Shown: in pieces, positions 1-64,000 of the stretch
Layout of the letters: each line of letters begins with the position of its first letter
How positions within the stretch are numbered: the first letter of the stretch is position 1
Source of the DNA: Macrostomum lignano
Taxonomy: Eukaryota
DNA length: 64,000 nucleotides
NCBI GenBank assembly: GCA_002269645.1
Contig: NIVC01002956.1
Coordinates: 1-64,000 of the forward strand
Direction of reading: 5' to 3'
Translations under genes and position numbers: made by a program
Notes under the pieces: generated by a model
Seen by the model: only the letters and a program-made list of their open reading frames with translations
What the model was told of the DNA's origin: nothing
Databases searched by the model: none

Positions 1-270
1 ATTGAGAGCACTTGGCCATCTGAAGCAACTCCTCATGAGAGCACTTGGCCATCTGAGGCAACTCCTCATTGACAGCACTTGGCCATCTGAGCAACTCCTC
101 ATTGAGAGCACTTGGCCATCTGAGCAACTCATCATTGAGAGCACTTGGCCATCTGAGCAACTCCTCATTGACAGCACTTGGCCATCTGAGCAACTCATCA
201 TTGAGAGCACTTGGCCATCTGAGCAACTCATCATTGACAGCACTTGGCCATCTGAGCAATTCCTCGTTGA
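1..270. repeat. 33-bp minisatellite (ATTGASAGCACTTGGCCATCTGAGCAACTCMTC)n in a lipase intron; runs off the window edge
   Basis: About 8 tandem units read directly. It explains the spurious ORFs 2..286 and 69..356. Confidence 0.95.
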
Positions 271-292
271 GCAAGATTTGCAATAGTCTCAC

Positions 293-2357
293 ATTTCCGT
301 GCACTACTCGCCAGCTGTTGGGCACCAGCCTGTCGAATGCCCTGGCAAAGAAATAGTCACAACTCTCGGCTCGCCGAGCGAGTAGAAGGCCAGACGGCCC
401 GCGGCGTCACGCCATCAATGGCGGCCAGACTGGCTGCTGCGAGGGCCGCCATTGCGCCTCCGAGTGAGTGTCCGGTGACAACAGGCTGTGGTCAGGGTTG
501 GCCCGCATCAGCGCCAGCGTCGGCTCGTGAAGCTGCGGCCAGAGCGCTTTGAATCCGTTGCTAAAGTACGCCTGTACTTTGCCGCCGATCGGGAAGGCCT
601 CCTTGGCATGGCGAGGCCCATGAGGCCCTCAACCAGCAGTTGGCTGCTGCCGGTGGTGCACGAAAGGCGAGCACGATCAGCTTGCGGTCCGGCAGGCGGC
701 CTGTGGTTCAGGTTTTGAACTTTTATTTTTGTTTCTCTATCAATGACTTCTTTAAGTCTGTATGGGGTTTTGCCCAGCAAACTCGAACTTGAAAACAAAC
801 AGCAGCAAAACAGAGTAGGAAAAGCGTCTCAGGGCGCGCCTCAAGACTTGGGATCGAACGTCAGAATCTGAAGCGCTGGCGTCAGCAGCTGCAACTCTTT
901 TATCAGCTGTGACCAGCAGGACTTGACAAGACTCTGTGACCTACCTGCTGGAGTCGCCGACGTCACGACAGGTGGCTAAGTCTGCATTTTTGATGACTTC
1001 CCGCTCAGGGGGTGTCTGAACTGGCGGGATGTCTCTCCGACATTTGCGGAACGGCGTCACAGAAGACACAGTGGTAGAGAGCCGCAGCCTGTCTGTCATG
1101 CATACTGTATGACTGATGGTTGCTGTTGGTAGAATAGAATCTACAACTTAGCTTTTCGGCTTAGATGTAGCTTACTCGTAACAGAAGCATGCAACAGTAA
1201 TTTCTAGCCTTTGCTCTGCTTACATGTCCTCCGTGAGAAAGAGACATTATTTCGGAGCAAAGTCAGCAAATCTAGCTAGAGAACTCACCAACAAAGCCGG
1301 AGCACTCGTCGTGCAGCATGTCGCAGGCTGCCACGCCTTTGACGACGTCAACTAGACGGCCTCCGCCTGCCTGCGCCGCCGGCGGGAAGTTCGCCAGACA
1401 GGGCGCCGGCTCCGGAGCGTAGGCAGCGCCCGAGATAGCGGCGGCCAGCTCGCTCAGCCGGGCGTCGAACTCGTAGTGGCCGTTGTCCGGCTCGTGGCAC
1501 TTGCCGGGATCCACGACCTCCTGCGCATGATTGAACTTAATTACTTATTGAAGCGCCTTACGCTTGTAATTTGAAACTCAGTTATAGAGTTTGAGAGGTC
1601 AAAACTAGCATAAAGCTCATAAAGCTTGATTATGAGCTAGTTTTTATCATTTAGTTCTTAAACTCAGCTGCAGTTTTTGTCGTTTGGTATCCATAATATG
1701 ATATCCATCGGAAGGCTTGACTTGTCGACTGTCGGGTGTGAATCCTTAATTTCATGGCAAATCCCATCTCTTCGTGAATACAAAAAAGTATCTTTAAAAA
1801 AAGCTCAGAAGTGCAAGGAAGACAATTTGTTTTAGGAAGTACGAGCTATTTTTTAAAGCTTTCGTTGTCCATATCGAGCAAGAAGAATACTCGTAACTCC
1901 TGTTGTAACCAATAAGACGCTTTGGTTATAAAGGTTAGCGCAAAGGCTTACAGCGGCCCTTTCACACCATCATCAGTCCTCAAGGGCGCCAATCGGACGA
2001 CAAGCCCATTGCGGCCAATATCTGTGCACGAGCCCTAAATTAATGCGGCCACGCACTGAATCGAATCCGGTACTTTGTCGCAAGATTTAGCTTGTAGACG
2101 CGTTAGACTGAACCTGGCAAAAGGATAGGGAATTGCCCCCGTACCTGCGAGGACGAGCACTTGTTGACGAGGGAGCCGGGCTCGTGGCAGGCCAGGTCGA
2201 TGGGGCACCATCGGCAGGAGGTGCCCAGCCAGGACTGGCTGGTGGCGCACTTGGCGCAGTCGGTGTGACTGGAGCAGCTCTCCCGCCTGCCGGCGCGGCC
2301 AGCCGACGATGCCAGCAGTAGCGCCGGGAGCAGCGCAAGAATCAACGGCCGCAACAT
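293..2357 (-). CDS. Secreted class-3 (fungal-type) lipase with a Cys-rich PSI-like N-terminus; 3' exons lie outside the window
   Basis: Exons 2357-2145, 1520-1289 and 700-293 have GT-AG junctions with matching phases. The protein has a signal peptide (MLRPLILALLPALLLASS), IVLAFRGTT, the nucleophile elbow VTGHSLGGAMAALAA, and YSLGEPRVGD...WRVVHGN. Exon 3 needs five single-base restorations to read through. Confidence 0.85.
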
Positions 2358-3133
2358 TTCCTGGCTGCGTGTACTTTTGTGCTACTTTTCTGTAGGAAGT
2401 CCTTTCTGCTCCTGGCTTATGAAGCCCAAATAGTATCTGGAGAAACTTTAGTCCGTAGCAATGGATAAGCGGACAATCGGCCTATGGAGAGGCTTTTTTG
2501 TTCGCTAAAATAATCGACTCAAGAGGCCATCTGCCAGCACTCTCAGGCAGTTCGAAGGTTGAATCAGCTTTTGGCAAATGCCGTGCGTCTGGTACGTGCC
2601 GCTGCTATTATATAAATTGTATCGCATATCACAGATTTAGTATACTGAATAACATGACTTGAACAACTGCGTGGCTTCATGACCTATACTCTGTCAGATT
2701 TGCCAATTCAAGCAGTTTAAATAGCTGATCTCGCATCACGTGAGGAGCATGTAACCATGACCTGGAAGAAATCCCTCTAATGTCGATCTGAGCATTCGCT
2801 TTGAGCATTCAATGAACGTGCTACGAGTGTTATAGTGACGCAATTACTTCCATGAGCAATCGCATGCATGCATAAACTGTACAAAAGCACGTCACATTGC
2901 TTCTGCTTGAATGTATTGGCGAAGTTAAATGATTTATTGCAAAACACATTCTAAATAAGCATTACAGATCAATTCCGACAGCCAAGCGGTAATTAGTAAC
3001 GGCGCATAAGTTGCGTAGGCAATCGCGCTGAATAGGAGCTGGATAATCCATTGTTACGTCATGTTAAATTTTGAATCAAAATCTCACAAGGCAATATGTT
3101 ACATGAAAGTTCAGAGTACAAAGCTGTTAAAAA

Positions 3134-4367
3134 TTAGATGCATTTGAAGAGGTTTGGAGCAGTCGGGACTGCATGAATTGCAGCTGTTGATCTGTCACCA
3201 AAATCGACCCGAGCGCCCAGGTGAGCAGTCAGCGCCCTCCTCGGACACACCTCCGGGTCCTTGACGTCCCTGTGGAGTAGCACGATGCCGCGCTGCCGAG
3301 CGGTCTCAGTCGCTGTCTCAAGATAGAGGCTGGATTCGAACTTGCGATCGAAGATGTCGAGGTAGGACAGACTCTCGGCCAGGCAGAGAAACTGCAGCAG
3401 GGCTTCGTCGCTGATGCGGGGCACACCGAAAAGGTTGAGGTGTCGCAGGTGCGGGCAGACTGTGCGGATCGACTCCAGGCTGCGGCCGGTGAGGTTGTGA
3501 CAGCAGGTGAGATTCAGCGTCTCCAGCTGGGGGAGGCCCTGCAGCAGCGATCTCAGGTTGGAGTCGGTCATTAGGTAGCCATGGCGACGTAGATTCAGGA
3601 TACGCAGGCCGGGGCATCGGGTGCGAACGATGGCGAGCGACTTCGGTGTCAGGTAGCAGCCTTCGAGGTCCAGGATTTCAAGTGAAGAGGACAGTATGCA
3701 ATCCAGAGTTTGATTGTTGAGCATCTTTTTACTGCGAAGCCGCTGTATGAGTTGGCTGCGGGAGAACAAAAGTTTTTCATGCTTTGCATAATAATTCGAC
3801 TCTGTTTGTCCATATTTATTGTGTAGCAACTTTTGCTTACCTTATCAGATAGTCGTCATTGAAATCGGAGAAGTCGTATTGCTTAATGTTCATGGCAATG
3901 GCATCCAGGCATATTTCTCCAAGTTTTTTTACTCTTGAATTGTCATGAAATGGCTTCTAAAAAGGAAGGAAGTAGTTTTACGTTTAAATCTAACTTGAAC
4001 TGTTAATTGTTGTCATTTAGCTGAAAATATCTATGAATGGCATCTTTAAGACCGAAGTGATACTTACCTCTTCAAGCCGCCGTCCAAACGTAGCTCGAAC
4101 GAATTGCTGACCATTTAAAGCATCCTGCTTTATTTCAAATCGTTTCACCCCTCGAAAGGAGACATCTTCTGTTATTACTGACTTCAACAATTCTTGTGCG
4201 TATCCTTTAAGTAAACTGCACTCAAGAAGCTCGTCGAGATCTACAAAGTCCCCGTCGTTAACTGCAAGACCCTCTTTGGCAGCACCATATCGAAGTAAAT
4301 AAGCAAGAATTTTTCCTATCCGTTTGCGCACAATGGGGTCTAGCTGGCCCCTCAGCTTGTCTTTCAT
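3134..4367 (-). CDS. ~345-aa protein: Tpt1/KptA (RNA 2'-phosphotransferase) N-lobe-like domain fused to an AMN1-like leucine-rich repeat
   Basis: Exons 4367-4068, 3956-3841 and 3755-3134 splice in frame (GAG|gtaagt..tttag|AAG; AG|gtaagc..cgcag|C). Exon 1 has KILAYLLRYGAAKEGL..DGDFVDLDELL..KRFEI..FVRAT. Exons 2-3 have KLGEICLDAI and Cys-containing LRRs (LEILDLEGC, LETLNLTCC, LRHLNLFG). Confidence 0.8.
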
Positions 4368-4929
4368 TTTTGAAGATGCTTGATTTTTTGGTCGTATTTA
4401 GATTTGGTCTAAATAATAGTAAATATTACTCGCAATAATATAATGACAGGAAAAGAACTACTTTCTAAGGTTAAAAATGTCCACCTTGCTTTTATTTAGC
4501 TGTAACGAAAATTATTATTCTAAAATGTACAAAAATGTAATAATGCAACAAGCATGCAATCCTTAAAAAAGATTGCGCAAGCAAAACCATATTCGTGCCT
4601 AATGGACATTAGTGTTTCCATGATTCTATTTTAAGATTTTTGCTAGCAAAATTGCAAAAAAACTGATAAGGCCGCTTGTGTATCCAAATGTAGTTAAAAG
4701 ATAGTCTATATATGACTTTTATTTTGTTAATATCGGCTGTTTTCCTGTAAAAAAGAGATCGTTTTTACAAACATTTTTAATTCGGTTATAAGACGAATTA
4801 AATCGGATTGCAGTTGTGACAGTCTAGTGTCCTTTTTAATTTGAGTGGGTTTGATTTCGACAAATCGAACTAGTAGTGCGGACGTACGGAGTAAGTAATT
4901 TTCGAGCTCTAAGTGCTGCTGTTAACAGC

Positions 4930-7900
4930 ATGCAAGTTTTGCGGGTGTTATTTATCTTTCTGGCTGTTGCATGCGTTAATGCTCAAGCTGGGCAAAGGGA
5001 GCCACAAAGATTTCAAAAGCCAAAGCTTGCGTCATTCACGATGCCAACCTTGAAAGTTCTTTATTGGTAAGAGCTCTTTTTATTTTGATGGCTAATATTG
5101 AAATTAGTCTTTAGGTCCAAAACTAAGAGATAGGTCAGCCTTATGTATGAAGTTATGTTATGTAGGCCCTAGGCGGCCAGGCCTACTTAATAAATTAAAT
5201 AATAATACCTTACTTTGGGCTACACTTAGGCCTAGGCCTAGTTTAACATTTAAGAATAAGTATTTAAAAAAATTGCCATTTTTTGTGCTTTGTATAATAG
5301 GGGGTTAGTTTCTTTTAGTGATAATCCATAGTTATCATAGTTTGGAAGGCAACATATATGCCAAGATTTCCTGGTGTATGACAAGGGTCTTACCATTTTT
5401 CAGCATATACCAAGGTATATCCTGGCATACATGGCACAGTAGAGTAGATACATCATGTTAAATGATAATTTTTTTATATTGGCACACAAACCTGGTCTAG
5501 TGTGGTGTACAAATGAGGTTGTCATTTTTTCTAGCATTAAACCTGGCATACACTAATATACCATCCAAACTATGGCATAATTAGGATTAAATAAGGCAAT
5601 ACTCAGCAAATTTCACCAATTTTTCTAGTGCAAATAGGCTATTTCTCCAATGCACTAGGCATCCTTTGTTCTTATAGTTATATCTGCATTTTTTGAAGTT
5701 TTTTTGCTTTTGCTTAATTATAGCACAGATTTCCTTTTTTAGTATATAGGATTATGCTAAGTATATGCCCAAGCCAGGCGCAGATCTAGAAAATTTTTGA
5801 GTAGGAGGCCAAGCTATACCAAGCACTATAACCCTTTATTGGAAAATAGACCTGGTATAGTAATAGGCCAAAAAAGTATGATCAAAATTTCTTTAGCTGC
5901 GGCTAAGGAAGGGGGCCATGGCCCCCCTCTGGATCTGCCCCTGGCCCAAGCAAAAATTGAGTAAGTACAAAAGTATACCAAAAAATAAGTACATACCCTA
6001 ATAAATGACGTTTGAGTTGCAATAATAAATAACCTTTTTGCATTGCATAAGGGGTATGCAGTCATTTTGTCTGCTACCTTTTTGTCTACTGACAGACAAA
6101 ACAACTTTTTAAGAAGAAAAATGAAGGTATAGCTACATAGCTAGTAAAGCTAATTTTCTATAATTATTATTGCAAATCATGCAAAGAGTTAAAATGGGGT
6201 GTCAGTTTTTCTAAGTGTAATTTTGTTTATAGCAATATTTCAAAGAAATATGATATAAATTTTAAATATCCATAGAAAAGAAGAACGTATACTGATAAGA
6301 AAGGATGCTGTAGTTATGAATATTGAAGGCAGAGACAGAGCTCATTGTTAAAAATCATTTGCTGGCTATTATGAGCATTATTATGACCCGATCCAATGAT
6401 AATTAATGCATTTTCATTAGGAACAATTATTCAGCTTACAAAATTCATATACAAAAAGTTAGTGTATGTGTATATGTATACTATGGGTCCCTTGGGAAAA
6501 ATATTTTTAGATTATACACTTGTGCTTCTAGTTCTAATATAATGTACTTTTTAAGATATAAAGGTTTTATTTTTATTATTATATGTATCAGCCTCATACA
6601 ACAACAACAACAAGGTACTGCTCCCGCCGGCCACGCAGTAGCCAGAAAGGGGGGAGCAGTCAGAAAGTGCGTCTCTGGGCCATTGCCCTCAGGTTGAAGG
6701 TGGCAATTCTAAACGCGCTTCCTGGTACAGCTGGGGCCCGGACTTGTTGGGCCTCACGGTCTCCTGCGCCACTAGGCAGAACCAATTGGATAGGGGCCGG
6801 GTCAAGCAAACTTGCTCCCAGTCTTTCCACTTCCACCTCGAAGTGTCTATGCCTCTGGGCTTGCCACTCTCCCATCTATCACACCTGGCAAGCTCTAGGC
6901 AGTCCAGCACCCAAACCCCCAATCACCCCATCTGTGGTCTGCACTGAGGGGAGCAGAAACACAACACTGTTGTTAAGAAACTCATAGAGTTGACTATAAC
7001 AATTGTTATTATTTATTTAGTCTTATAGTCTTAATTAACAAAGTCTATTTAAAGTCTGTTATGATTAATATAATAGAATTATACCACAATGTTTTGCACA
7101 GATTTGAATTTAATATGTGCATCTGTAGTCATGCCCCCTAAATCTTTACCTGTATATAGAGCATTAAGTGTTTAATTATAGGTTTTTAGTTTTCTTTATT
7201 GCTAGTCATGTGGCACTTACTATAGCTTTCTTAAACCCATTTTATATACTGTGATATCCCAATTTTAGCATACATAAATTGATTTAATGTCAGTTCAAGT
7301 CTTTATATTTTACTTTTAATTCCCATATTTTTAGTTACTCCTGAGGCTACCGCCGGGTGTTTGAGGAATTTGCCCACATCTTGTCGCAGAAGTTCCCCAC
7401 TCTGCACATCGAAGGGGACAATTATCCTCCACCCACATGGCGGCAACAACTGTGCAGCACTCTGTCAGTCATCAAATTCGCCATCATCATTGCTATCCTA
7501 TCCGGCTTGGATCCGTTCCCCTACCTGGGCGTGGCCACTCCCCACGTGTTCACCCTGGCGCAGGAGAACAAGCTCTACGCCTGCATGATGTTGTTCTTTG
7601 TTGGCAACGCGATCGAGGGCCAGCTCATCTCCACTGGGGCTTTTGAAGTGTCCTACAATGGTCAGTGTGAATGGGTGAATGGGCAGGGGGTTTGCGGGCG
7701 ACATCCTCCCGCATCCAGCACTGAGGCGATTCTCTGTGCCCTGGGGGTTGGCCCTCATGGCTGTGAATGGCACAACTCCCCCCCCCCAATATGAAACCTA
7801 CGCCAGCATCCATCATCAACCCGGTAAGCTTAACCCAACCCGCAGACATGGTCATCTGGTCCAAACTAGAGAACGGCCGCGTGCCCTCGCCAAGCGAACT

Positions 7901-7958
7901 GATCAACATTATCGACAGCCAGTTATCGATGAGCTCATCGTCCATTCCTAGTTCATAG
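4930..7958 (+). CDS. SELENOT: Selenoprotein T (thioredoxin-like; CYSU motif with Sec encoded by TGA at 7342-7344)
   Basis: Exons 4930-5066, 7335-7660 and 7846-7958. The spliced protein reads LKVLYCYSUGYRRVFEEF...IEGDNYPPP...ENKLYACMMLFFVGNAIEGQLISTGAFEVSYND.VIWSKLENGRVP, which is the SelT family sequence. A SECIS lies downstream. Confidence 0.95.
5775..5943. mobile_element. hAT-type MITE (169 bp) in SELENOT intron 1
   Basis: TIRs CAGGCGCAGATCTAGA and TCTGGATCTGCCCCTG match 14/16. Perfect 8-bp TSD GCCCAAGC at 5767-5774 and 5944-5951. Confidence 0.85.
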
Positions 7959-8123
7959 TTCATACTGAACTTAATTTTTGTTTTTCATAGTGCATGCGAA
8001 ATGACTCGTCTCTTCATTTTTATTTATGTCAAAGCTGTATTACTTATTTTAACTGTCATGAAATTCCCATCTGACCTGCTCTGGATAGTTATACTTGAGT
8101 TACTCTAAGAGAATCTTAGTATG

Positions 8124-8745
8124 TGGAAAGGATTCCCCTTTTGGTATCCAAGGGAAATCCTAGTTGCTATACGGGAAGGATTCCCCTTTCAGTATCCAAG
8201 GGAAATCCTAGTTGCTATACAGGAAGGATTCCCCTTTCGGTATCCAAGGGAAATCCTAGTTGCTATACAGGAAGGATTCCCCTTTCGGTATCTAAGGGAA
8301 ATCCTAGTTGCTATACAGGAAGGATTCCCCTTTCGGTATCCAAGGGAAATCCTAGTTGCTATACAGGAAGGATTCCCCTTTCGGTATCTAAGGGAAATCC
8401 TAGTTGCTATACAGGAAGGATTCCCCTTTCGGTATCCAAGGGAAATCCTAGTTGCTATACAGGAAGGATTCCCCTTTCGGTATCCAAGGGAAATCCTAGT
8501 TGCTATACAGAAAGGATTCCCCTTTCGGTATCCAAGGGAAATCCTAGTTGCTATACAGGAAGGATTCCCCTTTCGGTATCTAAGGGAAATCCTAGTTGCT
8601 ATACAGGAAGGATTCCCCTTTCGGTATCCAAGGGAAATCCTAGTTGCTATACAGAAAGGATTCCCCTTTCGGTATCCAAGGGAAATCCTAGTTGCTATAC
8701 AGGAAGGATTCCCCTTTCGGTATCCCAGGGAAATCCCAGTTAATA
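8124..8745. repeat. 48-bp minisatellite (~13 units) between the SELENOT stop codon and its SECIS
   Basis: Unit GGATTCCCCTTTCGGTATCCAAGGGAAATCCTAGTTGCTATACAGGAA. It explains ORFs 8121..8783 and 8123..8743. Confidence 0.95.
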
Positions 8746-8864
8746 TGCGACAAAAATATCAAATCCAGCAGTATCCAAGGTAAAATCCATTCGAACAATC
8801 TGCATTACTTAAGATAAAATGCAAATGTCAGAAGCGACTCGCTGCTCTAACCAAACAGAACTCA

Positions 8865-8945
8865 CACAGCGCGCTCTGAATGACGAACAGTTTGGCCGAA
8901 AACTCGTAACAAAATTCGAGTGGCCACTGGTCTGAAAATGGCTGC
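8865..8945 (+). promoter_or_regulatory. Type II SECIS element of SELENOT
   Basis: ATGA core at 8880. Helix II pairs CGAACAGTTTGGCC with GGCCACTGGTCT. The apical AAA (~8899-8902) is followed by mini-helix CTCG/CGAG, and the 3' TGA core is at 8933. Confidence 0.85.
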
Positions 8946-9553
8946 TTAAAACAGTTGAGCAGCCGGCGCCTGCCTGTCAGTCTGTACAGTCTCAGGCGAT
9001 AACTGATTGACCCAATTGATTTCTGATTTCTGTTCCAGCGCTTATCCCAGATTTACCAGTCGATATTGAATTAAAAACGGTTTGCGTTTGTTTTCAGTTT
9101 TTGCAAATTCTTTCTGCATCGATCCTAAAGCTAAATTTTACCCATAATTTGTTATTGGATTAATAAACGCAAGCATGTGTACACCCGGATGTTGTCTTTT
9201 AGAGCTTTCTTGTCGGTTTTATTTATTTTTTGTAAATCCTTAGTCTAATTTCTTGATTGGTCCTGCTTGTATCAATAGTTTGAAAATAGCAATTGATTTC
9301 ACCTGCCCCAATGGGTAGATGTGCAACCGACAGTTCAGCCGCAGCCATTGCGCGGCGCATCTGAAGGCTGCGCACGTCCTTATCTTGCTCAAGGACACAC
9401 AAATTGTTCCGAGTGGGTCGGGAATCGAACCCCCGTCGTGAGACCCATAGGCTACAACCCCCATTAAAATGAGGAAAGTTGGCCAGTGCAAAGAATTTTC
9501 CCATAGATTTCGAGACCGAATATTCGACCCCCCCCACAGCTGCAGCAGCAGGC

Positions 9554-11117
9554 ATGACCACAGCTCACAGGCCGACATTCGACACCGCCCGCGGCGGGCA
9601 GGGCATGCGCGAGCGCGACCTGAGCGCCCAGTCCAAGCAGTACAGCTCGCGCGATCTGCCCAGCCACACCCGCCTGAAATACCGCCAAGACGGCCAGGGC
9701 ACCGCCGAGGATGCCCGAGTCAGCAGCCGCGACTTCAAGCGCGACCTGGAGGACCGCGAGCGCCGACATCGCGGCGGCGGCGGCGGCAGCAGCGCCGATG
9801 AGCCATCGACCTCCTCTTCGTCGTCGAAGCGGGCCCGTCTGACCGACGGCTCCGCTGCGGCGCTGCCGGCCAACCTGGACGCCGACGACGCGGCCGTGGC
9901 CGCCGCCGACTTGGATTCGGACGCCGACTCCGCCGACGAAGGCGACGAGGACGAAGCGGCCGAGTTGATGGCCGAGCTGGCCAAGATTCGGCGCGAGCGG
10001 GAGGCGGAGGCCGCGCGCAGGTGGGTCTTGAAGTGTCCGTGGGCATTGTCCTTGTAGACTCGGCTGGGATTTCCCTTCTAGAGTCAGCTGGGATTTCCCT
10101 TCTAGAGTCAGCTGGGATTTCCCTTCTAGAGTCAGCTGGGATTTCCCTTCTAGAGTCAGCTGGGATTTCCCTTCTAGAGTCAGCTGGGATTTCCCTTCTA
10201 GAGTCAGCTAGGATTTCCCTTGTAGAGTCAGCTGGGATTTCCCTTCTAGAGTCAGCTGGGATTTCACTTCTAGAGTCGGCTGGGATTTCCCTTCTAGAGT
10301 CAGCTGGGATTTCCCTTCTAGAGTTGGCTGGGATTTCCCTTCTAGAGTCGGCTGGGATTTCCCTTCTAGAGTCAGCTAGGATTTCCCTTGTAGAGTCAGC
10401 TGGGATTTCCCTTGTAGAGTCAGCTGGGATTTCCCTTCTAGAGTCGGCTGGGATTTCCCTTCTAGAGTCGGCTGGGATTTCCCTTGTAGAGTCAGCTGGG
10501 ATTTTCCTTGTAGAATAAGCTGGGATTTCCCTTGTAGAGTCGGCTGGGATTTCCCTTGTAGAGTCAGCTGGGATTTCCCTTGTAGAATAAGCTGGGATTT
10601 CCCTTGTAGAGTCGGCTGGGATTTCCCTTGTAGAGTCAGCTGGGATTTCCCTTGTAGAATAAGCTGGAATTTCCCTTGTAGAGTCAGCTGGGATTTCCCT
10701 TGTAGAGTCAGCTGGGATTTCCCTTCTAGAGTCAGCTGGGATTTCCCTTCTAGAGTCAGCTGGGATTTCCCTTCTAGAGTCAGCTGGGATTTCCCTTCTA
10801 GAGTCCCTTCACCATTCTCCAGTCACCTAATTCCCCCTTTCCCCTGCAGAGAGGCTCAGCGGCAGGCAGATGAGGAGCGCATCCGCACGGAGAACATTCT
10901 CAAGGGCAACCCGCTGCTTAACAAGTCCAAGCAGGGCGCCTCGTCCAGCGGCTCGGGAGGCGGCGACTTCAAAGTGAAGCGTCGCTGGAACGACGACGTC
11001 GTATTTAAAAACTGCGCCCGCGACGATGACGAAGGTCGGCAGCGGCCGGCCAGCTTCATTAACGACACGCTGCGCTCGGAATTCCACAAGAAGTTCATGG
11101 ACAAGTACATTAAATAG
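9554..11117 (+). CDS. CWC15: Spliceosome-associated protein CWC15
   Basis: Exons 9554-10020 and 10850-11117. Contains [60 protein letters not shown] and [20 protein letters not shown]. Confidence 0.96.
10058..10803. repeat. 24-bp minisatellite (AGAGTCAGCTGGGATTTCCCTTCT)n in the CWC15 intron
   Basis: About 30 tandem units read directly. Confidence 0.95.
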
Positions 11118-11414
11118 ACTGTAAAAGTACATTTGCGTTTCCTCCTAGTAATTGCGGGTCTGATTTGCTATAATATCTATCTCGTGTATTTGTTGTAAGT
11201 TTTCATGCTTTGCGTTGCATACTATTAATCAGCGTAAGTTTTATGTGTAATACTTTGCGTACTAATAAATTGTTCATAATAAATTTAATTAAAGAACGAA
11301 AAATGCTGACTACTCTACTAATAGTAAGTATATATACGCAGGTTTAAAAGGATGGCCTGCTGCGTCTTTTTGAATTAATTAGTTCATTCTCATGTCTGAC
11401 ATCATCTTAGCCCC

Positions 11415-12400
11415 TTGGCTCGCTGCCTAATGTGAATCTAAGCTCACTGGCCCAATGCCTAATGGGAGTCTAAGCTCACTGGCTCGCTGCCTAATGTGAA
11501 TCTAAGCTCACTGGCCCAATGCCTAATGGGAGTCTAAGCTCACTGGCTCGCTGCCTAATGGGAATCTAAGCTCACTGGCCCAATGCCTAATGGGAGTCTA
11601 AGCTCACTGGCCCATTGCCTAATGGGAATCTAAGCTCACTGGCCCAATGCCTAATGGGAGTCTATGCTCAATGGTCCACTGTCTAATGAGAGTCTAATCT
11701 CACTAGCCCACTGCCTAATGGTAGTCTAAGTTCACTGGCCCAATGCCTAATGGGAGTGTAAGCTCACTGGCCCAATGCCTAATGGGAGTCTAAGCTCACT
11801 GGCCCAATGCCTAATGGTAGTCTAAGTTCACTGGCCCAATGCCTAATGGGAGTGTAAGCTCACTGGCCCAATGCCTAATGGGAGTCTAAGCTCACTGGCT
11901 CGCTGCCTAATGGGAATCTAAGCTCACTGGCCCAATGCCTAATGGGAGTCTAAGCTCACTGGCCCATTGCCTAATGGGAATCTAAGCTCACTGGCCCAAT
12001 GCCTAATGGGAATCTAAGCTCACTAGCCCACTGCCTAATGGTAGTCTAAGTTCACTGGCCCAATGCCTAATGGGAGTGTAAGCTCACTGGCCCAATGCCT
12101 AATGGGAGTCTAAGCTCACTGGCCCAATGCCTAATGGTAGTCTAAGTTCACTGGCCCAATGCCTAATGGGAGTGTAAGCTCACTGGCCCAATGCCTAATG
12201 GGAGTCTAAGCTCACTGGCCCAATGCCTAATGAGTCTAAGCTCACTGGTCCACTGTCTAATGAGAGTCTAATCTCACTAGCCCACTGCCTAATGGGAGTC
12301 TAAGCTCACTGATATACTGCCTAATCGGAGTCTAAGCTCACTGGCCCAATGCCTAATGAGAGTCTAAGCTCACTGGCCCACTGCCTAATGGGAGCCTAAG
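11415..12400. repeat. 32-bp minisatellite (GCCTAATGGGAGTCTAAGCTCACTGGCCCAAT)n between CWC15 and the endonuclease IV gene
   Basis: About 30 tandem units with higher-order variant patterns. Confidence 0.95.
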
Positions 12401-12488
12401 CTACTAAGCTCCCACTAAAAAGAGCCAACTGAACTTCCCTGACTGCTGCAGCATTTGTGAGTTCAACTCTCTCTGCATTTTCTGTCTC

Positions 12489-15400
12489 ATGGTGCCCACA
12501 CCGCGCAGTCTCAGAAGCAGAAGACCTGCTTCCGCCTCTGCTACAGCAGTGCTCTCAGAGAAGCAGCAGCAAGCGGCGGCAGCTCCCAGCGCTGCCAAGC
12601 GCCAGATAAAAGCAGACACAAAGAAGACTGTTCCAGACAAGAAGAAAGCCAGAAAGCAAAAACAACAGGCAGCCAGTGCTGCATCTCCGCAGCCTCCGAT
12701 GCAGCGGAAACTGCAGCCGGATCTGCTGCTTCTGGGCGCGCACGTCTCAGTGGCCGGCGGCCTGCACCGCGCCTTCGCTAACGCGCGCGCAATCGGCGCT
12801 GACAGCCTGGCGCTATTCGTGCGCAACCAGCGCCGATGGGAGTCGAAGCCGCTGCTGCCCGAGGAGGCCGCCGAGTTTCAGTCGGCGATGCGGAGCAGCG
12901 GTTTCAAGCCGGAGACTGCGCTGCCGCACGGCAGCTACCTCATCAACTGCGCCTCTCCCAATGCCGAGGTCAGGCGGCGCAGTCTGACGGCTTTGATCGA
13001 CGAGATGGACAGGTTGGAAATGCGTAGAAATTGGGAAATTTTCGCTCTGTGCGATCCTGTCCATTGCAGTGTGTTCATGTGCACTGGCTGATGATAATTT
13101 CCCCTGGATAACCAGCAGGGATTTCCCTTGAAAAACCAGAAGGGATTCCCTAGAGAGCCTGCAGGGATTTCCCTTGAAAAACCAGAAGGGATTCCTGAGA
13201 GCCAACAGGGATTCCCTAGAGAGCCAGCAGGGATTTCCCTTGAAAAACCGGAAGCGATTTCCTAGAGAGCCTGCAGGGATTTCCCTGAAAAACCAGAAGG
13301 GATTCCCTAGACAGCCAGCAGGGATTTCCCTTGAAAAACCATAAGGAATTCCCTAGAGAGCCTGCAGGGATTTCCCTTCACAAAACAGAAAGGATTCCCT
13401 AAAGAGCCAGCAGGGATTTCCCTTGAAAAACCAGAAGGGATTCCCTAGAGAGCCTGCAGTGATTTCCCTTGAAAAACCAGAAGGGATTCCTGAGAGCCAA
13501 CAGGGATTCCCTAGAGAGCCAGCAGGGATTTCCCTTGAAAAACCGGAAGCGATTTCCTAGAGAGCCTGCAGGGATTTCCCTGAAAAACCAGAAGGGATTC
13601 CCTAGACAGCCAGCAGGGATTTCCCTTGAAAAACCATAAGGAATTCCCTAGAGAGCCTGCAGGGATTTCCCTTCACAAAACAGAAAGGATTCCCTGGAGA
13701 GCCAGCAGGGATTTCCCTTGAAAAACCAGAAGGGATTCCCTGAAGATCCAACGGGGATTTCCCTTGAAAAACCAGAAGGGATTCCATGAAGAGCCAGCAG
13801 GGATTTCCCTTGAAAAACCAGAAGGGATTCCCTGAAGAGCCAACGGGGATTTCCCTTGAAAAACCAGAAGGGATTCCCTAGAGAGCCAGCAGGGATTACC
13901 CTAAAAACTGAGCTTCCACTGAGCTTCAATGTGAGTTTCAAACCTGCGATACGCGCGAGGAGCCGGGACCTTACCTGTGAACAAACGCGCTTGCAGTTCT
14001 ATTTAACTATTCAAATGCATTCTTTTCTTGCTACTCAAGAGTAGGCGAACTCTTTTTGGCATAACTGCCTGCCTCAACGCTGGCTGAGGGTGCCTTGATT
14101 TTCGGTAGTGTCCAACCCCCCCCCCCTCCCTCCGTGAATGATGGAGAGGACACTGGAGAAATGTACATTCCTTCTATTTATCAGCAAAGGGTATTTTACA
14201 ATTTTTATAAAGTGCCAATTTCCCATTCCCGTCAGGTGCCGCAGGCTGGGCCTCCAGCTGTACAATCTTCACCCCGGCTCAGCTGGTGCCGCTAATCCTG
14301 ACCGGCCGGTCGCCATTGAGCGTCTGGCCGATGCGCTGGCCGAGGCTCTGACTACAGTGCCCGACGTTTGCCTGGTGCTGGAGAACGCGGCAGGACAGGT
14401 GAGCCCCGGGTTCGGAATTCCCCTGTTCCCTGTGAATGAGTGTCCGCCCCCTTCCCCTGTTCCCTGTGAATGATTTCCCGCCCCCTTCCCCTGTTCCCTG
14501 TGAATGATTTCCCGCCCCCTTCCCCTGTTCCCTGTGAATGATTTCCCGCCCCCTTCCCCTGTTCCCTGTGAATGAGTGTCCGCCCCCTTCCCTGTTCCCT
14601 GTGAATGATTTCCCGCCCCCTTCCCCCGTTCCCTGTGAATGATTTCCCGCCCCCTTCCCCTGTTCCCTGTGAATGATTTCCCGCCCCCTTCCCCTGTTCC
14701 CTGTGAATGATTTCGCGCCCCCTTCCCCTGTTCCCTGTGAATGAGTGTCCGCCCCCTTCCCCTGTTCCCTGTGAATGAGTGTCCGCCCCCTTCCCCTGTT
14801 CCCTGTGAATGAGTATCCGCCCCCTTCCCCTGTTCCCTGTGAATGATTTCCCGCCCCCTTCCCCTGTTCCCTGTGAATGATTTCCCGCCCCCTTCCCCTG
14901 TTCCCTGTGAATGAGTGTCCGCCCCTTCCCTGTTCCCTGTGAATGATTTCCCGCCCCCTTCCCCTGTTCCCTGTGAATGAGTGTCCGCCCCCTTCCCCTG
15001 TTCCCTGTGAATGAGTGTCCGCCCCCTTCCCCTGTTCCCTGTGAATGATTTCCCGCCCCCTTCCCCTGTTCCCTGTGAATGATTTCCCGCCCCCTTCCCC
15101 TGTTCCCTGTGAATGATTTCCCGCCCCCTTCCCCTGTTCCCTGTGAATGATTTCCCGCCCCTTCCCCTGTTCCCTGTGAATGAGTGTCCGCCCCCTTCCC
15201 TGTTCCCTGTGAATGATTTCCCGCCCCCTTCCCTGTTCCCTGTGAATGATTTCCCGCCCCCTTCCCCTGTTACCTGTGAATGAGTGTCCGCCCCCTTCTA
15301 GCCTGGCTCCCCAGGCCGTGCTGTTCCCATTATCCAGCAAAAAAATCCCCAACTCCAAAACGCAGGGCGGCAGTCTGGGAGGCAGCTTCACCGAGCTCGG

Positions 15401-15833
15401 CGACATTCTGACCGCCGTCCGCGGCCGTCTGCCAGCAGCGACGGACGCCGACAGCCGGCTGGGCGTCTGCATCGACACCTGCCACGCCTTCGCCTACGGT
15501 TACGACCTCCGCTGCCGGGCCGGGCTCGACGCCGCCTTCGCAGAGCTGGCCGAGGCCCTCGGCCACCGGCCGCTGCTCCGCGGCCTTCACCTCAACGACT
15601 CCCGCGGCGGCCTCGGCTCTCGGGTCGATCGACACGCCGACATCGGCGACGGGCAGCTGGGCGCCGCGGCCTTCCGCCTGCTGCTGAGGCACCCGGCCGT
15701 CACGGCTGCGGCCGCGGCCCGCCCGCTGCCCATGGTGCTGGAGACGCCCGGGGTCGATCGGTACGGACTGCAGCTGGCCGCGCTGCGGGACCTGCTGCGG
15801 GACCCGGATGAGGAGGGCGATGGCCGAGAATGA
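12489..15833 (+). CDS. AP endonuclease family 2 (endonuclease IV / Nfo / APN1-like) with a basic low-complexity N-terminus
   Basis: Exons 12489-13012, 14236-14398 and 15366-15833. Motifs [44 protein letters not shown] and LETP together supply the nine Zn-ligand positions of endonuclease IV. The start codon is not certain. Confidence 0.92.
13095..13905. repeat. ~46-bp minisatellite in endonuclease IV intron 1
   Basis: Unit CAGCAGGGATTTCCCTTGAAAAACCAGAAGGGATTCCCTAGAGAGC, with a higher-order duplication. Confidence 0.93.
14420..15298. repeat. 34-bp minisatellite in endonuclease IV intron 2
   Basis: Unit TCCCTGTGAATGATTTCCCGCCCCCTTCCCCTGT. It explains the 399-aa spurious ORF 14279..15478. Confidence 0.95.
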
Positions 15834-15968
15834 TGAGGAGGGCGATGGCCGAGAATGATGAGGAGGGCGATGGCCGAGAATGATGAGGAGGGCGATGGCC
15901 GAGAATGATGAGGAGGGCAATGACCGAAAATGATGAGGAGGGCGATGGCCGAGAATGATGAGGAGGGC
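15807..15968. repeat. 25-bp tandem repeat spanning the endonuclease IV stop codon
   Basis: Six units of GATGAGGAGGGCGATGGCCGAGAAT plus a partial unit. The first unit is coding (DEEGDGRE). Confidence 0.92.
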
Positions 15969-16719
15969 CACAACGGGTATGACGGAAACTGTAGTATGGG
16001 GCTCAGTGGAATTAGAAGTATACTCGTAATTGGTGTTTGATTCTGAGGCATTCACACCTGCATTTTCAACCAAGAAAAAATTTTTTCAGTGTCCGATTTT
16101 AAAACCCCAAATGTCTACTTTTGTAAGTAGTTGATCTCGCAAGTAGTGTCATAGTTTCATTTAATTTACGATGACAGTGCTTCAAAAAATTAATCAATTC
16201 TCCCCCTTGCTCTGGAGTCGTGTTTTTTTTTAATTTATGGCCTGTGCTGACTTGTTTATTTTCTTCAAATTGAAAGGCAAAATAAAGCTTTAATGGGTGC
16301 CTCAGTGCCGACTGATTCGAGGCAGAAGTGGTTTTTAATCACCAAATTGATTAAGCAGTGAGCAGTCCTCTCCCAACTTGGCATCCAAAGACCAGCTAAA
16401 CAGAGTTGCTCGAATTTCGTTAATTGGCAAATTTTGGAGGGGGGGGGGTTCCGAGATCCAGCTGCCGCTCTTCACCCGAATTACAATTGCGTCACGTGAC
16501 TCTCCAGCTGCGACCGGTTATTGCAGTTTCACTTCTAGTGCGACCGGCTTCCGGCCATGCAGCTCCCACCGCCGCTGCACTTCCTCTGTCTGCGGCCTCC
16601 CCCGCCTTCCTGCCACAGTCTGCTGTCCAGGCGCTTGTACCGAAGCTCTGCCACCGATTGACCTCCTCTTTTTCTGTTCCCACTCCCCTGCGTCTGTGTG
16701 ACCCAATCACCCATCTCCG

Positions 16720-18390
16720 CGTCTGCAGATCCCCGATCCCATCCCTGTGCAATACCCCCAATCTCATTCATATCGATCCCATCTCCCCAATCACATCCCC
16801 AATCCCATCCCCGATCCCATATCACTGATCCCATCTCCTCGACCCCATCCCCATCCCCATCCCATCTCCTCGACCCCATCCCCATCCCCATCCCATCTCC
16901 CCTATCCCATCCCATCCCCATCCCATCTCCCCTATCCCATCCCATCCCCATCCCATCTCCCCTATCCCATCCCATCTCACCGATCCCATCCCCATCCCAT
17001 CTCCCTGATCCCATCCCCATCCCATCTCCCCGATCCCATCCCCATCCCATCTCCCCTATCCCATCCCATCTCACCGATCCCATCCCCATCCCATCTCACC
17101 GATCCCATCCCCATCCTATCTCCCCGATCCCATCCCCATCCCCATCCCATCTCCCTGATCCCATCCCCATCCCATCCCCGATCCCATATCACTGATCCCA
17201 TCTCCTCGACCCCATCCCCATCCCCATCCCATCTCCCTGATCCCATCCCCATCCCATCTCCCCAATCCCATCCCCGATCCCATATCACTGATCCCATCTC
17301 CTCGACCCCATCCCCATCCCCATCCCATCTCCCCTATCCCATCCCATCCCCATCCCATCTCCCCTATCCCATCCCATCTCACCGATCCCATCCCCATCCT
17401 ATCTCCCCGATCCCATCCCCATCCCATCTCCCTGATCCCATCCCCATCCCATCTCCCTGATCCCATCCCCATCCCATCTCCCCAATCCCATCCCCATCCC
17501 ATCTCCCCAATCACATCCCCAATCCCATCCCCGATCCCAAATCACTGATCCCATCTCCTCGATCCCATCCCCATCCCATCTTCCCGATCCCATCCCCATG
17601 CTATCTCACCGATCCCATCCCCATCCTATCTCCCCGATCCCATCCCCATCCCATCTCCCCTATCACATCCCCAATCCCATCCCCGATCCCAAATCACTGA
17701 TCCCATCTCCTCGATCCCATCCCCATCCCATCTCCTCGATCCCATCCCCATCCCATCTCCCCGATCCCATCCCCATCCCATATCACTGATCCCATCCCCG
17801 ATCCCATCCCCATCCCATCTCCCCGATCCCATCCCCATCCCATATCACTGATCCCATCCCCGATCCCATCCCCATCTCATCTCACCGATCCCATCCCCAT
17901 CCCCATCCCATCTCCCCGATCCCATCTCACCGATCCCATCCCCATCCCATATCACTGATCCCATCCCCGATCCCATCCCCATCTCATCTCCCCGATCCCA
18001 TCCCCATCCCCATCCCATCTCCCCGATCCCATCCCCATCCCATATCACTGATCCCATCCCCGATCCCATCCCCATCTCATCTCACCGATCCCATCCCCAT
18101 CCCATCTCCCCGATCCCATCCCCTATCCCATCCCGATCCCATCCCCGATCCCATTCCCATCCCATATCACTGATCCCATCCCCGATCCCATCCCCATGCC
18201 ATTTCACCGATCCCACCTCCAAACCCATCCCCGATCCAATCCCTATCCCATTTCACCGATCCCACCTCCAAACCCATCCCCGATCCTATTTCCCCGATAC
18301 TATATCACTGATCCCATCTTCCCAATCCCATCTCCGCGAACAAATCCCCGATCCCATCTCCCAGATACCATGCCCGATCCGATCTCCCCG
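16720..18390. repeat. Degenerate (CCCAT/CCCCAT/CCCGAT)n satellite, ~1.7 kb, G-rich on the minus strand
   Basis: Read directly. It produces many spurious PS/PIP- and GMG/WDG-rich ORFs. Confidence 0.95.
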
Positions 18391-18626
18391 GTGTTTCAAT
18401 TTCCTTTCTCTCGCGTCCTTCCCTCTCCCCAGTCCCATTGTTATATCGCGCATTCGGCCTCCCCACAGCGGATTTTCAGAGTCCCCATTGGCCCCCGCCC
18501 TGTTGCCATGGCTGCAGCAGCCGCATGCACCTGAGCTCGGCAGCGAGAGGCAGTAAAAATCCCAGCAGTTCCGGGTCGGTGCCGACCCCCCCCCCCCCCA
18601 AGTCGCCTGCAGCCCAGCCTGAGCCG

Positions 18627-18917
18627 ATGGCCGCCCGATGCCGCTCGCCAGCAGCCCGCCTGCTCCTGGCCGCCGCCGCCGCCGCCTGCTCCGCGCCACG
18701 GACAGCCGCAGCCAGCACTCCTGCCAGCCCGAGCGTGAGGCTGGAGTGGTGGAACTACTTCATCGTCGCCTGCTCCATCGGCCTGCTCTGCGTGGCCGTC
18801 ATTGTCTACTGCTACTGCAAGAAGAAGCGGCAGCCGGCTTTGTCCGGCGAGTCGCCGAATCCCCGGCGGGTGATTCGAGTTGGCAACATGGTTGGCAAGC
18901 TGAACCAGCTGGCCTAG
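18627..18917 (+). CDS. Small (96 aa) putative type I membrane protein of unknown family
   Basis: ATG at 18627, an Ala/Leu signal-like segment, a hydrophobic helix (WWNYFIVACSIGLLCVAVIVYCYC) and a stop-transfer KKKR. GC-rich codon usage matches neighbouring exons. Confidence 0.55.
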   Translation: MAARCRSPAARLLLAAAAAACSAPRTAAASTPASPSVRLEWWNYFIVACSIGLLCVAVIVYCYCKKKRQPALSGESPNPRRVIRVGNMVGKLNQLA

Positions 18918-19009
18918 GGGGCTGCAGGGCTCTGCGACACTGTTGAGGGTGAACTCGGACCAGGACGTGCCGGTTGGAGAGGATGGCGGCGACCCAGGGT
19001 TGAATGGGG

Positions 19010-19700
19010 AGATTGATTAGGGTGAAGGGTGAGAACTGAAAGGGATTAGGGGAGTGAATTAGAATGAGAAAGGATTAAAGGGCGAAGCGATCAGGATTAC
19101 ATAAGAAGGGATTAAAGTGAGAAGGGACTAGAGTGAAAAAGGATTAGAGTGATAAGGGACTTGAGAAGCAATTAGGGTAAGAAGGGACTAGAGTGAGAAG
19201 GGACTAGGGTGAGAAGGGACTAGGGTGAGAAGGGACTAGAGTGAGAAGGGACTAGAGTGAGAAGGGATTAGAGTGAGAAGGGATTGGGGTGAGAATGGAT
19301 CAGAGTGAGTAGGGACTAGAGTGAGAAGGGATTAGAGTGAGAAGGGATTAAGGGTGAGAAGGGACTAGAGTGAAAGGGATTAGAGTGAGAAGGGATTAGA
19401 GTGAGAAGGGATTAAGGGTGAGAAGCGACTAGAGTGAGAAGGGATTAGAGTGAGGAGGGATTAAGGGTGAGAAGCGACTAGAGTGAGAAGGGATTAGAGT
19501 GAGGAGGGATTAAGGGTGAGAAGGGACTAGGGTGAGAAGGGATTAGGTTGAGAATGGATCAGAGTGAGAAGGGACTAGAGTGAGAAGGGATTAGGGTGAG
19601 AATGGATCAGAGTGAGAAGGGATCAGAGTGAGAAGGGACTAGAGTGAGAAGGGATCAGAGTGAGAAGGGATTAGAGTGAGAAGGGATTAGAAGAGAAATG
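19010..19700. repeat. ~16-bp purine-rich minisatellite (AGAGTGAGAAGGGATT)n
   Basis: Read directly. Confidence 0.9.
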
Positions 19701-20663
19701 CCTGATAAAAGAGGTGAGAAGGAATTCGAATACGTTAGATGGGAGAGCATACTTAAAGTAATGACTTCTGCATGCAGTCGTGGATTTTGTTTATATTTTG
19801 TTCAACTCGCGTCCAGTTGTTTGCACGAGAAGGCTTCGCGTGCACACGGAGATATTTAGTAGCGATAAACCTTTTGCAGCTTCTGCCCTGTGCTTCATCC
19901 AGAAGTTCGCCTGTTAGTAACTCGACTTTCGTATGAGCTGATAAAATAAAGTTTTTAAGCTGGCTTAAGAAATTGATATTCTCTAATTTGTATATTTAAT
20001 GCTTTTGCATTATATTGTTTCTCAAAATCACATTGCCAATAAACAGAATAGAAAAATATCCAGCATTTTGATAGATAAAATGTGTCTCAAGCTTTAATGA
20101 AAAAGAAAAAGTAAAGCAAAAATTAGCCTGTAAATATAGATATAAGGAGTTCATAATAAGTAAAAGTTTGTAATAATCCATATTTCAAAGATCATATGCA
20201 TATATAGGCAAAAACGGTTACTCAGTGCATTGACCAGGGAGAACCGAATTCCGAGGTTTCAGATTTTAACAAAAAAAGAATAAAATAAAATCGGATTAAC
20301 AGCTGACCAGATGTGCGATAATAAAATAATTAAAACAGAAACTGTAAGTTATTGCTGAACATTTAAGCAGGATCAGAGAAGTGCATTATTTGCTACAAAG
20401 GCAGAGGGGCAGTCCGTGACCCAAGCTAAAGCAGAGTGAGAGGAAAAATCTGCTTGGGGAAGGCAAAGCCTGGCGCGTGCTGGTTGCTGGATGAGGCATC
20501 CGCGGGTCTCGGGGGAACAATTGAGCTGAAAAACTCGCAAACAGCACGAAGAGGGGAAGAGAGGAGACTGCATGGCTTCAGTTTGAGTCTTCAAGTTGAA
20601 AAAAATCAAGTATTGTTTGAATTCGCGCACAGTGCAGACTGCAGCGGACCGGGTTGCCCCAGC

Positions 20664-33535
<12,872 letters not shown>

Positions 33536-34712
33536 GATATCCAATTATTTTTCTAGTCCGAGGACTGATAATCTAAAGGAAATAATTATAGAAAAGCTCG
33601 AATTACTTTGATTACAAAAATGGAAACAATATCCGTGATGATAAAAACTTCAGAAAAGCTAAATCAAACCACTGCATTGCCACCGCAAATATTTAAAAAT
33701 AATTTTATATCATAAAATATAAAAGAAGAAAACGAATTTTGACTTCATTTTTTTATTTCTTAGTGTACGAAATCACAACTTAAACTATTTATGTTTTGCA
33801 AATCTAAGTTTGTTTTAATTATAAAAGTGCTAAGCCCGCCGTTTTTCATAGCTTTTCCCTGTTGCGTTGGCCTGCATGCATAAGTACATACTCCGAATGT
33901 AGGGTTAACTTTGGTTGGAAGAAAAAGAACATCAAGATATAAAAATAGAAGAAAAGTGACAGAAAATACAATTTCGTTTAAATTTAATGTAAAAATAGGA
34001 AATTTCTCAGAAATGGGAAATATTATAACCTCCATATATAGACGCGGACAAACCTATCCCCTAAATACGCAAGTTGCTTGTCTCAAGGCCTTAGTTTCTA
34101 TTACTTTTTAATATTTATTCACGTACACAATATCATGCAAATTCTGATTCGAGAACCATTACATGCATGTACATACCTTTTAGCAACGTAAACCCTTGGT
34201 CGTCCTTGAGTAAAATTTTCCGGTAGATCGAAATACCAAGTACTGTTACACGGGTATAAATGTGCGTGACGACTTTTAAGCGAAACAAAGCTCGTAATAC
34301 ATAAATCCAGATAAAACAACAGAAACACGATACTTGTACTGTTTTTTTTCTTGGCTCCAAATAAGATCTACGACCTACGTCTACATGTATATGCAAACTG
34401 TAAAGTAGTGGCGAAGCACTGTGATAAGGCGTGGATTGATTGCTTCCAACTCCCGCGAAAATATGATGGGGTTTTCGATGACCCACAAGTCACAAACAGT
34501 CCAAAGTCTGACCCAGTTCAACATTTCTTCATCTACAAAAACGTACTTTAGTCGTCCTTGCTGCTCTCTTCAAATTGATATATAAATACAGCAGAGTCGA
34601 CTACTACTACTCGATAAGCTCATGGATCCCTAAGTTATAGTGATCCAGATCTGGTCGACAGAATTGGCACAGTGCTGGCACTCAGTTCGATTCGGGACTG
34701 ACTGTTGGATCT

Positions 34713-36607
34713 CTATTCACCGGCCACCAGATAGTAGATTATGCTGCAATTGAAGCGGGGTGATCCTATGCAGAATTTTATATTTTAACCTAATTATTAA
34801 GCAATATTGGTAATATAACATAGGCCTATACAAAAGCTAGCAATGAGCTTTAGTATATTTTAATATCATTGTTCATTGATAGCAGTAAAACAAAGCACAG
34901 CATATCTTTTATTTCTATTTAAAGGGAAATCTGGTACTTTTTAGTTTTAGGGAGCGGGGTGGCAGATTCAGGCATTGAGTGAGCAGGGAGCGGTGTGGCA
35001 GATTCAGGCACTGTGGGGAGCAGGGAGCGGTGTGGCAGATCCAGGCACTGAGTGAGCGGGGGGCGGTGTGGCAGATTCAGGCACTGGGGGAGCAGGGAGC
35101 GATGGCAGATCCAGGCACTGGGGGAGCAGGGAGCGGTGTGGCAGATCCAGGCACTGAGTGAGCGGGGGGCGGTGTGGCAGATTCAGGCACTGGGGGAGCA
35201 GGGAGCGATGGCAGATCCAGGCACTGGGGGAGCAGGGAGCGGTGTGGCAGATCCAGGCACTGGGGGAGCAGGGAGCGGTGTGGCAGATTCAGGCACTGGG
35301 GGAGCAGGGAGCGGTGTGGCAGATTCAGGCACTGGGGGAGCAGGGAGCGGTGTGGCAGATTCAGGCACTGAGTGAGCGGGGGGCGGTGTGGCAGATTCAG
35401 GCACTGGGGGAGCAGGGAGCGATGGCAGATCCAGGCACTGGGGGAGCAGGGAGCGGTGTGGCAGATCCAGGCACTGGGGGAGCAGGGAGCGGTGTGGCAG
35501 ATTCAGGCACTGGGGGAGCAGGGAGCGGTGTGGCAGATTCAGGCACTGGGGGAGCAGGGAGCGGTGTGGCAGATTCAGGCACTGGGGGAGCAGGGAGCGG
35601 TGTGGCAGATTCAGGCACTGGGGGAGCAGGGAGCGGTGTGGCAGATTCAGGCACTGGGGGAGCAGGGAGCGGTGTGGCAGATTCAGGCACTGGGGGAGCA
35701 GGGAGCGGTGTGGCAGATCCAGGCACTGGGGGAGCAGGGAGCGGTGTGGCAGATTCAGGCACTGGGGGGAGCAGGGAGCGGTGTGGCAGATTCAGGCACT
35801 GGGGGAGCAGGGAGCGGTGTGGCAGATTCAGGCACTGGGGAGCAGGGAGCGGTGAGGCAGATTCAGGCACTGGGAGAGCAGGGAGCGGTGTGGCAGATTC
35901 AGGCACTGGGGAGCAGGGAGCGGTGTGGCAGATTCAGGCACTGGGAGAGCAGGGAGCGGTGTGGCAGATTCAGGCACTGGGAGAGCAGGGAGCGGTGTGG
36001 CAGATTCAGGCACTGGGGGAGCAGGGAGCGGTGTGGCAGATTCAGGCACTGGGGGGCAGGGAGCGGTGTGGCAGATTCAGGCACTGGGAGAGCAGGGAGC
36101 GATGTAGCAGATCCAGGCACTGTGGGGAGCAGGGAGCGGGGTGGCAGAATCAGGCACTGTGGGGAGCAGGGAGCGGTATGGCAGATTCAGACAGATAAAG
36201 TGAACCCAAACGCACCTGTACAGCAGGACAAAGAACAGAAGCAGGTAATGCACGAGCTTAAAGGTGCAAAAGTACATCGCCCGTTTAATATAGTTGCGAT
36301 TATTGATTTCGAACGGATCGAACAAGCCGATCTGACCTTTCGGCAGGGTTAAGCAGCGATAAATGAGGTAGCAGGGCAGAGGCGCTGACAGCAGGAACAG
36401 GACCCAGTGCAGGGTCAGCAGCAGCAGGATGGGCACAGCAGCGGCCACAGCAGCCTCCGGCCATACCCATTTGTTGAGCCGGTCGCAGGCTTCCCGAACA
36501 TTCAAATAGTCGCAGTCCAGATCGGAGAGGGTCATCAACAGGTAGACAGCCAGGAACAGGAGCGCCAGACTGCCGGCTAGGCAAAGGGACATTACCAGAA
36601 TTGACAT
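34713..36607 (-). CDS. CNIH4: Cornichon homolog 4 (COPII cargo receptor)
   Basis: Exons 36607-36216 and 34743-34713. Contains LMTLSDLDCDYLNVREACDRLNKWVWPE, LHWVLFLL, GLFDPFEINNR, KLVHYLLLFFVLLYS and IIYYLVAGE*. Confidence 0.92.
34763..34946. repeat. ~183-bp AT-rich interspersed repeat; second near-identical direct copy at 38689-38871
   Basis: Both copies run ATCCTATGCAGAATTTT...CTGGTACTTTTTAGTT with only a few differences. Confidence 0.9.
34950..36190. repeat. 36-bp minisatellite in the cornichon intron
   Basis: (GGGAGCGGTGTGGCAGATTCAGGCACTGGGGGAGCA)n. It explains the many ORFs at 34979-36352. Confidence 0.95.
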
Positions 36608-37874
36608 GTCTGCTTTGACCGCATGGAAATGTTGCATAATGATAATTTATAATCATGGATGAAACCCAGATAATACTGTTTACAATGTAACAAACAGTAT
36701 TAACATGTAAGAGTTTGAAATATAAATTTGAGCAATCTATTTGGATATTATTATATATTATTGCTAATTCTGTAATACTATTTGATGTACATTTTGCTGA
36801 AAATAAAACTTTTTAGCCTTTGTTTTAGTGTGTCCTGGTGTGCCTTGGTGTGTACTGATATGCCTTGGTATGTCCTGATATTATGTGGTTATCAGGATTA
36901 GGATTACTAATTTGCGTCTTAGTAATCCTAAAATCTTACCCAAAAGCAAAGCAAATAAGCATTAAGACAAATTTTATAAAATAAGTAGTCTAAACTAGTG
37001 CATTAAGCCCCAATGGGCCATTCAAATTCAAAATCCAAACATTAAAAGCAAGAAAAACATCATTTGACCAACTTCCAAATTTATTTTTTCACTGTTTGAA
37101 ATTTTATATATATACAGCAACATTGAAAAGTCGCCACTCTATGCACCAGTGATCAATTTCTCTTGGAATATTCTGCAATAAAAGATGCAAGAAAACTGAT
37201 TGGGGGCTTTAATCTATCCAACAAAACCCTTGCACCCCACTTCATTCCTCAACCCAAGCCTGCATTTGTTTTTGTTTTTCAAATAGTTGACTCACTAAGA
37301 ATTGGTATAAATTTTATATACCAATTGGCCAAATGAATCTGAATTAATTGGGCACATTAGCTACTGCCTCCAGCCCCCAGTGCAGTTTAGGGGGTTGATA
37401 AATTTCAGGCCAGCTTTTTAACCCCCTATGCACCCACTCTTTTATCATTTATCTATTAGATTGGTTGGTAAACAATAATAAAATTCAACCAACCACACAA
37501 ATTGTGCAAAGGATCATTGTGAATGTACAACCTACATTGTACATTGGTCAAGGAGAGGACTAAATGGTTGAATTGAACAATTAAATTTAGCAATAGAGCA
37601 TCCATTGGAAGCATTAAAAATAGTTTTTTGAATATTTGACCTACTTTCCATTAAAATTTTTCAACAAAAAAGTTATGCATGATTGTTGAAAAATTACAAT
37701 TTTTAATGCAAATTTGAAAAAAATTGGCCAGAGGGTTCTAAAAAATTAACAACAGATTGACTGACTGTCTGACTAACAAACAAACCTTAGAGATTTAGTA
37801 TATTTAGATTTTGTAAAATGGAGATAGAGATCTTGATAATAGAAAAGCCAAATTCAATCTTGATATGCTAATCT

Positions 37875-38432
37875 GGCTATCCTGCATTTTCGTTCGTTAA
37901 ATTATTTTTTCATTTTTTTCAGCCACACTGCACATCCACATGGCGGGTCATCCAGCTGCTCCTACTACTATCATTCCACCAGCTGAGATAAGACCTACTG
38001 CGGAACTATGCGACCTGCCACTCATAAGGATGCGGGACTTGGCTCTTTTGACCACTGACACACTGTCTCTGATGCGCTGGCTGGCCAAATACCGGCTGCT
38101 GTCAAACGAGCGTCGGTGCCATTGCCCTGCTGCACCTCAAATGTGCCTTCAGCGTCGTCAGGGTGACTGGTATGTGGATGGCTGGGCTTGGGCTTGCAAG
38201 GAGTGTCACGGCCAGGAGTCCATAAGGAAGGGCTCCTTTTTCGAGAGATTACTACCCACTGTAATCCGGAGACTAATGTTTAAACTGACTTGACTATAAC
38301 AAACTTTCTTAAACTTTTCGGGTGTTCTGTATGTCCCATAATATTTTTTATTACCTGTGCTGAACTCGTGAGATCATGTAAAATTAATTCCACGTGAAAA
38401 AATAATTTAATGAACGAAAATGCAGGATAGCC
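37875..38432 (+). mobile_element. Internally deleted Merlin (IS1595/IS1016-related) DNA transposon
   Basis: ~38-bp TIR GGCTATCCTGCATTTTCGTTCRTTAAATTATTTTTTCA. 8-bp TSD GCTAATCT/ACTAATCT (7/8). ORF 37940-38293 has the N-terminal Zn-ribbon (WLAKYRLL..C.C...MCL..DGWAWACKEC...SIRKGSFFE) but no DDE domain. Confidence 0.85.
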
Positions 38433-39285
38433 ACTAATCTATTATGTTATCTAATTCTATATCATGCAAGCCAATATATATATTTTTAACTTAACATAGG
38501 AAATAAGTCTAATTCATAGTATATATTAAAAACTAATACTAATAGATCATTTAGGCTAGTAAAACAATATATATAGTATATATATGGTATATATATATAG
38601 GAATCATTAGACAAGACTAAATAGGCTAAAGCCTATATATATATAATTGATAAATATTCAATAAAAAAATTTAAATTAAATTTAAAAAATCCTATGCAGA
38701 ATTTTATATTTTAACCTAATATTAAGCAATATTGGCAATATAACATAGGCCTATACAAAAGCTAGCAATGAGCTTTAGTATATTTTAATATCATTGTTCA
38801 TTGATAGCAATAAAATAAAGCACAGCATATCTTTTATTTCTATTTAAAGGGAAGTCTGGTACTTTTTAGTTATAAATATAATGAAACAAATATATTTTAA
38901 ATAACTAAACAAGCATAATTTAAAGTTCACCATTTTTATTGTTTATTTTCATAGGCATTTCAGCAATATGGATAGCATAGCAAAAAAGTGCAATAAATGA
39001 TAAGAAACAAATCTGCAAACATTTGTTTGAAGATAATGTATCAGAAAGGGCATTTTAAAAGATGGATAAGTTTAAAAAAGCTTTGATAGAAACTATTATT
39101 TTTATGCCTTATTTATATAAGTTGAATAAATGAATAATAACCACTAGAAATATTTTTGAAGTCCAAGTTGACTGCTTCACAATTTTTCACTGTTTTACTA
39201 TAAATAAATAATTAATTATAGTCTCAAGAAGGCTCATTTTGTACTACTCACTAATGACCAAAATATTTTGTTTTACTTTTTATTT

Positions 39286-39330
39286 CAGGGGTTGGCAACC
39301 TCTGGCCCACAGGCCAGATCCAGCCCGCAA
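39286..39330 (+). mobile_element. Charlie/SPIN-like hAT terminus fragment
   Basis: CAGGGGTTGGCAACCTCTGGCCCACAGGCCAGATCCAGCCCGC resembles hAT MITE left ends. No convincing right end or TSD was found. Confidence 0.45.
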
Positions 39331-40146
39331 ATACTTTCTTTGTGGGCTACAAACTTCCTTAATCTTAATTATTGTAATCTGGCCTGCACCTTTAATGTAA
39401 CTTCATTGCTTCTTTCACAAAAGTTTTGTGCACAAAAATGTGTATTTCTTTCCTCAATTGCCAACCGTAATGACAAATTAGTAATGACACATGAATTGAT
39501 TGTGTAAGTGGCTGTTTACAAACTCTAGACAGACAGCATATCAGTTCAAACTTTTTAAACAAAATTGTACATGGCGCTTTGATTTATTTCTGCATCTTTA
39601 TACAGTTTTGGTAGGTTTTTTGGGTAAAAAATGACCCTCATTTTATTATTTTGCCCCTTTTTCCTATGAAGCTTTTTGAGTTTGGGCTTCAAAGCAGTGC
39701 AGTTTGATGCGCAATGCAAAAATCTACAAGTGTCGAAAGTTTTGTTTTCATACGATTATGCAGTGCTGAGAAAATTGACAAGAATCAATTTTTCAAAAAA
39801 TCACGAGTTTCACATTATTGCTCATTATAATTTTGAGAACATGGTGCGAATAATCCAACTTCGAATTTCTATAGAATAGTTGCTGTACTATATTGGTTTA
39901 AATGGCTGCCATTTGATTTTGCTGCTTTTGGGTTGAAAAATTGATCAGAAATTGATAATTAGTGATTTTTGGCTGATTGGATGCCCAAAAAATGGATGAA
40001 TAAAATTTTAAAAGAATGGTAGATCAAAGGCAAATACTGCAATGAGTTGTCCTTATGTCTGGCTAAAATCAACCAAGTTTTTGAGTGTGCAACAAGTGCT
40101 CATGTGTCAAAGTCAAAAGTGATTAGAAATCAATCAGAGTAGTGAT

Positions 40147-41562
40147 CAGTGTTGCCACTTGTGGCGTTTTTTAACGCTGGCATTTTTTTTGGCGTTAGGC
40201 GTTTTTTTCTCCAAATTCTCACTTTCTGGCGTTTTTTCTTGAATGGTTCATTGATCCTTATAATATTTTTGTACTGCACTCAAATAACAGTAATGCTAAT
40301 AATAAACACTGTACAAAATACAATTTAAAGAACTCGCTTTTGCTTTCCTGCTTAGTAACATTTAGAAACCACTAAAAATACCCCACAGAATTGCCCTTGA
40401 ACCCACAGAACTGCCCTCAACACCACAGAATCACCCTCACCCAATACCATAGGTTATTATTAGCATACCTGACAACTTAAGTATTTTCATATGCATTTCA
40501 ATCATAAGCTGATTTTAAACTCCAGACAACAACAACAAAGAATAATTTCTGTGAGCATGAGCACTGCGTTGAACAATTCAAAGCAAACTCGGCTAACAAC
40601 TTTCGACGCCGCTTGGATTGTTTCCCTAGAAGCAGAGAAATGGTTGACGAAGGGTAAAGTCAATACAGACGCGTTCTGCCTTTTCTGCGATAGACCGATA
40701 CATGTTGGAAGTGGTGGAATTTCCACCATCAAACAGCACATGAAAGCAAATGCAGCTATAGCACTGCAGCAGAAGCAGAAGTCAATCACATCCTTCTGCA
40801 CTAAACAGAAAGATCCAGCAGCTAGTAGTAGCGATGACAAGTCAATCAAAACGACTGCAGCCGAAATTCGCTGGGTGTGGAACTCGGCATACAAATCGAA
40901 GAGCTTTAACACGGAGGACGACAGCCCTGATTTATTCCGAGCCATGTTTTTGGATTCTAAAATCGCTGCAAGCTTTTCTTGTGCCCGCACCAAGCAGGCC
41001 TACTTGCTGTCATTCACAATTGTTCCTTTTGTGCAGCAAAAAATAACTGAGTCGATTGTGGGTGTGGATGCACTAGAATCGTCATTTGGCTTTTACTCCA
41101 TCAGCTATGATGAGAGTGACGGTCTTATGATGATTTGCGTACGTTATTTTAATTCTGAGGGCAGTGTTGTGGTCGAGATGTCGAGATTGAACAGCGTGCA
41201 ATGGACCAAGTCGTTCAGTGTACAGCCGAGGAAGCAGCAAGGCTGAAGCGACAAGCAGAGAATGCTGCTCTTGCACGCCTTCCCCATGTGCCTAAGAAGA
41301 AGAAAAACTAATTATTATAATTTTTGCTCGAAATTTGCTAACAAGTAACTACTGGTTTTTCGTCTTTGGTATTTTTGGAATGAGTGCCGCTGTGTCAGAA
41401 GTCACCAGACACAATATACGTGCAATAGATACAATATAAGTACAATATTCGAATCCGGTAACAGTGATACGGCTAGCAAGGAAGTCCTTTTATGAGAAAA
41501 AAAGTTTGCGTTATTTTTTTCGGCCTGCGTTTTTTTTTCGAAATCAGTCAGTGGCAATACTG
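40147..41562 (+). mobile_element. Non-autonomous hAT transposon with a truncated transposase
   Basis: TIR CAGTRTTGCCACT and a perfect 8-bp TSD GTAGTGAT. ORF 40491-41246 has a BED-like finger (FCLFC..IKQH), DSKIAASFSCARTK and ISYDES, then stops. Subterminal GGCGTTTT repeats are present. Confidence 0.88.
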
Positions 41563-44012
41563 GTAGTGATTTTTTAATATTTGGCTTGAAATCAGGCAAA
41601 AAATACAATAGGACGGCAATATTTTTATGACGCCTGATTTCCCACATGACAAGGCCTATTTGTGTGCAATTTCTAGAGATTTGGTTCATTGGGTAAAAAT
41701 TATTAATAAAAAACTGAAAACTTGATTAGTGACATTTTTGCTACTTCCAGGGCTAAATAACTGGGAAATGGTTGGAATTTTGCACTGAAACCAATGCAGG
41801 GTATTTCAGACATTTAATTTAACAATTTTTTTTTGAGTTTCATAACCATTTAATGCTCTTTTTAGGCAAAAAAATCTTTTTTTGCACCAAAATTCATCAG
41901 ATTAAGCTGCATATACTGCTTTGCAAAATTTGCATTTGCATTCAATTGCTTCCACGTTGCATGGCTTTGGTGTTGGGCTGAGTTAAGCTGGTTAGAAAGG
42001 AAAGGAAAAGAAGGAATAATCGTAGAATGTACACACACTCCTGTCCTTTCTAAGTAGAGGGCTGTGGCGTGAGGGCTTGGCAACTTGGTTTGGAGGGTGT
42101 GTAATAGAGCTTCATTTGACTTGCACACAGACCAAGGAAAATTAGATTGATAAATGGGCGTCACATGATTAGCATTAATATTAGCTTTTTAACTGCACAT
42201 TTGATTTGCAAGCCCAGTAGGCCTACAAAGTTTGGTGGGGGCAAGCTCCAAGTTACTATGTATACAATCCTCCCCTAGACTATTAAGGTCAGGCAATATG
42301 GCTTATGAAGTAGCTACCTATGTATAGTGTTTTGGAAAGACCTTTATTTATAGCTTTCTTTGCAACTCCATTGGAGTGGAGAAGAGGCGTACAGTATCTT
42401 AAGTATACTATCTGATTGAGAGTACAAGGCTTATGTCCCACAAAACTGGCCTGACTTTCTAAGGACTTAAGCTGATGCTTATCTGCGAATCCCTTAAGTG
42501 GATCATGCGCCAAAACAACCAGCTTAATGAGGTGGCATAAGTGCATAACCCTGCTACACTCTGGAGACTTTAGTCATTAGACAATTTTTAGATTGAGGCC
42601 TGCGAGGGCCTATTTTAGAAGATTCAATTCTAGCTCATGGCTGCGGGTCAGATAAGAGAGAAAATGAAAGAGAATAGAGAGAGAAGAGAAACAATATAAG
42701 AGATAAGATGAGAGAGAAGCAACAAGCAAGAGAGGAGATAGGGAGACTAGAAAGATTAGAAATAAGAAAAACAGAACAGCAGACAAAGAGATAAAATGGG
42801 AGAAGTAGAGATTTACATTTTTCTTGAGCTTCTCAAAGTTCTTTTTCATTGGTACAAAACTAGGTTTACCAAGTAGTATGAAGACCAATGTCTAAAAAGA
42901 AGCCCGTTTACTAGTGGCAAAAAGATGTGTGGGTTTCCAGTTCATTCGTCTGAGATTCAGAGAGATTCATTTTGAAGAGACCAACTATCTCTACAGCAGT
43001 TTAACAATGTTAATGAAGAGGTTGTGAGTTGGGCAGCTCCCCACCCCACTCTACATACCCCAGCCCTACCCCATTTCCCGGCAGACGAACAGTTTTAGAA
43101 AGAGAAAACTTTTCGTCTGCTCAGCAGACAAACTGTCAGCAGACGAAACGACTGGCACCCGATGTGTGCATCTTTATACTAGGCCTACTTGTTCAGAAAT
43201 TAATAAAATATATAGCATTATGTTTTCAAAAAAGCCTACACCCTAAGAAAATGAATTTGACAAAACATTATAATACTTTGGTAAAACATTCACTAAAACA
43301 TTACTTTGCAAAAATGGGACTAACAAATAAAATAAATAGGCCTACAAATAAATACAATAAAATATGACTAACAATAAAATAGGACTAACAAATAAGCAAA
43401 AGCAAATAAATATATTATTAGGCCCTAAAGCTTTTCTGTAATTTACATAATCATAATTTTAGTTATTGTGCAGGGCCCCTCCCAATTTCTTTATAAAATA
43501 GTCACCGTTTAGTCAATTTGAATTCACGCCAAAACTAAGAAACATATTTTGTTTTAATACTCGTATTTTCTATAATATTTTGCACTAGCAAATTTTAGTA
43601 TAAATAGAAGCAAATTCGGCGGAGGAAGAACCAACCTCGCGCACCGCGGTTCACTAACAAAATAGTTGATAACAAATAGTAAGAGTTCCGAGAAAATAAG
43701 AATTGAAGTTCTAAGTGTTTTCTGTGTTGATTCTTTTTAAGAAGTTAAGAGTGAAATAGACTGAAGCGTATACAGTATATACAATTGAGAAGCAGCAGCA
43801 TTGAGTAGTAAGAGAATACGAAGTTGTTCTTAAGTAATAAGTGTAAGAATAACCGGAGGCTGTGACCCTCTGATCTCGGTAACGCCCAAGGACTTGCAAA
43901 GTACATGAAATACATATACCAGTATAGCCGATAGACCACTCAGGCCAGAATAATAATAAACGCTACCAGAACAATAGAAACGCTACCGGAATAACAAGAG
44001 AACGATAACAAT

Positions 44013-44333
44013 TGTAAGGGCTAAATAATATTCTAAGAACGATATACTCAGAATAAATACTCAGACTGAATACTCAGACTAAATACTCAGACTGAATACT
44101 CAGACTAAATACTCAGACTAAATACTAAGATATATACTCAGATCAATTCTAAGAAACATTTCTCGGATTATTCTAAGATTGATAAACTCATAATTTATTA
44201 ATAGGATAATCCTGGTGGCAGCTACCAACTTAAAAGATTAGTTTAGCCCCTAGTACAACTTTAGTGACAGCTGTGGAATTATTATTAGAGACAGAAGTAA
44301 CCCCTACCACAACTTGGTTACAGCGGTGGGATT
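44013..44333 (+). mobile_element. LTR (~245 bp, 44013-44257) followed by two degenerate tRNA-Leu-type PBS copies; no internal coding region recognised
   Basis: Termini TGTAAGGGCTAAA and TTTAGCCCCTAGTACA are imperfect inverted repeats. Internal 12-bp repeat AATACTCAGACT. PBS-like sequences at 44262-44280 (15/19) and 44315-44333 (17/19) against TGGTGGCAGCGGTGGGATT. Confidence 0.65.
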
Positions 44334-44779
44334 TTGTATCGTACGGGAACACCACTACCACATTATCATTTATGTAATTTAATTAAAAATGTTTACAAAT
44401 TATTCCATTAAAGATAGCGATAGGCCCCCCTAGCCCTAAGGCGTAAGGCTATACTAGATTTTACATTTTAAAAATATTTTAAAATGCTTGAAACAAAAAT
44501 CAATTTATTTTATAATGTCATTGACATTACTTTTCAGATTGTCAAAAGCATTTTCTGGAAAAACTTGCCCTTGAATTTTAGACTTTTAGTCCTTCCCCTA
44601 TGGCCCTATACCTATACCATTGTACTCAGTACACGTATTTGAGTACCGGGGTTTAGATCTGTGTCTCGGGAGAGGGGTCACAAAATCCCGTATTCTGTCT
44701 ATCCCGGGATCCCAGGATTAGAAAATGTCAAATCCCAGGATTATCCCGGGATTAATATTTTCCAGTACCATCCTGTAGG

Positions 44780-47236
44780 ACGCATTTGTTTTCCCATTGA
44801 TATTCGCATTGATATTCGAATTTTAACAAAAGCAAAATACTAAAAGCAACCCGTACTGGTAGCATGAAACTTTACACAGCGTAAACTGCAACCGTGAAAC
44901 GACTATTGGTCAAGTTTCAGCTCGATATGTAACTTTGGCTCTGAGCTGGAGCGATTTTCGATGTGTTCCATTTAAAATACATGTGATTCCAAAATTCATA
45001 TTGATATTCGAGTACAGGTACTTCTGCTTCACTGATCTTGACGAAACTTTACACAGCGTAAACTGCAACCGTGAAACGACTATTGGTCAAGTTTCAGCTC
45101 GATATGTAACTTTGGCTCTGAGCTGGAGCGATTTTCGATGTGTTCCATTTAAAATACATGTGATTCCAAAATTCATATTGATATTCGAGTACAGGTACTT
45201 CTGCTTCACTGATCTTGACGAAACTTTACACAGAGTAAACTGCAACCGTGAAACGACTATTGGTCAAGTTTCAGCTCGATATGTAACTTTGGCTCTGAGC
45301 TGGAGCGATTTTCGATGTGTTCTATTTAAAATACATGTGATTCCAAAATTCATATTCGAGTACAGGTACTTCTGCTTCACCGATCTTGACGAAACTTTAC
45401 ACAGAGTAAACTGCAACCGTGAAACGACTATTGGTCAAGTTTCCTTCTCCTTAACTACACTTCAATTACACTTCAGATTGAATTGGAGTTTCAGACTACT
45501 AATTCAGACTACTAAAAGTGATTTCTACCTCGATAACAGCACTGCTGAACATTGAACAAAATGAGCAAAAGTGTGCGCCTAATCCAGCTACGAAATAGGG
45601 GACAGATAAGGGATCGAATCACCCAATCAAGCAAGTCTAGGTAGCCTCTCACCCAACCAATCAGAAACTCAACAGCCGGAGACCAGGTAATCCACAGTGA
45701 CCGAATCGGTTTAGTGCTTCGCAGCTCTCGACTCGGGATGATGCTGTCACACCCTTCGCAGATAGCTAGCAGGTGCAATGTTCTTTATCTTGATGTTCGC
45801 TGCTGACGACCGGGGGGATTCGTCCTTGATGATGATGGGGGGAGTCGCGATACGGGGATCAAGAGACGACGGTCGAGCTCCGGGAGGTCTAAGTTAGGCC
45901 AAAGTCCCAGGAGGCGGAGCAGGAGGTTCCAGAGAGGGCACCCAGTTGGGTCCGAGCGGGCCAAAAACTCCGGTTTAAATAGCGGCCAACTGGACCGCAA
46001 TTTGTTATAATGGAACACCTCGATTCTGATTGGCTGAGCCGATTTGTTATAACGCACGTCAAATTTTCTGATTGGCTGAGTTGTTGCCACCCAAAGTCAC
46101 GTGACCGGGAGATCCCGGGAGACCGGGAGTTGAAATTTTTTCAGAGCTGAATCATGCAGTAAGGACAAGGATAACGTAACTTCAGTTGTCCTTGTCATGC
46201 AGATGCACAAGTCGGCTGTTTCAGACGTAAAACGAGAGCAGAGCGAAATAAATTTTACTCTGATATCAAAGAGACTGGAGCGACAGAAGCGTTTCGTAAG
46301 CGGTTCCTGTCACTTGAAAATTTGCCTTTTATAATGTCTAGCAATTGGGATGTGTGTAAAACAAAGACTGTTATGCATAATATCAAGAATCAAGTGGAGG
46401 GAGAGGAGCGGCTACACAATGTACTCTTTTTTGCTTTAGGAAAACCTTAAACTTCTGTACCAGGTTAAATCCTCATACCTAATGCCTGGCCTAATTCACG
46501 AACGTTGTTTAGGATCCTCTTCGTGTAGTATTGTTTTTACACAATCAATTAATGTACGTTTGGTTTGTTCGCTTCAACGTGGTACAGGACCTAATACTTT
46601 TCTATATACTACAATAACTTATCTACAGTACTTAAAACATGTTGCCAACTGTTACTTAATATTATAAATTACTGTTTTATAATTCGTCTTTAAAGCATGC
46701 AAGTCACCCACATACTGCATGATTTTGGCTTTTTACGTTTCTGTTTTCGCTTCTGTCCTTGTAATTAACAGGGTAAACAAAGTAAAATACGTAATTTTAA
46801 AGTGAAATAACTTTTGTCTCCCTCAAGATTTCATCTGTAGATTTACCAACTGCATGTTGGTCTATCTAAACTCTAAACTCTAAAGGATTCATTGCAATAA
46901 AAACCAAACTGACAGTTGCGTCAAACAATTTTAGCTTCCAGTCGGGATTGAAAGGCTTCCATCCAGTGTGTAGAGTTTCGTCAAGATCAGTGAAGCAGAA
47001 GTACCTGTACTCGAATATCAATATGAATTTTGGAATCACATGTATTTTAAATAGAACACATCGAAAATCGCTCCTGCTCAGAGCCAAAGTTACATATCGA
47101 GCTGAAACTTGACCAATAGTCGTTTCACGGTTGCAGTTTACGCTGTGTAAAGTTTCATGCTGCGGGTTGCTTTTAGTATTTTGCTTTTGTTAAAATTCGA
47201 ATATCAATGCGAATATCAATCGGGAAACAAATGCGT
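44780..47236. mobile_element. Foldback-type (FB/MULE-like) element with long modular inverted arms
   Basis: 9-bp TSD TCCTGTAGG at 44771-44779 and 47237-47245; both ends start ACGCATTTGTTT. The left arm 44780-~45443 has ~3.3 tandem 177-bp modules, and the right arm ~46973-47236 is its inverted copy with ~1 module. Confidence 0.85.
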
Positions 47237-48080
47237 TCCTGTAGGCCATCCCGGTGGGAAATTTGAGCGCTGTTTCAAATTATGAGCTAGTTAGGCGCAC
47301 ACATCGGAAATTTACGGCAGGATACATATCGCGTGAATAACATAGCAATGCTTAACAAAAGTTGAAAGAATGATGAAGTGAAATACAAATAGAATAAAAA
47401 ATTCTTCAGAAATTAGCCCGTATGAATAAAAAGAGTAATTTCTCAGGAGAAAATTCTCAAACTCAGAGTCGGAGCAATTGCTCAATCGTGAGAATATTCT
47501 CTGAGTCTGAGCAAGTGCTCATCGGGGGTATGAATAAAGATTAAACCACTTTAAAGCTCACTTTCAGGGAGGTTATTGACATAGATTTTATTTTGCGGGA
47601 TTCAATCGATCACTTTCCCTGACATATTGCAAGGATTATCGTATGTATCTAAATAAGCGAGCTTCTCTCTTCTCTTCCTTCGTGACTCGAGAAATTTCTT
47701 AATGAAATTTTGTCTATGGTAAGAATGTGGGGGCTTCGCCCCCACACCCCCAGCAGGGGCTTCGCCCCCACACCCCCATCCCCAACTTCAACCATAGACA
47801 TACATGTATGGCTCCGGGATTTATCTGAATACATCCCGCAAAATTAAAGTAGTTTAAATAAGATATTCTATGGGTTTGAGGTCGGTATGTAATTAAATCC
47901 CGAGAGCCGAGAACCGAAAAACCCATAGAATATCTTATACATAAACTTAAACTCTGAGAATATTCTCCGTAGCTTGGGTAAATGATCAGAATGCTTTTGG
48001 CCACAGACAAAAATCGTTCATACGGCTTTTTGCCATTAGTACGGCTTTTTACGGCTTTCGTAGGACTTCTTACTCACGAC

Positions 48081-51000
48081 CACAGATACTAAATACCATA
48101 GATGGTTCACTCGACTATATTTAGCAAAACTACTCTCTGTTCGGTAGTATGATCGTAAAAAGCTATATTTATTTATTCAACTGCATGTAGCTGTGAATAA
48201 TTAAGCTAAAACATTGATTATTGACGTTGTCTACACAATCGTAAGTCAAACTTTAATGCTACATTGCTACTGGTATACTCAGTAATTATTTTTATTTATT
48301 TAGCAAGCAAGCAACATTTTTGTGCATTGCAAGTGAGAAAAAAGAACAAAACGGGGTAATATTTATAATACAGTGAAATTAAAATTACCGTAGAATAAAA
48401 GGATGCGACTATAAAGTTCTTAAGTTATACTAGTGTAACAAAGTTAGTGTAGTTTGCGAATTTTCCCCATAGTTTTCTTTTTTTGGGCCACTGCACGCAG
48501 GTTCTTCATTTCACGTCGGCACCAATGGTGCAGCCGTAGGTGAGCAATATTTTTAAAAACCTGATTATGCACCCGCGTGTGATGCAGCTCGCAGGCAGGC
48601 AGTGCTACTAATTGTTCCCGGAGGTGGTTAACAAACCGAGCTGCCACACGAGGCTGGATTATGAAGCTGGATGTCAGGGCTGCGAACTCGGCTTCCATCT
48701 TCATAAATGCAACAAGCGCCACCGGCGAGGGCGCAGTCAACCCGCGGAATGCATGCGAGTAGGTCTTGTGCTGGATGTGAACCCCTGCAGATTCGGATGC
48801 TGTAAGCAAAGAGTTGCACACCTGACAGTGAAGAACTCGGCTTCGCTTTAGCACATATCCGCCAACGTACTCAGCAGCTTCCAGCGAGACATTGCTTGCG
48901 CCCTGCCAGGAGTCCAGTTTTTTTTGGAGCAGCTGCTGCTGTGGATGGCGTGCAACACTGCTTGAGTTCTGTGGACCCGCTTTGGTAGTCACACAGTCTC
49001 CGGCACCGGTGGGGGCGCAGGCTGCTATGATGGCAGCCTCACAGTTGTCGTCTTCGCAGTTGCGAGACGTCGAGTCAGGCTGGGCCAGGCTGCTGGCAGC
49101 CACGGACCGCAGGGCACCGACGAAGGAGCTGAGCTCTGGTCTGTCGTTAAAACCGTTGTGCCCGCGGATGATGCAGAAAAGGTTCTGAAGAGGAGAATTG
49201 TACGATGCCCTTTGTTTCATCAATGCAAATTCTTGTACATTGCTGAACCACTAATTAGGGTGAAGTAATCTTTAAATATTTAATTATGGAAATTAGTCTC
49301 GCTTTTAATAAATTTTGTGAACTTACCTCAACGTGATCTTGAGTAAATCGGCGAGTACACACGTAGTCAAAGTGGTGTTCCCGAATGAGAGTAGTGCACA
49401 GCAGCTTGGTAGCAGAAAGCGATAGGAGCCACCCTTCTTTGAATGGCATCGTAGGCTTAACAGCGCGCCCATTCAGTGGGAGAAAGCGCCAGCTCCGCAC
49501 GAAGTCTTCCGCCTCTGTCAGACGGTCGATCTGCGCCGATAGAGTATCGCGATGAATCGGCTGCTGGAAGCCTTTGCCATAGAGATGCGCTGAGTTCAGC
49601 ATGTCGAAAATGTCATTCAGACGCTTCGCAAATTCAGCTGTCTGCAACGCATCCTCAGATAATCCATTATGATAGACCAAAGTCCTGGTGCCACTTGCAA
49701 CAGAATGGCTTAAAACTTGTGCTGCGAGCGATACTTTCATCTTCTGACCCAGAGCTAAGCTGAAATGAGCGTCGGTGAGCTTGCTTGCTAATCGGAGAGA
49801 TGGGCCGCTGTCGTTCTGATAAAACTGGATGAGATGCTGCCACTTAGCTAGCTTGCACTCGTTGAATTTGATGTCGTTCTACATCGGGGCGTTTCTAGCA
49901 TTTTTAGGCAATGTGGCCGGATGTCCACGATGACGTAGACTGGCTCACCGGTTACAGGGTGACGTAAAAAAGGATTTGCAGTGTCAGCTTGTCTGGAAAG
50001 GTGAGCCCACTGGGTTGACTCTTGATCCGCAACCAGTGCAACGACCTTAATCCCGGCCTTGTGGCTAGCTGTCAGGCACTCATCAATAGCTATCCCGAAT
50101 CCTTCTTGGCCAAGAGTTCGAAAAACAGGATAATATGCGATTGGTTGTTTCCAGTCCTGAAAAACTCCTCGAAGCACAGCGACGATGGCTTCGTTTACAG
50201 GTCTGGGCAACTGCTCCTTGCTGTCATCAGCGGTTCGTGGATCGCAGCCCACCACCATGTCACGATGTTGCTGGTAGCGCAGGCTCGGTGTGAGACTCAT
50301 TCCATCGAAGCAAAGGGTAGCAATCCGCTGCTGATTTGTCGATGATGCATCAAACTTGGACTGCAAGGATCGCATCGTCAAGTTGCAAATCCCAGGCAAT
50401 ACGAAATACTGTCGAATTCGCCGCCTAATTGTCGAACTTGATGGTAGCGGAATTTTCCACTTATTGCGGACCAGTCGGTAAGCTGACGAGCCTTTGTGAT
50501 GCAGCTGAATTGAGCACGCAATGTCTGCTTTGGTCCAGCGCATGCCGCGACTGCGAACATCACGCCTGACCTTCTGCTGCATCAGACGAGTAGCTATTGA
50601 GCTGCTGCTACCCGACTGGACTGCTTTTGCTTTTTCTATTCGCGCTTGCATCTGTCGGATGGTGGTTTTTTGGCGGCGAACTTTGCTGCGCAGCTGAGCG
50701 ATGATGTTATTACTTCGTTGTTCAGCATGACCCTGGTTGGTTGAGCTTGTCTGCTGCTCTTCGGCCTGTGGCGGCTCACCATCAGTGCTGTTGAATGGCT
50801 GCAGTTCAGGTGGATAGAGATTGTCAGCCTCTTCGTCACTGCGAACAACCAAATGTGTCAGGTCATGTGCAATGAGGCGGGGTAGAGTCAGCTCCCTGTC
50901 TGGAACGGCATTCCATCAGCAAACGTGTGGTATCTTCATGTCGCAGAGAAGGACAGCTGTAATCATTGTCAGTAAAATGCACACTGCACACTCGCAATGC

Positions 51001-51638
51001 CATCTTGCGAATGGCTCCGATGTCCAAGTTGATTTCCAGCATTTGCCGCCATCGGTTCGCAACTCCGTCGTCCATTGGAAACCTGTGCATTCGCACAGCC
51101 ACTCCCTCGTCCGTTAGAGATTGCGCTGTATGGGTGCAGGTGGCTGCACAGCAGCGCTTTGAGATGAATTCCATGTCAGTATGGTGATTGCAAGAAGCGT
51201 TGCTGGTGTTTTTGTCGTTCTTGCTCTGCTTGCTGGTAAAGTGCGAAGTAAAATCTTTTCTTTCTCCGTCCTGCCTTATTCCTTTAAACTCCGTATCTCG
51301 TCCCACTTGACTGCTAGCTAAAAACGAAGTCAATCGATTTCTTCGACTGTCTATGGCCAAGACCAACGTTTTTTTGGGGTGGGTGCAGATTTTACTAGTG
51401 GTTTTTACGCCTGAGAATTTCGATCCACTGCCAAGCTTGGCCATAGATAAAAGAATTGAAAGCGCCAAGGTTGTGCGTGTGTGACGCGGGCAGCTAGACC
51501 ATCATTCTCTCCAAATATTTTATGTCAACACAAAAAATAGAGCAAATATGCGCTTATGCCACTGGACAGAGAGTAGCAAATCAAACTGACGCATAAAGAT
51601 AATGCTGAGTGAACCATCTAGGGTATTTATTATCTGTG
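48081..51638 (-). mobile_element. P-element-superfamily DNA transposon (THAP + THAP9-like transposase), full length but decayed
   Basis: 32-bp TIR CACAGATAMTAAATACCMTAGATGGTTCACTC (30/32) and a perfect 8-bp TSD CTCACGAC. THAP domain (CCAATC..HRFP..W..VCSVHF) from ATG 51174. Transposase motifs LPSSSTIRR, CFDGMSL, WKQPIAY, VADQ, QKMKVSLAAQVLS and QDHVE|NLF across intron 49185-49326. At least two frameshifts and one stop. Confidence 0.93.
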
Positions 51639-51818
51639 CTCACGACTGCTTTTTCTCTCGCTTCTCACTTTTGGGAGGTTACATGCACAAAGCTTAAGTT
51701 CAGAGGCAAACATCTAGATTTTTCGTTCCTTACGCTAAGCTTAAGTTCAGAAGCAAACATCTAGCTTTTTTGTTCCTACGGAGACCTTCCAGCTTCGTAC
51801 GACTTCTTTGGGCCACGA

Positions 51819-52760
51819 TGAACGGAAGTGACGCCGAAGACGAGTTGTTTGTAAAAGTTGTCTCTCGCTACCCCGTCGTCCTCGACAAAACCAAGACGCC
51901 CGGCACAATGGAGAAGAAGAACGCAGCATTCAGCTCAATACAAAAGGACCTGGAGGATAATGGAGTAAATCTAACCTGTAAGAATTAGATCAACAAGAAA
52001 CTTTCGAACATTAAAACGCGGCTGAAAGCAAAGACGGACTTGAAGAAGACCGGAAATAAAAAGATTGTTCTGAAGAAGTGGGAAGAATCCATGCTACAGT
52101 TTTTCAACATCGAGGAAAACCCAGTTTTTTCCAAGGTCCCTGGCGCTCGTGTGTGTGGGGTTGCATCACAACTTGCTGACGACGATGAACCACAGACACC
52201 CCCGAGACCCAACTGGTGCAACGGTTCTCCACCGTCAAGAGGTGCCAAGCGGGCGGCCATCCGGCCGGCAAAGAGAGAACCGGGGGGGGGGAGGCCCGCG
52301 AACATAGTGTAAAAACTATGTTTCGTGGGCAAACCTTCCCCTATCAGAGTGGCTCTGGACCGACCACACAGAGCACCTCCCTAAACAACATCAAGGTCAA
52401 AAACCCGATGGAAATTAGTAACCATTCGGGTAATCCACGCCTACCGGCGACAAAAGGATGACAAGACAAGACAAGACAAGACCCAGCCCGAGCAGCGAGG
52501 AGTCTGATCGCCAACCCTCGACGCCTGCGAGCGTTCAATCACGGCAGCAGTCTGCGAGAGCATCCGCGCCGCGACGAGTCACCAACGAGACGACTGAGAC
52601 GATAGGACTGAGCAATGCCGAGAGCTTCAGCAAATGGTGCTACTCGAGCAGCTCAGGTATTTTCGTACGAAGTATTTTCGTTGCCTACCAACGACAGTCG
52701 CAGATGCAACAGCACACAAGCGACTTCGGGGATGCGTCTGCTTCGTATATGCAACTTTAG
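51819..52760 (+). pseudogene. Myb/SANT-like DNA-binding protein (PIF/Harbinger accessory-ORF type) with an in-frame TAG at 51986
   Basis: ELFVKVVSRYPVVLDK..EKKNAAFSSIQ...KN*INKKLSNIK..KKTGN...WEESML, with a C-terminal LQQMVLLEQL. No TIRs were resolved. Confidence 0.6.
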
Positions 52761-53575
52761 GGGCCAATATAAAGATTATTATAGGTTTTCGGACTGCTAA
52801 GCACGCTTGTTACTTGTTATTGTTAATATTGTTACTTACGTTACAGTCAAATTGTTACTTTACAATTAGTTTACGTGGTTACGACGCTTTAAATATACGA
52901 CGACAAATAAGAAAAAACAGTAAACGTTTATTGTTGTCATAACAAACGTAAAACATAGTTGTTATTTACTAACGGTAATATTATTAGCCAGGTTAGGGTC
53001 AGATTGCTATACCTTACAATTAGTTTACCTAGTAAGGAAGCTTTAAACAAACGTTGACAAATATGCTTCTGAGTGTAAGCGGTAAAAATTGCGTTAACGC
53101 GGCTACGTTAATTCGGCTCCTGCGTGAAAGCGATATCGAGTGTGTTAAAGCGGTAGAGTGCGTTAATGCGGCAGTCAGTCACTACTCACACGCCATGCCA
53201 TAGACTACCTAGTATAAAAATGTTATTAATAGCACAACGCGGCAGCTGTGCCTAGCATTTTTCCCTTAAAAGATATATATGTATTGCTTTAGCTAGTCTC
53301 AAACTGAGTCTTTCTACCATAGACAAATAATCAGTAGCTATAGCCTAGCAGCACTTTTTCTTTAATGTATATCGCATCAGCAGCAGCAGCAACAGGAACA
53401 GAAAACAGTGTGCAAGGCATAATAATGATCCATCCATTAAAAGACAGCCCGCCGTTCCAGCTCTGTAGTCAGCTTCATCGTTCAGTTAAGTCAGTTAAGT
53501 TCATCTTCAGCTAAGCACGCAAAACTGGTCGCCGCCGGCGCTAAGTTGACAGAATATTCTGCCACCATCGTCATT

Positions 53576-54088
53576 ATGCCATCTGGTGATCAACCCGTCA
53601 ACATCGTCAACGACAATGACAGTGCCAGCGGTGCAGCAACGGAGGCGGCGTCTGCGGCGGCAAGCGCGTCTTCGACTATGGCAGCGGCAGTAAGCAGCGG
53701 CGGCGCAGCGGCGGCGGCGTCGGCGACCATGTCAGCCGAGAAGGCGATCGCGGCGGGTGCCAGCGGTGTAGCGGCGGTGACGGCGGCGACAAGCGCGTCT
53801 TCGACTGCCGCAGTCAGCGTCGGCGGTGCAGCGGAGACGACGACAAAGACGACGACCATGTCAGCCAAGGAGGCGATCGCGGCGGGTGATGCCTTGGCTG
53901 TGATTACACTGCGGCATTCCTCGCTATTGGCGCAGTATTCGGCCGATGCTCCGCTGATAAAGCAGCTGTGTGTAATCCAGTCATTGTATTGGAACGATGC
54001 AACAGGCGTGCGCAACCCAGCCTATGACGGCCATCTTGACGCTCTCATTGACACCTTTTTGCTGATCTTGTCGGTCTGCTCAAAGATG

Positions 54089-54127
<39 letters not shown>

Positions 54128-55375
54128 GGCGCCGCCGACAAGAGCTGTCCAGTCGTCGAGCCGCGAGATTTAGTCTATTGCTTAGCCAACCCAACGACCG
54201 CCGCAACGGAGGTTCGAGCCACCAGCAATAGCTCCGGCACAGTTAGAAACAGGGCGCAAGCGCTAATAAAATGCATGCAGTACATGCTAGCCTACGTTGA
54301 GCACGACCGCGCGCATCTTCAATCGCTGGTGGAGCGCATGCAACTGCCGGCCGACATTGCAGCCGAGCTGGAAAACAGGTGCAAGCTGTTTCAGAAGCGG
54401 CTCAAAACTATTCGCCAGCGCCACGACCTTGAGTATAGGCTGGATGCGCCGCTGCACCACGACAGAAAGAAAGAGAAGCTGTTAACCCCGGTGGAGTGGC
54501 GCACCATCCTGGACGACTACGCCGCACTGGTCGCCTCTGGTCCAGCCGACGAGGACAGCTTTGTTAAGATGCGCAATCGATTTGCTCTGCATGCCACTGC
54601 GATGCATCCGCTGCGCGTCCGGCCATGGCGCGGTCTCCGCATAGCGCACATCCGGCCGGGTAGCGCCAGTCGGCGCGACAATCATGACAACGGCTATTCG
54701 ACCATCCGGCTGCCTGGTCGCCAGGTCAGCCATAAGAAAATAAAGTCTGTCGGCTGCAGCGTTCTCACAGTGCCGACCGCATTCATTGAGCTGCTGCTCA
54801 CCTGGCGAAACGGCCGTCATTGCAACGACATCGTCGGCGTCGCCAACTCGCCGTTTGTGCTGTGCACCAACCGAGGTGAGCGGATGTCCGTTTCCACCTT
54901 CAGCCAGGCGGTTGTCGATCATGCCAAAGCTATACTCGGTCGTTCCGGCGTCTGCCCGAATATTTTTCGGAGCTCCAAGCAGGACATTGTGGCTGGCGGG
55001 CGGCCGGAGTTGGTTGATCAGTCAGCGGCGCTATTTGAAACCTCTGTGCCAATGTTGATGCGCCACTACGCGGCCAACGCCATGCTGAACAATCGGACGG
55101 TCGTTCAAGCCACCGTCGCAAGCTGGTACTTCAGCGAGCATCGTCAGCCAAACCTTCAGCGAGCATCCGCCCCGGCGACAGTATCACCTTCACTGCTCGA
55201 GAGTCGAGACAAAGAATCGTCGTCGGGGATCATGTCGATGGGCGTTCTATCACAACCAGTAACACAGATGGAGCGTCAGCGACGCCAATCGAAGCGCAAA
55301 GCGGCTACCGAGGCCAGTCGCTCCCTGCTGCAGCAGCAACAACAAACGAAGAGGAAGAAGACGACAATCAGTTAG
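53576..55375 (+). CDS. Divergent tyrosine-recombinase-like protein (599 aa from the first ATG), copy 1
   Basis: Uninterrupted ORF with a low-complexity N-terminus and a helical core. The YR-like motif order follows: HPLRVRPWRGLRI (Arg box I), SHKK (Lys), PFVLCTNRGERMS, CPNIFRSS (box II Arg), LFETSVPMLMRHY (Tyr). Confidence 0.7.
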
Positions 55376-55869
55376 AGTGCTGCACCGACGTCTGGCATTC
55401 TGTGTCAGACGCAACGGCGGTGAGAGAATATATACCAGACTATAGCATGCCAGACTCAGAGTTGTTGTTTTAGCAGTAGCAGCAGCAGAAATACCAAAAT
55501 TATGACGAGAGCACAATTATACCCCTAGAAATATATATATTCATTTATTGCATATTAATCATGGTGTTGCGTGAGATGACCTGCAGATCGCAACTAAATA
55601 GCTAGTAAAAAAACTAACACGTACAGCAGTAGTAGCTCATCTAATTGACTATAATTCTGAAACGGATAATAATTTGTGCTCGGCATAATTTTGGGATCGA
55701 TCGATTGATTGATTATGCGCAGGTACCGCACGCATCCAACCCAGGCTGTCAAAACCCGCGGATTATAGCAACCTTACCAATAGTTTATGTCATTGATGAT
55801 TTAATGTCTAACTTTAATCGTCGGTACAATAGCTGTGACAATATTGCGACAAAGCTATAATGTAAATTG

Positions 55870-56225
55870 TCCTTCTCTTCCTCCTCCAGCTTCCTCAGCA
55901 TTTTCCTGACTCTGATGGCCAAGGTTTTCTGCTCAAGCCCTTAATAGCCTGTAGAGTGCTCTGACTGTCGCTAATGATCACGGTGCTTTCTCCTTTGCTG
56001 GTGCGCCCTTCGAGCCAATTTAGGCCAGCTTGACCACGTAGAGTTCCGCTTGCGTTTATGAGCAGGGCGCTCCCGCGGCTTGGTGGATGATCGCTTTGAG
56101 CGAGATTCTTTAGAGTGTAAATACAAAAAACTCGCTCGTTCGACGTTGTGTCCGAGTTTTGGCGCTCTTTGACCGCCCCCAGATGAAGCGGCTACCCTCC
56201 GCGACGTAGACGAGGTGCCAAGTGT
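55870..56225 (-). pseudogene. Decayed RNase H fragment of a non-LTR retrotransposon
   Basis: Across stops and frameshifts it reads LVYVAEGS..., CS*TQAELYVVKL(A)LNWLE and STVIISDSQSTLQAIKGL. Confidence 0.55.
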
Positions 56226-57212
56226 TGTTGTTTTTGTTTTTGTTGTTGCTTTTGGTTGTTGTTACTGTTGTACCTAACCGGTAGCTAGCTCACTCCCTCT
56301 GGAAAATAAACCAGATAACACCACAAGATAATTTGCGAATCTTGTCAGATTCACTATACTTCCAATGCTTGTTTAGGGTGCGAAACTGGTAAAACCACCA
56401 GATTCGTTACCAGGTAATTTTAATGTTATCTGGTTTGACTCTAATCTGGTGAGCAATCCGAATTTTACCAAATAACAAGGTCCGAATCATGACAAGACAA
56501 GATTCGAAAGTTAGGGATAAAATAAGAGTGCTTCCGATGGAAGGCTGTCATACTTAATGACATAACAAGCTACCCCGGCAAGCTATCCCTGGAATCCACC
56601 TAGTCAGTGGCGCTAAACCTCTGCATTAAATAAAGGACTTGTTGAAACTGTATTGCTCGTAATGTGAGGTCGCAACCATCCTTTGTATACACTACTAATT
56701 TGCATTTAGTGCAAGGTAGTTGCATTATTGTGTACAAAGGTTTGACTCCCGTTGGCATGTAGTCTGTGTACTGTACCATACAACAAATGAGGATGCCTTT
56801 TGGATGTGTTGCACTCAGACTATTCTAATTACTTCTGAAGCATCCTATTGTTGTGCAGCGCCCTTTCAGTCTACCCTGCCCTTCTGTTGCCCCTTGTTTT
56901 TGTTTTCGTGTTTTCCTGCTGCGCCGCCCCGTCCACCGTCTCGCGCCCTTGCCGGGGTTTATGAGGCGTAAGCTTCTACCATGGCCTAGTCTTTTCTGCA
57001 CCCAGTCCCCTTTCCACTCTGTGCGCTTGCCCTACCCCTCCCTCTTTGCCCCGCCCCACCCTGGGCCTCTCGCATTGACTGGCGGGCTGATAAGCTGCCT
57101 TAAGCCCCAGGGTTTGGCTTGCCCCTCTCCTTTCTACCCCCCCCCCTGGTGTACAGTATTCTATTTAAGTTCTCGCCCTGCCCATTCGGCACTTCACTGC
57201 TTGTCTGCGATT

Positions 57213-57370
57213 TGCGCTCTACTGCTTGTCTGTTCTGCGCTCTACTGCTTGTCTGTTCTGCGCTCTACTGCTTGTCTGTTCTGCGCTCCACTGTTTTCCG
57301 CGTTCTGCGCCCCACTGTTTGTCTGTTTGTCTGCGTTCTGCGTCCATTGCTGTTTGCGCTGCTCTGCGTT
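57213..57370. repeat. 23-bp tandem repeat (TGCGCTCTACTGCTTGTCTGTTC)n
   Basis: About 4 good units, then degenerate ones. Confidence 0.85.
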
Positions 57371-57879
57371 TGGTCGGCCAAATATACGCTTCGTCAAGCT
57401 GTTAAATCGATGACTAGGAGTAAGCTCGCGCTTCTTTCTTCTGGGTTGCCGCGAGGGGCCGGTGGGATTGAGTAGGAACCTGAGGTCGGCGAACTCTCGC
57501 TAGTCCCAGGGTGATCGGCCAGGGCGAAATCTCGCCGGGTCGGTCAGGGTCGCGTAGGCATAGCCAGGGTTGGGGCTGGGACCTTGGGTGTCTCCGGCGG
57601 GAGGACCCGCTCCCCATCCCGTCCGTCGGTCATTAGGCCAAGACACAAACTATGTATATTGTTTTGTACAGCTGGGTGTCTTAGCCGAAATCTGTAGCAT
57701 AGTTCCAATTATGTTCCAGCAGGCCCAGTGAGTTAAACACAGATTATCCTATTAAGGCAGACGCTATCTAGTCTTCAGTCTGGGCATGCAAGTCTGGGCA
57801 TGCTCATGGGTTGTCTAAAGTGAATGGAACTTCCAAGTTAAAACAGGGGCAAAAATTCAAAAGAATGTGCAATACTTAA

Positions 57880-58115
57880 TCCGCAGGGTAATAAAGCCTC
57901 GCTTTGATAGAATATTCACTTTTATTTGACTACGCGGGTCAAACTTTATTCCGAGGGGTAATAATAAAGTCCCGCCATGATGAGAGTAGTCACTTTTATT
58001 TGACTACGCGGCCAATCTTTAATCCGAGGGGTAATAATAAAGTCCCGCCATGATGAGAGTAGTCACTTTTATTTGACTACGCGGGCCAATCTTTAATGCG
58101 AGGGGTAATAAAGCT
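57880..58115. repeat. 73-74-bp tandem repeat (~3 units)
   Basis: CACTTTTATTTGACTACGCGG...CCGAGGGGTAATAATAAAGTCCCGCCATGATGAGAGTAGT starts at 57917, 57991 and 58064. Confidence 0.88.
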
Positions 58116-58679
58116 TCGATCAAGTCTAGAACAGTTGATACAGAATACGAGGTGGATGGGTAAAAGCCAAAGCCGGTCCCAAGCCCGGTTGAAAATGCAC
58201 AATAATATTACTGTATGTTACAACAGTACACATCAATCTTTAAATTGCTTGCATTTTTAAACTACTTAACCGTCGCCAACGGTGCCATCTGCCCTTATAA
58301 CCTATGTAGTCATACATTCTGCATATTTTAGCTACAGTTTTACTTAAATAGTCTTTTTATTACTTTAGTCGTACTATTATCAGTTGTATGTGCATCACAT
58401 TACTTACAATACAGTGAGTTCAATCCGACGATAAATGTATCCTGCAATTTCAGCGTCTGCAATCTACTGCAAAACGCAGTTGACCAATGAAAATTTAAAC
58501 AGCTTAGCCATGCAGCTGCACTAGAATCTTCTAATGATGGTCCGTGTAACTCGACCACATCAGGCATTTGCACAGCAAAACAGCCGAAAGAGCCTGACAG
58601 AGCTTAACAAAACCTGCTGACCAATACCGAGCCGATCACTGTTTGAAGCGGCCCAGAGCGTTGGCTGTTCAAACATGAG

Positions 58680-59530
58680 AATTTATGGCCGTCTACAGCA
58701 CAGGGCTGCTGTACGTCGACGGTGACATCGTTGACGACGAGACAATCACAGCCGCAGCAGCAGCGCACACAACTTCCAGCCAGGATCTGCAGAGCTAATA
58801 CGCTTGCAGATGGCGTGTGTCGAGTCCGTCGTCTGGGCGCTAGCCACAATTGTAGACGCAGGCGACGAAGACGGCATGCCATTCGATACCGTCTAACGGC
58901 GCTTCTCAATGCTAACTGGCCGGCCGTTAACTGACGCTATTCGCGGTGTTAGTGCGACGATGGCCGACCGCGACATCCGCAGATTCGTAGGCGTGCACCG
59001 GTGTCACCGGTCAGATTCAGCGCCACGCGCCTTTTGCGCCCCGTCAGAGTCCGGAAGGCCGTCCCCACTACGCGGCTCATCACGTCTGGGCCGGCTGCAG
59101 TGATGGACCTAACGGCGTCGTTGACAGCGGCCTGCTGCCACTCGTCTAGAAGGCGCTCAGACGCGTCTTCAGCGTCGCCTGTGGGCCACCGGTTTCTGCG
59201 GAGTCGCTCGATGTTGAGCCTGCGCTTGCTTGATGGTCGGGTCGCTCTGCCAGACAGGCAGCAATTTTTTCGCTGGCCGCATCAGCGGAACCGTTTGCTC
59301 CACAGCGGCTCCAACGACGGTGCTGATGTCGGAATATTCCGCCTCGCGCTGGTCTCCAAGCGCGCCTACGAAGGCGCCCGCGAATTGACGCTTGACGCGG
59401 GTGTCCAACAGAGCGCGATAGTAGCGCCGTGGCCGCTGCTTTGGCGGTCGGTAGAGCTGGTCGCGGAGCCGCAAGTCGCCGAGCAGAAGTCGGTGGTCTG
59501 ACTGGAGAGTCAGCGGAGCCATTGTGTCGC
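58680..59530. pseudogene. GC-rich decayed coding-like segment of unknown origin
   Basis: Coding-like composition in an AT-rich context, broken by stops and frameshifts on both strands. No family could be assigned with confidence. Confidence 0.35.
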
Positions 59531-60757
59531 AGATGGTGACTGTAATGTGAGCATCTTATGTAAATTGCCTTCAATTGTCATTAATTATTAATTGTGTTTC
59601 CATTCTATTTTTAGTCAGGTTTTTCAAAGTGCTTTTACAAGTTTATTATAGTAAACAGGTCGGAAAAGCTAGACGCATTTCCAAGCCAGTGTGGCTCTGG
59701 CTTGGCAAACTTGCCAATGTACTCCGGCTTTGCGTGGCCAGGCAATCAGGACCGGCCTGGACCCCTGGCATGCGGCAAACCAGTTCTACCCGGCTTGAGA
59801 GCGCGCCGCAGGATCAGTGCAATTTGGATTATCGAGCGGCCAGCCAGACACCCACCACCCGGCTTGAGGGGGGGAGGGGTTGGAGAGACTATGAAAGTAT
59901 GTTTTGGCGGTCGGATCTTACTTTTGGTTTTGGCCTGGCTTCGTTCTTATCTCCCGGCCGTTTTGCCATCTGCCGCGCTTTGAGGAGCTTTTATTGAGTC
60001 GAGCCCCGGCCTCCTTTTTTGTTTCCGCTGCCCGACCGCAATAGCATTGCCGGCGTAACAATCGCGACAACCTTGTTCAGAGTTTGTCGCCGGCAAGCGT
60101 GGTCAAGATAGGAACTGTCGGTTTGACGTAGTACGCGACCTCGATTCTGAGGGCCCCAGTGTTTCACTGAAAGGCATACCTGGTAGAATTTGGCCAGGGA
60201 TTCGCTGAACTGTCCGGCCGTCAGTGTCCTCGTCTGAGAGTAGGACCTTGGGATTTAGGCCAGTGGTGTTAGGGAGCTTCTCCGTTAGTCTTGTGCTCCT
60301 GGTTTCATCTTTTCACTTCTTCCAGTGCTGAGATCCGCTCACCAATTTGTGATAATTATTTTATTTTAACCTACAGATATGATGGTTCACACTAAATTCC
60401 TAGGCTCCTTCTTTTCTAGTGGAACGATAGTCTATGGCCAACCTCACTAAAAAACTAAGCCTGAGAACTCAAAACGAGGCCTGTTAACCGGTTAACAGGC
60501 CTAAGAACAAGGCCTGAGAATATTTTAGAACGACTATAATTTGTCAGTTAGTCCATTAGAAGTATAAACTATCAACAGCAGTAAAGACCGATTCATTCTT
60601 GCCGATTTACTCGAACATGATTTTTACGCTGTTGGTGTCACCGTGGACAGTCATGCGCATCTTCTTGGTAGTACCCTCAGACACGACTGGTCCGCCCATT
60701 GGACTCCATCGTCTCTAGCCAGTCCAGCCCGATGCAACCTGCTGGCACAAGTCTTCC

Positions 60758-61420
60758 TTAGAGACTGGTTTGAGAATTTACCATCCGTAGACACGGGTTT
60801 GGTGATATTCGCCACAATTGGAGTCGAGAGTATGCCGGCCGATAGGTAGACACAGATAGACCGCAGGCGTCTCCATGAAGCAGTTTGGTTTGCCTCTCCT
60901 GAAACCAGTCATCAAATTGCTTTAGTGCCCATCGTTCCTTCCAGCGTGTTGATTCCGGCACAGCAGCGTCAATCCTTTTAGCAACCTCGTTATCGGACAG
61001 TAAAGCAAATCTAGAAGCCTCGTTTTCTCTCAGTTCAATGTCATTCACCAGTCGAAAGCGAGTTCCAAGTCGGGTTCCATGATTCTCAGTTCTCTCTGAT
61101 TTCCTCTAGCTGCCCAAACCTTTCCTTTCTCGCTTTTAATTTAAGCATCGAACCTTTTACTTTAATTTTTGTCTATGGTTAAATGTGGGGGGCCCACACC
61201 CCCGCTTTTGACGAATACCTCTCTCCCACTCCCAGTCGCTTCCAATATCTGTAGATTAAGTACGATCTTCGTCTGTTCTTTTGGTGTCTATGGCAGAAAG
61301 ACCTCGGACGCAATTCTAAGGCCTCGGCTTCGCCTCGGCCTGAGAACAGCGTCCTCGGCCTTTCTCTGCCAAAGGAACCAAAAGAACAGACAAAGATTAT
61401 ATACATCATTTGTCAAGTGT
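60758..61420 (-). mobile_element. Crypton-like element end with an N-terminal recombinase fragment
   Basis: ORF 61048-60758 reads SRFALLSDNEVAKRIDAAVPESTRWKERWALKQFDDWFQER, like Crypton/DUF3504-type N-termini (RF..S...........P.ST....WA...F..W). The hairpin CCTCGGCTTCGCCTCGGCC lies upstream at ~61322-61340. Confidence 0.6.
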
Positions 61421-61976
61421 TAAATTGCGAATTGCGTTATTTCAATCCGTGTATATTTGGAGTTAATTAAATTAAAGGATTCAATTCAAGTCTCTGTCAG
61501 TCATTCTGTCAGATTAGGAACACCACTCAATCTAAATCTATCTGGAATTGCATTCAACCGTGTTATTCATTTTCTTGTACCGTATCTGCGACTATTGAAG
61601 AAAGCTTGGTAGGATTCGCCGACCGGCGATAGACAAATAGGACTAATAGCTTTAAAATCTCCAATTGCTCCAGTAGGTTTGTCTAGGGCCCAAACTATCT
61701 GCCGTATCGCAATATATCAAATATTATAGTTAGCCTAGGCGTGTTGAAACGGGGTGAAACGCACAGCATCCCGCCCGCTGCAATAATCTATTGGCCAACT
61801 TCAATAAGTAAAAAAACTCGTATGCATATAAGTATCTAGTTACTGTTTCTACAACTTGTATATTTTAAAAGTAAAGCTTAGTGCTGCTTAATAATTCTTA
61901 GTGTAATTATCCTGCCTCCTTTCCAGCAAACTGCAGCACTCGAATTTAAAAGAATTAATTTGCTTTTAACGCAACT

Positions 61977-63534
61977 ATGAGCTATAGCAACAACAAAAAC
62001 AGCAACAACAGCAACAACTCGGTCGTGTGGTACCCCTTGACCGATGCGGAAATCGATGCGGCCTTCGAAGCTGCCTATGCAGCTGAAGATGCCGACCTGA
62101 TGGCGACTGCAGCCGATCTTGCCGCCACCGAATCAAACCAGCCAACGGCTAACGATGACGAAGAAGACGTCTTCTTCGACGCGGAACTTCTGGCTGCCTG
62201 CAGCGCTGCTGAGGCGGCTGCTACGGCGGCGCCGGAAGTGCTACCTGTCGTGCTCGCGCCAGCGACCCAGGCCGAATCGAACGCAGCCGCGGACGATGAA
62301 TGCGTCATCACGAAGGTGTCAAACGTCGTGGTGCCTTCCAGCAGTGATGAAGATGACTCGTTCAACGAAGGAAGCTCGGTCGCGGCTACTATCAAGCTGG
62401 AACTCTTCGCCGACGAGGAGGCCTTCACCAGTGCCCCGACAGCGCTGCAGCCGAAGCGTCAACGGCTGGAGTCCGCTGCTGCTAACCCATCGGTTGTGCC
62501 GATGTAGCGGCGGCGGCGGCAGCAGCGGCGGCGGCGGCGGCGGCGGCGGCGGTGACGGCGACGAGTCTGGCGATATCGAGGTTGACGAAGATGACGAAGA
62601 CGATGACGAAACTGTCGCGGCGCTGAGCGGCAGCGGCGGTGTCCGCCTTAACGCTGAGGAGGTCCAGCTGCGCAATCGGTTTGCGCTGCATGCCACGGTA
62701 CAACATCCTCTGCGCATCCAGCCATGGTGCGGCCTTCGCCTGGCCTATTTGGAGCCAAACAGCATCTATAGGCGGGACAATGATAGGCTTTGCCACAAGA
62801 AACGCCAGTCTGTCGGTTGCAGCGTGCTCTGTCTGCCAACTTCTTTTGTCGAGATGCTCCGCAAGTGGCGTCGAGGCGCGAGCTTCGGCAACTGCGCCTA
62901 TGATGACGAGGTCTTTGTATTTTGCACCCGCAATGGCACGCGTATGTCTCCGTCGACATTCAGCCACGCTGTGGAATCCGGAGTAGCTGGCATCCTACAT
63001 CGGGAAGGCGTCGGGCCAACTGTGTTCCGCAGCTCGACGCAGGACGTCGTCATGGCGAACAACCCTGATCTAATACAGCAGATGGCGGCGCTGTATGAGA
63101 CTTCGACAACCATGATTATGCGACACTACGCACCGAACGCTGTGCTCGCCAGTCGTACAGAAATGCAGGTCACCGTCAGCGGAATGATTGAGCAGCGGGC
63201 AGCATCAACGTCCCAGAAGCAGCAGCAGCAGCAGCAGCGGGAGCTGATCGCCGCTCGGGTCTCGCAGGAGCTGCCGACTCAGCAGCGGCAGCAGCCAATG
63301 TCGCAGAAGCGGCAGCAACAGCAGCGGCATTCGGAGGTGGTTGCAGTGCCGCAACTCGCGTCGAAACGGCGGGCTGCTGTGGACGCCACGCGCTCCTTGT
63401 TGCTGTCCAGTGCAGCGGCGGCGGCTGCGGCGGAGTTCGACTGGTCCGATGCGGCGGCGGCGACGTCCGGCTGCAAAGCCAGACGCAACGGCAGTAAGAA
63501 ACCTAAATTGTGCCGCGTGTCGGCCTCTGTCTAA
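61977..63534 (+). pseudogene. Divergent tyrosine-recombinase-like gene, copy 2: acidic N-terminal ORF (61977-62507) with the YR-like domain in the +1 frame (to 63534)
   Basis: RNRFALHATVQHPLRIQPWCGLRL, CHKK, VFVFCTRNGTRMSPSTFS, GPTVFRSS and LYETSTTMIMRHY are clearly paralogous to copy 1. One extra base near 62505 separates the two frames. Confidence 0.7.
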
Positions 63535-64000
63535 TAAGCGACTTTTTGCGACAGGCATGTGTCTGACCTTTGGAAGCCGTCTCCTTTTATGTATGTGTCG
63601 TTGCTGTTTCTCTCCCTATGTTTCATTGCACGCTCGATGTGACACTGTGGTGGTTGCACTACGCGTGGTGCAGGTTGTGTTTGCTCCCTCTTTGTCTAGA
63701 TAGTTGGCTATTTATTTTGTTGTAACATCCGCGTTCAGCATCATATACCCCTACGCCTATTATCCACACAGGCTATCAGCTATTGACTGATTGTATAGCT
63801 ACAATCTATTGGCCATAAATAGCTGCCAGTCCCCGATTCTTGCTGTTTTTACGCTCTATAGCTAGTGTGTACTTAATTACCACAGGCAGATTTGAAATTG
63901 CTGCTTGGCACCTCCGGTGCCAAGCACAATTTCTTATCTGCCTCGCCTCACCTCAGCCGCCTACTAATTCTAGTTATAGTACACTGTAGTAGTTGTAGTG

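What the first reader, a model, noticed from the sequence alone, without database searches (positions are those of the whole stretch)
3134..4367. Tpt1/KptA N-lobe fused in frame to a BC-box-like motif and AMN1-type LRRs
Seen: three exons splice in frame. Established: Tpt1 uses an N-terminal RNA-binding lobe and a C-terminal NAD-binding lobe, with an Arg-His-Arg-Arg tetrad. Here only the N-lobe is present: LLRH becomes LLRY, KRF is kept and RAxQGH becomes RATFGR, so it should not be a phosphotransferase. It is followed by KLGEICLDAI, which resembles the Elongin BC-box (LxxxCxxxI), and by LRRs. Inference: possibly a cullin-RING substrate adaptor that recognises RNA or nucleic-acid ends. I do not know this architecture from characterised proteins.
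Basis: partly seen in the sequence, partly recalled or inferred. Interest (0 to 1): 0.7.

Follow-up and report, generated by a model that had tools for sequence, protein, structure and literature searches.

The report
Dead Tpt1 RNA-lobe fused to LRRs
This flatworm gene is real and belongs to an old, unstudied animal and protist family that keeps only the RNA-phosphate-binding half of the enzyme Tpt1, joined to a ubiquitin-ligase-style leucine-rich-repeat module, so it probably reads a phosphate mark on nucleic acid rather than acting as an enzyme.

Summary
On the minus strand, three GT-AG exons (4367-4068, 3956-3841, 3755-3134) join in frame. The product is 99% identical to Macrostomum lignano BOX15_Mlig021724g1. 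Exon 1 passes Pfam PTS_2-RNA (32.3 bits, cut-off 26) but only over profile positions 4-84 of 177. The NAD+ lobe is missing, so it cannot be a phosphotransferase.

The two arginines that clamp the RNA 2'-phosphate in Tpt1 (R26, R76) are kept in 18-19 of 20 relatives. The catalytic His is Tyr here. A three-helix linker and FBXL-type LRRs follow.

The linker is collinear with the Elongin-C-binding SOCS box of yeast Rad7. That match is weak, and the BC-box pattern alone is no better than chance.

The architecture is spread across eukaryotes: flatworm, annelids, molluscs, cnidarians, echinoderm, hemichordate, amphioxus, a nematode, Capsaspora and an amoebozoan. Two members add a C-terminal NADAR (de-ADP-ribosylase) domain. 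Both intron positions and phases match Capitella.

The window has GGG where two other copies have GGGG, which gives the conserved ...GRFW* end.

Verdict: a real, uncharacterised family that databases mis-name "2'-phosphotransferase". A role as a ligase adaptor or nucleic-acid-mark reader is plausible but unproven.

The parts
4068..4367 (-). Exon 1 (aa 1-100): Tpt1/KptA RNA-lobe (winged helix) only. R26 is at 4292-4290, Y27 at 4289-4287 and K75-R76-F77 (KRF) at 4145-4137.
   Evidence: Pfam PF01885 scores 34.3 bits against a cut-off of 26, over profile positions 4-82 of 177. The profile alignment to yeast and human Tpt1 structures gives E=3e-8. The AF2 secondary-structure order a1-b1-a2-a3-b2-b3 matches the RNA-lobe description in PMC6333775.
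3957..4067 (-). Intron 1 (GT...AG, phase 0), lying exactly between the Tpt1 lobe and the linker.
   Evidence: Capitella has an intron at the same position and phase, after R110.
3841..3956 (-). Exon 2 (aa 101-139): conserved 'P[FY]H..[ST].V' connector, the BC-box-like helix and the start of helix 2 (FNDDYLI).
   Evidence: AF2 predicts a helix at aa 108-122. The linker+LRR model has pLDDT 94.5.
3897..3926 (-). KLGEICLDAI (aa 111-120), the BC-box-like motif. L112 is invariant. Position 116 is C/S/A in 17 of 20 members. Position 120 is I/V/L in 20 of 20.
   Evidence: Column counts are. It aligns with Rad7 'SLQSLCITKI'. Mutating Rad7 L168 and C172 abolishes its E3 function (PMC4551923).
3756..3840 (-). 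Intron 2 (GT...AG, phase 2, inside codon S139).
   Evidence: Capitella has an intron at the same position and phase, inside N149.
3195..3755 (-). Exon 3 up to the conserved stop: helices 2-3 of the linker, about five FBXL-type (Cys-containing) LRRs (aa ~161-300, window ~3691-3272) and a short C-terminal tail.
   Evidence: FBXL2 6o60_C at 1e-13 and 1.7e-83 with the family profile. Rad7 scores 8.6e-22, with an alignment that runs into the linker.
3208..3210 (-). G-run that is one base shorter than in two other M. lignano copies. It shifts the frame and replaces the conserved ...GRFW* end with a 24-aa non-conserved tail.
   Evidence: Alignment of the window with L001 and L002. Conserved C-termini of the orthologues.
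3134..3194 (-). Frameshifted extension of the ORF as read in this window (part of VDFGDRSTAAIHAVPTAPNLFKCI*). It is 3' UTR in the GGGG copies.

Best explanation
The locus encodes a non-catalytic descendant of eukaryotic Tpt1/TRPT1. It keeps the winged-helix RNA lobe, with the two arginines that clamp the junction 2'-phosphate and the Lys that stacks on the base. It has lost the NAD+/ADP-ribosyltransferase lobe. In that lobe's place is a three-helix 'adaptor box' followed by about five FBXL/Rad7-type leucine-rich repeats.

Most likely mechanism (inferred, not shown): the Tpt1-derived lobe docks on a phosphate mark on RNA or DNA. Candidates are a 2'-PO4, a terminal phosphate, or a phospho-ADP-ribosyl adduct. 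The box+LRR module then couples that recognition to an effector. In Capsaspora and one environmental relative the effector is a NADAR de-ADP-ribosylase fused in cis. In animals, where NADAR is not fused, the effector is most likely a cullin-RING ligase core recruited through the Rad7-like BC-box helix (Elongin C), or less likely Skp1.

Shown here: the gene structure, the domain content, the loss of catalytic parts, the conservation pattern and the phyletic spread.

Inferred: nucleic-acid binding, Elongin C binding and the biological role.
For: Gene and domains:
- The in-frame three-exon model is identical to the annotated protein.
- PF01885 matches the N-lobe only, above its cut-off.
- The tetrad mapping to yeast Tpt1 is R23/H24/R71 to R26/Y27/R76, with S15-K16 on G18-K19.
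- In CthTpt1, Arg18 and Arg68 make bidentate contacts to the transferred phosphate. His19 touches only the 3'-PO4, and Lys11 stacks on the base (PMC6333775).

Selection:
- The N-lobe is the best-conserved part of the protein: 36% mean pairwise identity, against 34% for the linker and 31% for the LRRs.
- R26 is kept in 19 of 20 members, R76 in 18 of 20, R91 and A92 in 18 of 20, and K19 is K or R in 16 of 20.

Age of the family:
- The same architecture occurs in about 20 clusters at 50% identity, from Spiralia, Cnidaria, Ambulacraria, amphioxus, a nematode, Capsaspora and Amoebozoa.
- Intron positions and phases are shared with Capitella.

Link to ADP-ribose and nucleic-acid chemistry:
- P0117 (Capsaspora CAOG_08465) and P0039 add a NADAR domain, at 97.7 and 104 bits.
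- Eukaryotic NADARs reverse guanine ADP-ribosylation (PMC11543638).
- A KptA-NADAR functional link has been predicted before (PMC9503650).

Adaptor box:
- The linker+LRR model has pLDDT 94.5, with three helices before LRR1.
- The best structural neighbours are all CRL receptors, and Rad7-Elc1 has the highest TMq at 0.70.
- Rad7 is the only PDB chain whose profile alignment runs into the linker. The BC-box helix is collinear, with L112 and C116 on Rad7 L168 and C172.
Against: - No binding experiment or complex prediction was possible.
- The Rad7 box match is weak: 16 bits and E=0.078 for the linker alone, and 5-8 bits for the helix.
- The strict BC-box consensus is met at the linker position in only 4 of 20 members. 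The regex is expected by chance.
- M. lignano lacks the downstream Pro that 14 of 20 members have (FNDD instead of FPDE).
- No SOCS-box, Elongin_A or F-box Pfam profile hits any member tested.
- A ligase receptor with an enzyme fused in cis (NADAR) is unusual and fits a plain scaffold role as well.
- An E. coli NADAR did not cleave ADP-ribose from RNA phosphate ends (PMC11833690), so the simplest 'Tpt1-product eraser' idea is not supported.
- The catalytic His is replaced by Tyr in 14 of 20 members, and Hydractinia has K-R instead of R-Y, so the pocket is not strictly fixed.
- The N-lobe model confidence is only moderate (pLDDT 67-86).
Confidence: 0.45

Rival explanations
1. It is a scaffold or targeting subunit, not a ubiquitin-ligase receptor. 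On this view the three-helix linker is just the N-terminal cap of the LRR solenoid. The LRRs hold a partner enzyme: NADAR in cis in Capsaspora, and a free-standing hydrolase or repair enzyme in trans in animals. The Tpt1 lobe brings that enzyme to marked RNA or DNA. No cullin is involved.
For: - NADAR fusions occur in P0117 and P0039.
- No F-box, SOCS-box or Elongin_A Pfam profile hits.
- The BC-box regex has no statistical weight.
- Many long LRR proteins of unknown function carry the same 'SLxxLC...LPxEL' pre-LRR module.
Against: - The linker is as conserved as the LRRs (34% against 31%), with an invariant Leu and Asp.
- It is collinear with the Rad7 box, which does bind Elc1.
- Every close structural neighbour is a CRL receptor.
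- No NADAR gene lies in the 64-kb window.
Confidence: 0.3
2. It is an SCF-type receptor. On this view the linker is a degenerate F-box that binds Skp1, with 'FPDEYLI..I..RL' in most members standing for the F-box H1 motif 'LPDELL..IF..L'. The protein would then be an FBXL paralogue with a Tpt1-lobe substrate or ligand module.
For: - The top sequence and structure matches of the LRRs are FBXL2, FBXL17 and SKP2.
- NCBI names two members 'F-box/LRR-repeat protein 7-like' and 'F-box protein SKP2B-like'.
- The spacing from FPDE to LDL is about 38 aa. From memory of the SKP2 sequence, the equivalent spacing there is about 43 aa. This was not computed.
Against: - No F-box Pfam hit at E<=10 in any member scanned.
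- HMM alignments to SKP2 and FBXL2 start only at LRR1 (query 58 or 68 onward), whereas Rad7's alignment enters the linker.
- Only two helices follow FPDE, whereas an F-box has three.
- M. lignano has FNDD.
Confidence: 0.15
3. The Tpt1-derived lobe no longer binds nucleic acid. It has been re-used as a protein-interaction or small-ligand domain, and the conserved arginines serve another purpose such as binding a phosphoprotein or nucleotide.
For: - His is replaced by Tyr in most members, and QGHS by xGRx.
- Lys69 of yeast Tpt1 is not conserved here (position 74).
- Winged-helix domains are versatile.
Against: - Both phosphate-clamp arginines and the base-stacking Lys are retained.
- The least-derived members (Capsaspora, P0039, P0056) keep LRH and GHS intact.
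- The NADAR fusion points to nucleic-acid or ADP-ribose chemistry.
Confidence: 0.1

Closest known systems
Tpt1/KptA/TRPT1 RNA 2'-phosphotransferase (Pfam PF01885; structures 6E3A, 7YW4 and 7YW3)
   Same: The N-terminal winged-helix RNA lobe is homologous: above the Pfam cut-off, and E=3e-8 to yeast Tpt1 with the family profile. The two phosphate-clamping Arg, the base-stacking Lys and the 'RA' strand are kept. The best matches are eukaryotic Tpt1/TRPT1, so it is probably a duplicate of the eukaryotic gene.
   Different: The whole NAD+-binding ART lobe (profile positions 85-177) and the fourth tetrad Arg are absent. The His is Tyr. QGHS is FGRR. No phosphotransfer or ADP-ribosylation is possible. 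The UniRef name '2'-phosphotransferase' is therefore wrong.
Yeast Rad7 (SOCS/BC-box + LRR subunit of the Rad7-Rad16-Elc1-Cul3 GG-NER E3; PDB 5ZB2)
   Same: The layout is the same: BC-box helix, two further helices, then Cys-containing LRRs. Rad7 is the only solved structure whose profile alignment extends into the linker. The anchors V-x2-L-x3-C-x3-I-x2-N-I are shared, and L112 and C116 fall on L168 and C172. It has the highest query TM-score (0.70).
   Different: The match over the box is weak (E=0.078). Rad7 has a roughly 25-aa insert after the box, many more LRRs and no Tpt1 lobe. Binding to Elongin C is untested here.
F-box/LRR (FBXL) proteins: FBXL2, FBXL17 and SKP2
   Same: The LRRs are of the same Cys-containing subtype (1.7e-83 to FBXL2 with the family profile). 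The overall arrangement is a three-helix box followed by an LRR solenoid.
   Different: No F-box profile match. The alignments start at LRR1. The repeat number is far smaller (about 5).
NADAR (PF08719) guanine de-ADP-ribosylases
   Same: Two members of this family (Capsaspora CAOG_08465 and the environmental P0039) carry a bona fide NADAR domain after the LRRs. This ties the family to NAD/ADP-ribose nucleic-acid chemistry.
   Different: The M. lignano protein and all the animal members identified here have no NADAR domain. None is encoded elsewhere in the window.

Membership tests
Tpt1/KptA RNA 2'-phosphotransferase (PF01885) | N-terminal RNA-binding (winged-helix) lobe that matches the family profile | tested here: met
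   32.3 bits for the whole protein and 34.3 bits for exon 1, against a cut-off of 26, over profile positions 4-84. E=3e-8 to 7yw4 with the family profile.
Tpt1/KptA RNA 2'-phosphotransferase (PF01885) | C-terminal NAD+-binding ADP-ribosyltransferase lobe | tested here: not met
   Profile positions 85-177 are unmatched. Residues 100-325 are the linker and LRRs.
Tpt1/KptA RNA 2'-phosphotransferase (PF01885) | Invariant Arg-His-Arg-Arg catalytic tetrad | tested here: not met
   R26 and R76 are present, the His is Y27, and the fourth Arg is absent together with the NAD+ lobe.
BC-box / SOCS-box cullin-RING substrate receptors (Rad7, ZYG11, VHL, SOCS) | BC-box consensus (A/P/S/T)-L-x3-(C/S/A)-x3-(A/I/L/V) | tested here: inconclusive
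   In KLGEICLDAI the L, C and I fit, but the first residue is K. In the family L is 20/20, C/S/A is 17/20 and the final hydrophobic residue is 20/20, yet the strict consensus is met at this site in only 4 of 20. The regex is expected by chance.
BC-box / SOCS-box cullin-RING substrate receptors (Rad7, ZYG11, VHL, SOCS) | Homology of the box to one that is structurally shown to bind Elongin C | tested here: inconclusive
   Rad7 (5zb2_A) is the top PDB hit of the linker profile, but at E=0.078. The match is collinear, and the LRR match is 8.6e-22.
BC-box / SOCS-box cullin-RING substrate receptors (Rad7, ZYG11, VHL, SOCS) | Physical binding to Elongin B/C and a cullin | not testable with these tools
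   No multimer prediction or experiment was available.
F-box/LRR (FBXL) proteins | F-box domain matching PF00646, PF12937 or related profiles | tested here: not met
   No F-box family at E<=10 for the window protein, its isolated linker, P0002 or P0003. None at E<=0.01 for four more members.
F-box/LRR (FBXL) proteins | Cys-containing (LRR_CC/FBXL-type) leucine-rich repeats | tested here: met
   FBXL2 at 1e-13 and 1.7e-83 with the profile. Foldseek top hits are FBXL2, FBXL17 and SKP2.
AMN1 family | Closest LRR relatives are AMN1 orthologues | not tested
None of the searches returned an AMN1 reference sequence.
NADAR-fused members of this family | C-terminal NADAR domain (PF08719) | tested here: not met
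   No NADAR hit in the M. lignano protein or in the six-frame window. It is present in P0117 and P0039.

The most novel reading that the evidence does not exclude
This would be an ancient eukaryotic 'reader' pseudoenzyme. A Tpt1-derived winged-helix domain would recognise RNA or DNA carrying a 2'-phosphate, a terminal phosphate or a phospho-ADP-ribose adduct. It would hand the marked molecule, or the proteins bound to it, to a cullin-RING ubiquitin ligase through a Rad7-like Elongin-C box. In unicellular relatives the hand-over would be to a fused NADAR hydrolase. That would be the first ubiquitin-ligase receptor aimed at a nucleic-acid phosphate or ADP-ribose mark, and the first known non-catalytic Tpt1 paralogue.
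Probability: 0.2. Interest if true: 0.85.

Novelty: new variant of a known kind. Interest (0 to 1): 0.6.

Why it matters
Tpt1/TRPT1 is conserved in animals, although animal tRNA splicing does not need it. Its ability to ADP-ribosylate nucleic-acid phosphate ends has no known physiological reader.

This family keeps only the phosphate-recognising lobe and holds it under purifying selection from Amoebozoa to amphioxus. It is joined to a ligase-receptor-like LRR module, and in some lineages to a NADAR de-ADP-ribosylase. That makes it a concrete candidate for such a reader and a direct experimental handle.

There is also a practical point. UniRef currently names these proteins '2'-phosphotransferase', which is an enzyme annotation they cannot fulfil.

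The family's absence among the vertebrate, insect and fungal sequences returned here (from knowledge and the taxa, not an exhaustive test) would explain why it has escaped study.

Tried and rejected
- Word-indexed homology searches with linker+LRR, as a single sequence and as a 15-sequence profile, returned almost nothing new. The family was found only through the exhaustive representative search.
- Pfam on the isolated linker gave only a spurious TTI1 hit below cut-off.
- BC-box regex statistics: 0.47 strict and 2.5 relaxed matches are expected per shuffled sequence, so the motif has no weight of its own.
- Foldseek on the full model and on the high-confidence linker+LRR model could not separate an F-box from a BC-box. 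FBXL2, SKP2 and Rad7 all give TMq 0.66-0.70.
- I looked for a neighbouring NADAR gene in the window and in the M. lignano and Capitella loci. None was found.
- I tried to read selection from the three M. lignano copies. This was uninformative: there is one substitution and one indel in 1234 bp, and the introns are equally identical.
- Literature searches on Tpt1/KptA + LRR, AMN1 + Elongin, KptA + NADAR, PTS_2-RNA and the locus tags found no description of the architecture.
- Gene-model artefact or pseudogene: rejected for the family, given the conserved introns, the transcript evidence in other species and the conservation of all three parts. For this particular window copy the C-terminal frameshift remains unexplained. 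It could be a homopolymer assembly error or a real allele.
Full report
**What is in the sequence**

The window is eukaryotic and comes from the flatworm Macrostomum lignano. The spliced product of the finding is 99% identical to the GenBank protein BOX15_Mlig021724g1 (P0001). The surrounding 8.5 kb is 99.0% and 96.7% identical to two contigs of assembly GCA_002269645.1.

On the minus strand, three exons (4367-4068, 3956-3841, 3755-3134) are bounded by canonical GT-AG introns and join in frame to give 345 aa.

**Domain content**

Exon 1 (aa 1-100):
- It passes the Pfam gathering threshold for PTS_2-RNA (Tpt1/KptA). Scores are 32.3 bits for the whole protein and 34.3 bits for exon 1 alone, against a cut-off of 26.
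- Only profile positions 4-84 of 177 are matched. The NAD+-binding lobe is entirely absent.

Mapping to Tpt1 catalytic residues:
- A three-species profile of this region hits yeast Tpt1 (7yw4) at E=3e-8 and mammalian TRPT1 structures next.
- In that alignment yeast S15-K16, R23-H24 and R71 fall on G18-K19, R26-Y27 and R76.
- According to the CthTpt1 structure paper (PMC6333775), the equivalents of R23 and R71 make bidentate contacts to the transferred 2'-phosphate. The His touches only the 3'-phosphate. The Lys stacks on the junction base. The fourth tetrad Arg sits in the NAD+ lobe.

Fold of the N-lobe:
- The AF2 model gives the order a1-b1-a2-a3-b2-b3, as expected for the Tpt1 winged-helix lobe.
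- Confidence is moderate, pLDDT 67-86.

Residues 161-300:
- They form about five Cys-containing LRRs of the FBXL type. FBXL2 scores 1e-13 and 1.7e-83 with a family profile.

**The 3' end**

The annotated protein ends ...HLGARGRFW, whereas the window reads ...HLGARVDFGDRSTAAIHAVPTAPNLFKCI.
- The cause is a single base. The window has GGG at 3210-3208 where both GenBank copies have GGGG.
- With four G the stop is at 3197-3195, and the end matches those of the Capitella (...GQFW), Dreissena (...GKIW) and other mollusc (...PNFGKVW) proteins.
- It could be a homopolymer assembly error or a real allele. I cannot tell which.

**Is the fusion real?**

Several independent lines say yes.
1. The public M. 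lignano gene model has the same three exons.
2. The residues encoded across junction 1 (RRLEE|KPFHDNSRV) align with a conserved block in all relatives (RRFERNPYHDGTKV).
3. Capitella teleta has introns at the same two positions and in the same phases: phase 0 after R110, and phase 2 inside N149.
4. The Soliformovum member is a TRINITY transcript.
5. Several members are full-length ORFs on 1.1-1.8-kb contigs with no room for introns. These are probably assembled mRNAs, which is an inference.

**A family, not a one-off**

An exhaustive profile search of 1.84 billion representatives found about 20 clusters at 50% identity with a single end-to-end match. Source records place them in these taxa:
- Flatworm: Macrostomum.
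- Annelids: Capitella, Dimorphilus.
- Molluscs: Dreissena, Liolophura, Elysia, Lottia, Sinanodonta, Plakobranchus.
- Cnidarians: Hydractinia, Rhopilema.
- A sea star (Patiria), an acorn worm (Saccoglossus) and amphioxus (Branchiostoma).
- A dorylaimid nematode: Soboliphyme.
- The filasterean Capsaspora and the amoebozoan Soliformovum.

All are 'hypothetical' or 'uncharacterized'. UniRef auto-names them '2'-phosphotransferase'. NCBI calls two of them 'F-box/LRR-repeat protein 7-like' and 'F-box protein SKP2B-like'.

I found no paper that describes the architecture.

**Conservation**

Among 16 full-length members the Tpt1 lobe is the most conserved part. Mean pairwise identity is 36% for the lobe, 34% for the linker, 31% for the LRRs and 13% for the tail.

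Key positions in the lobe:
- R26 is kept in 19 of 20 members, R76 in 18 of 20, and R91-A92 in 18 of 20. K19 is K or R in 16 of 20.
- Position 27 is Tyr in 14 members and His in 5.
- The members with His include Capsaspora and two environmental proteins that also keep YGHS. They look least derived.

So the phosphate-binding face of the lobe is under selection, although catalysis is impossible.

**The NADAR link**

Two members, Capsaspora CAOG_08465 (P0117) and the environmental P0039, carry a bona fide NADAR domain after the LRRs, at 97.7 and 104 bits against a cut-off of 35.
- NADARs hydrolyse ADP-ribose from guanine in DNA and RNA. [quoted passage not shown]
- A functional link between KptA and NADAR in RNA-end processing has been predicted from prokaryotic and viral contexts (PMC9503650).
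- This is the strongest contextual clue that the family works on modified nucleic acid.
- The M. lignano protein has no NADAR, and none is encoded in the window.

**The linker**

Residues 106-160 form three helices that pack in front of LRR1. The linker+LRR model has pLDDT 94.5 and pTM 0.88.

The family consensus is V-x-[RST]-L-L-E-x-C-x-x-x-I-x-x-N-I ... F-P-D-E-Y-L-I-x-x-I-x-x-R-L-K-x-x-K-K-L-x-N-x-x-L-x-x-L-L.

Evidence against reading much into the motif:
- As a regex the BC-box has no weight. The strict form is expected 0.47 times, and the relaxed form 2.5 times, per shuffled sequence.
- The strict form is met at this site in only 4 of 20 members.
- No F-box, SOCS-box or Elongin_A Pfam profile hits any member.

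What does carry some weight is position and collinearity:
- The linker profile's best hit in the whole PDB is yeast Rad7 in the Rad7-Elc1 crystal structure (5zb2_A, E=0.078).
- With linker+LRR, Rad7 scores 8.6e-22. It is the only chain whose alignment runs into the linker, with query 33-161 on chain 50-179.
- The first helix aligns as VKKLGEICLDAIAMNI with SVSSLQSLCITKISENI. This puts L112 and C116 on Rad7 L168 and C172.
- Mutating those two Rad7 residues abolishes its Elongin-C/Cul3 ligase function (PMC4551923).

Foldseek gives only cullin-RING receptors as close neighbours: FBXL2, FBXL17, SKP2, Rad7 (highest TMq, 0.70) and ZYG11B-EloBC. It cannot tell an F-box from a BC-box.

The same pre-LRR module occurs in many long, unnamed LRR proteins.

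**Interpretation**

- Shown: a conserved, spliced gene for a catalytically dead Tpt1 RNA-lobe joined to an adaptor-box-like linker and FBXL/Rad7-type LRRs.
- Inferred: the lobe still docks on a nucleic-acid phosphate mark. The box+LRR module couples this to an effector, which is NADAR in cis in Capsaspora.
- In animals the effector is most likely an Elongin-C-based cullin ligase. I give this whole chain 0.45.
- Main rival (0.30): the linker is only an LRR cap, and the protein is a targeting scaffold for a hydrolase or repair enzyme.
- Skp1/SCF variant: 0.15.
- Loss of nucleic-acid binding: 0.10.

It was right on non-catalysis and on the unusual architecture. It is plausible but unproven on the ligase role. 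It missed the family's breadth, the NADAR link and the frameshifted end.

**Novelty and interest**

Both building blocks are known. The combination, and a Tpt1 paralogue reduced to its RNA lobe, are not described in anything I could search. I rate it a new variant of a known kind, with interest 0.6. It offers a testable candidate reader for RNA 2'-phosphate or phospho-ADP-ribose marks, and it corrects a systematic database mis-annotation.

Noticed in passing
window 3208-3210 (minus strand), affecting 3134-3197: There is a one-base difference in a G-run (GGG here, GGGG in two GenBank copies of the locus). It frameshifts the last codons and removes a C-terminal ...G-[KRQ]-[FIV]-W motif that is conserved in flatworm, annelid and mollusc orthologues (molluscs: ENPC.LLPNFGK[IV]W). 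This may be an assembly error or a real allele. The function of the conserved C-terminal Trp tail is unknown.
   Followed up: partly
window 3134-4367 compared with L001/L002 6001-7240: Across the 1234-bp gene, introns included, the three M. lignano copies differ by only one substitution (window 4101, C/T) and the G indel. The flanks differ by 1-3%. The introns are as invariant as the exons.
   Followed up: partly
window ~2103-2357 (minus strand) and downstream: The next gene downstream starts at about 2357. It has a signal peptide and a Cys-rich stretch (MLRPLILALLPALLLASSAG...CAKCATSQSWLGTSCRWCP). It corresponds to the 408-aa Lipase_3 (PF01764) gene annotated in the GenBank copies. Upstream neighbours there are an Rdx-family (PF10262) gene and Cwf_Cwc_15.
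   Followed up: no
window 1-271, 8128-8741, 10050-10805, 11424-12402, 13112-13903, 14418-15298, 19104-19691, 20897-21460, 28614-28950, 34949-36190: The window has an unusually dense set of minisatellite arrays (periods 16-48 bp, 0.3-1.2 kb each). Several unrelated units share a GGGATTCCC / GGGAAATCCC-like palindromic core. The array copy number differs between the window and the GenBank copies.
   Followed up: no
window 16774-18390: This is a 1.6-kb C-rich degenerate microsatellite or minisatellite (CCCAT / TCCCCAATCCCA units). It gives a GC skew of -0.64 over 16-18 kb, the strongest compositional anomaly in the window.
   Followed up: no
P0005 (487 aa, top hit of the representative search; organism not looked up): This member is nearly identical to the Branchiostoma floridae member P0007, but the 'CMLHKLRRRRQLTN...DMYFTNGTARIL..KC' segment (linker helix 2-3 plus LRR1) is repeated four times. 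It could be a tandem exon duplication or a mis-assembly.
   Followed up: no
window 2933-2938 (minus strand): An AATAAA lies about 195-260 nt downstream of the two possible stop codons. It is a candidate polyadenylation signal for the gene.
   Followed up: no
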